From assembly GCA_964247055.1 (NCBI GenBank), contig OZ176052.1, forward strand, positions 4,092,001 to 4,156,000: a stretch of 64,000 nucleotides of DNA. The letters are read 5' to 3'. Every line of letters starts with the position of its first letter. Position 1 is the stretch's first letter. The DNA is from Paragordius varius. Lineage: Eukaryota > Animalia > Nematomorpha. This document shows positions 1 to 64,000 of this stretch, piece after piece. Made by a program: the position numbers and the translations under genes. The notes under the pieces were generated by a model. The model ran no database searches and had not been told where the DNA came from. It was given only the letters and a program-made list of their open reading frames with translations.

Positions 1-135
1 AGAAATGCTGATATAAACAGTCCTTCCGAACCAGAAGATCTTATGATATATTTATCTACGATGATTGTTATTTTTCTTTATAACAATAATTTTACAAGTT
101 AAAAAACATTTTTTGTTAAATTGTATTTTTATCAC

Positions 136-180
136 TCGCGACCCCAAATGGGGTCGCGACTCATAGTTTAAGAAGCCCTG
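136..180 (-). mobile_element. Terminus of a hAT/Charlie-type MITE (minus strand reads CAGGGCTTCTTAAAC...) with a perfect 10-bp palindrome TCGCGACCCC-AAAT-GGGGTCGCGA
   Basis: Palindrome at 136-159 is seen directly. The CAGGG terminus followed by a GC hairpin is typical of hAT-Charlie MITE ends. The other end was not identified. Confidence 0.55.
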
Positions 181-834
181 GCCTATAGTGTTAGCGATTT
201 AAAAATTAAAGAAAAAAAAATAACAGCGAAAAAGTTTGAGATGAGGATTTTTACAATTTTACATAATTCATTTTTTTAAATCACACAGTGTACAAAATCG
301 GATATCATGAAAAAATATCTTGATGAAATGATTATATTCTGATAGAATGTAAGGTTATTTACATTTTTGCGGCAAGTTCTCCATATCAGAAAAAGCCAAG
401 AATTGCGCACATTTTTTTTAATTAACTTTTTTGGTAAAAGCTAAAGGCTTTCCAAAAAATATAATATATATTATGAGCAACCTATAAAAGGCAAAACAAT
501 ATTTTTTTAAAAAAATAAATTTTTGGTGGCTCCGTAAGTCACATTTTTTATGCTCTCCTAAAAAGGCTAGTTTTCTAAAATAAAACGAATGCAGAGCTTG
601 CGTGTTAAAAATGTCTCGCTTTTTCACGATTATATAAAAAAAAATTTTTTTTAATACATATAAATTTTTTTTATCCGTTTAAATTTTTTATCATTAATAT
701 CTTTAAAATCTATTCAATTTTAAATTAAAATTTTTTAATTTTAAATTAAAAATATTTATTTTTTTCGAATTTATATCATATGATTATACACTTGGCTTCC
801 TACTACTACTGTCATCGTTATCAAAAAGCCAAGT

Positions 835-1082
835 TAATACCACAAATCGGTAGCTTAAAAGACAAATTGATACCACAAATCGGTACCTTACATGTTTATT
901 CCAGAAAATTAAGGTAATATAATATTTATTATACTAATATTTTAGTTTTATTAACTTGCCAACATTATTAAAAAACCAAATTAATACCATAAATCGGTAG
1001 CTTAAAAGACAAATTGATACCACAAATCGGTACCTTACACGTTTATTCCAGAAAAGGTAATATAATATTTATTATACTAATA
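835..1082. repeat. Two-copy direct duplication (period 147 bp) just upstream of the hAT ORF
   Basis: TAATACCA(C/T)AAATCGGTAGCTTAAAAGACAAATTGATACCACAAATCGGTACCTTACA... starts at 835 and again at 982. Confidence 0.85.
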
Positions 1083-1095
1083 GTAGTTTATAAAT

Positions 1096-2924
1096 ATGAG
1101 CACAAAAAGAGGTTGTAAATTCAGCGATGAATTAATGAAAGATTTTATCAAAAAAAACGAAGAATGAATCATCTGTTAAATGTCTTATATGCGAGGGGGA
1201 ATTCACTCTAGCACATGGTGGCAAGCATGATATTACCAAGCATGTGGAAACACAGAAACATATAAAATGTTTAGATATGGCGGCATCCTCTTACAAAATG
1301 AGCGATTTTTTTCGAAAAACCGCTTTTGGAGAGGAAGAAAAGAATTTGGCACTAGCTGAGGGCGTGTTATGTTTTCACGCAGTTAATCACAATCATTCCT
1401 TTCGATCTATGGACTGTATCTCACAGGTTATTCGCACGTTATTCCATAAAAAATTTACATGTGCCCGTACAAAGGCTGAAGCCATGTGCAATGTCCTTTC
1501 GCCACATGCATTTTCTGAAATACAAAAAGATTTGCTGAAAATTAAATTCTTATCCCTATACTCTGATGCATCAAATCACCATGAAACAAAATTATTTCCC
1601 ACTAAGATATTTTGATTCAGAAACCAAAGTAAAAATTAAAATTTTAGATTTAATTTCTCTACCCGGTGAAAATTTCGAAATAATATTTACTTCAGTAATG
1701 CATATTCTAGAAAAAAATAATTTAAAAGACAAAATTATCGCATATTGCGCTGACAACACAAATACGAACTTTAGTAGAAAAGTAAGGAGGGGAACAAAAA
1801 ATATTTTTCATAAATTAATAGATAATCTTAATCAAAACATTATTGGCGTTGGATGTGCAGCGCATATAATACACAACGCTATTCAAACAGCTGCTGATTT
1901 GTTACCCCTAGATGTGGAAAATGTAGCTGTTAAAATATATTCCTATTTTTATCTATAAACAGTACGTGTTGAAACGCTTAAAGAATTCTGTGAAAATGCA
2001 GAAGTTCAATATCAAAAAATGCTTGGATATTGTAAAACTCGTTGGTTAGCTTTTATGCCAGCTATCGAAAGAATTTTAAAAATGTATGATCCTTTAAAAT
2101 TATTTTTTTATCACAGGACAAATGTCCTACAACTTTAAAAAACTTTTTTGAAAGTGATTCTTTAAAAATATGGTTACAAGCTTTCTCTTTCAAAATGTTA
2201 TTAAATTTATAGAAGGTGACAAAATTTCGGGAATCGAAGTAGCCAATGAAGTTAGTAACCTAAAATTCCAATGTCAAGAACGGTTAAAAAATAATTTTAT
2301 TCCATTAACCATCCGCAATATAATAAATAATTTAGAAAAACAAGGCTTAATAAATAGCCAGATATCCTGTACCATATAAAAATGTTTTATACAAACTGTA
2401 AAGATTATTGGAAGACTGAACGACGCAATTCAATGAAATTGAGCATTTTCATTGGATAACAATAAAATCAGAATTTAATTGGTGCGATGTTCAAAAATCA
2501 TTTGATTATATCTGCTCCCAAAAATTCTCAAAAAGTGATCTTTCAGAAAATGATCTTTTTTCTGAAGTATCATAAGTTAAAAGATATATTAATAATTAAA
2601 AACTTTAATTATGGACAAAAGAAAAATATACAGTAGAAAAGAAATGGTTAGAAATATTTCATCATTTTGAAGCCAACTATATTACATACAATAATATTTT
2701 AAAAATTGTGGAATTTGCACTATCTTTACCTGGAACCAACGCTGCTACTAAGCGCGTTTTTTCCACAATAATCAGGTGTGGACATCGGAAAAATCAAATT
2801 TAAATGTTGAAACTTTAAAGGCCGTTTTATCTGTCAAATATAATTTGACAAATTCTTGTCAAGACTTTTACAATATTTTAATGATGACAATCTGCTAAAA
2901 CGCATTCACTCAAACAAAAAATAA
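1096..2924 (+). pseudogene. hAT-superfamily transposase, disrupted by frameshifts and stops
   Basis: ATG at 1096, then a BED-like zinc finger (KCLICEGEF..HGG.HD..KH), a DDE core (SDASNH, YCADNTN, GCAAHIIHN, TRWLA) and a C-terminal hAT dimerisation motif (LPGTNAA..RVFS...LNVETLKA). Track ORFs 1244-1615, 1566-1958 and 2170-2379 are pieces of it. Confidence 0.9.
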
Positions 2925-2987
2925 CCAAAGAATAAAATATTTTCTTATATTTATAAAGTTTTTATGTTAAAAAATAAACAAAATTAC

Positions 2988-3928
2988 TTAAAATATTGTA
3001 TAAGTCTTCATAATTTGAATTATATTTGAACACATAAAATGGCTTTTATTCAACATTTAAATTTGATTCCGTGTCCTTACTTAATTTACTGCGGAAAAAC
3101 GCGTTCAATAGCAGTGGATCAGGTAAAGATAATGCAAATTCTACAATTAAAATATTATTGTATGGAACATAATTTGTTTAAAAATGATTATTTTAACCAT
3201 TTTTATCCTACGTATTTTTTTCTGTTGTCCATAATGTAAGTTTTCATTCAATATATTTATTTAAATAATGAGACTTCATAAAAAAGTGTCATTGTGCACC
3301 GTCTTGTCTTCCAAATAATCGTTTCTGTTTGTATAAAACATTTTTATATTCTGGCTATGAGTCTTGTTTTTCTGGATGCTTTATAATATTGCGATTAGGT
3401 AATAGTTAAAATTATTTTCCAACCTTTTTTGACTTGGAATTTTGACCTTGGTCCTGTGATAAAAAATAGGATTCTAGGAGATCACATTTTTATAAATATT
3501 TCAATCGCTGGTAAAAGAGCTAACCAACAGTTCTACAATATCCAAGCATTTTAACATCATTTTCCACATCCAGGGGTAACAAATCACTAGCTGTTTGAAT
3601 AGCGTTGTGTATCTGCCAATAATGTTTTGATTATGATTCGCTAAATTGTTAAAAATATTTTTGTGCCGCTTCTTGCATCACCCAGCGCACTTTGTGATGA
3701 TTTCGTCTTTATTATTTTTTTTCTAGAATATTACAATTTCACCCTTTGTTCGTGCACATGTAAATTTATTGAATAAGGGACAAACAAGGTACAAATTTTT
3801 TTATATTTATAATGTATTTGTGTTAAAAATTAATAAATATTACAATAAATTTTTTGTATAAAAATTTTTGGTGTACCCCCCCTCTCAGATTTGTCCCGCT
3901 TTTTCCTTCAAAAAATCTGGTCACCTTA
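2988..3928 (-). mobile_element. Inverted, heavily micro-deleted copy of a related hAT (Blackjack-type) element, ending in TIR TAAGGTGACCAGA
   Basis: The reverse complement matches blocks of 1440-2880 in order (e.g. ACACAACGCTATTCAAACAGCT, GTTGGTTAGC, ATCTTTACCTG, TCAAATTTAAATGTTGAA). CTGGTCACCTTA at 3917-3928 and nearby GGGACA motifs resemble Blackjack ends. Confidence 0.8.
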
Positions 3929-5739
3929 TATATGCTAAATATTGATATCAACTAAAAATATTTTTAAAAATACATATTTTTTTAAAAATTTAATTTTAAC
4001 AAAATTTTGAAACGTATTTTATATTATTTTGATGCATTATGGAAAGGGATAAAGGTTTTAAGTCAGTCACCTCAGAATTTTGCTTTAAGCATTCATTCGG
4101 CTTAAAGATTATATTATTTTAAATTTGTGTTTTTTTACATTCACCAAAATTTTGAAGCAAACGAAGCTTTAATTTAAAATTTTGAGGTGGCAACATTATC
4201 GAATTTTATAGAAAAAGTGTTTTTAAAGTGGGTGGGGTGATAAAAAATTTTTTTGACTTGACTTGCAAGTTTTTCAAGTCATAGCTTGCTTTCATGCGAT
4301 AAGAAATTAAGATTAGGGCACTTAAGTCAAGCAAGCACACTTGAACAGAAGGTAATAAAAAATCATATGATTAAGAAAAACTTAAAATACAAAAACTTGG
4401 AAAAATACATTTTGGTAACTTTTTATGTATATAATTTAGATATTATATGTAATTGGAACCTTTAATCTGTTTATTTGATAATTTTAGCTAATTTTAAATA
4501 TTCAAACGGTTGGATACAGAAGAGAATAAAATGTTTGGAAAAACTGTACAAAATGTGTTTAAATAGAAATTAAAGTATCCTTTTATAATTTCTTGAATTC
4601 TTAAAATAAATATCTACAAAATCAGAAGTTTGTTTTTAATTTATTTCGGAAAAGTTTTTTCGTTTCATCAAAGTGAATCAAGAAAAGGATGCAGTAGACC
4701 CACGTGGCTAATGTTTACAGAAAACGTCACATGCTACCTTTCTCACCAGTGTAATGCATCAATGCACCTTTGTTGTTGCGGATATAGGTTGACTTATTGG
4801 CATAATTTTGTAAATATACTTGTATATTAAATGATAAAGGGAAAAGAAAGTCTTTTCAGCTATATGCTATTTATACTAATGGTTCAGTTTTATGGTATTT
4901 AATAACATTCATTTAAAGCACAACATATATAATTTTTAGCTGATTTTAACCGAAGTATATACTTATTTATCATGTTATAAGAAAAAATTTTCGTTAAATA
5001 CATTTTTTTAGAGCATTTAAGTTCGATAAGTTTTATGTTATTAACATGGTCCTAAATTCATTTTTATGTTTCTTGAGTTTAATTAAAAGTTGGCATCGAT
5101 TATAATTTTTTAATTAAATCAATTTTTTTCCGAGATTAGAAGCCCTACCGATTTTATATTTTAAATAAAAATTTAATTTTCACCAAAAATATTCGAAACT
5201 TTTCCCTTGAAACCTGTCAATATGCCGCATTCGTATAACATTTATTATCTTTTAAACTATAAATTCCACGAGTGATTTTGCCTCTATGATATACCGCATT
5301 TATATTAATTGCTAATCTGATTTGGTATCAGCATCTGAAAATTTTTTTATATTATTTATTCCTTATAAGTCAAAATCCATTTATTTATATATAAACTACA
5401 ATTGTAACTACGATTTTTTATTTTAAACTTGATTTTAAAGGTATGGACGTAACAAAAAATGTTAACTATTTATATTATAGGTACATCCGTGCCCCAAGTA
5501 GATAAAATAAAAAAATATATATAGAAGCTGAAAAAGTTTCTCAAGATGGCTAACATGCAATTTAAAGTTTTGGAATTACATTAAGAAGTGTAACTGCTTC
5601 AAAAAGAAGTTTTACTTCTAGAAAAACACAAACTTCAATAATTTTAATTCATACTATCAATTTATTTTATATTTATAATCTAATGAGAATTTAGGATAAA
5701 TTATATGAGTTTAATGGATTTACTCTCGTTTCTGTCGCC

Positions 5740-6720
5740 CTGATATTTTTTCTCTCAGAGCACTATCACTATCCGCATTGTCTTCATCATCATCATTATC
5801 ATTATATCATCAATCGTTATCACATCATCTTATCATCCTTTATATATATAGCCATGTTATATAAAACGGCGTTGCTTACAATAATATTAATTGCGGTATC
5901 CAAACGGACTCGCATTTTATTATGCAATATTGGAAACTGGCGTTTGAGTTGACCAAATACTCTTTCAATGACTACTCTCTCTTTGACGTGGAATGTATTG
6001 AATTTAGTTTGTATAAGGTTGTTAGGGTTTTAACACTTGGATACAACACACTCATTTTAGTCCTTCGATTCAAATTGGGGTAGTTAGATACCCCAGGCCT
6101 GTTTGAAATCAAATACTTTAAAGTATGGAAGCAATCGAAACCATGGCAAAATTTTGCACTTATATAACATCAATAAACCGAAATATAAAAAAAATTTTAT
6201 TCAAAAATACTTAATATTACTTATTTTGAGCTAAAACTGAAAGGTAAAAATTTAGTCAACGTGAAATGTGTCAAATTGTAAAATTAAAAAAAAATACAAA
6301 ATAAACCGCTTTTTCTATTTCTATCAATGTTAGATGTAATTTATATAAAAAATAAGCTCTAGTTTTACCCTTAAAATTAAATGAAGACGTTATTTTGCAA
6401 AATTTTTGTAAAATAAAAATGGCGTCAAAGTAGTTTGAGATGGAACTTTTTTTTCAAAACAAAATTTTATCAAGATATTTTGGCATATTTATATAATATT
6501 TATCAGGATAGAAGCATATGTTTAAAATGGGACCGTTTCCTTCAGTAGTTTTTTAAAAATTTTAATTTAAATTTAGCGGGGATTTAGATACCCCAATTTG
6601 AATCGAAGTGTTAAAATGGTGTTATTTAATATGGATTAATTTTATACCCAATATCACCCAATAGAGCGGCATTGGTATTGGCCAAAAAGGAACGTATTAT
6701 ATTGTTGCAGGAAATCCGGC
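5740..6720 (-). pseudogene. PIF/Harbinger (HARBI1-like) DDE transposase C-terminal fragment, split by a MITE at 6030-6614
   Basis: Minus strand reads LLGDIGY.INPY*ITPF (6615-6680) and, after the MITE, NPNN...FN.FHVKERVVIERVFGQLKRQFPILH...AVLYN followed by an acidic tail. The frame is collinear across the TTAA site. Confidence 0.8.
6030..6614. mobile_element. ~585-bp TTAA-flanked MITE (piggyBac-like target site), family copy 1
   Basis: Starts TTAACACTT and ends AAGTGTTAA, with sub-terminal inverted CGATTCAAATTGGGGTA/TACCCCAATTTGAATCG. Similar copies lie at 42283, 42948 and 56041. TTAA duplication is confirmed by the split Harbinger ORF. Confidence 0.85.
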
Positions 6721-7269
6721 TTAAAGTACGCCTCAACAAATTGCACATAACTTTTTGAAAAAAGTATGCATTTTAAAAAATATTTTTAGTCAAAATTTAG
6801 CATATGTTTTAAATTTTTATCGCGCAAGCTCTGCATTTCGTTTTTAAGAAAACTAGCCCATATAGGAAGAGCGAAAAAAATTAGGACTTTCGGAGCTAGC
6901 ATCCAAAAATTTTTAAAAAATATTGTTTTGTATAGGTGGTTTATGATGTATTTTAGCAATATTTTTTTGAATGAAGCATTTAGCTTTTATCAAAAAAAAA
7001 AACTTTACAAAAATTTTATTGCGATTTTCTGATACTGCTTACCACAAAAGTGAAAATTTTAAATTTGTAAGCCTTAAAACTAAAAGCACCATGAGATTCC
7101 TGATAATTTTCAATCGTAATAAATATATTACATCATAATATTTATTGGGAACACTGTGGTATGCATCTAAAAGGCAAAAAGAAACCATATTTTAAATTCG
7201 GCCTAATACCTTATCCATATTAAATCTCTCAGGGCTATAAAAATACGTTAAAAGGTCATAAAGTGTTAA
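6721..7269. repeat. Dispersed repeat of unknown class, related to 45159-45626
   Basis: Shared blocks AAGTACGC, AGTATGCATTTT..AATATTTTTAG, AAGAAAACTA.CCCATAT..AAGAGCGAAAAA..GGACTTTC, CTAAAAGGC and terminal AAGTGTTAA. Confidence 0.5.
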
Positions 7270-8794
7270 ACTATTTAAAATTTCAAAATATCAGATCACT
7301 CAAATATTAATTTATTTAATATTTATTTGCCAGTTTTTAGCGATAAATTATAAATAATTTAGGGAATAGCTCTAATTTAGTTTATTTTATTTTTAAATTT
7401 TTTAGTGTGCCTAAACGCTATAAAACGCATATAAAACCAATAACGTAGAAACATTTCACTGCACAGTTATGTGAATTAATATTTTAACTTATATAAATTT
7501 ATAGCGTTGTTAAAATATGCTCTACTTAATTTTTTTCTGCTTTAGAAATTTGCTTAACATTTATCCGTGTTTCAGATTGTTATCGATTTAAAGCTTTTAA
7601 ACTTTACAATTTTTTTTTATATGTGATAACATGCATGCATTTTAACAGAATATTAAAATGTGTGTTGCGCCCAGATTTGTTTACCTACAATGATCAGGAT
7701 TGACGATCATATTAGGGAATTAGAAACTTTTATTGATGTTACAATGGTTTATATTTCATATATTCTTACATATTAATTAATTCATTTTTTATTTATTATA
7801 TTATATAATATAGCATCAACTTATGTTATCCATTCAAGATTTTGATCCCGAAACCAATTCACAAGTGATTTTTTATTATATATATAAAATTTAATTTTAA
7901 TTGGTAATATGAATTAACACTTTATATTATTGAATCTTATTTGATTTCTTACGCTATAAAATTTTTTACATTACATATAAAGTTAACAATACACAATTAC
8001 AATAATGTTAAAACACTTTTTGCACAGGTATATATAAAGGCTCCTGGAATCTGTTTGCTTTCATTCTGATTTGATGCATATTAATTATTATAAATAACTT
8101 TTTTTGTAGCCTCTTTGTGTTAATTTTAGTTATATAATATATGTTGCATAATTATATTTTTCAAGTTCACATCTCTATAGGTGTAAATAAATTAAATATA
8201 AAATCATTTAAGCCTATTTTTAAGGATTCATTTAATAAAAATTTGCTAAGATTATATTTAAGCGGCGCGGTAGGTAGGTCGGTCAAGGCATCGAACAAGG
8301 ATTAATGTTTCAGGGTTTTTAAAGCGGAAACAAGCCTCTTTAAATAAACCGTTTTTATTTTGTTTTCTTTAGTGTGACCAAGTTTTAATTGCATAATATT
8401 ACAGTTTTGTTGCCGCGCATGTAACATATATTTTGTGGTTTATTCACCCGTAAAGTTTGTTTGAATTTAATTTTGAAGGACATTTTTTTCACTTTACATT
8501 GCTTATTACAAAACTAATTATATCATTTTATCAGGAACCTAGTTTGTAATTTGAAAGACAGTAATTATCTCTTAAATGACAGTTTTAAATTTAATTATAA
8601 ATGTACAATGATTTCCGCATTGTTTTAGCATATGAAATCCCCCTTTTATAAATTGATATTCTTTTGATTTTTAAAACTAAACTTTAATTGTAATTTTGAT
8701 ATGCATGCATGTTAATTATATAATAACTGTTTCACCTTGCATCTTATTTTAAACTATAACACATTTTTGTCATTGTTTCAATTATGCCAGGTAA

Positions 8795-8834
<40 letters not shown>

Positions 8835-11450
8835 AACTCCAAAGTTATATACGACAAGAAAATATATATTTGTAATTTACATTTAATTTTTATTTTGAAT
8901 TTGAATCATTTTGGAATTTATATTTCGTAATAATGATTTTTTTTCACTACACGAAAAAAAATAAACATGCAAATTTTTACCTGTTTCAAAGCCAAAAAAA
9001 TTAGGTTGTTGTTTTTTTTTAAATTATTTAAATAAATAAACAGTTAATGATTACTTTTTTGTTAAAATATGGATAATTTTTAAGGACAGAATTATTAGAA
9101 TTTTGCAAAAATGGAAAATTATTTTTACATTCTATGTTTTAGAGATTATGTTTCAGATGTCTTTATTGTGATTAAACATATTTTTTTAAATCTTTAAGTA
9201 TAATCCCTTAATTATACATTTCTTTCCTTAGTATAATGACAAAAATGGACTACTCTAAAGATGTAATTTTAATGAATTTGATGATTTACCAAAATAAATA
9301 TGCTTCTTTATAAATAAATATATTAAAATCTATAGCGTATGTTTTTATCTATCATTATAAAGGTTAGTTAGTATAAAGAAAAAAATTGTTAATTATTATA
9401 TAACCATGATGTGTTGTTTTAAGCTATATATTTCTGTTATCCACTTTATTATATAACAGATTGTTTTTGAACACATATTGATTATAAGGAAACAATCCTT
9501 TTTTCCATAAAATACCATATTTGTTTTTAATATTCGCCGCCACCGCCGCTTATTTCTATATCAATATTTTTTTGCGTAATATATATTTTTTTGATCATTG
9601 GTTTATTTTTATATTACAAATTATATCTGTACATATTTTCTACCTTATGGTTTACTGGCGTTTTTTTTTATAAAAAACCTTAAACAAATATTGACTTACT
9701 ATATAAATATGTGGATATAGATAGAGGCTACTTAATTTTTTTATAATATTCACCTTTTAAAAATTCACTAAATATTTTTTGACACTATATTACAATAATT
9801 ATGTTATAAAAATTTAAGTAACGCGCTTTAAAATGTTTAATATATAAATGTATTTTATTTTTTTGTGTTAGACTTGTGGGATTTTTTTGCCATATACAAT
9901 TTAATTAATTTTTATATTGCAAGGATGTGTGATAGTTTAAGTAAGTAGTCTTTATGACATTACATTAGGAAAATTGAATTGTAGACTAAAGGATGTTCCC
10001 TCTTAATGTAACAAAAACTAAATATGGAATTATTTAAAAGTATTTTAAGCTAAGGTCTTTAAGTATATAATTGTAAGCGTGAAATTTTGTATGGATAGCT
10101 TAGAAGAAAATTTTATTAAAACGCTTAAGAAACGCATTTTTTTATTAAAAAATTTAAGATTTAGTGTATGTGGTTTTTCTTTTTGTCGTATTTATGTATG
10201 AAAATTTAGGAGTTATTAAGGTTCATTAAACTTGTGCACACAATCGCTTAATAAAAGACATATCGTATTATAATAGCAATGGAGCGCACGAAAGTGACAA
10301 TATTAATAGGATTATATCTATAATGGTGGTTAATATGTGGTATATATTTATTTTAGATGTATTAAATTACTTTATAATACACAGTAATGAAACTTTTTTT
10401 TCATATTCTATAAATATCTTTAAGTATTGCCATCCTAAAACCACATTTTTTTACTTGTTCTCCGATAATTGTTGAAGCAATTACTAACAAATATGTTTTT
10501 TTCTAGAGAGGATAAATTTGGTTTAAAACAGATTTTTTAAATCTTAAAGGGCCATATTATTGGGTATTTGCTAGTACGAAGAAAATTAAAAACTGGTAAA
10601 CCAATAAAACTTCTCTTTTCTGTAATTGTGGCTTATTAGTTTTGAAAGAACTTTAAACGTTAGTAGTACGTGGTATAATTTGGGTATATTTAGTTTCCAT
10701 AAGGTCTGCCTTTAATTATGATACATTTTCTATTTGTTTAAAAAACTGATTTTTGAAACCTATAATATTATTTTTAAAGTTTAATGTTTAAAATGAATGC
10801 AAATGTACAAATGTATACTTTTAGTATTTTATACATATGATTTTATTGCTAATATATATAAATTAAACTCAATTGTATTCTAATGTCCTTATAATCTATA
10901 ATTCGCAATTGCGTATGTACTGTTTGCAGATATCGTGTATCATTGCATGATACAGTAGCGTATGGTTCAAGCAACAAATGGTTAATAATAATAAATAATT
11001 TTTCTAATGTTTTACCATTAATTCCGATTATTTAATTATGGACAAACTTTTTTTATGCCATACGCTACTGTAAAATTAGCTCATTTAAATTTGTCAGATT
11101 ATATCTGTCTCCTCCACTTTAATTGTGGCGTTTTTGTGTATTTCGTATTTATGCATTCAATGATTATCTTATCTATACAATGTGTATATATGTGTGCCTT
11201 TTTTTATCTATTGATCTTTTTTTTAATATTGATAATTTGATGAAAAAACCCTTTGTTTCTGATATAATTTTATTTTGTATCCGATATAAAAAAATAATTA
11301 TTTTATTGCATGTGGCACACGTCATTAACAGTGTTTTTAGGGCCATAAAAGTGGTATTTACAGATTTCGACTTGCTTTATTTCAAGTTTTTTTTATTCCT
11401 TAGATTTTGCAAATTATTAACAAATAGGTAAAGAATAACAAAGTAATATA

Positions 11451-11642
11451 CAGTATGAGTAAGTAGATATTGTTAGAATGTTATTTATCATTGCCAAATA
11501 GCATATGCAGCAAAGAGAATTATTATTGGCTAATAATAGTAAATAGTGAAAAAAAACTATAAGCCAATTATACTACCTTTTGTTGTATATGCTATTTGGC
11601 AATAATTAATAACTTTCTAGCAATGTATACTTACTCTTACTG
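11451..11642. mobile_element. 192-bp hairpin MITE with TA target duplication (Tc1/mariner/pogo type)
   Basis: TA|CAGTATGAGTAAGTA ... TACTTACTCTTACTG|TA, with internal inverted arms ATTGCCAAATAGCATAT/ATATGCTATTTGGCAAT. Confidence 0.8.
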
Positions 11643-12245
11643 TAAATTTAATAACAAAATTGCCGTAAACCTTATCTTAAAAGAAAAAAACATGCATAAA
11701 AAATGGTGCTGCCTATACTTTTGCATTTATACATGAATCGGTTTTTTTATTACCATGTTAAACTCTTTCAGCTGAATCATTCGATAGCTATTTGTGTTTA
11801 TAAGGATCGGTTTCAATTCTTAGTTTTAACGCAATCAAAAGTCAAAATTAAAATTGTTAAAGTTTTGAATACCATAAAATTGGGACAACTTTTGATAGCA
11901 GAAATATTTTTAACATTAATGTACTTGCGTAGTTGTCTTTAATAGTTGAACTGCATTCAAGAAGTTGTGTTTTATAAAGTACGCCCGCCCATTTCAAAAC
12001 CACAAATTCAAAAAAAAAATTGAATTTGAATTTTTGTTATAATATCAATAATTTGTTTTAGCCTGTTATTATCATATTTAAACTTACATATATATTATTG
12101 CAAAGAAAAATGTATGCATTCGGCACGTTTTTACTCTATAAAACAATTTAAATGGTTTTTTTGCTTTAATAACATACATAAAAATTCATTATCATTTACT
12201 AAATATTTATCACAAACCTAAAACTATATATTTACATTTGCTCAG

Positions 12246-15200
12246 GAGCAGGAATTCGAAAATAGTAGTCAATATTCACCAATAAACACCCGTTCCCACA
12301 GCAGTGAAACATGCGTGCAAAGTGATTTAACCATTGATCAACATTGCAATCAAAGTTTCAATTCTATAAACCTAATAACTTCAAACCATAATTACCACAA
12401 TCTCGTGGGAAAAATTGCTTATATGGAAAATAAAACACATGCTGTAGTCAATCATCCCCATGATATGTTGTATAAAGATGGACAATATTACATGTGTGAG
12501 GATGATGATCATAACATGAATCAAACAAAACCGAATGTAAGGTCATCGGACTACCGACCCTTGCCAAAAAACATTGTTCTCGATGATTCCCAATATAATC
12601 CTACAAAAAACAAGCGTAGATTAATCCGTAAAAGTTTTTCCTTCAATGCATACGGTAGAGGTGGTGGTGGAACTCAGGGCAAAAATGATCACAAAAGTGA
12701 TCAAAACTCAGCCAAATGGGGCAGTCTATTAAAAACTCGTAAACTTTCCGTTATACTACAGGGTAAACCTTTGCAAACTGATGGAATTAAAGATAGTTTG
12801 TATGGCCATTCCAAACCCACATTAGGCGGCGCACCACCTTTCCAATGGCCAAGAATATCGGCACTTCTTAAACGACTCTTGAAATTTGGTGTGCTGCGTC
12901 ACAGCGATCATCAATCCCGACAGCTTATTAGAAACGAACCATTTTTGACGCAAAAACAAAGTAGTATTAGAATTAATGATAATAATCCAACTTTTGAGCT
13001 AAAAGCTGAGAATGACAAGTTGTTTAACACTAAAACTTCTTCCGCTACTTCTGATAAAATTGATATCGGAAAAACGGTAAAGGAATCTCTTACTACGACT
13101 TTGGCGGAGGAGAACCTCTGCTTAAATAGCGAAAATGTGAAAAAGAAACCTATGGTTTCTACAACAACTCAGGTATACATATTGGTTTTTTTTCCAGTTA
13201 AAGAGTAATTTATTAGTTAATTTTACCATTTAACAAAGTATTGCGGTGATTTTTGAATCACTTAAATACTTGTGATATTTTGAAAAGCATGTAGTATATT
13301 TTAATATTTTATGTGCAAAAATCGTTGAATTTAGGTATTTCTAGATCAAAAATCTCCCCCCATGTCTCAGGAAAAACACAGGAAAAAAACAGAACAACTC
13401 AGAAAATCATTACGGCGTCTTAAAGCGCATCAAATTTTTTGTGGTGGTGGTACCACTAGCCTTGATCCTTACAAAAGTGAACGAGAGGATGATCTTTATA
13501 TGTGCTATCAACTACCAACTTTTCGTGAAGATGAAACTTTGTACCTGAAAGCTATTCAATCATCCCAACTTTCCAACCCATCCGAAAACTTGACAATGCC
13601 AAATGGCATTACAAATGCAACAAATGTAATACGTGTTAAAAACCATCATTCCAAACCAAATCAAACTTGCACAGATCGCAGTAGTTGTTTAAAAAGGCCA
13701 ACCATATCACATATTATAGAATCGATTGAACGTACGTATCATTGCTTGAACCAGAATCATAATTTATATAATACATTTTCCCTTACTTCTCTCAAAGATG
13801 GCCCGCCAAATTTTACACATAAAAAATCGGAAACGTTAAATAAATTAAACATTGGCCAAACTAATGAAAATCGTAGCGCTAATCAATCAATAATAAATAT
13901 TGTAGCTAAAACCGAAAAATCCCTCAATAACTCTATCATTACACCACATCAAGAACTATATCTGTTTCGTATCAACAAAGTTATATCTCCAGCAAATCGC
14001 TTATTATCTACTAGAGGCAATATTTGGCTTCCTAACTTTGTTAACTCTAATCTCCTTAATAAAACATTGCCGAATATGCCTAGGTATAATGAATCCGATA
14101 TTACCCAAGAAAATAATAGTATCCTTTACGATAAAGAAGATGTTACATTAGAAGCAGATGAATTGATGCTTTCATTGTCTTCTACGCTAAATTTGAACAG
14201 GTAATTTCTTGTTTTTTCAGTTGGTAATATACTTTGTTTTAGTAAAAATTGAATATATAGGAATTGTTTGTTTGGATGTAACAAATATTAATATATTTTA
14301 AACATGCCTTATTAACTCATGTACGTATTAGCATAAATTGAGTTTTTACTAAAATCTAGGCTCTGATAATTTGCTACGATCAAATGATCACGTTATATTC
14401 TATTTTTTGATCCAATAAATATTTTAAATTTATGATATCCATGATTTAGCTCAAACGACTCCCCAGACCCCATATGTTGTTCAACTCCACTCTTCCAGGA
14501 GGATAAAAGTAGGGATAGCAATACATCCGTGCTGGAACAAACATTTACAGGTGCAAAAGTATCGGAATCTTTAAATGAATCCGTCTCATCTATCTCCTCA
14601 GCAGATTTAATTGATTTGAAACAGCTTGATAGCTGGGAAATTTCTATGCTACGTATTTTTACAATCAGTCACATAAAAAATATCATTAAAAAGATGGACT
14701 GTTTGAACAATCCTGTACCTAGGTGTGAATCGCCAAAGTCACTCCAAGCTACAAAAGCTCCAACAAATGTATCGCGGTATATGACCCCATCTCCACCCAT
14801 TATACCAACTGATAGGTTTGACATGTATAATAATACATTTTATAAATTATTTTACAGGATTATCATAATTAATAATCATTTTTTTTCAAATTTTGTTCTA
14901 ACTATATTTTATCATTAACTATTTTCTTTTGACTTTAGTTAATTCATTGAAATAGATACTACCATGTATCGAAAATTTCGGATATAGTTCAATTTAATAA
15001 ATTTTAGGATAATTTAATTATTATTGTAACATAAAATATTCGTTCTCGTTGTAAATAATAAAAATGATTTAAATTTGAGTATATTTAACTAAGAATTTGT
15101 GAATAGAATATTTTTGTTTGTTATTTTGTTTTTTTTGGGGGGGGGGCATAATGTTACCCCTTTTTTAAACCAAAAAATTTTGACTTATTATTTATAATTA

Positions 15201-16006
15201 TAGAAAACACTTTATACTCTTCTAATATTTTTTTTGCGGCAGATTTATAACCTAACCAATCTATATGGTGCTTTAAATTTAAAATCAAAATTTATCACAT
15301 TAAGTAAATAACGCTAATTATACGAATCTTTATACATAAAATTATATAGCTCTTTTAGGCCAATCCATAAACATAAGAAAGATTTAAGAGCCAGCTTCCG
15401 ACGCATCTTTAAGAAAGGAAACGTTAGCAATAAAATTAATGATAATGGCAAACATCTCATTTCCACATCAGTTTCTGAAAACCTAGACCACTATACGGTA
15501 TCTTTGCATCGCAAAAAATTGACAAAACCTTCATTTGATGTATTTGGCTTAAGCCTCGGGGATTACGCCCAATTATTTGGTTCAGAAGTCATTATTCCGC
15601 CACCTATCTCAATTTGTTGCATGCGAGCCATAGAAAGTGAACATGAAACACAAGTAGGCCTATTTCGAAAAGCCGGTTCCAGGCAACGCATTTCGAAACT
15701 CCGAGAATGGATTAATGGTGATTTTTATCACATATATTACAGTAAGATTAACAAATGATTATCACGTAAAAACTAATGAATATCCGAAAAAATGATTAGC
15801 ACATGGTTAAAAAATATGTTAAATTTGTAATTAGATACAACAGGAAGGATTCATCAAGGGTAGTATATGGTGTATTCATATATAATTTTCGACTATGTGC
15901 CAATCATTTTTTTGGATATTCATTTGTTTTTTGTTATAATCATTTATTAATCTTACTGTAATTAATTTTTTTAACTTTATGTTATTTTTACGGTATAAAA
16001 ATTGTT

Positions 16007-16044
<38 letters not shown>

Positions 16045-16954
16045 AATCATGACATTTTTACAAAAATTTGAAATTACAATCATATAGAAAAAACGTAAAA
16101 GTAAATATTATTGAGCAAAGACATACAAAATTTTTTACTCTTTAATTTTTTTTCAGCCAAAATGATAACAACAGTGGATTATATAATAGAGTGTGTTATT
16201 CATCCACTTCTCCTTTTTTTGCCTAAACGATATGATATAACAAAAAATAAAGGTTTAAAAAACATGGTCATTTAAAATATACGAGTCTTTTAGTTTTTTT
16301 ACCTTTTATCATTATATTTTTTACCATGTGCATTTTCGACAGAACAATCAACAAATTTTGTGTGTGAAAAGATGACACAACATAACATAACTGATAGATT
16401 GGAAAAAGAAAGACTTTTATACGATAAATTTGCTGCTTTTCGGAAACACGAATTCATAAGCCTAATTGATGTGGGCGATGTTATAAAACAATTTTATCGA
16501 CAATTACATGGAGGTCCCCTGTTCAATGCAACATATGGTACACTCTTAGTCACCCTTTTTAAACTGTGCAATTTAAATCCAACAGTAGCTATAGAAAGTA
16601 AGTAGTAGTATTAATATTTTTTTTACTGAAATAAATATTGGATTAAAACATATATTTAGGAATTAAAATTATTTTTAACCTTGGAATGTATAATTATATT
16701 TAGGGTGTATGTATATTGTATTAATTAATTTTTCATAAAGCTACAACGCAATTATGGGTTTTGTTTCATCGTAAATTTAGTTATACGTAAGAGTTATTAT
16801 ATATATGTTTACATTAATTTTATTATTAATAATTATGGACAAAAAATTTTTAAAAAATATATTTTTTTAAGTTTTTTTATTTCTTGATAAGGTTTCCCAG
16901 GGCATTTTTAGCATCTTCCCTATATTTTTCTGGATGTGTCGTAAAGCCTAAATT

Positions 16955-17018
<64 letters not shown>

Positions 17019-18605
17019 GATTTGGTAGATTATCCATATATTGTTGTTTTTACTTTCCGTTTTAAGGTGATTTTTTGGCACGCATTTGTCAGGATCATTG
17101 TTCGCAACTTTTAAATAGTTTTTATTCTATTATTTTTACGAGATATGAGATAAATTTAATTATTATAATAAAATCGTTTTTTTTAAAAAATTATCCAAAA
17201 ATATATGTATCAAATAATAAGGCGGGTAGATATCTATGGTTTAGAATATGTACCAATTTAGGAATTTTTTTATTTAAAATCTTTTTTTATTCAAGAACAT
17301 GGTTTTTGCATATAAAACAATGTATACAACTCTTTAATTTTAATTATGCTTCTTATTTGTTTTGGAACAAAATTTTTGACAAAATCTAACATTTAGCAAC
17401 CTGGTTTTGACAATTTATATTTATATCGTTCGGCAATCTCATTGCATTATATAATCACATTTATTCATGTGGTAAACAATTTTTATATCATATTAATAAT
17501 GGTACTCTCTATAAGAGTTTAATATATTCTGATATCGGTTAACATACACTTGATAATTTTGAAGTTTTTATCTAAACAACTTCTAAATTCCCTTTTGTTT
17601 TTGTATTTAAGATTTGTTCATTTCATTGGTTTTTTATTAGCAATGAATTATTTTTTTCTAATTAATTTGTGTTTCTCTAGAACCACAAATTAGCACAAAA
17701 GATTTGGTAGCTTTGATATTATGCACAATTTTACCCCTAGAAAATCAAATACTTCTCCGAGCCTTTCTTCAAACTCTGAATTGTATATCACGGGGGGGTC
17801 AATCAAGACAGACTTTTTGCCCCCATAAAATTACTAATGAAAGAGTATCCCCACCACCCCTGACAATAAAAAAATCTACGCAAAAACCCAGTATGTCCGC
17901 GAGAGGTCTTGCTATATGCCTTGTTCCAACACTCTTTGATATGGATGTGTTTGAGAGTCCAAATCACCACGCTAGTTATAATAGCAACAATGAGAATTAT
18001 ACAAACTCTATAAAATGCAATAAAATATCTACACATTTATCCGACACTGAAACTAAACAAATGAATCACTGTGAAAATGATTTTAGTCAGCAATCGCTTG
18101 AAAGTATACCACATCAAAAGCATAATAATAATAATAATACTAATCCACCGAAAGGCGTTAAAAAACTTAAACGTGGCAAAACATTTTACCCTAACGCATG
18201 TAGTAGTTTACCATTAAAAAGACTGGCGGAGCATAAAAACGAATCGCAACACACAGGTATAACTCAGGAAAATTGTTTGGAAGATAAACGATCAATCTTA
18301 AATTCTAATCTAAATTCTTACTGCGAAACAAAAGGCTCACATGATCAAAAATTACAAAATGAAAATAATAATTCACCATATACATTACTACACATCAATG
18401 ATGCCATCGATTGCCTTACATACATGATTGAAAATTATTTAACACTTTTTAAGGTAATCATATGTATTTTATAATCATTAGTATTTAACGCAATTAAATT
18501 TGATATATATACATTTTTAAATAATTTACAATGTGATCATAGATTCCTATATCGATTTTAACAAGAATCAGGGAAGAACGAAATAAATCTTTAACACATA
18601 AATAA
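12246..18605 (+). CDS. RhoGAP of the DLC1/STARD13/crossveinless-c type, multi-exon; 5' exon(s) not identified
   Basis: Phase-consistent exons ~12246-13172, 13335-14200, 14450-14815, 15359-15717, 16157-~16190, 16343-~16600, 17681-18452 and 18543-18605. RhoGAP motifs: VFGLSL, QVGLFRKAGSRQRISKLR (arginine finger), DVGDVIKQFYRQL, LPLENQILL, MSARGLAICLVPTLF, CLTYMIENYLTLFKIP. Confidence 0.85.
16957..17013. repeat. (TA)n microsatellite, the longest of several (others near 8798, 16011, 22063, 30540, 35503, 37320, 47040, 55897)
   Basis: Seen directly. Confidence 0.95.
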
Positions 18606-20037
18606 TCTTCAACAGAGAATATTATTATGACTTAATTTGGAATATAAATCAAAATCAAACACTTTGAAATTGTCGGTTGAGTGATGTATTTAAGGTTGTA
18701 TTTATTTTTGAAAATACGTTTTAAAAATTATTTTTACTCATTATGTTTACTCCCAATATTACAATAAAAAATTTATAACCATTTGGAAATATTAATTTTT
18801 TAAAATAATATGCCGTTTGATATTTTAGGATAACTGAAATTTCGTAAAAATTATGTTTAAAAAAATTATGTATAGTTTAGTTTTTCATATTAAAAGATTA
18901 TTTGTTTTTGATCCTATATTGCATTATAATATTATATTTTGTCGCGTTGGTTTGATTCCTAATTACTTTGAATATAGCTCATACTTACGTTAATAAATAA
19001 TACTTTAAGTATTGATGCTTAATTACAAAATCCAATCCTGATACTTTTTACAAATTAATTATAACAAAAATAAAGATACCATGGTATAAAATGTTTTTAA
19101 AATTTGTTTAATATTTTTAAAGCATGTATGAAATATTGATTTAAGTCTAATCCAAATTGTAATGCTTATTTTTTTGGCTATAGGACTCTTCAACGAATTC
19201 AACTTTATTTCTCTGATCAACGCATTTATGATTTTCTTGATTCAATCACATCAAATAGCTCAAAACAGTAAAAAACATTCCTACTTTCCGCATTAAACAT
19301 CACACGGCCATTAAATCAAAACGATTGATTAATCATGAATTCCTAAGGCTACAGATAATCAGTTTTAATGATGATTTTATTTTATCAGTTCAAATGTAGA
19401 TGTATCCAACAAATATTGCAATATTATTGATCAAATGTTTTGTAAAAAATTTAATTAATGATTACATCTTTTTTATGTCAAATTTTTAATTATATATCTA
19501 TATAAAAGAATTTTAGATTAATTTAATTATCACATATTTTTTTGGCATAATATATTGTTGAGAAAAATTAATTTAAACAATAAAAGCCATAATTAACGGG
19601 TTTACACATATCATTTGAATGAAAATTAAATTATTTTTGTGTTATTACCCATCCATACTAACATTGTTCCCATAAATACATTACACACATATTATACATT
19701 ATTTAAAAAATGACCAATTATATTGTCAATTTTATAGTTATTGAACTATTATTGTCTATGAAAAACATATATAGTTGTAATAAATAAATAAATATGTTTA
19801 TATGGAATATTTAATTTATATCCTTGGTCTCAAACGTTTTTGTATCGATTCAGCTTTTAAAATGAGATTTTTTAACATTTTTTTTCTTTGAAACAAACCA
19901 ACAATATTATGACAACTTTGAGTACCGCCCACAAAATATTGCTATATATTATGCATCTATTTTAAATAGTCTAAACCAATGTAAGGGGTAACATGCTATC
20001 CTTTCTGTTTTTCTACAGAGTTGGGCTGCTTTTCTTA

Positions 20038-20258
20038 CAGTCATGTATCCTTTATTTTATCAAAAATTTATTTTTTTCGTTAAATGAGTATAAATATTTG
20101 GTAAAAAATGGAAAAAAAACAAGAGCTTTATATGGTATTAACATCAAAAAAGTATAAAAATTACCATAGAACTCTTGTTTTTCCATTCTTTACCAAATAT
20201 TTATACCCATTTAACAATATTAAAATAAATTTTTGATAAAATAAAGGATACATGACTG
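20038..20258. mobile_element. 221-bp hairpin MITE with TA target duplication
   Basis: TA|CAGTCATGTATCCTTTTATTTTATCAAAAATTTATT ... AATAAATTTTTGATAAAATAAAGGATACATGACTG|TA. The arms are inverted over about 90 bp. Confidence 0.9.
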
Positions 20259-21715
20259 TATATACTCGTTTTATGATTTTGCCTTTTTGAAAAAATCGCT
20301 CACATTTTTAAGCATTCTCATTTATGCCACGTTTATTTCGTATATAGCCCATGTTTAGGAGTTACGTATAATGGATTATAAATCCATTTTTTTAAAAATC
20401 AATATGTTTGTGTTTTATACCGATTTTCTAACTAAACCAACTAGCATTCTTATATTATCATATTTTTTTTAATAAAAATTGCGAAATAATTATTTTTTTA
20501 GTTCCCTAAATACATTGCGACGAGGCGTATTAAAATAAATCCTTTCCCCACCCATAAGCCGTATATTATTAAAGAAACAGATCGAATCATTAACTATAAA
20601 AACCGCTTCATCTCATCTTTTTAGTAAATGGCCGAAATATTGTATTCAAATAGGGTTAAATGTCGGGTTTTAATGCACGTTTTGAAATGACAAATTTTTG
20701 GAAATTGTGGAATTATTTAAAATTTTGGAGTGTAAGCCTCCAATTTAATATATTCTGACTTCAGTTTAAACACCAGTAACAAAATGCCGTACATACAAAG
20801 CTAAATTTTTTGCTCAGAAAAATATTAATCTGTATTCCATTCTATTTTTTTTACAAATTCCTTATTGTGCCCATATCTAAAGCTTTATTTCTTTAGCACA
20901 AAAATTTATGAACAAATAGTAACGACAAAAAATCATTTTAGTATTTTATATCAGATGAGGGATGTTGTAATTGGACTATATTTTTAAAATTGGATATCAA
21001 CCCTTGTTATTCCCTAAGATATAATTGTTAAAAGTCAATTTCATAATTTTAATTTCAATGAAATCTCATTTTGAATTGCTTATTAAAATTAAAATAAAAG
21101 GCAGTTAATGGTATTTAACTTGCGTAAATTCAATTTTTCCGATTAAATTCAAATGTGACATGTAAATATTTACTTCGATATCTGATATAGCCGGAATGTA
21201 TCCCATACACAAAATAAATTAAAAATTTTTGATATAAAACTAAATTCATTATAAATATATATTTAAATAAATAGACTGATACACTATCGAATATTGCACA
21301 TAATTGAAATAGTTAATGAATGACCCCGAAAATATAAATGCACTATAAAATAATAATGACAAGACAAAATATATTTTTTGGCTAGTTTGGTCCATATGAT
21401 TGATCACATCGTCCAAAACCTTCCAATTTTTGTAAACGATTTCGTAGTTTAATAATTATTTTGCAGTATAATTTCTTTTTCTATAATAAAAATAATAATT
21501 CAAGAATTGATTTAAAATTTAAGCTTCATGAAAGCAGGAATTTCCAACAATCGGCCCGCTGGCTGCTATGGCCCTCCAATAATATATTGGCAGTCCGAAA
21601 GAGATTCATATACAACTTTACATAATCCAAATAAAATTAATTTTCTTAAAATAATTTTTCAATTAAATTTTTCCGAGTTAAGGCAACCAGAAAAGTTGTT
21701 AAATAAATAGTATTT

Positions 21716-23632
21716 TTACAGAAAATAATTATTAATGCCCATATATTTTACAAATGCGGCCGGGTAAGTCGATGGTGTTGGACACCTTAAAGTTTTAATA
21801 AAAATGTCATTAAAAATAGCACTAACTTTATCGTAATCTTGAGTTTTGTTTCGGAGATCATTAGAAATTTTTTCTTTGCACTCTTGCAATTCATATATCT
21901 GTCGGTTCATGTCATCCTTTTCTTGAGTAAATTTGAGAGTTAATTTACCGATACTCTATTAGATGCAAAAATGAAAATAAATGGTATCAAAATATTATTA
22001 ATACAAATCACATATATTACAAAAGTATTAAACAATGAATATATGCGTTAATTAAACAACATATATATATATATATATATATAAAGAAACAATTGCTTTT
22101 GTAGTACATTACCATATTTTTTATCCTTTATATGGTATTGGTTAAGAATATGATTTATAAATTTATAATTCCATAATTATATGGGTTATAAAAAAGAAAT
22201 GACAGTCTTTAACCTTAGTCGTCAGGCTTTGCAAAAAAATATTCAAATTTATGTAAAACAAATCAAATTGTCCAATCGTAAATTTTAATCACTATTTAAT
22301 TTGACTTTTAAATGTATTTGCATATTTTTATATCTCGAAAATAATTTATACTGTAAAATATTCAACATAAAAAAGTTTTGTTTTAGATACTTTTTTTATT
22401 CATATATATTTATACTGCATTAAAAGTTCCAAGAGCCTGTTGTAAAGTATCTTGACAATTTTGCATAGTACATTGGAGATGAGTTATTGATTGTCCAACC
22501 CCAATTTTTTCTGATCTACTTTGCATTAAGGCAGTTTCACAAACGTTTTGGAAATGGGTTAATTGCGACTTATGTCGAGATTGAAGGGCCGTTCTAATGT
22601 TACGTTCTTCGGCACATTGCCTTTGTAATCGATTTATGATTTCCAGTAAATTCCTGGCGTTGGCAATAATAAAATTAAATTAATCATGAGTTAAGATGAA
22701 TATCTAATGCGTTTTTATATAGTTTATCATACTTTACCGTAAAACATTATTTTTAGATTTGCTATTAAAAAGTTTGTGCAATAGTTGCCTAAATGATCGA
22801 CTGCCGAAAAGTTTTGACACCGTATTTTAAACGAGATTTAAAAATTTAGCATGGCTTATTTTCAACGTTCTAAACTTAAAATAAAAAGTCAGGCCATAAA
22901 GTTCGCATTTTATTGGTTTAAGCACTAATTTTAGGATTAAACATGTTAGATTGGTATTGATAGATGATCTTACCATAAAACAATAATTTATAAACTAAAT
23001 CCAAAAATCAACATATGTTATCAAATATTAACCTTTTATCGGAGAGAATAGCGAATTTAGTGGTTTGAATTATTTGTTCTTTCTCCGAATCAAGCATTTC
23101 CATCGCGTAATGTAACTTAGTTTGGGCCCCTTCCCATTTTTCTTTTTGAAGTTTAAGTTCTTGTGTCAAAGACGCGATTTGAGTTTTGAGTAAATTACTA
23201 AAATATAAATTTAAATACTTTTCGGATGACAACTCTACATATATTTGATTAGAATTTATTTGATATTTGTATGATTTTTCAGCTTGTTCATACTTTCTTT
23301 GAATATTATTGTCCAACAATCTAGAAAATAACTTTATTTGTATACTTGTGCTTCAGATTCTCATTTTCAAGTGTTAAATTGGTATTAAATTCTTTTAATT
23401 TACGAATTTCATTTTTCAATTCATTTTCAGTATTATTATGTTCGGCTAGTGGTTCCCGTTTTAAATGAATTGGCTGTTGAAACTAATAAATAAAACCATT
23501 TTATACTCTTTGAATACAGATTGTTTTATATATATTTATAAGCTCTTCATATTCTTCGGTTTGTTTAATATGCAAATCTGTGAGATTGATTAGCCCATTT
23601 CTAAAATTTGTTAAGGGTTCATGGCTTGTCAT
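21716..23632 (-). CDS. Uncharacterised coiled-coil protein, about 6 exons
   Basis: ATG at 23632. Phase-consistent exons 23632-23507, 23482-23346, 23320-23033, ~22800-22738, ~22654-22415 and ~21955-21716. Translation is rich in E/K/Q/L heptads (ENELKNEIRKLKEFNTNLTLENENLK; LEIINRLQRQCAEERNIR). No family recognised. Confidence 0.75.
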
Positions 23633-23687
23633 ATGAGTGGCCCCTTGTTTTTTCACATGAAAACGCACCTCATGTGGAAAATTTGAT
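23633..23687. promoter_or_regulatory. 55-nt gap between divergent start codons with a central inverted repeat; putative bidirectional promoter core
   Basis: TTTCACATGA (23651-23660), 9 nt, then TCATGTGGAAA (23670-23680). Position lies between the two ATGs. Function is inferred. Confidence 0.4.
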
Positions 23688-26600
23688 ATGGAAGAAATTG
23701 ACGAGCCCTTAAAATTAGGAATATTGTTAAATTTGGAAAATTTTATACGTAATGTCAATGAAAATAAATGTTTGATTTTTGTACATGTTACTTTAGATTG
23801 TTTTCCCACTTCGTTTACAAGTTTGGAAAGAAAATTTGTTCACCAATGTTGCCATCATTTAAAAATTTTGGCCAAAACCATCGGGTATTGAAATTTTTTA
23901 TATCATAAATATTATTTTTTTACATTTTTTTCTTTTATTAGGAAAGGAACAAATAAATACGTATTATGTGTTAAGGACCCAGATATTTTAGCGGTTGACG
24001 AAGCTTGTTCTTTTGCTCTCAATCCATCTACAATCAGCCAAATTGGTCATTTAGTCAACACATATCCCTTGACACATAAAGAGCGATGTGATTTATTGTT
24101 GCGTACGGAACGATTTGGAAACAATGTCACAGAAGGTTCATTATAACGCTTTATTACATTGTAATGTGTTTATAGAACAACTATTATTTTATAATAATTT
24201 TACTTTAAGGTATTTTTTGTGTAGTCATCGAATATTAGTGTTTTCTAAACGAAACATTAAAAATATGACCTATGAATTTGGTTAATATGTAAATAAAAAA
24301 GTATAATGTTCATGTATATTCTAAATTATTGTAACACTTTTGTAAAATAAAGTCAATACTCTTTTTTAACTAATTCCTTTTTTCATTCCTCATCTCACCT
24401 ATTGTTTTAACATTACATAGATGTTGAAAGAAATAAGATTGTAGGCCGCATTAACATAGGAATTCCACTTGTTCCTCACTGTGAACATATTGCAATTGAT
24501 GAAAATTTACCAATTTATGGCTTTCGAAAGGACATTCTTGAGATGATTAATAATTCTCCAATAACCATTGTGGATGGACCAATTAATTCTGGGAAGAGTA
24601 CGCAAGTATGATATCTTTAATAACGTTAATATTACCATAATATTAAAGTCTAAAAAGTCCAAAAATTAGGTTTTTAGGTTTTAAAAAAAGAAATCGCAGT
24701 TTTACAGCAGAAAATAATAGCTGAACTTAGTTATAGATTGTCAATTTCCATTTTATATATTATGTAACATATAATGCGGTATATAAAATTGTATAAATAT
24801 TATAACCGCAATAAGCCTAGTTTTTTATAATATAATTCTCTTTATTAAAGGAATATCTTACTTTTTTATGTAATTTTTTTATTTTTACTTAATTAATATG
24901 GATGTCAAAATATATATAATCACAAAATATAAATTTTTTGTCCGTTCTATTAGGTTCCACTTTATCTTTTGGAGTGGGCCAAGGTTAAAAAACAACCGAT
25001 TAAAATTATTTTTGTTCAAAATACCAAATTACAAGTCGTCAATTCAGCTGATTATTTGGCTCAGCTGTTGGGGGAAAAAGTTGGTCAAACCATTGGATAT
25101 CAGATTAGGTTGGAAAGCAAGTAACTAAATATTTTTTATTTCATTCATGATTTCAAATAATTTTTTTGGATATTTTTATCATATTTTAAACCTTTTTTAT
25201 GTAGTTAATATAATATTTTACTTAATATGTATGCAGTGTCGCTTTTAGAAATAATTTTTATGTGTTTTGATTTATTCTTTAAGTTAAATAAAATTAACTT
25301 TTAACAATTCTGACTAAATATATATTAGAGTGTCTCCCACATCTCTTCTTACCTTTTGTACGCCTTGGGTCTTTCTCCGAAACCTAATGACACAAGATGC
25401 CGAGTTGGCCAATTTAACCCATCTATTTTTGGTATCATCCCATTTTAAAATAAAATTCTATACATTTAAATTTAAATTTATGTGTTTTAAATATAAGCTA
25501 CATATTTTTTTTATTATATAAATAAATGAATAAATAGGATGATATGAATGAAAGATCTGCATCAATGGAACTTATACTTATGTATTTACGTCAATGTTGT
25601 AATTTTAATCACAGTTCATACATGAATTTGAAAAATATTAATAATGCTAATAACAATAATTCGAATAATGTTAAATTTATTTCGCCTTCCACATGCAAAC
25701 TTGTATTGCTATGTAATGATGATAGAAGTCATACAAAATCTGAACTTTATAATTATTTTATGGACTCATCAACTCTGAATGCAAATAAAGGCAATACTAC
25801 CACCTTTTGTAATTCAATATCAGGTAAAACTTTTAATTTAGGAATATCCATATTTATGTTTTGAAGGTAGTCCCTTCCTTTTGTAATTCTGATTTTTTTT
25901 CAATTTTTATGGATTTAATTGGAATAATCTGTAATATAATAAAGTGCAATAGACATGTTAATGATGTTTTAAGGATCATATTTGATAAAAATGTCCAATT
26001 TTTTCATTGTTATAAATATAACACTGTGCGCAAAAAAGGGGGATAAAAAATAAACAAACATGATTTTTATTTAGAATAATAAGAAATCTTTTGGAAAAGG
26101 AGACCCCAAAAGCTTTGGGGCAAAAATGCGCCCCAAAATGGATATATTCCATTTTTTCATTTTTGACTAGAAATATATTTTTGTCCATATTTTTAAAACT
26201 TATTGAGCAAACATGATAAAACTTTTATATATTATATAAAACCTCATATATTCTTAAGAAAAATACATAAAATTATTTTAAAGTATCAATAATTTTTTTA
26301 TTCCACAAAAACAGAAATTCGTAAATTTTATGACATTGTCAAAATATATTATAAAAAAATTATTTGTAAGAACTCCATATTGTTATTATTATTTAAGTTT
26401 ATGACTTATATATAACATACCAAAGAGTTGGTATATATAATAAAGGCTATGTATCTTTTTAAGTCCCTCAAAAAATTTTCGCGATTTTTGTTGCATTTTC
26501 CTCACATGCTTCTCTCTGTTTCATAAATACAGTATCAGTATGAGTAATCCGCAATTTTCAAAGAATACTGAAAAAAACAATAAAACTTCAAGATTATGAA

Positions 26601-29600
26601 ATTCCCATTACATTACTTTGGATAAATTTTTATATATTATTTAATCTATAGATAATAAATTTAATTAAAGACCTCTTGATATACAGAAAGCAGCATCGGA
26701 AATATAAATAGCTTTTTTTGCTATATACATTATATTTAGCGTTTTAAATAAAATTCTATTTGTATTCACGTATATTTTCTCTATATAATTTTAGTTACAA
26801 AATAGAATTTTTCTTGCACCAAAATTATTCTGACATTTGTAAATAATCCACTTCCAGAAACTCTATTACCAAATTAGAAATCTAACAATTTTTGCAATTA
26901 TATATATTGAAAAACTGATAATAAATGGATTTATTTTTATTCCATAGAATTTTTAGCATTTTTTTACAATAAGAATATTTAATTAGGTTTCAACAAAATT
27001 TTAAAATAACAATGTTCCGGTCTTATAAAAATATTGTCAATTACAAACTTCGTTTGCAAAAATTGCTCCTGCAACATCTCTTCAAGTCTAATTCTACAAC
27101 AACACCTAAAATACATATAAGAATTTAATTTATTATACATAATGAATATAATAGTCAAACATAAAGTGATTCCAATAGTATTCACCAACTATTGGAACTA
27201 GTATAGTTTTTTTCTATATGTTTGAGCGTTTGATGGAACCGTTCTTCATCCTGGTCTGTAGCCCTCTACCGGAATTAGTATAATTACCTTGCTGTGGGCT
27301 CATATTTCCTTGTAATGAACTAATTTCTCAGCAAAATACATGTTGTAATAGGTAATTATTTGTTCAGTTATTTTAATCAAATTTGTAGGGCGATGATACC
27401 TTCCACATATATAGCAGAAAAGGTCTTTATTCAATTTGCAATTAAATTTATTATCTATAGATTAAATAGTATATAAACATTTATCCAAAGAAATGTAATG
27501 GGAATTTCATAATCTTGAAGTTTTTTTGGTTTTTTCAGTATTCGCATTTGAAAATTGTGGATTTATGTATTTATGAAACAGTGAGAAGCATGTGAGGAAA
27601 ATGCAACAAAAATCGCGAAAATTTTTTGAGGGACTTAAAAAGATACATAGCCTTTATTATATATACCAACTCTTTGGCATGTTATATATAAGTCATAAAC
27701 TTAAATAATAATAACAATATGGAGTTCTTACAAATATTTTTTTTATAATATATTTTGACAATGTCATAAAATTTACGAATTTCTATTTTTGTGGAATAAA
27801 AAAATTATTGATACTTTAAAATAATTTTATGTATTTTTCTTAAGAATATATAAGGTTTTATATAATATATAAAAGTTTTATCATGTTTGCTCAATAAGTT
27901 TAAAAAATATGGACAAAAATCTATTTCTAGTCAAAAATGAAAAAATGGAATATTTCCATTTTGGGGCGCATTTTTGCCCCAAAATTTTTGGGGTCTCCTT
28001 TTCCAAGGGATTTCTTATTATTCTAGTTAAAAATCATGTTTATTTTTTTGTGCGCACTGTGTAATAGGAAACATTATTTTTTAAAGTATTAATGTTTTTT
28101 TTATTAATCAAGTTATATGCCTTGGAATAGTAAAATAGCTTTGATCAATTCACAAAATATTAAATAGCAAACGTTTGATATTTTATCCACAAATATACAA
28201 TGCTCAAGAAAGTTACACCCTATATTTTTTATTCAGATTTAAAATAAATATTTCATCGGTCCATGTTTTTGATACTTTGTTTCATACTAATATATTTTTT
28301 GATTAGATTTTAGATTAAAGTTATCAATATTTATACCTGTTTTTTTAATATACAGTTATCATGCCTACTAACGATGCAAAGGAACCGCATATAGAAAATT
28401 TTTACCTGGAAGATATTTTGGAGATGTAAACATTTTTTTGATAGTCTTTATTAATATAAGTTAATTTTTTTAAAATATTATCATTAACCAATATAATTAT
28501 TACAATTGCATTTTTTAGAATCAATTATAGTTATGAAAACGAGCCTAGAGTGGACAAAACATCTTTTGATATGTCCTATGCAAAACAATTTTTTGAAACC
28601 ATAACAGCTATATTGTATCAAACGAAGCCTACATCAACGCAAGATTACAATGCGCAATTATTGAAAATTAAACAAACAGAATTTCAGACCCTATTTTCTG
28701 CCCTTCCTACCAATATAACCAATAACTGTCCGGAAAAGTCATCAAATACAATGGATTTACAGCGTTACCTTAGTAATGTAAGTCATATATTTTTTTTCTA
28801 TACACCCCAATGGCGCCCTTTTTAACATTAGAATAGTCATATTTTATAATTATTTTATAAAAGTTACTCCATTGAAAAAGATACTACCATTTTATCAAAA
28901 ATTTTGGATATAGTTTTATTTGATAAATTTTACGAGCTTTTCTCATTTTTGCTAGGGTGGTAATTATTCATTTTTAATTGTTTAATTGAGTTGACTATAC
29001 CTTTTCTGTAAACCCACTAATTTGTGGGATATTTGGAGCTCCTTTATAATTAACCATCAAAATCATATTTTTTAAAATATATCAAACCATTTTATTTAAA
29101 TAGTAATGAAAAAAAAACAACTGAAGGTTAATTAACTTAATTAAAAAGGGTCTTGATGCTGGTATTAAGCCATGTATTATTTTCGCCTATAATTGGGGTG
29201 AATAATAGTGCATGTTTAATCAATATAAATAAATATTTTGGCTTTTATATAGGAACCTTATATGAATACTCTAATGGAGACTATTTGGATATTGGACGTA
29301 CTAACGTTATCTTTAAACGAAAATAAAAAACTTGACACTGAAATCAACCAAAATAAACCTTATGAGACACCAAATACGTATTTGGGTCTTGTCGTAACAT
29401 TTTTTCTGAAATCAATCGGTTCTTCGGGTATTAGAAATTTTCTATAAACTAAAATTCTTAAATGTTGCATTTTATTTAGCTTAGTAATATATACAGAGAT
29501 GAAATTTTTTAATTGTAAATTTTATTTTGTTTTCACTATTAAAAAAATAAACAACTTAATTATAATCAAAAATTATGTTATTCAAAAACTTGGGCCTTGT

Positions 29601-30534
29601 GCTATTACAAAAATAAAATTAATTATTCTCTGACTGTTTTCTTAATATTTTTTCATGTTTACCCCTGGATATATTTTTATTATTTTTTTATTAATTAGTA
29701 TTAATGCTACGGAATACAAGGTTGGACATTAATTTTTTCATGATGGCAGCTTGGTTAGGCAATATATCAGTTCTCAAAGATTTGTTTGATACCTCAATGC
29801 GCCAAACTTATGATAAGTTTGATTATAGTCAAAATTCTATTCCAGCCGAAAATAAAGGTATATATTACCAATTTTGGTATATTTTAGCATTTTTTTTAAA
29901 TTTTTTTATAATATATTAAAATTTAAGTACAACTACATTATTTGATTAAAATCACAACTAACTCATTTAGGTCTATTCAATTTAAAGGGACACCCCAACT
30001 AAAAATAATAATTTAATTAAAGCTTATGAGCATGGTTAGTATTAAAATTATTTTGGTGAAAGTATAAGCGTCAAATTTGAAGATTTTGAAGTAAAATTTA
30101 TGTAATACACCATGTAATTTGTTATGCAATACATAAGACTTTGGATTGTTAAGGATAATAAATAAACTTTATTACAACTTCGGAATGAAAACTAATTCAA
30201 AAACGAATAAATTTTTTTTTACATAAAACAGCAAAGATCGTGCAATAAACCATTAAACCACAATATGGTATATTATTTGAATTACCTGAGAAATATTGGT
30301 TGCTTTCAAAAGACATTTCTCATTTTTATTTTTTTTCAGCCTAATTGCTCTATCATCAAAAAATTGCAAAAATATTTTTAAAATTCAAAAATTGGTACCT
30401 AGAGAGTCAACAAGTGAACTCAATTCTATGTTATTGAATAATGAACATATATTGTTTATAAGAATTAATGCATATTGAAAATGTGTTTTTTTTATCGTTT
30501 TAAATAAATTTCACTGCTTAGTTATATACTCTAA

Positions 30535-30565
<31 letters not shown>

Positions 30566-33500
30566 ACAGGTTATGGACATGTTAACACATTACTTAACGC
30601 TTTCTCCAAGCACAAGGGATGGATTGCATTAGATTGGGCATTTTATTCACCAATTAATTCGAGTTTTGGCAATTCTAACCTGGACGCACAAATATTGAAT
30701 GATTCTTTCAATAAAATTAATCTTGTTGATTCTTCCAATCATTCTGCAAAAGATAATGTTAATTCATCTGAAGTCCAAAATTACTTTGGATCTACATACA
30801 ATAGTGCCGCCTATGACCTAATTCAAACATTTTAGTATACATTTATTGGTGTTTAATAAATTAGTTAGTTTTTACAATATTTTGAAAAATATTCATAATG
30901 TAATTTGAAGGATTTTACATATCTTTATGTATAAAATCTGATTCTTTGACAAAATGCATTAAACATATTTTTGAAATCTCAATTAGTTTATTCTTTTTCT
31001 AAAAGTTATTAAAATATTTTTGGGTGAGCATTAATGCTTGGTATATCCATTTCTCTTCAATGTTTTTAAAATAGAATTTCATGATAATAATTTTTTTTGC
31101 ATTCATTACTCTTTCTAGCGAACTAACCTCCTTACAACCGTTTGAAGAAGCTAAATTATATTTATTGCAAACAAACCAAAATTTATCAACATCACCCAAA
31201 ACAGTCGATAAACTTTTAAACTTTTATCATTCCTTATATGACACGAATACGAATAATAATAATAATACGGTTGAAAATGCAGTAATATATACATTGAAAC
31301 AACTCTTGTTAAATATATGTACCCAATATACCAAAGAACAAAGAATGGATAAAAATTATGAAGCAACATTAGCCTTTAACATACTATGTATTATGCCACT
31401 TGTGGATGATTTATTGACTGTAAGAAAAAGTGTGATAAATTTTTTGACCGAATATATCTCTGTACACATGAACAATCAGAACGAAAATGTTGAGACACTA
31501 AAGTAAAAAATATAATTATATTAGTAATAGAATAATTTATATTTACTGTTTTCAGTAAAGTTTAACCATTCGTTTATATTTTTAATATTTTTGTTGCCGT
31601 TTGTTTTTAAGGTTTAAAACTTTTATGCTGTTTCGTGATATGCATCCACAAGATTTGAAACCTATATACCATTCCCTGTTAGATCAACACTCTCAATCGA
31701 AACAAGTTAACATTGTAAGTTTTTACCGTCCATCATTTTTATTTAAAAAATTGTAAAAGTTAATGTGGATATAATTGGTTTTTATACCTAAATTCACCAA
31801 GAAATATATTATTCCAATGGTATTAATATCTTAATTCCTATCAAAAATTAATGATTTTTATTTTTACCTATAAATAAGTCTTTTACTATTTGTTTATATT
31901 ACGAGATGGATTTTTTCCGATTTTTTTGAGTCATTTTTTAGGCTAGCCATCCTGGTAAAATCATTTAATACTTAAATAAATGTAAACTATTCTTTTATTA
32001 TCAGATATTTGCCACGGAGATTGTTGAGAATTACATTCCATTACCAAATATACATAGCATCATAGATTTCGGATTAATTTATCAGGTAAAAAGTAATTAT
32101 CTAATTTTATTATTAAATGGTATAAAAATAAATAACTTATTTTATATCCCCCTAAAATTTATAGGAATATTACAAACTGGATCAAAATGCAAGCACACTA
32201 AAACAGGGATTGATTAGTTCTCAAAATTTGGCTAATAGACAAAACATGTAATTTATATACACATTTTGATAATATAATATATTAAATACTTTGGAACCTC
32301 AATTTATGAAAAACATTTTTGCATAAAAATCTAAATTTTTTTATAGAAACTGTATTTTTTACACTTAGCCTTAAAACATGGATATCTTTACCCGGTCATG
32401 GGGAAAATATCAGTAGATGTTATTACGCATTTTACTCAAAATCAAGATACGATCTAATTTGTCGCACAGATGAGGCGAATGATATTCATATATCGAATTA
32501 TCCAATCATCCCACAATACCCTAGTATTTGGTATATAATTTTAAACATTATACAGTAAAAATTAATATTTTAAAAACATTAAAAACCAAAAAAAAAATTT
32601 TTCAAATAAACGACATTATTTGATTTTTTACATTATTGTGAAATCGATAATTAAGTGTGGTATTGATCTATATATCCATTCCATATTTGCAACCTAAATA
32701 AGATACATATATAAAAATATGGTTTAAAAAATATTTATTTTCAGTTTTACGTTTGTCTTTATAATTTCAATTTTTTTTGTATTTCCCTAAATGTATATCA
32801 TCTATTAAATTATACATTATATAGTCCTGATTTGCAACCCAAAATAAATAATATAGTATGCATAAATATATGATTGTTCATTATTTTTATTTTCAATTTT
32901 AATGTTTTGTCTTATAATTTCAATTTTTACTGTAATTTCCTAGTTATATATTCTATATAAATTTTTACATTATATACATATAGTCAATATAATTCATATG
33001 TGTTTGGTGATATTTCCAACATAATATTAACGGCAAAAATGTTACTAAATAACACAAATTCTACGCTCAATACTTCAACTCCGTACCCGTCTGGTTTATC
33101 TCTCAGTGATTTTTTGCAAAAAATCCCTTGCGATTTGACTCATTCAAACCATGTACGAAACAAAATTAGCCCTGTCACTACCAAGGAAGAAATTAAAAAG
33201 GAAAAATCCAAGTCTGAAGAAAATACGTATGCACAATATCTGGCTAAAAAGATTAGAACTCTTATACAAAACTTAAAAGTAATGATTGATAATTTATTAT
33301 AAATATAAACTATGGGTATTCGAAGGATTCATAAATTTTAAGAGGTCAATGGTATTGTAAAAGGCTTTTTTATATATATATTAATTATAAAATTTTTACT
33401 TAAACAATTTTTACAAGCAACATTGATTACCCAAAACTTTAAGTTTAAATATTTTATTGCTTTAAAAATATATTGCAAAAAACTGTTTTTCATTGTAAAT

Positions 33501-36500
33501 TATCAATATATATATTTATATAATATTATGAAATTTATGCAATGATATTAACCTTAAAGTTCGTATTTTAATTTAATTACCATTCACTGATTAATTATGC
33601 TCTGAGAATATTTTTTGCTTAAAATGTATTTTTAATGTGAATAAGGAATTTATTTCTATAAATAGAATATAGATGTACTGGATGATTGTGGTGATATAAC
33701 TGAATGTGGTCAACATTCACTTGATATACCCTTGAATCCGGTCTGGTCTCGCCTCATAATTCATGGACTTGTTTTCAAGTGTCTTGATCCAATACTTACT
33801 ATAGTTTCTATGCTAGTTACATGTTTGCCCTTCAATAACACAGGCTTACCTTACTTGCCCGCAAATAGCATACTTAATTATCACATTAAAAAAAAATGTT
33901 TTCAAAATGAACATTATGTTGTTAATATTCCAAAAATTGATAAGTCTGACTTAAATAATGTGTTCGGAGGGAGTAATCGAAGAAACAGTTTTGAAAAAAT
34001 GGGAGTGTCCGTTGATAATAGGTAAACATTACATATATGATTAGAAATTTATACTTAATTTTTCGATTGGTTTTATTAATATTTTAAACAAAAATTTATC
34101 TACATGTATTGGCATATAAAATGTGTTAATTAATTGGATTTTCCTTATTAATTTATTTAAAAAGTATAAAAGTTTTTTATACACACATTTATATTTTTAC
34201 GTGTAAACTTCCTAATTAATTTAAATAATCCCTCTCTCTATATACATATATATATGTATATATATATATCATATATATGTAAATGGTAATATATTTAAAT
34301 TAATAACCCAAATCATTATTGAATAAATATTGAGTTTATATTGATATCGTTATGTAGATTGAGCATAAACGGTTCACATCAAATTCGTATAGACAAAGGG
34401 AGCATGAGTGATCATTTGTTAGCCATACGAATATTTCAGGTTCTAATTTTTCCATATGTAGGCAATTTCTATATATATATATATATTAAACTATAAGATA
34501 TGGTTTATATGAGAGAATGAAATTTTTTCAAATCTGGTTTAGAAATGCATTTATGACCCTAACTCAGACCACAGATAACATAACCATCCAAAAACTTTTA
34601 CATGATAAAATTAAGATAAATAAATGGCATAAAATCTAAATATGGGAAATAATTATGAATTTGTATCGAATTTGCATTTAAATTTTATTTATCAATATAG
34701 CAACTAACCCGATTTAAGGTGGTTAACTTTTTTTGTTTTGTTTAGTAACAACGAACTATAATCTACATTTGTTATAATTTGTTTATGATTACAAATCACA
34801 GCATTCATAAACAGTTGGGCCGATAATATATATCACTTGGAAACAAACTTTCAATTTTAAATAGGGAATCCAAATTTAAGGAATATTATAGTTTACAAAA
34901 TAGCCATATTTTTTGGTACCATAAGACTTTTTATGAAAATGCATAAAAATTGAAAATATGCGGAAACCTTTGTGTCGTAAAAAAATATTATTATGTTAAA
35001 AGGCGTGGCAAAAAGCCAGATTAGATGGGACAGAATCTAGTTTTTGTCATCGATACAACCTTTCGAGCCATTTGTTGGAATCGGCCTACACTTTAAGATC
35101 ACATCTTTTGGGTCAACTTCGTGCGTCTGGCTTAGTTAGATCTTCATCTTGCACCGCATCTAATGTCGTTAATAATAATGGATCATCTACCAATAACCAT
35201 AATAATGTAGTGTTGTCACCTAACAATATTAATATTATGAATTCAGCTCAAAATGTCGGCTCAAATGCCATCAGTGGAAATGGGATAGAATCTTTTGGAG
35301 ATATTAGGTATGTTTTTTTTTCATTTATTTTTAAAACTATTTGGAATTTGGAATGGTTCATCCATACATTTTAAAATTATGAAAATACTTTTTTAGACCA
35401 GTAAATTATGGGTGTTATTGGTTAGCAATAATTAAAAATAATTATTTTAATTGTTATTTATCTATTTATCTTTTATTTATGCTACTAAATCAATTTATTG
35501 GTTATATATATATATATATATATATATAATTCTGGCAGAATTCGTTTATTATACTCCTTTTACCCACCTAGTATCGATTCTATACAATTATATTAAGATA
35601 TTTACAAATATGATTGGTAATCAAGATCTCTTTATTAGTTTATGAGATTCAAATTTTTTGTATATCCGGTTTTTTTGGTAATATAATTACAGTAAAATTA
35701 AAATTATGCGGACAAAACGTAAAATAAGAAAAATATTTTTTTCTAAAAGACAACCATACTTTTTAAAACCTTATTGTTTTCCATATAAGCTTCATAGTTA
35801 ATTGTAAAATATAGAATTGATTGTGTTAGTTATATATATCTCTATTTCACCCTTTGTCATTTAAAACAATTAGTCCTATTGAAATAAATCAAGATTTAAA
35901 AAGTATGGTTGTCTTTTAAAAAATATTTTTCTTTATATTTTCACGTTTTGTCCATATAATTTCAGTTTTTTCTGTAAATGATTTTTTTCCACTTTTTAGA
36001 GACTGTAACAATAACTCTGAAAGTTGGCCAATGGTTAAAGCGTGTTTAACCATCGCACTTTATCCCAACATTGTAAAAATGATACCGGATTCATCAAATG
36101 ACGGTAATTTATCCAATTTATTTGATAAATATATGGGAATATATTATCGTAAAATTAATTTATATTAACCGTTTTATGGAAATATGTATGTTTTTATTTA
36201 CAGTTCAAATTCACCCTTGAACAATTTAAATTAACCCTAAAAATAAATTATATATTTTCGAACTAATATAAATCATTATTCATATGAAATATATGTTTAT
36301 AGCATAGTTTATTTGTTGAGAATGTATGAAAATATAGGTAATTTTTAATCTTAAAAATTATAACTTATTTTAGGGTGAATTATTGTTCGAGGCTGAATTT
36401 GAATTGTTCAAGGGTGAATTGAATTGTAAATGGTATATTAAAATTAATGTATTATGTATATTATGGATTTATCGAAATAATTAAACTTAAGATATATATT

Positions 36501-37313
36501 TAAAAAACTGTCTTATAATAATTTCATGCCTTTTACATAATTTTAATGAATATACGTTTCTTTTGTAATGTTAACAGATCCGGCAAATAAATGTCAATTT
36601 TCCCAATCATCCTATGTTTTTGAAAGCTCATACTACAATAAATACTTGTGTTCTCCATCACATACATATTTGCCGTTTGAAGTTACTTTAAAGACTACCG
36701 CTGACAATAACAAATTGGCCTTTTATAATCCCACATTTATCATACCTAAAATCCATGAAATACCCGCGCAAAATTCATCCCATTCATACAAAGTACAGTT
36801 GAACCCAACATCTATTCTGCCGAATGGTGGTGACACCAAAATTTCGCATAAAAATGGTGAAAATCATCCGCTTTGGTTAATTTTTACACGTTTTTGTGGC
36901 CCAACGAAATATTACTTAGCAGCAACGTCTATAGATGATAAAAGTTTATCGCCAAATGTGCATTCGTTTAACTTGAAAAACAAAAATATCCTGAGTTTCA
37001 TTTCCCAATGTACTCTTATTAATCCACTTACCATCATTTTGTTTGGAGGACCAGGGAAAACACCGAAAGATTTTATCCAAGACATTGAAAATCCAGACAG
37101 TGAGTTTTTTAAAGTCAAAAATTTACAGTTATTTTCAAAATTAAAAGCTACCCGAGTTTTAATTTTCTTTTTTTTATAATAAATAAGTATATAATTTTCT
37201 TTATAATTATCAAAAAATCTAATACAAATAACAAAATATTTTACCAAATTATGGATACTCTTTCTAACAAATATTCATTACAATTGTTGGTTTAAATATT
37301 TAATATACATTTT

Positions 37314-37351
<38 letters not shown>

Positions 37352-40300
37352 GGTCTTCAGAATATGGCAAGTCTTGTGTTACAGGAAGAAAGTGATAGCG
37401 AAAGCGAAACATTTTACGAAAATACTTCTTTCAGCCAAAACGTTAGGTATATTATATTTATAATATTTGACTTCACTATATTCTTGTAATACTTTCCGGT
37501 CTTCTATGAATAATATTGTTTAATTATTTATTAAAAATGCTATTTTTGTTATCAACGAACTAGGAATCATAAAAAGCGGGCTTCATTGGGCGATTGGATT
37601 GAATTAAAGTTAGATGAACGCTTATTACTTACCCAACAATCGGACCTGATTCGACAATGTTTGGCTTTAAGGCAAAAATATCAATCCTTTATATTACGGA
37701 GACTTCGACAACCATCTAAAGCCTGGACTCATGCAGATGATGTAATAACTAAATTTTTTGTGTATTTAAACCAAGTCTTCATATTCGTTTTTTTTTAAAC
37801 GGCGCCTATAAACTAAAAACGAAGATGTGTAAATTTGGCAATTTGAATTTGTTTTAACGTTTTTCGTTTAATAGGTTTAAACCTAGTAAAAAATAACACA
37901 AATATTGAATTAAAACTGGTATGAAAAACATTAGTTCTTTTTTGTTTATTTTATGCTGTTCTTTCTTTATATAATTATCTAGAAATATCTTTTTTTCTTT
38001 GTCAAAAGTTCTGCTGTTATAATATTTTTCGGATAGTAATGATTTAGGTTTTAAGGTATAATCACATTTGCCACAAATTTAATAATTATCAGCATGATCC
38101 AATTAGTTAATACACCCTGTTTTGGTAAAAATTCTCGGTATTAGGGTGGAGAGAAAGAACTATGAGTTTGATTTAAAAAAATATGTAAATTTGCTTAATA
38201 TTATTGCATTAACTTCTATTTTATCAAGTTTTTGCCATATATTAAATTTACAATAATTGAAAGACATATAATTTTGAATGATTACCCACACCCATTTTTA
38301 TAGGTGCTTATATATCAAAAGTAATTTCTGTTTAATTTACACTCAAAAGGTTTTATTGCGAAGCCTGGTTCAAATGTTAGAACAAGAAGATATTCAAGCA
38401 GGCATTACCCCACAACCTTCTGGGATTGGGTTGAGGCCAAAACCGCTTCCTATCGAATATTACAATGAAGTCGAATCTAATGATGCGTATCACCAAAAAC
38501 AAAATATCAATTATAATTTTGTTGCGCAAGATACTGTTTATAACCAAAGTATTTTATATCAACATTCTAGAGTCGTTAGGCAAAACTTTTAAATTTGTTT
38601 CAATTCTTTGTATATTTCAAACAATTTTTTGCATAGATATAGGATATAATCCAAGTTAGTTGAACATCTTATATAATAATAGATAATCGTTCTTGGTTAA
38701 CAGAAACCTTATATAATATATTTTTTATTTTTTCAATTATTGGTTACATTTGTTTAATTTCTTTGTTTGCTTCTTTATATTATTGACACTTTCAATATGT
38801 TGGAGTTTTTTTCACAGGAAATGATTTCGCCAGAAATATTGGCTTATTTATCATTCGATAGTTCCGTACCCATGGTTTTCATATATAACAATTGTTTTTT
38901 AAGCAATCAATTTTAAATCTTATTTATTATGAATTAAGGAAAGAGTTCAGGGGACATAAATACACAACTCCCCTCACAGTTTGTGAAATTGCCTCCTTTG
39001 AAAAAACTTAAATTTGGACTCATAAAATTGGAGATGCAAAACAATTTTACCATCAACAACACTAATAATAATAATTATAACAATATGATAATTGCTCCAA
39101 ATTTAATAGGGAAAGATTTAACATTTGAGTCCACCGCCGTATGTCCCACTAATACCAATCTTGTTATGTTGGCAAATTCTAAGCCACCGAAATTGGGTAT
39201 GATGAATAAATTAATACATTTTACATATTAGAATTTTAGAGACAAAATGTCTAAAAACAAAATTTTTTATGAAAAATAACCATACTACTGTTTCATAATT
39301 TTTCTATATCCAAATCATTTCTACAACTGTGCAATGTATAATTGAGTGTATTACCTATATAAATCACTATTTATTTCGAAACCCATAACGATAGGTGATA
39401 AAAATAGGGGTATATAAATATGGTTTTTTTATATAAAAAATATTAGTCACGTTTTGTCTTTATTAATTTTACTGTAATTTATTTGAATTGAAGAAATATT
39501 TTTGAGTTCTGCTGCATAGTATCAATAAAATATCGTTATATTTATTTAGGTAACCCAGATGATTTTTGCAATTATCCTGCCGTTGAAAAGGATATATTGG
39601 CCATTATTGCTAAAAATGTATGCATATGCTTTACTTTTAAATGTTACCTACTTTAAATATTTAACATATACATCCATTGAAATATTATTGCCAACTATTT
39701 ATTAATTTTTTTTATATAATTTTATTGTTTATTAGACCACAAATCTAATTAGCCATTATCATCAAAGTAATGTGAATAAGAGTGGGCATAATAACAGCGG
39801 AATAGAAAATGAAAATTGTTTAAACCTGCTTTTGTTCGTTTATAAATCGAAAACACGCATTTTTGTCGGAATATTTCACGTAGCTATACATTGGAAAGAG
39901 GCCCTTCAAAATTTAAACACTGAATCTAAGAAGCCCCAGATAACATCACAGCATGATTGGATGATAAAGTTTTTTTCTGGCATATAAATTTTTTTGTACA
40001 AATGGTCGTTATTTCAGAATAATTTATGAGCAAATAAAATACGGTAAAATTTTAAGTTTTTCGAAAAAAAACATGATTTTAAAAAAGTTATTAAGTCATA
40101 TAAAATTTTCCATTTTATGCTTATATATATATCATAGTTTTCGCCTTATCCAAAATCTTATTTTAATTTTAATTTAATCAGATATTGTGGTAAAGAGATC
40201 CACATTTAAAAGTTTAAAAATTTTATTGACAATTTTTTAAAATAAAAAAAATGCAATTGTTTAACTTAACAATTATATTTTTAAATAATTGCATTTAGAA

Positions 40301-40589
40301 AAATAGCTAATTTGATTCATATTCAATCCAACTGTGTACCTGAGTTCAACACCTATTTGACTAATATTTTGACAAACCCTGCTTCCTACATGGTATTCCT
40401 ATATTTTAAATCATATAGAGATTTAAGTACATATTAAATTTATTTAAAGACATTAAAAATTTTAATTATGACATTTAAAAAATATTATATTTTTATTTTT
40501 CACATGTAAAATAGGATATGGAACCGGATAAAGCTGCATATCTGTTTAAATATTTTGACAATCCATCCAAAATATCCTTTTTACAATGA
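23688..40589 (+). CDS. YTHDC2: YTHDC2-like protein (R3H, DExH-like, ankyrin, helicase C, HA2, OB fold, degenerate YTH), over 20 exons
   Basis: Motifs match the family as recalled: FPTSFTSLERKFVH (R3H); YPLTHKERCDLL; GRINIGIP; GEKVGQTIGYQIRLESKVSPTSLLTFCT; KGWIALDWA (ankyrin); VFKCLDPILTI (HA2); AWQKARLDG; LLGQLRASGLVR; NSESWPMVKA...LYPN; LRQKYQSFILRRLRQPSKAW; QPSGIGLRPKP; terminal DMEPDKAAYLF with TGA at 40587-40589. Confidence 0.92.
26022..28061 (-). mobile_element. 2,040-bp DNA transposon with ~650-bp inverted arms and a decayed transposase N-terminus, in a YTHDC2 intron (25824 to ~28355)
   Basis: Arms 26022-26674 and 27421-28061 are reverse complements, with termini CAC(T/A)GTGCGCA next to TA. 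The minus-strand core reads CKLNKDLFCYICG...*AH/AP...VPIVGE..WNH..DY, a decayed form of the FCYICG/WAPH/VWREP.NH..DCYFC motif set of a widespread invertebrate transposon protein. Confidence 0.85.
35690..35974. mobile_element. 285-bp hairpin MITE with TA target duplication (YTHDC2 intron)
   Basis: TA|CAGTAAAATT..GGACAAAACGT..AAAAGACAACCATACTTTT ... AAAAGTATGGTTGTCTTTT..ACGTTTTGTCC..TTTCTG|TA. Confidence 0.75.
36201..36426. mobile_element. 226-bp MITE with TA target duplication (YTHDC2 intron)
   Basis: TA|CAGTTCAAATTCACCCTTGAACAATT ... AATTGTTCAAGGGTGAATTGAATTG|TA. Confidence 0.8.
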
Positions 40590-40844
40590 ATTTGGTATAT
40601 AAAATATATCTGTTAATATTTTGAATATATGGTGTATATATTTTAGCCAAATACTGATTTTATTTATGTAAATATTTTCAAATATTTTAATTAGTTTTTC
40701 ATCATAGCACAATTAAATTTAATACAGTATTTAATGTAGTTTCATTCATTACATAATTTACAATATTTTTTGAAATAAATTAATTCATCACGATGAATTA
40801 ACTAATATTGGCATAATTATATACTTTCAATTATATTTTTAGAC

Positions 40845-40885
40845 CAGAGGTCCCCAACACAAATGGTTTCGAGGGCCGCATTTAA
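40845..40885 (+). mobile_element. Left end of a hAT/Charlie-type MITE; related ends near 52862, 21534 and 55098
   Basis: CAGAGGTCCCCAACAC...GAGGGCCGCATTT here, versus TACGGGTCTCCAACAC...GCGGGCCGCATTT at 52862. Right ends were not found. Confidence 0.55.
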
Positions 40886-41263
40886 AAAATATATAAACAT
40901 AAATTAGATTTCGAATAAGATTGTAAATATATCTAATATTTATTTGACATTAATTGGAGAAAAAACATTTTACCGTATCCAGTAAATTATTTATTTGTAA
41001 TATAAATATATCAAATATATGGTATCGATAGATCTGATAAAGGCATGTGAACGATTTATAATCCAATACTTTCGCTCTATGCTAACTGTTGTGAATTGTT
41101 TTCATGAAAAATTTTAAAGGTCATTCCATTGGAAGCAATTTTCAAACCAAATTAAATTTTCTCAATTTTTTATAATAGTTGAACATGTAAAAACGTAACA
41201 GTGTTTTTTTATATAATCGAAACCAACTAATTCAGTTTAAATCTAAAAATGCATATTTTGAAG

Positions 41264-42217
41264 TCAAGTTATGAATTTATATATATCGGCATGTTGGTCA
41301 ATTATTTTATTTAACTTGTCCAAATTTTTATCAACGACTATAACATGCATAAATAAACGATTCAAAAGTGATTCCAAGTGGTCTTTGTTAATAGGTCTTT
41401 TTGAGGATTGGTAGTACTGTGACCATTGTATTTTCAATATTTGTTCAAGTAAACATGACCATTCACGATCGGTAAACTCAATATTATTATTATTATCATT
41501 ATTTATAACTTTTAAAATGTTACAATGTTTCAAAGTCTGATTATCGTAAACGAGTACTTGCTTTATAATATATGATTTGGGGATAGGAAAAATAAATATG
41601 GCTTTGGTAAATTGTGAATGAAAGTGGTCCAAAATTGAATGGAAAGCATATGCGTCGGTGTAATTTTTTATTTTATTAATATTTTGGATAATAAATATTC
41701 TTTTGTCGCGATCGTAAGCATCTGCAATCATATCGTTTAAATTGGGATCGATATCAGTCATATCAATCGTATATTGAGTATTAATAAAATTTTTAAATTT
41801 GCTATTATATAATAACTTATCTTGGTAAATGACAAAAGTACTTTGTACGCTATCTTTTGATACTGTCCGATAATCAATTGGTAAGGGTTTTTGAAGCGAT
41901 CGGGATGGCTTAAAAAACCAATAAATTATCGCTGATAGAATAGGCAAGGCTAAATATTTGGAGACAGATTTATTGGTAAATGCAATGTTAGAAAGTTGAG
42001 AACCTTTTTGTTTTTTGCTTACTTTATTCATGGAATCACTACTAGCAGATATTTCTGCACTATCTTGACGTGGAAAATCTTCGGAAGAACTATCATCAAG
42101 ATTTACTTTATCTATAGTACTATCGAAAGTACCGTCCTTAGTTGCCACATCCATCTTATCTTGATAAAATTTTTTCACATTTTCTCTATGTGATACAAAA
42201 ATGTTATCGATATCCAT
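41264..42217 (-). CDS. Intronless torsin-activator-like protein (LAP1/LULL1, TOR1AIP family): N-terminal region, one TM helix, luminal AAA+-like domain
   Basis: 317-aa ORF with TM segment YLALPILSAIIYWFF. RIFIIQNINKI...AYAFHSILDHFHSQFTKAIFIF resembles LAP1 AAVVH.FE...LIFY.YCDHENAAFKDVALVL. C-terminal HLESLLNRLFMHVIVV resembles KL.GLWSRISHLVLPV and keeps the arginine. Confidence 0.65.
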   Translation of the reverse strand: MDIDNIFVSHRENVKKFYQDKMDVATKDGTFDSTIDKVNLDDSSSEDFPRQDSAEISASSDSMNKVSKKQKGSQLSNIAFTNKSVSKYLALPILSAIIYWFFKPSRSLQKPLPIDYRTVSKDSVQSTFVIYQDKLLYNSKFKNFINTQYTIDMTDIDPNLNDMIADAYDRDKRIFIIQNINKIKNYTDAYAFHSILDHFHSQFTKAIFIFPIPKSYIIKQVLVYDNQTLKHCNILKVINNDNNNNIEFTDREWSCLLEQILKIQWSQYYQSSKRPINKDHLESLLNRLFMHVIVVDKNLDKLNKIIDQHADIYKFIT

Positions 42218-42282
42218 GCATCAGCAGATATTTTAATCTAATTTATAAAAAAAGCATGGTGTTTGGTGAGTGTAAAATCACT

Positions 42283-42866
42283 TTAACACTTGGACACAAC
42301 ACATTCATTTTAGTCCTTCGATTCAAATTGGGGTAGTTAAATACCTAAGACCTATTTAAAATTAAATTCTTTAAAAAATATGGAAGGAATCTAAACCATT
42401 GCAAAATTTTGCACTTATATAACATCAATAAACCAAAATATATATAAAATTTCATTTAAAAATACTTGATATTACTTATTTTAAGCTAAAACCGAAAGGT
42501 AAAAATTTAGTCAACGTGACATGTGTGCAATGGTAATGTTAAAAAATAATATAAAATATACCGCTCTTTCTATTTATATCAATGTTGTAAAAATAAAAAA
42601 TAGCTTTAATTTAACCCTTAAAATAATTAAATGAAGGCGATATTTTGCAAAAATTTTGTAAAATAACAATGGCGTCGATGTAGTTTGACATGGAACTTTT
42701 TTTCAAAACAAAATTTTATTTAGATATTTTGGCATATTTATATAATTTTTATTAGGATAGAAGCATAAATTTAAATTGGGACCGTTTCATTTAGTAGTTT
42801 TATAAAAATTCTAATTTAAATTTAGTCTGGGGTATTTAGATACCCTTATTTGAATCGAGGTGTTAA
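42283..42866. mobile_element. TTAA MITE family copy 2
   Basis: TTAACACTTGG...GAATCGAGGTGTTAA, collinear with 6030-6614. Confidence 0.85.
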
Positions 42867-42947
42867 TACTAGTCATTTTTGTATGATGTGGATTTTACCA
42901 CCTTAACTTATAAATGTTTAAAAGTTTGTTAGGTCAAAAATCAGTCA

Positions 42948-43534
42948 TTAACACTGGGATACAACACACTCATTTTAGTCCTTCGATTCAAATTGGGGTA
43001 GTTGGATACCCCAGGCCTGTTTAAAATCAAATACTTTAAAATGTATGGAAGGAATTTAAACCATGGCAAAATTTTGCACTTATATAACATTAATAAACCG
43101 AAATATATAAAAAATTTTATTCAAAAATACTTGATATTACTTATTTTAAGCTAAAACCGAATGATCAAAATTTCGTCAACGTAACATGTGTCAAATGGTA
43201 AAATTAAAAAATAATACAAAATAAACCGCATTTTCTATTTCTATCAATGTTAGATGTAATTTATATTATAAATTAGCTTTAATTTTACCCTTAAAATTAA
43301 ATGAACACGATATTTTGCAAAAATTTTGTAAAAAAAAAATGGCGTCGAAGCAGTTTGAGATGGAACTTTTTTTACAAAACAAAATTTTATCAAGAAATTT
43401 TGGCATTTTTATAAAATTTTTATTAAGATAGGAGCATAAATATAAATTATTACCGTTTCCTTCAGTATTTTTTTAAAAATAATTTAAATTTAGTCTGGGG
43501 TATTTAGATACCCCAATTTGAATCGAAGTGTTAA
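42948..43534. mobile_element. TTAA MITE family copy 3, same orientation, 81 bp after copy 2
   Basis: TTAACACTGGG...GAATCGAAGTGTTAA. Confidence 0.85.
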
Positions 43535-45158
43535 ATAATTTATATTTACAACAGGTTAAAAAGATTTTATAATTAATCAATAAGAAATTTCTTATAAAGT
43601 GTAATAAGATTTTCCAGTTAATTACCTACTTTTTTTACCTCAAAAATTTGTTATTTATAACACTTATTAGCATATAATTACAGTTATTATGCATATTGGA
43701 GAAAAATATATAGTGTATTGAAGTTATCCTAAAAGTTCACTCAGTGACATTAGAATATAAATATTTTTTTAAAATGACTCAATATGTTTATTTCCAGGTA
43801 AACTGAAAAACATGACATAGGTGAGATTCCAATTATAATGTGATAAATCGATCATTAATCTGTCCATAACACTTCATGTCCTTTACAATTTCTTGTAGCG
43901 ATGACATTTTTAGCTCTATGTTATAAATAAATTACTTTTTTTATAAAAATTACTGTTAAAATTTATTATCAAACATCGTTCTGTAATTGAAAACGCTTAT
44001 AGTTTTTACTGTTTTTATAGAAAATTGGCGACAAAACAGCTGATAATAAACAAAAAATATTAAGTTTATCCAGGTAAAAGGCAACCGAAACCTTACTAAA
44101 GTTGATTATATATTTTCGAACCCAATACATTTATTTACCTATTGTATTAACGATTTAAAAAATTCATAAAAAATAAGGGTGAAATAGTTTGATATGAAGA
44201 TTTATCCCCAATATTTAAAATAATAGCTTCAAAAACACAATCAAACTAAACAGCTATTATAAAACAATAACTATAAAGTTTTTCCATGTTCAAAGCTAAC
44301 CTGAAAACTTACTAAATCTAGTATTTTACATTTTTAAATCCTATACATTTATATGCCGATTGTAATAACGAATTATAAAAAATCAGAAAAATGACTGTGA
44401 AATAGTTTAATATGGGCTCATTCTATTACGTGTACACAAAAAAATAACATGATGAAATAATATATTTTGGGAAAATGTATCAGGATTATTCTGTGCTTTT
44501 GGTTATAGCCCTTAGGAGTGATATATAGTTATTTACACTTTTTTGGTAACTCCATATCAATGACATTAGCTTAAATATTTGTAAGTAAAATTTCTTCGGT
44601 GAAAGCCAAAGGATTATTGCAATAAATATCATCAAATTATATCATAAACTCCATAGGCAAAAAAATGTTTCTTAAAATATTCAATTTTGGACGTGGGCTC
44701 CGAACCATTTTTCGCTCTTATAAAACGGGCTCCTTTTCTTTAAAACGCAAAAATGCCGAGATTGCGATATAAAATTTTTAATATATTGATATCTAACATA
44801 AATGTTTTAAAAAATCCATGCTTATAAATTTTTTTGGCAATTTTTTTGAAGCATACTTTATTTTATACTATTACAAGGCAAGATGGAACTCTAAAACAAT
44901 TTAGAATATTGTAAAAACACTAGTTATATATAATTAGCTAATGCTCAACATTTCTATTACCTCAGTATAAGGTATTCGTTTATTTCAATTTTTTTTAAAT
45001 ATAGATTAAATTTTTAAAAAAATATACCGTAATTGGAAAACAAACACATCAAATTAAAACTTTGAGGGGATAGTAATGTTTAGTATCATCTAAATATTTA
45101 ATAAAATTTTTATCATATGGTGTTTTTATACCATTTCCATCATGCCTCAATATAGTAT

Positions 45159-45626
45159 GAAGTACGCGCCAATAAAATTTTTTTAAAAATTAAATTGAAA
45201 CAAGTATGCATTTTTTAAAAATATTTTTAGTTTTTATCAAACTTTTTCAATATAAAATTTTGATGCAATCGGCACTGCTGCATGTATAAGAAAACTATCC
45301 CATATTCAAAGAGCGAAAAATTTTGGGACTTTCACCCAAATCAAAAAATTAAAATTATTTAAAATATTGTTTAGCTTTTTATATGTAATTTCTGATATAT
45401 ATATATTTGATCTTTTTTGAAAGCATCATGATAATCCTGAAACATTTTCACATCATATATATGTTTTTATCAGGTTATTTTAATACCTACCCTTCCCCCG
45501 ATTATGAACGCAGTGTTGTGCGCCTAAAAGGCTAGAAAGCATATTTTTAATTAAGCGTATATTTCAAATACTTTTTAAGATATTCGAATTAAACTCTGAG
45601 GTATAAAACTACCCATGAAGTGTTAA
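45159..45626. repeat. Second copy of the dispersed repeat at 6721-7269
   Basis: Shares the blocks listed for 6721-7269. Confidence 0.5.
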
Positions 45627-47120
45627 TGCAAATGAATTTATTGAGAATTTATTAATTTTCTCTAAAATTTCATTAGACAAAAATGGCGGCCTATTTGGGT
45701 TAATTTTATCCAAATTTTAGCGTATATATAAATTAAAACCACCCGCTTATGTAAAAATAATTCTTCTATCTAACAGGGGATATCCATTTACCTCATTTAG
45801 AGATAAAATATTAATTCTTTGTAAAAAAAACTAGGCTTTTTTTAATTTTTTTTGACAAATTTTTTTGAATCATGATACCAAAAGGCTCAAGAATGCATAC
45901 TTTTGACTTTATCCCAATATATGGTATAAAAATAGTTTAAAAGCTCTGGCGAAATTAACTTTATTATTTTTTAACTAAAAAATGGGATATAAGTGGCATT
46001 TATATCTTAGCCTACGATTTTATGGATATCAAATACAAATCATACAACAACCTCAAATAATTAGTAAGGCCGCAGCTCTCAATCTATAGCTCTCGGCATG
46101 ACATCTTGTCTATTCTGGGATTTCCTTGAAATCCCGATCTTTTAAATTAAACAATTAATAATAATTTAAGATTAATAAAAATATTTTGAACTTTCAATTG
46201 TAATTAAATTATTTTTATAAATAATAATTTATTTAAAAGTAAAGTATAATAAAACACGATAAAAATACACTAGTATTGGAACTGAAAATGGAGTTACATT
46301 AGAAATTAATTAATGTTTGAAAGTTAAAGGATATATGTACCACTTCCTGGCCTTGTCACTCTGTGACTTAGTTTTAAAAACATAAATATGGTAAATCGGC
46401 GTGATAAAAATTATAAATATGCTAAGGGATGACTAAAAAAAGTTATAACTAAAATTAACCATCCCTTTACGGGGTTACATTACCAATCCTTATGCGAAAT
46501 TTAATATTTTGAATCCAAATGGGTCTCCATATTTACCGGATTATTGCATTCAAACAAATATTCCCTGAAAAACGGAGGGTTTATCCAAAAGATCGGTATT
46601 GTCAATTTCCACGTTTTTTAAAAAAAATAAAAAAATGATTAATGAAACTGAATGGGCATACACATTTTTTCGGAAACATGCTTCTAACTAAGAATTTGGG
46701 AATACTTTTCAATTTTGTACGTGAAGGAGTCTAATTAAAAAACATAATAATAAATAATTTCCACTCTTTAATTTAAATATGGGCTTTAACATTTTCACCA
46801 AAATTCTCAAGCGGTTTCACATTGTTATAACTATATAGATTAGAAAAGGCATCGAAATCCAATCATCCCTTGCACGCGATGATGCCTGCCATCCCTTCTT
46901 GGGATACTAACGGGGATGGCGGTAAAACCATGGAAATATTGAACGATCGCAAAAATGAATGATATCACTATGAAACGACTTAAAACCACAAAAATTCTTA
47001 GTTTATGAAATTTTATTTCTTCTGATAAAAATTTTATTAATATATATATATATATATAAATAAAAAATGGGACAATCCAACAAACAACATCAAAGTTAAA
47101 TCAAAATATAGAAACTATAA

Positions 47121-48987
47121 TCTATATATTAATAAAAATGGAAAATTCTGACTTTGTGATCTGTTTCCGGAAAACCGGTAGACCCATTCAAATCCAATTG
47201 TCGAAAATATATAATCATTAATGAATGCGCCGACAATAGTTTCGCCCTTTTTTTGAATTCGGCCCACAGTTCGCCCCCCCTCCCCAGTGTAAAAAAACGT
47301 TTTTTTTTGAAAACAGCAGTCCTTTAAAAATCGTGTCTTTGAGACAATTTTTTGGAAAATGTGTTGGATTATTTAACATTAATTTCTTTTTATTTTTTTC
47401 CCGATTGATCCAAACATAGTCGGCTCGCTTTTTAATTTAAACCCTCTTTTTACCCGCTCACCCCGTAAAATGCCATTTATAAAAACTAAGTTCACAAAAA
47501 TAATTTTTTTAATCTATTTTTCACCCTAGGTATGAGACCGTAAAAATTCAATGAGGATTCCAGGTATTCCCTGTTAAAAGGCAAAAATTTTAGTCGTGCG
47601 TTTTTTATATTGGCTGCTGGGTAAGGAGATAGCCGCTAAAAACTACCGCATCATATAGATAACAGGCCATATGAGTTCAATAGGTGCTTAAATGTTACCC
47701 GTAACAAGGCAAAAATTGAGGTCATGTGGGTTTTAAAAATTAGCCGGTAATTAAGCCTTTCCTGCTTTAAAAAATGCGCCACCATAGAATGATTTTTCAG
47801 TTTTGAGGCAATTTTTCCAAAAACTAATGAAAGCATATGGAATCAATCATGATTTCAAGTATTCTCCATAAAAAGGCAAAAGTTTTAATCAACTGATCTT
47901 TTGTATCAGCCTCTGGGTAGGGAGATATCCGCCTAAAACTGCGCCACCATATCGAAATCGCGTTGTTTAGGCGTTGTTATTCAGAAAACTTATCAGGCAA
48001 TATAAGTTTAATAAGGGCCTGAAATATTACCCGTAAAAAGGAAAAAATTTAAGTTGGGTTTTTTTAAAATAAGCCGTTATTTAGGCCCTTTACGCCCTAA
48101 AAATGCTATCATTGAAATATTATTTAGTTTTAAAGCCATTCCAAAAACTATTAACAACATATGGAATGAATGATGATTACATTTATTCCCCTATAATGGC
48201 AAAAATTATCGAATGTTCTTTTTATATTGGCCTCTGGGTAGGGGTTTACCCGCCAAAAACTACGCCACTATATAGAAATTGTGTTTTGGAGTTGATTAAC
48301 AGAAAATTTATAAAGAATGAGCTTATTTAAAGCTGAAATATTACCCGTAACTATGTAATTAAGGTCAGGCGTTTCCGTTATGGGGCCTTTATCCCCTAGA
48401 AAACGCCATAATATAACGATTATTTAGTGTTTAGGTATTTTTTCGGAACCATGAGACGATGTTATTAAAGATGCTTTCAATTATTGCCCTATAAAGCCAA
48501 AGAATCTAGCGCTTTTTCCGTATAGGTCTATGGTTAGGGGTCTACCGTAAAACTGAGACGCCATACAAAAATGGCGTGGTTTTCAAAATACTTAAGAAGC
48601 CATATGAGTTCAGTTAAACACATTTCTGGGGAATTCGTATAACATCATTCTTTCCTTTAAAAAGAGACCAATCATGATTTACTTTTTATATCCCTTGATC
48701 CCAACTGTGTGAGCACAATATCAAAAAAAAATTAACCATGATTTCTTGAAACAAAAATCTTAAAATAAATCCAATGATAGTTAAATATTAACTTTATAAG
48801 GCACAGTTGGCAATTTCGATTAAACAATATTTGAGCCTATGCAAAAACCCGTAAAAGAATTTTAATTAAAGACATTTTTTTATTAAAAATGTTTTTTATT
48901 ATTTTTTATCTCCATTACTTCAATTTATTGCAAATAATTAAGAATAATTATCGGTGAGACTACGTTCAGCGAATTAGGGCGAGCTAG
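47121..48987 (+). mobile_element. Non-autonomous Helitron with an internal array of about four ~300-bp sub-repeats
   Basis: 5' end A|TCTATATATTAATAAAAATG. The first ~520 bp match the Helitron at 56432-57087. Repeated GGCAAAA...(T/C)TGGGTA(A/G)GG...CCGC.AAAACT.CGC units near 47577, 47871, 48193 and 48491. Candidate 3' end GGGCGAGCTAG|T at 48987 has a weak hairpin, so this end is less certain. Confidence 0.65.
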
Positions 48988-49014
48988 TAAAATAAATAAA
49001 AATGATATCATCCC

Positions 49015-49479
49015 TAAAAGCCTCAAAATTGGTACGTGGAATACAAAAACAATACAATCCCAACTGAATGGGACAAAAGCTACATATATCCTGGTAAATT
49101 CCAAAAATCAGAATTTAAAATACTCAAAACAATCCTATTTGTACATAATCCTAAACTCTATAACTTTAATAATCAATTTGACCCTTATAAAATCCTTAAT
49201 ATCACTACTCTTGATCGCTTTCTAAGAGCTAAAAGACTGAGATGGGCTGGTCACATCCATCGTAGACCACCAGATAATTATATACATATAATGATGTCCT
49301 ATTCCATACCTAGCTCAAAGCCTGACAGACCCTTCAAAAGCTGGATCAGTACTATATATGATGATCTTACTGAGGCCAAACTAAAAATAGAAGATGCGGA
49401 AAATAGAAACAATTGGAAAACAGCAATCAAAACCTATCTCAAATCAGCTACCTTCAACTCTGAAGAACAACAGCTTTGA
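49015..49479 (+). mobile_element. RTE-type LINE fragment (C-terminal post-RT region), possibly fused to the endonuclease N-terminus
   Basis: TEW...KFQKSEFKILKTI...FLRAKRLRWAGHIHRRP...NRNNWK. LKIGTWNTKTI lies immediately upstream in another frame. Confidence 0.75.
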
Positions 49480-49499
49480 TGATATTATATCCTGTTTAT

Positions 49500-51720
49500 A
49501 AAAATAGAGATCCCCTTGATTGTTCCATCCATTAAAACTTTTGGAACACGGTATGAATGTTATTAAAACAGTGACTAAAAATAGAATTAAAAATATAACA
49601 ATTAATAAAAATCAATTCGCTTTTAAAGTAGGTTAAAGCACTTCAGAACCCATTTTCATTTTAAATCGTATGCAAGAAAAACATCTAGCAATAGGTCAAA
49701 AGCTGTTCCAAATCTGTAGAGATCTGGAGATAGCTTTTGACATTATCCCAGACATCTCATAAAGGTACCAAAAAATCTAAGAATATTTAATAAAATTGAT
49801 AATGCTCCTACATGAAAATGCAAAGCTGCGTTAAAAAACCAGTCGGAAACACAATTATTTTAACATTAATATAGGCCATCATCAGGGCTCAAAGCCGACT
49901 ACTTTTCATAATAATAATGGATTATATAAGCTGAGACATTGCAGCTGTTCCACCGTGGAACAAGTTGTACGCCGATGACATGATCATAACTGCAAGCATA
50001 CAAATTGAAAAGTACATATCTCAAATGGCATTTATGTTTTGAAAAAAATGGCCTTAAAAAATATAAAAGTAATGATTCCAGGGGATGAAAACAGAACTAT
50101 AAAGTATCCATGCTTTATTAGGCACAAAGAGGTTAAAACGAATGCGATTTTATGTAGATCTTGTAAAATGTGGGTACACAAAAAATGCACTAGCCTGAAA
50201 GGAAAATTAATTGACAATCATAATTTTAAATGCTAAAGCTACATATTGGGGGCCACTAAATCTCGGGAGTTTATTATAGAAAATTTTAGGTCCAAAATCG
50301 TGAACAATTTTGCCTATCTAGGTAATATCAGTACAAAAAACCATATCACATAAAATTAAAGTGACCAGATAGGCTGTTTTTCGCAGTACAGTACTGGGTT
50401 TTCGCAAAAAAACCGCGCCTGTACTGCGCTGACTTTTGTACTGCTTTTTGAAATAATTTTTTTTATAAATATGTCCTAATTACCTTTTATTTATAGATTT
50501 TGTAGAATTTGATAGAGTACCCTTTGTTAAAATAAAAAATAAATGGTTCCTTTTGCGGTAAAAAAACTATGGTTTTTTTTATTTTAATGTTTTATTTTCT
50601 GCTCTTATACATGGAATTGGGTTTTGGACCGGTCAAATCGCTTATGAATGCAGCCATTCGCGCAGTGGCGGAACTATAAATATCAGACTCCAGATTTAGG
50701 CCAACCAGGGCTTCCGCAAAAGCGACCTCAAAAATAAAATAAATACAAAATAAATTTATATTTTAGTAATCTGATCAAGTTTTATAAATTCATTTTTGTT
50801 TCAAAGTTTCTGTTAAATTAAATTTTGTTTAAGTTTACTTTAATTATTTTTAAAATTCATTATATTTGGCTTATAATTTCGATATAACCTTTTTTTCGTA
50901 GGAAAAAAATAATATACGTTTTATATTCTCATTAGGTGGGACTGATATTTCTTAATTTTTTACTTCCCTCAACTTTAATTTTGACACAGACACACATAAC
51001 AAATAATTTTTTTCTATTTAATTTTCTTTTTCGTGCCTTTGTGTTTTATGAGGCGTTACAACAAATTTAATTATAAATTTTTCATTTATTGGTATTATTT
51101 GTTGGTGTTTGGCTATTATAACTTATAAACTGTTAATATTAAACTCAAAAATAGAATTGGAATAAAATCCAAAATTTTAGGACAAAATCGAATGGAACCG
51201 GACCGAAACTAAAACGGTTCGGGTTCCAATCCCTGATAGAAAAATAAATTTATTTGTTGGATATTTTTAATTGTTTCTAATGAGCTTATAAATAGTAAAC
51301 AATATCATTTAATAGAACACACCGAAAAGGTGTAAATAATAGGAAAGTATGTATTAATTTTGTACTGAGTCAGGGTTCTAAATATCTGGTCACATTACAT
51401 AAAATCAAACTCGGCGGGGCAAATTAACCAACATATATGTATTAACACATAAAGACATAACCGTAAAAAATAAAATCAATATAAAGTGGGTGTCCGCCCT
51501 ACCCTTACCTACGCCTGGGAAATTTGGACCATCACAAAAACTTTAGAATCGAGATGAAAAAGAACGGAAGGCAGCATGCTATATATGTGATAAATTCTAT
51601 CATAAATGAATTAGAACCAATAAAAAATATCAAAGACTTTGTTATTTTGGCCACATAGACAGATCTAGTATATACACATCTGCAAAGGAAATTCTTGATT
51701 TACACATCCCTGCCCCGAAA
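49500..51720 (+). pseudogene. Decayed RTE-clade LINE reverse transcriptase, interrupted by a hAT element at 50357-51397
   Basis: STSEPIFIL..MQEK, DLEIAFD, HQGS, LYADD (YADD at 49968-49979), C..CKMWVHKKC finger. After the insertion: YKVGVRPTLTYAWEIW...RTEGSML and FGHIDR. Confidence 0.85.
50357..51397. mobile_element. Non-autonomous hAT (Blackjack-type) element, 1,041 bp, with an exact 8-bp TSD CATAAAAT
   Basis: TIRs TAAAGTGACCAGAT and ATCTGGTCACATTA. CATAAAAT at 50349-50356 and 51398-51405. Interior contains termini of other elements (CAGTGGCGGA near 50662; GGTTCCAATCCCTG near 51222-51235). Confidence 0.9.
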
Positions 51721-51989
51721 TCGTATTTATGATCCCTGAAAATTGGCATATGTATGTTTCCTTTAAGTAAAAATATCTTAACTTTTAACAAATGTAAATT
51801 AACTTTCTATAGGATGGCAATAATAAGAAATACACTAAAATATTAAAAACAATTACAATTTAGCAATGTAAAGTAAAAACATATCAAAATTGGAGAATAA
51901 GCAAAGCTATTTGGCTTATAGATTTATTTAAAAATAATTACCAAAAATTGAAAATGGTATTTAAAAAAGAATATAATTTATTTACAATT

Positions 51990-52217
<228 letters not shown>

Positions 52218-55200
52218 ATGAATTTTGACCCTCTTTTAGTTAAAGCTTTGCAATTAATTAAAGGCAGGGATGATGGGACTGTTACCACGCAATTAGAAGA
52301 TATTCTGGAAGAATTAATTGTAAAGTATAATCATATAGAGGTAATGATATATTCTAAAACTATTAGAAAAAAGAAGTTATTGTCACGACGGATGTAGAAA
52401 AGGTTAATTAATTTATATAAGTTAAGATTAAACGAGATCTAATTGATTTAGGTGGTGGAAGTTTGAATAAAAAAACAAAAACTAAAAATAAGGTTTTAAT
52501 TTATATATATCTAAGGAAATTGATAATACAGATTTATCAGATATATTTGGTGATGTAAAAGATTTAGACGTAAATGATGATGATTTAAATATATCAATTG
52601 CTAATGTTTGTGTGGTTTGTAGGTAATGTTAATTTTATATTAATTAGAAAATCAAAAAACGAATTTGGCGATCAGCTTATCGAATGTCAAGATTGCCATG
52701 ATTCCTATCACCAAGTATTTCGTTATAATATTTGTTTGATAATTTAACGTATATTATGCAATCTAAAAATGATAAATTATATATCTTGAGTTTTATACCC
52801 TTAGCCTTCAATATCTAAAAAATATTAACAATATGCATATTCAATCTATGACCCTTTACACTACGGGTCTCCAACACAATTGAATTCGCGGGCCGCATTT
52901 TGCGATAAAAAAAGTCGACGGGCCGCATTCGCAAAATATATGGAAATTGAAATATTTTATCACATTTCAAAAATAACACCCTATAAATTAATAAAATAAT
53001 ATATTAATTTTAGCTAGTTCATTTGCGAAATTCGTGACGATTTATTCAGAAAATTGATTTATATATAAATTTTACCTAAATTTTGTAAAATTTTAAATTA
53101 TTCGCGGATTTTCGAAGGGCCATATATATAATGTAATTAAAAAAGCTTTTTGCCGCATTTTTTTTAAATTCTTGAATATAAATACATTGCATTTTATTTA
53201 ATTCCAAATTCAGGGTAAATGTTAGTTCTTAGCAGCTTTTATTTTATTATAAAGGATTTGGGACAAAAAAACCTCCATTATTCTCTATACAAAAATGGCA
53301 AGATAATATAATGTTAAAAATAATAACCAAAACCGTATATTTTTAGTTTTAAAAAAATATATGATTTTAATTAGGATCTTAACACGTCGTAATCAAAAAT
53401 AAGTTTTCTGAGTTATTAATTACAACTTTTTATTAACAACATTAATAAGTTAATAATATTAAATTGGAAAAAATTAGTTTGAAACAAAAAAAGTCGCTTT
53501 TGAGTATTATTTTTATTTTAAGTGAATAAATATATAATAAATTATGAAAATTAGGTTAAAAAATAATAAAAAAATCCAAAATTATCGTTAATTCAAACTT
53601 AAAATGCACTGATTTGAAGTGTGTAAGGACCAACTTTAAATGTTCAAGGACACTCTTAGAGTGCAAATGGTTTATCTGATTATATTGTTCTCCGCTTCTT
53701 TTCTAATAAAAAACGTTCTAGGAATATATCTGTATGGTTAGATAAAATATCTTTTTAAAAATTCTTTTCGAAAAACGCATTTCTGATTAATTTACAATTT
53801 TTCGTTTATTTTATACTTTTATCTGTGTGTGTTGTCTTTGTAACTTTTCAATAATTACAGAGAAATATAAAATGTGTTTATCTAATGGCGACCGAAATAA
53901 CATTTATTAAGGTCTCAATTAAAATATTTCCATTTTTTGATTTTTCACTCAATACAGAATTGTCATACACCATCCATTACTGAAAATGTGAATGACCCCA
54001 GATTTGTTTGGTATTGTTTCAATTGTTCATCACCAACCCCTACTAAAACCAATAATTTCAACAATGTTAATTACATAAATCCTGGAAATAACAATTTTAA
54101 CAATAATAATAGTAATAATTTAAATAAGTTTGCAATATCAAATCAAGGAAAGATGCATTTAAACACTAAAACCAATAACTCACTTCCATTAACATTGAAA
54201 CATTCTAAAAATGTATCGTCTAATAATCACAAACCCCAAGTTAACCCTATTACTAAAGCAATACCAAGCGGAAATTTAAAGGGTATTCACATATTTTTTA
54301 TACTTTTTTCAGACAAAAAAGCATTTGGATTAACATGCCGCTTTTTTAACTTTACACAATAATTTATGTAACGATAAAATAATTTTTTTTAAAGGCATTA
54401 CTGGTATTACAAATATCGACGCCACAAACCTTAATAAAAAACGGATAATTGATATCGATTTTATGGGAAACATTAACAGTAATAATAGCAACAATGTTAA
54501 CATTAAACCTCGTTACTTTGCAGTAAGTTGTGGGGTGCCCACAGTCTCAAATCATCCATCATCCCTCCTAGTGAGCAATGCTAAAACGACCAAAACATTA
54601 TCATTTACTAGTATCACCAATAATACAAAAGTATTTTCAGCTATGAAATCAGTCAATACTAATAATAATACCAATAATAATAATAATCAATCTTTCAACA
54701 TAAACAGCAACATTATAAAACGTAAAGTATCTGACCCTAGCACTGCGATTGGCAATGTTTCCAGTTCCAATAATATTTCTGTCATGAACAAAACGAATAC
54801 GGGTAATTATATACATAATACTTTTTTATACGAAATTACAGTTTTTTTAAACAATTTATTGTTGTGGAATAACAAATATTTTGGTTATTTAAACCAGTAA
54901 ATTTTCTGACAGATTGAAACATCTAGCACACAAATACATTTTTAATTTAATTTCATACGTATTAATAATAAATATAGATGGTTAACTTTGCATAATTATT
55001 ACTAAGAATCGCCGTTATACAGTTTATTTAATATACCGGTTTAACTATATAATAAATTTTAGATAAACAGTGAATTTATCATTTTTATTGGTTTAATGTG
55101 TCCAACACGCGGCCTGCGAAAGTTTTGAACTTTTGTAATTTGCCAAATACGTTCATAAACTCTTTTTAAAATGGGAGGTTCTTTTGTCGATTTTTAATAT

Positions 55201-55554
55201 CAATCTATACGATGGCAACAGAAAAATTGTTATATTGTATATGCATTTTACAGTCTTATGCTTGAATTCTTATAAAATATCTTTTATTTGTTGTTGAACA
55301 TCTCTGCTTTTAAATTTCAATCAATAATATATCATAAATCTATTTTTTTGTATAATCATTTACATTTAATAAAATTTTCATATTTATTGAATTTTCGTAA
55401 AAAATTATTAGCTATGAATGCATCTCAAAACAACCCCATAAGAAAAATGTCCAGTTCATCAAACTCAAATGCCTTGCAGAATGCTCAAGCGCCTCCAACT
55501 ATGAAAGATTTTGAGAAAAGATTACAGGCCCTTAAGAAAAAACGAATGTTTTGA
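52218..55554 (+). CDS. INTS12: Integrator complex subunit 12 (PHD finger), 8 exons
   Basis: MNFDPLLVKALQLI resembles LDPIFLKALGFL. PHD finger CVVCRK....DQLIECQDCHDSYHQNCH.P....NDPRFVWYCFNC. C-terminal EKRLQALKKK. Exons 52218-52340, 52367-52402, 52427-52492, 52516-52622, 52648-~52714, 53958-54282, 54395-54802, 55412-55554 are all in phase. Confidence 0.9.
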
Positions 55555-56040
55555 ATTAAAATATGTTTTGCAAATATATTCATAAATTGTTATATATTAA
55601 TCATTTGTTTAATTGTGAAAATTAGTGTGTGGTTAGATATTAGGGAAAGTATAAGGCAGCATCTGGGTGAGATTCTAACAGCTTAATAAAAAACCTATAT
55701 CTTTGAGAATCTTAAAACATTTTTAAATTAATTTAACTTTGAAAAGTTATATTAGTATAAATAAAACTAAATAATATTTTCATATTATTTGTAAGCGATA
55801 AAAGTAAAAGACAATCTTTACCAGTCCTTAACCGTGCAATAAATTTATAGTGTTAAGTAGGTTGTTAATGTTAATAGAATTACGAAATGTTTTTCGATAT
55901 ATATATATATATATATATTATGATAGGAAAACAATCAATTCGAAAAAATATTACGCACATCATAAACATATAGAAAGAAAAATAATTTTTATTAGACTTG
56001 GGGTGTGAGTCCACAATTTTTTCTTCATAGTTTAGTTCGA

Positions 56041-57192
56041 TTAACACTTGAAAACAACACATCTATTTTAGTCATCCGATTCAATTTGAGCTCTTTGAGG
56101 ATTTCAGGCCTGAAATCTAAATATTTCTAATATAGGATAATGCTAAATATAAATTCATTCAAACAACTTGATATTGCTTATTTTATGGATAAACGTCATG
56201 GTAAAAATTTAGTCAACATGCTATTTGTACATAAATATAGAAATAATGCAAACCCACTTTTCTGTTTATGTTAATGTTAAATGTGATAATTAAAAAGTAA
56301 ACAATATTTTAGCCTAGGAATCAAATAAACATGATGCTTTAAAATGGTTATTAAATAAAAATGGTGTCGAACTAGTTTGATACGAACTATTTTTTAAAAC
56401 TATGTGTATTTGGCTTATTTATATAATTTTACTAGCGTAAATCTCGTGCTGCTACGCAGCCCGAGGAAGTCCTTCGGACTTCTGGGGGGTTCGAAGTTTG
56501 GATTTTATTGGGTCTACCGGTTTTCCGGTACCATATCACAAAGTCACATGAAAATCAGTTTTTAGCGGGTAGCTCCTTGCCCAGCAGATATCATCATAGA
56601 AACGCTTGACTAAAATTTTTGCCTTTTAACAGGGAATACGTGGAATCCATATTGAATTTTTACGGTCTCATACCTAGGGCGAAAAATAGATTTAAAAAAT
56701 TATTTTTGTGGACTTTGTTTTTTGAAAAAAATGGCATTTTACGGGGGGAGCGGGTAAAAAGAGGGCCTAAATCAAAAAAGTCACTCGACTATGTTCGGCG
56801 CAATCGAAAATAAGTAAACAAAAATTATATTTGAAATTAAATGATCCAACACGTTCTCCAGAAAATTGTCTCAAAGACACGATTTTTGTGGACTTCTGTT
56901 TTCAAAAAAAACCCGTTTTTATACGGGGTGGGCCCGAACTGGGGGCCTATTTCAAAAAAAGGGCGAAGCTATTGTCGGGGCATTCATTAATGATTATATT
57001 TTTTCGAAGTTTGGATTTGAATGGGTCTACCGTTTTTCCTGTACCAGATCACAAAACCAGCATTTTTCATTTTTATAAATATATAGATTAGGAAGTATAA
57101 ATATAAATTTGAAGCGTCTATTTCAGTTTTTTTTATAATTATCAACTTAAAGATAGTGTGGGGTTACTAAGTCCAACAAAAAGAAGTGTAAA
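56041..57192. mobile_element. Older, degenerate copy 4 of the TTAA MITE family, split by a Helitron
   Basis: Begins TTAACACTTGAAAAACAACAC. MITE sequence stops at 56431 and resumes collinearly at 57088, ending ...GAAGTGTAAAA. Confidence 0.65.
56432..57087 (-). mobile_element. Complete non-autonomous Helitron, 656 bp
   Basis: Minus strand: 5' A|TCTATATATTTATAAAAATG; 3' hairpins GAAGTCC-GAA-GGACTTC and CTCGGGCTGC-GTA-GCAGCACGAG, then CTAG|T. Inserted between A and T with no target duplication. Confidence 0.9.
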
Positions 57193-57677
57193 AATAAACG
57201 AACAATGTCGACATTTCACGGAAATAATTTTTAATATTTTAAATTTTGACATCAAAAAAAGTTGCCAAAACTGGTGATATTGTCAAAGAAATTTATTTAT
57301 AGCATAATTTGGTTGAAGTGTACTTCATATTATTTTACATGATGGAAACAAAAATTTCGTCGAGATAAATAAGACCTTTTCTATGGGATTCTGAAGTTTT
57401 ATTATTTCAGATAATGTAATTATTCAAAATTCCAAGTTGATAGAAATGTTTAGCATCATCAATTTTAAAATTTTTATTTTTTAGCATTTTATACCGTTTT
57501 CATTATTTCTTAAAATAGTATGAAATACAACAAAATTTTGCTGAAATGTTAAATTTTGAAACAAAATTTCCTTTTTAATAAATTAATGTTAGCTGATATC
57601 AAAATTTAGTATGGCATGGCATTTATTTTAAGAAAAGTCCGTTTTAAATAGAAAAAGGGATTTTCGGAGCTCAAATC

Positions 57678-57940
57678 TTAAAATGTTTTGCTTTTTATAT
57701 GGGTATGATATATTTCAATGATATTTTTTGGAATGAATAAATAAGCGCTCATATCATCGTGTGAGATGGAAGACTTATCATAATGTGAAAAACTTCTTAA
57801 ATCCCTCGTAAGAGCCAAAACAAAGGGATAAACTGATACAGAACATGGATACATCAGGATATTTTTTGTACAATGTTTTATTGGCGATTTTATGAAAAAC
57901 ATTTGGTTGGTTGTATTTGTGAGATCTATAGTTGATATCT
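57678..57940 (-). pseudogene. Possible decayed DNA-transposase fragment
   Basis: Weak resemblance of FS*N...VQ, VYPFV and SHDD.SAYLF to the DFSENY/HPFV/HD motif set of an invertebrate transposon-derived family. Weak evidence only. Confidence 0.3.
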
Positions 57941-58518
57941 TGCAAAAAAATAAATTTAAAACGATATCTTTAAATGCCTATGAACATGATTTTAAATTGT
58001 TAAAAACCCATAGTTACTTTGAGATAAACCTTTTACAATTCTTTCGTTATTAATAAATATAAACGAAATTTACAGTTTAAATCATTAAAATTTCTTTTTT
58101 ATACAACCATATCTTTTTTATATTTAAATCATCTCTTTGGGTTGCAAATGGAAAATTAGAAATGTAAATTGGTAATGATTTAGGTTATAAAAAATATGGT
58201 TGTTTTTTATAAAAATATTTATCTTTTAGTTTTTTCTTTTTGTTCTTTTAATAATATACTGTAATACATTATTTAATCGTTATTATACAAATTGTTTATA
58301 TGAGGAGCATTAACCGAGATAGCAACAATCATTTTTAAATTTAATGTTTTCAAAATTTAACATTTAAATTTAAATTTTAATGTTTTAATACTCTAATGTA
58401 ATTTAGCAGCTCGGATACTGGCCATTCAATTATAGGCTTTCATCAAAACATCATTCCAAATAATTGTCAACTCGTATATAAACGCCTTAATCTTGATCTA
58501 TCTTGTTGCGGAAGATTG

Positions 58519-61500
58519 GCGGTTTCGGTGAGGGATGGATGGAAAACAGAATAATGGGAAAATCTAATAAGACAGTTGCATCAATTTAGTCAAGTCTAAC
58601 ATTAAACCGTCCGGCAAAATCTGTTTCGAATTGGTTCACATCCAAAACAACCGACATACAGTCTATCTATCCTGATACTGTTTCGTGGTGGTTTCGGTGA
58701 CGGATGGATGGAAAATAGAATAATGGGAAAATCTAATAAGACAGTTGCATTAATTTAGCCTTAGCCAAGCACATTAAACCGTCCGGCAAAATCTGTTTCG
58801 AATTGGTTCACATCCAAAACAACCGACATACAGTCTATCTATCCTGATACTGTTTCGTGGTGGTTTCGGTGACGGATGGATGTAAAACAGAATAATGGGA
58901 AAATCTAATAAGACAGTTGCATTAATTAAGCCAAGCCTAACATTAAACCGTCCAACAAAATCTGTTTCGAATTAGTTTCCACCCAAAACAACCAACATAC
59001 ACTCTATCTATCCTGATACTGTTTCGTGGTGGTTTCGGTGACGGATGGATGGAAAATAGAATAATGGGAAAATCTAATAAGACAGTTGCATTAATTAAGC
59101 CAAGCCTAACATTAAACCGTCCAACAAAATCTGTTTCGAATTAGTTTCCACCCAAAACAACCAACATACACTCTATCTATCCTGATACTGTTTCGTGGTG
59201 GTTTCGGTGACGGATGGATGGAAAATAGAATAATGGGAAAATCTAATAAGACAGTTGCATTAATTAAGCCAAGCCTAACATTAAACCGTCCGGCAAAATC
59301 TGTTTCGAATTAGTTTCCACCCAAAACAACCAACATACACTCTATCTATCCTGATACTGTTTCGTGGTGGTTTCGGTGACGGATGGATGGAAAATAGAAT
59401 AATGGGAAAATCTAATAAGACAGTTGCATTAATTAAGCCAAGCCTAACATTAAACCGTCCAACAAAATCTGTTTCGAATTAGTTTCCACCCAAAACAACC
59501 AACATACACTCTATCTATCCTGATACTGTTTCGTGGTGGTTTCGGTGACGGATGGATGGAAAATAGAATAATGGGAAAATCTAATAAGACAGTTGCATTA
59601 ATTAAGCCAAGCCTAACATTAAACCGTCCAACAAAATCTGTTTCGAATTAGTTTCCACCCAAAACAACCAACATACACTCTATCTATCCTGATACTGTTT
59701 CGTGGTGGTTTCGGTGACGGATGGATGGAAAATAGAATAATGGGAAAATCTAAAAAGACAGTTGCATTAATTAAGCCAAGCCTAACATTAAACCGTCGGG
59801 CAAAATCTGTTTCGAATTAGTTTCCACCCAAAACAACCAACATACACTCTATCTATCCTGATACTGTTTCGTGGTGGTTTCGGTGACGGATGGATGGAAA
59901 ATAGAATAATGGGAAAATCTAATAAGACAGTTGCATTAATTAAGCCAAGCCTAACATTAAACCGTCCAACAAAATCTGTTTCGAATTAGTTTCCACCCAA
60001 AACAACCAACATACACTCTATCTATCCTGATACTGTTTCGTGGTGGTTTCGGTGACGGATGGATGGAAAATAGAATAATGGGAAAATCTAATAAGACAGT
60101 TGCATTAATTAAGCCAAGCCTAACATTAAACCGTCCAACAAAATCTGTTTCGAATTAGTTTCCACCCAAAACAACCAACATACACTCTATCTATCCTGAT
60201 ACTGTTTCGTGGTGGTTTCGGTGACGGATGGATGGAAAATAGAATAATGGGAAAATCTAATAAGACAGTTGCACTTATTAAGCCAAGCCTAACATTAAAC
60301 CGTCGGGCAAAATCTGTTTCGAATTAGTTTCCACCCAAAACAACCAACATACACTCTATCTATCCTGATACTGTTTCGTGGTGGTTTCGGTGACGGATGG
60401 ATGGAAAATAGAATAATGGGAAAATCTAATAAGACAGTTGCATTAATTAAGCCAAGCCTAACATTAAACCGTCCAACAAAATCTGTTTCGAATTAGTTTC
60501 CACCCAAAACAACCAACATACACTCTATCTATCCTGATACTGTTTCGTGGTGGTTTCGGTGACGGATGGATGGAAAATAGAATAATGGGAAAATCTAATA
60601 AGACAGTTGCACTTATTAAGCCAAGCCTAACATTAAACCGTCCAACAAAATCTGTTTCGAATTAGTTTCCACCCAAAACAACCAACATACACTCTATCTA
60701 TCCTGATACTGTTTCGTGGTGGTTTCGGTGACGGATGGATGGAAAATAGAATAATGGGAAAATCTATTAAGACAGTTGCACTTATTAAGCCAAGCCTAAC
60801 ATTAAACCGTCCAACAAAATCTGTTTCGAATTAGTTCCCACCCAAAACAACCAACATACACTCTATCTATCCTGATACTGTTTCGTGGTGGTTTCGGTGA
60901 CGGATGGATGGAAAATAGAATAATGGGAAAATCTAATAAGACAGTTGCATTAATTTAGCCTTAGCCAAGCACATTAAACCGTCCAGCAAAATCTGTTTCG
61001 AATTAGTTCACACCCAAAACAACCAACATACACTCTATCTATCCTGATACTGTTTCGTGGTGGTTTCGGTGACGGATGGATGGAAAATAGAATAATGGGA
61101 AAATCTAACAGTTGCACTTATTAAGCCAAGCCTAACATTAAACCGTCCAACGAAATCTGTTTCGAATTAGTTCCCACCCAAAACAACCAACATACACTCT
61201 ATCTATCCTGATACTGTTTCGTGGTGGTTTCGGTGACGGATGGATGGAAAATAGAATAATGGGAAAATCTAATAAGACAGTTGCACTTATTAAGCCAAGC
61301 CTAACATTAAACCGTCCAACAAAATCTGTTTCGAATTAGTTCCCACCCAAAACAACCAACATACACTCTATCTATCCTGATACTGTTTCGTGGTGGTTTC
61401 GGTGACGGATGGATGTAAAACAGAATAATGGGAAAATCTAATAAGACAGTTGCATCAATTTAGCCAAGTCTAACTAACCGTCCGGCAAAATCTGTTTTTA

Positions 61501-64000
61501 GTTCACACCCAAAACAACCGACATACATTCTATCCTGATACTGTTTCGTGGTGGTTTCGGTGACGGATGGGTAGAAAATAGAATAATGGGAAAATCTAAT
61601 AAGACAGTTGCACTTATTAAGCCAAGCCTAACATTAAACCGTCCAACAAAATCTGTTTCGAATTAGTTCCCACCCAAAACAACCAACATACACTCTATCT
61701 ATCCTGATACTTTTTCGTGGAGGTTTCGGCGACGAATGGATGGAAAATAGAATAATGGGAAAATCTAATAAGACAGTTGCATTGGCCAAGTCTAAAATTA
61801 AACCGTTTAGCAAAATCTGTTTCGAATTGGTTCACACCCAAAACAACCGACATACATTCTATCTATCCTGATACTGTTTCGTGGTGGTTTCGGTGACGGA
61901 TGGATGGAAAATAGAATAATGGGAAAATCTAATAAGACAGTTGCATTCATTAAGTCAAGCCTAACATTAAACCGTCCGGCAAAATCTGTTTTTAGTTCTC
62001 ACCCAAAACAACCAACATACACTCTATCTATCCTGATACTGTTTCGTGGTTCGGTGACGGATGGATGGAAAATAGAATAATGGGAAAATCTAATAAGACA
62101 GTTGCATTAATTAAGCCAAGCCTAACATTAAACCGTCCAGCAAAATCTGTTTCGAATTAGTTCACACCCAAAACAACCAACATACACTCTATCTATCCTG
62201 ATACTTTTTCGTGGAGGTTTCGGCGACGAATGGATGGAAAATAGAATAATGGGAAAATCTAATAAGACAGTTGCATTGGCCAAGTCTAAAATTAAACCGT
62301 TTAGCAAAATCTGTTTCGAATTGGTTCACACCCAAAACAACCGACATACATTCTATCTATCCTGATACTGTTTCGTGGTGGTTTCGGTGACGGATGGATG
62401 GAAAATAGAATAATGGGAAAATCTAATAAGACAGTTGCATTAATTAAGCCAAGCCTAACATTAAACCGTCCAGCAAAATCTGTTTCGAATTAGTTCATAC
62501 CCAAAACAACCGACATACACTCTATCTATCCTGATACTGTTTCGTGGTAGTTTCGGTGACGGATGGATGGAAAATAGAATAATGGGAAAATCTGATAAGA
62601 CAGTTGCATCAATTTAACCAAGTCTAACATTAAACCGTCCGGCAAAATCTGTTTTTAGTTCACACCCAAAACAACCAACATACACTCTATCTATCCTGAT
62701 ACTGTTTCGTGGTAGTTTCGGTGACGGATGGATGGAAAATAGAATAATGGGAAAATCTGATAAGACAGTTGCATCAATTTAACCAAGTCTAACATTAAAC
62801 AGTCCGGCAAAATCTGTTTATAGTTCATACCCAAAACAACCAACATACACTCTATCTATCCTGATACTGTTTCGTGGTAGTTTCGGTGACGGATGGATGG
62901 AAAATAGAATAATGGGAAAATCTGATAAGACAGTTGCATCAATTTAACCAAGTCTAACATTAAACAGTCCGGCAAAATCTGTTTTTGGTTCATACCCAAA
63001 ACAACCAACCTACACTCTATCTATCCTGAGACTGTTTCGTGGTAGTTTCGGTGACGGATGGATGGAAAATAGAATAATGGGAAAATCTGATAAGACAGTT
63101 GCATCAATTTAACCAAGTCTAACATTAAACCGTCCGGCAAAATCTGTTTTTAGTTCATACCCAAAACAACCAACATACACTCTATCTATCCTGATACTGT
63201 TCCGTGGTAGTTTCGGTGACGGATGGATGGAAAATAGAATAATGGGAAAATCTGATAAGACAGCATCAATTTAACCAAGTCTAACATCAAACCGTCCGGC
63301 AAAATCTGTTTTTAGTTCATACCCAAAACAACCAACATACACTCTATCTATCCTGATACTGTTTCGTGGTAGTTTCGGTGACGGATGGATGGAAAATAGA
63401 ATAAGTGGAAAATCTGATAAGAGAGTTGCATCAATTTAACCAAGTCTAACATTCAACTGTCCGGCAAAATCTGTTTTTAGTTCATACCCAAAATCACCAA
63501 CAACACTCTATCTATCCTGATACTGTTTCGTGGTAGTTTCGGTGACGGATGGATGGAAAATAGAATAAGTGGAAAATCTGATAAGACAGTTGCAATAATT
63601 TAACCAAGTCTAACATTAAACTGTCCGGCAAAATCTGTTTTTAGTTCATACCCAAAATCACCAACAACACTCTATCTATCCTGATACTGTTTCGTGGTAG
63701 TTTCGGTGACGGATGGATGGAAAATAGAATAATGGGAAAATCTGATAAGACAGTTGCATCAATTTAACCAAGTCTAACATTAAACCGTCCGGCAAAATCT
63801 GTTTTTAGTTCATACCCAAAACAACCAACATACACTCTATCTATCCTGATACTGTTTCGTGGTAGTTTCGGTGACGGATGGATGGAAAATAGAATAATGG
63901 GAAAATCTGATAAGACAGTTGCATCAATTTAACCAAGTCTAACATTAAACCGTCCGGCAAAATCTGTTTTTAGTTTATACCCAAAACAACCAACATACAC
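58519..64000. repeat. Tandem satellite array, about 33 monomers of 169 bp (core) to 165 bp (distal), running off the window end
   Basis: CTGATACT anchor at 59013, 59182, 59351, 59520, 59689 (period 169). Distal GACAGTTG anchors at 63749 and 63914 (period 165). Confidence 0.98.

What the first reader, a model, noticed from the sequence alone, without database searches (positions are those of the whole stretch)
24576..32460. YTHDC2 ortholog looks like a pseudo-helicase
Domain order and linker motifs are clearly YTHDC2, yet the catalytic motifs are altered in correctly spliced exons. Motif I is GPINSGKS (lysine kept). Motif Ia QPRR is QNTK. Motif II DExH is DDMN (25538-25549), losing the catalytic Glu and the His. 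Motif III SAx is replaced by CND. Motif V reads ATEIVENYI. Motif VI QRxGRAGR reads NRQNILKT, losing the arginine fingers. The ORF is otherwise intact over 17 kb, so this is not a pseudogene. Drosophila Bgcn is a known catalytically degenerate YTHDC2 ortholog, so this may be an independent, convergent loss toward an RNA-binding scaffold.
Basis: partly seen in the sequence, partly recalled or inferred. Interest (0 to 1): 0.7.

Follow-up and report, generated by a model that had tools for sequence, protein, structure and literature searches.

The report
Hairworm YTHDC2 with a dead motor
A horsehair-worm-like animal keeps an intact, selected copy of the germline RNA helicase YTHDC2 in which nearly every residue needed to burn ATP and unwind RNA has been replaced. 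A second hairworm genus shares the same replacements, so this is a second natural "motor-less" YTHDC2 besides the fly protein Bgcn.

Summary
A 29-exon GT-AG gene (23688-40437, + strand, 1889 codons, no stop) belongs to the YTHDC2 family.

Against 12 canonical YTHDC2 proteins from Cnidaria to fish:
- Motifs Ia, Ib, II, III, IV, V and VI are replaced.
- The P-loop G-x4-GK[ST] is kept.

The only close relative found among 1.84 billion proteins is "YTHDC2-like" of the hairworm Gordionus. It carries the same derived states: QNT[KR], TPWVFL, DD[MI]N, xRxNI[VL]K. The loss therefore predates the split of two hairworm lineages and has been maintained since.

Published work reports that nematodes keep intact motifs I and II. 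The loss is thus independent of fly Bgcn.

Not settled:
- I could not check whether an intact second copy exists elsewhere in the genome.
- The conserved C-terminal domain could not be shown to be a decayed YTH domain.

The scan has not noted this YTHDC2 gene on other DNA. Unchecked scan notes report DHX9 genes with "dead motors" elsewhere in this same genome.

The parts
23688..40437 (+). Whole gene: 29-exon YTHDC2-family coding region, ATG to stop, 1889 codons.
   Evidence: GT-AG junction solver guided by Gordionus P0055. The C-termini of both proteins coincide. Some junctions in poorly conserved parts are uncertain: exon 6 donor 25808 or 25823, the end of exon 9, exons 18/19, and exon 23 donor 37446 or 37485.
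23688..24135 (+). Exons 1-2: R3H domain, with the R-x3-H motif SLERKFVH at 23820-23843.
   Evidence: Pfam R3H is weak on the single exon (E=0.026). The Gordionus ortholog scores 44.3 bits against a cut-off of 26.8. Alignment.
24576..24599 (+). Motif I (P-loop): GPINSGKS. G-x4-GK[ST] is kept; the canonical form is GETGSGKT.
   Evidence: Gordionus has APIASGKT.
25017..25028 (+). Motif Ia: QNTK in place of QPRR.
   Evidence: Gordionus has QNTR.
25360..25377 (+). Motif Ib: TPWVFL in place of TNGVLL.
   Evidence: Identical in Gordionus.
25538..25549 (+). Motif II (Walker B): DDMN in place of DE[IV]H. The 'ketu' His four residues upstream is kept.
   Evidence: Gordionus has DDIN. The exon gives no helicase hit in PDB.
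25706..25723 (+). Motif III position: LLCNDD. SAT is lost.
   Evidence: Gordionus has LLNTGP.
29699..30834 (+). Exons 10-11: remnant of the ankyrin-repeat insert between RecA1 and RecA2 (...MMAAWLGN..., ...KGWIALDWA...).
   Evidence: Aligns to the ARD of canonical YTHDC2 and to Gordionus ...NGWTALHWAKHF.... Pfam detects no ANK repeat.
31381..31404 (+). Motif IV: ILCIMPLV in place of LIFLPGY.
32011..32034 (+). Motif V: ATEIVENY in place of TNIAETS.
   Evidence: Gordionus is less eroded (STEIGET).
32234..32378 (+). Motif VI: NRQN|I|LKT, split by the 121-nt intron 32248-32368, in place of QRxGRAGR. Only the first Arg is left.
   Evidence: Gordionus has YRKNIVKR.
33666..35307 (+). Exons 18-20: winged-helix/HA2 ratchet region, among the better conserved parts (for example LVFKCLDPILTIV and LLGQLRASG).
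   Evidence: Pfam HA2_C E=7.8e-6. PDB DEAH helicases match. Identity to Gordionus in WH+HA2 is 47%.
36000..37099 (+). Exons 21-22: OB-fold region.
   Evidence: Pfam OB_NTP_bind is below threshold at 13-18 bits. This piece retrieved the Gordionus protein.
39550..40437 (+). Exons 27-29: hairworm-conserved C-terminal domain at the place of the YTH domain. Its identity as a YTH domain is not shown.
   Evidence: tblastn against Gordionus. hhalign probability 0.1% against YTH. AF2 and Foldseek are inconclusive.

Best explanation
This is a real gene under selection: the YTHDC2-family gene of a horsehair worm (Nematomorpha) or a close relative.

**What is kept.** The architecture is retained: R3H, RecA1, an ankyrin-type insert, RecA2, winged-helix/HA2 ratchet, OB fold and a C-terminal domain. 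The P-loop lysine and the Mg-binding Asp are also kept.

**What is lost.**
- The catalytic Glu and the His of DExH.
- Motif III, which couples ATP use to unwinding.
- The RNA-backbone contacts of motifs Ia, Ib, IV and V.
- Two of the three arginines of motif VI.

**When it happened.** The replacements arose before two hairworm lineages split and have been conserved since.

**Inferred mechanism.** The protein may still bind a nucleotide. It cannot hydrolyse ATP at a useful rate or translocate along RNA. It would act as a non-enzymatic RNA-binding adaptor: R3H and the HA2/OB side hold RNA, and the insert and other surfaces recruit partners. It would carry out the ATPase-independent part of the ancestral YTHDC2 germline function, as Bgcn does in flies.

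**Shown versus inferred.** Gene structure, family membership, motif states, sharing with Gordionus and the open reading frame are shown. Loss of activity, nucleotide binding and the scaffold role are inferred.
For: **Gene structure.** All 28 junctions are in-phase GT-AG. There are 0 stops in 1889 codons, against 6-11% per codon off-frame. Exon GC is 33% against 21% for introns.

**Family.** The tree places the protein inside the YTHDC2 clade. R3H and HA2 are detected. All top hits are YTHDC2.

**Motif states.** In 10 of the 12 canonical YTHDC2 proteins, all the motifs are essentially invariant. In the window and in Gordionus P0055 they are replaced by shared derived residues.

**Pfam.** DEAD and Helicase_C fall below their cut-offs in Gordionus (14.5/26 and 18.5/23.5 bits) but pass in Limulus. 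The motif II exon finds no helicase in PDB.

**Constraint pattern.** RecA2 identity is only 29% between the two hairworms, against 62-67% between phyla for canonical proteins. RecA1 (51%) and WH+HA2 (47%) stay more conserved.

**No alternative exon.** No exon with canonical motifs exists anywhere in the 64 kb.

**Literature.**
- Nematodes keep motifs I and II, and Bgcn is a Schizophora-only paralog with dead motifs (PMC5832417).

**Established SF2 helicase knowledge (Fairman-Williams et al. 2010).** The Walker B Glu is the catalytic base, and the motif VI arginines contact the gamma-phosphate.
Against:
- No transcript-derived protein fragments were found.
- There is no biochemical test. Asp at the catalytic position and an intact P-loop leave room for residual or regulated ATPase activity.
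- dN/dS could not be computed, because the Gordionus coding DNA was not retrievable.
- Several exon junctions in poorly conserved parts are uncertain.
- The window's species is inferred only from its nearest relative and its base composition.
Confidence: 0.8

Rival explanations
1. The gene is a Bgcn-like paralog rather than the ortholog. An old duplication in the hairworm lineage produced this degenerate copy, and an intact, active YTHDC2 still sits elsewhere in the genome. The motor is dead in either case; only the evolutionary reading changes.
For: This is what happened in schizophoran flies (PMC5832417). The stem branch is very long, at 1.77 changes per site. Scan notes report a second, degenerate DHX9 copy in this same genome (unchecked). 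My searches were too insensitive to exclude a second copy: the HA2 word search returned only ten canonical YTHDC2 proteins out of the many that must exist.
Against: No second Gordionus YTHDC2-like protein appeared in either full-length word search. No other YTHDC2 note exists among the scan's roughly 4,700 notes on this genome. Unlike Bgcn, the protein keeps R3H and the P-loop. All of this evidence is weak.
Confidence: 0.3
2. The protein is still an active but atypical ATPase or helicase that uses DDxN and a reduced motif VI.
For: G-x4-GK[ST], the Walker B Asp and the first Arg of motif VI are kept in both species. Gordionus also keeps the last Arg and a near-canonical motif V.
Against: Seven of the eight motifs are altered at once, including the catalytic Glu, SAT and TQPRR. 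RecA2 is the fastest-evolving helicase domain. The E-to-Q change alone abolished activity in human YTHDC2, as cited in PMC8887132. To my knowledge no active SF2 helicase with DDxN is known.
Confidence: 0.07
3. The locus is a decaying or unexpressed relic, or the model is an annotation artefact.
For: No expression data could be obtained. Divergence from canonical YTHDC2 is very high.
Against: An open frame of 1889 codons in a 25% GC genome, where random frames stop about every 12 codons, is incompatible with decay. The same architecture and the same derived motifs are kept in a second genus at 42% overall identity. The start and stop positions coincide in both.
Confidence: 0.04

Closest known systems
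Canonical metazoan YTHDC2 (3'-5' RNA helicase, partner of MEIOC)
   Same: It has the same domain order: R3H, DExH-type core with an insert between the RecA domains, WH/HA2, OB and a C-terminal domain. It nests inside the YTHDC2 clade. The 'ketu' His upstream of motif II is kept.
   Different: Motifs Ia, Ib, II, III, IV, V and VI are replaced. Pfam no longer recognises DEAD, Helicase_C, ANK or YTH in the Gordionus ortholog. Identity to canonical proteins is 23-41% in the RecA domains, where canonical proteins of different phyla share 62-70%.
Drosophila Bgcn and the schizophoran Bgcn subfamily
   Same: Both are YTHDC2-family members with ATPase motifs incompatible with hydrolysis, no detectable YTH domain and fast evolution. 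Both presumably act without helicase activity (PMC5832417, PMC8887132).
   Different: The lineage is a different phylum and the origin is independent. The protein here keeps a clear R3H domain and the P-loop GK[ST], whereas Bgcn lacks a clear R3H match and is altered in motif I. Bgcn is a paralog that arose by duplication, while no second copy is known here.
Nematode YTHDC2 homologs (for example C. elegans F52B5.3)
   Same: They come from a related ecdysozoan phylum, Nematoda. They have no detectable YTH domain and a divergent insert region (PMC5832417).
   Different: Nematode proteins are reported to keep the helicase core with intact motifs I and II. The hairworm proteins have lost motif II.
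Gordionus sp. m RMFG-2023 XP_065320928.1 '3'-5' RNA helicase YTHDC2-like isoform X1' (P0055)
   Same: It has the same architecture, the same derived motif states and the same C-terminus. It is the only close relative found.
   Different: Identity is only 42% over 1218 aligned columns. Gordionus is less eroded in motifs IV, V and VI.

Membership tests
YTHDC2 family | N-terminal R3H domain | tested here: met
   R-x3-H (SLERKFVH) at 23820-23843. Pfam R3H is weak on the single exon (E=0.026) but scores 44.3 bits against a cut-off of 26.8 in the Gordionus ortholog.
YTHDC2 family | Groups with YTHDC2 rather than DHX36, DHX9 or DHX57 in a tree | tested here: met
   The YTHDC2 clade has SH-aLRT 98, and window plus Gordionus has 100. 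The position within the clade, next to Schistosoma, is probably long-branch attraction.
YTHDC2 family | Ankyrin-repeat insert between the two RecA domains | tested here: inconclusive
   An insert of the right place and size aligns to the ARD and keeps GW[IT]AL[DH]WA. Pfam finds no ANK repeat.
YTHDC2 family | HA2 (ratchet) and OB-fold C-terminal extensions | tested here: met
   HA2_C has E=7.8e-6 on the window exon and 2e-6 in Gordionus. OB_NTP_bind is detected only below its cut-off, at 18-20 bits.
YTHDC2 family | C-terminal YTH domain (lost in several accepted members) | tested here: inconclusive
   There is no Pfam YTH hit. hhalign gives 0.1% probability and hmmsearch gives negative bits. 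AF2 with YTH sequences in the alignment gives pLDDT 68.6. The best Foldseek hits are THYN1 and YTHDF2 at E 0.1-0.4 and TM 0.35-0.47, which is circular and weak.
Active DEAH/RHA helicases | Walker B DExH with catalytic Glu | tested here: not met
   DDMN at 25538-25549, and DDIN in Gordionus.
Active DEAH/RHA helicases | Motif VI QRxGRxGR arginines | tested here: not met
   NRQNILKT here and YRKNIVKR in Gordionus.
Active DEAH/RHA helicases | Motifs Ia (TQPRR), Ib (TxGxLL), III (SAT) and V (TNIAETS) | tested here: not met
   VQNTK, TPWVFL, NDD and ATEIVEN. None of the canonical patterns occurs in any frame of the window.
Active DEAH/RHA helicases | P-loop G-x4-GK[ST] | tested here: met
   GPINSGKS here and APIASGKT in Gordionus.
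Active DEAH/RHA helicases | ATP hydrolysis and RNA unwinding | not testable with these tools
   This needs recombinant protein assays.
Bgcn subfamily | Descent from the YTHDC2 duplication in Schizophora | not tested
   Bgcn was not in my sequence set. According to PMC5832417 the subfamily is confined to schizophoran flies, whereas the nearest relative here is a nematomorph.
Bgcn subfamily | Loss of R3H and of motif I as well as motif II | tested here: not met
   R3H and GK[ST] are kept and only motif II is lost. The Bgcn states are taken from PMC5832417.

The most novel reading that the evidence does not exclude
The hairworm protein is the sole YTHDC2 of the phylum. It works as a nucleotide-binding but non-hydrolysing RNA clamp or adaptor, a natural counterpart of the mouse E332Q state with its RNA-tract motifs remodelled. 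It would also be part of a wider dismantling of DExH motors in Nematomorpha, since scan notes report dead DHX9 genes in the same genome. That would mean the ancestral germline role of YTHDC2 does not need unwinding, and that whole phyla can dispense with the activity that mice need in meiotic prophase.
Probability: 0.25. Interest if true: 0.7.

Novelty: new variant of a known kind. Interest (0 to 1): 0.5.

Why it matters
YTHDC2 is a deeply conserved regulator of the switch from mitosis to meiosis. Whether its helicase activity is central to that role is an active question.

In mice, the ATPase mutant still enters meiosis but fails later. Fly Bgcn, until now the only known natural motor-less relative, is a lineage-specific paralog.

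A second, independent motor-less YTHDC2 that keeps R3H, the P-loop and the HA2/OB module, conserved across hairworm genera, is a natural experiment. It shows which parts of the protein carry the non-catalytic function.

It also suggests that erosion of the helicase core recurs in this family. Partial erosion is visible in Schistosoma and in an oribatid mite.

I found no paper that mentions both YTHDC2 and Nematomorpha.

Tried and rejected
**Searches and look-ups that gave little or nothing**
A more conserved exon would have returned more family members.
- A word search with the Gordionus RecA1 part (residues 130-340), meant to catch transcript-derived fragments from other hairworms, gave nothing.
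- The look-up of encoding contigs for the Gordionus protein found no record, so no coding DNA and no dN/dS.
- Exact look-ups of two window ORFs found nothing, so this genome's proteins are not in the collection.

**C-terminal domain as a decayed YTH domain: not supported**
- hhalign and hmmsearch were negative.
- Single-sequence AF2 gave pLDDT 36.
- The ESM Atlas feature search returned OB-fold clusters with low shared-feature counts.
- AF2 with YTH rows in the alignment, followed by Foldseek, gave only weak and circular matches.

**Alternative splicing to restore motifs: rejected**
- The acceptor at 32347 runs into a stop or skips the motif VI position without restoring it.
- No canonical motif exists in any frame of the window.

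**Micro-introns of 21-27 nt**
- Earlier notes claim them nearby. None is needed in this gene, whose shortest intron is 57 nt.

**Handling of the joined model**
- The joined 29-exon protein model was built and aligned only inside scripts.
- It was not sent to any search or fold tool. Exons were searched singly by reference.
Full report
**What is in the sequence.**
The window has 25% GC and is clearly eukaryotic. On the + strand, stop-free pieces between 23.6 and 40.4 kb read as parts of a YTHDC2-type helicase. I read the DNA around each piece. A script then tried every GT donor and AG acceptor between neighbouring exon cores. It kept only in-frame, stop-free joins and scored them against the nearest relative.

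The result is a 29-exon model, 23688-40437, of 1889 codons with introns of 57-2547 nt. The junctions that carry the catalytic motifs are unambiguous. They are 24605|24954, 25120|25329, 25431|25538, 31714|32005, 32085|32165 and 32247|32369. Several junctions in poorly conserved stretches are less certain (exon 6 donor, end of exon 9, exons 18/19, exon 23 donor).

The frame has no stop in 1889 codons. The other frames of the same exons carry 6-11% stops per codon and the introns 7-8.5%. Exons have 33.4% GC and introns 21.3%. This is a maintained coding gene.

Every quoted motif is at the stated place:
- GPINSGKS at 24576-24599
- QNTK at 25017-25028
- DDMN at 25538-25549
- LLCNDD at 25706-25723
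- ATEIVENY at 32011-32034
- NRQN-I-LKT at 32234-32247 plus 32369-32378

I aligned the model locally with 12 canonical YTHDC2 proteins from Nematostella, Trichoplax, molluscs, chelicerates, insects, echinoderms and fish. The canonical motifs GETGSGKT, TQPRR, TNGVLL, DE[IV]HER, SA[AT], FLPGY, TNIAETS and QRxGRAGR are near-invariant in 10 of these 12 proteins. The Schistosoma and Oppia proteins are partly eroded. The window protein differs at all of them except the G-x4-GK[ST] skeleton of motif I.

A six-frame scan of all 64 kb finds no canonical DExH, GxGK[ST]T, QPRR, QRxGRxGR, TNIAET or TxGxLL. No hidden exon could restore them. The motif II exon finds no helicase in PDB. The HA2 exon does find DEAH helicases and passes Pfam HA2_C.

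**Relatives.**
The exhaustive search with the OB exon returned one true relative among 1.84 billion representatives. It is a RefSeq protein of the horsehair worm Gordionus sp. m RMFG-2023 (G. montsenyensis). Its full-length isoform is named '3'-5' RNA helicase YTHDC2-like isoform X1' (P0055, 1775 aa).

tblastn of that protein maps along the whole window gene, and both proteins end at the same point. The Gordionus genome has 26.9% GC (bioRxiv 10.1101/2023.06.26.546503), like the window. The window's own proteins are not in the collections. Identity to Gordionus is only 42%. The window therefore comes from a different, unannotated hairworm or close relative. Earlier scan follow-ups on other pieces of this genome reached the same taxon. 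I treat those notes as leads only.

**The degeneration is shared and therefore old and maintained.**

| Motif | Window | Gordionus |
|---|---|---|
| I | GPINSGKS | APIASGKT |
| Ia | VQNTK | IQNTR |
| Ib | TPWVFL | TPWVFL |
| II | DDMNER | DDINDR |
| VI | NRQNILKT | YRKNIVKR |

Each pair shares the same derived residues. These states were fixed before the two lineages split and have been conserved since. That argues for selection on a new, non-catalytic state rather than ongoing decay.

Pfam on Gordionus passes R3H and HA2_C. It fails DEAD (14.5/26 bits), Helicase_C (18.5/23.5) and OB (20.1/29.5), and sees no ANK or YTH. Limulus YTHDC2 passes all of these.

Domain by domain, the two hairworms share:
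- 51% in RecA1
- 47% in WH+HA2
- 52% in the HA2-OB link
- 29% in RecA2
- 26% in the insert

Canonical proteins of different phyla share 62-70% in RecA1, RecA2 and HA2. RecA2 carries motifs IV-VI and has lost the most constraint.

**Family placement.**
In a maximum-likelihood tree (LG+C20, quick search), the window and Gordionus proteins form a clade with SH-aLRT 100. The clade sits on a very long stem (1.77 changes per site) inside the YTHDC2 clade (SH-aLRT 98), with DHX36, MLE and DHX57-like proteins as outgroup. Their attachment next to Schistosoma joins long branches and should not be trusted.

**Comparison with what is known.**
Jain et al. 2018 (PMC5832417) surveyed YTHDC2 across Metazoa.
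- Bgcn is a paralog confined to schizophoran flies. [quoted passage not shown] - Nematomorpha is not mentioned in the paper.

No paper in the library holds both 'YTHDC2' and 'Nematomorpha'. The hairworm case is therefore independent of Bgcn and apparently undescribed. It differs from Bgcn in keeping R3H and the P-loop.

Saito et al. 2022 (PMC8887132) showed that mouse YTHDC2 E332Q still supports meiotic entry but blocks later prophase. [quoted passage not shown] The authors draw the parallel with Bgcn. That gives a plausible role for a motor-less YTHDC2.

**Mechanism (inferred).**
With Asp for the catalytic Glu, no SAT, no TQPRR or TxGxLL, and one (window) or two (Gordionus) of the three motif VI arginines left, ATP hydrolysis coupled to 3'-5' translocation should be lost. 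This rests on established SF2 helicase knowledge. The conserved GK[ST], the Walker B Asp and the 'ketu' His leave nucleotide binding possible.

The constrained parts are R3H, RecA1 with its remodelled motif Ib, the WH/HA2 region and the link to the OB fold. They fit an RNA-binding adaptor that recruits partners.

I put about 0.8 on 'real, selected, catalytically dead YTHDC2-family protein'. I put about 0.6-0.7 on it being the only YTHDC2 homolog in hairworms.

**What could not be done.**
- The Gordionus coding DNA was not retrievable, so dN/dS was not computed.
- A second, intact YTHDC2 elsewhere in the genome cannot be excluded. Neither full-length word search listed another Gordionus protein, and the scan's notes on this genome mention YTHDC2 only in this window. 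Both checks are insensitive.
- The joined exon model was used only inside scripts and was not sent to any search or fold tool. Exons were searched singly by reference.

**The C-terminal domain.**
Exons 27-29 encode a domain conserved with Gordionus at the place of the YTH domain. The evidence for calling it a YTH domain is weak:
- Sequence methods give no support: hhalign 0.1% probability and hmmsearch negative bits.
- Single-sequence AF2 failed with pLDDT 36.
- AF2 with YTH rows in the alignment gave pLDDT 68.6.
- Foldseek then listed THYN1/EVE and YTHDF2 folds at E 0.1-0.4 and TM 0.35-0.47. This is circular and not significant.

I leave it as 'YTH not detectable; a decayed YTH is possible'.

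**Verdict.**
Three corrections apply. Bgcn is a paralog. The loss is lineage-wide in at least two hairworm genera rather than private to this genome. Orthology and function remain untested. This is a new variant of a known kind, a second and independent motor-less YTHDC2, of moderate interest.

Noticed in passing
window 26048-28049 (inside the 2.5-kb intron 6): A foldback-type element of about 2 kb with 484-nt terminal inverted repeats that are 97% complementary, plus a second inner inverted pair of about 104-124 nt. There is no long ORF inside and no other copy in the window.
   Followed up: partly
P0025 (Schistosoma japonicum) and P0021 (Oppia nitens): Two other annotated YTHDC2-like proteins have partly eroded motifs. 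Schistosoma has TQPYR, DEIEEE and QRQTRTGA. The Oppia mite has AEPRS, DEIQES, SSD and HRRNRANR. Erosion of the YTHDC2 motor may recur in several lineages.
   Followed up: no
P0003 versus P0055 (Gordionus isoforms X2 and X1): RefSeq isoform X2 starts inside the motif Ia exon and lacks R3H and the P-loop. If real, hairworms also make an N-terminally truncated form.
   Followed up: no
window 35140-35290 (exon 20): An Asn/Ser-rich low-complexity stretch lies between the HA2 region and the OB fold. Gordionus has one at the same position. Further Asn runs lie at about 25630-25670 and 31240-31270.
   Followed up: no
whole gene 23688-40437 versus notes s1-379495 and s1-379364: Earlier notes claim 21-27 nt micro-introns in neighbouring genes of this window. 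None of the 28 introns of the YTHDC2 gene is shorter than 57 nt.
   Followed up: partly
same genome, other pieces (scan notes s1-326605, s1-257468): Scan follow-ups report DHX9/MLE genes in this genome that also keep ATP-holding residues but have lost catalytic ones. Together with this gene, that hints at a genome-wide tendency to dismantle DExH motors. I did not check these notes.
   Followed up: no
window 1244-1958 (+): Two overlapping ORFs of 123 and 130 aa look by eye like pieces of a transposase-type gene. I ran no search on them.
   Followed up: no
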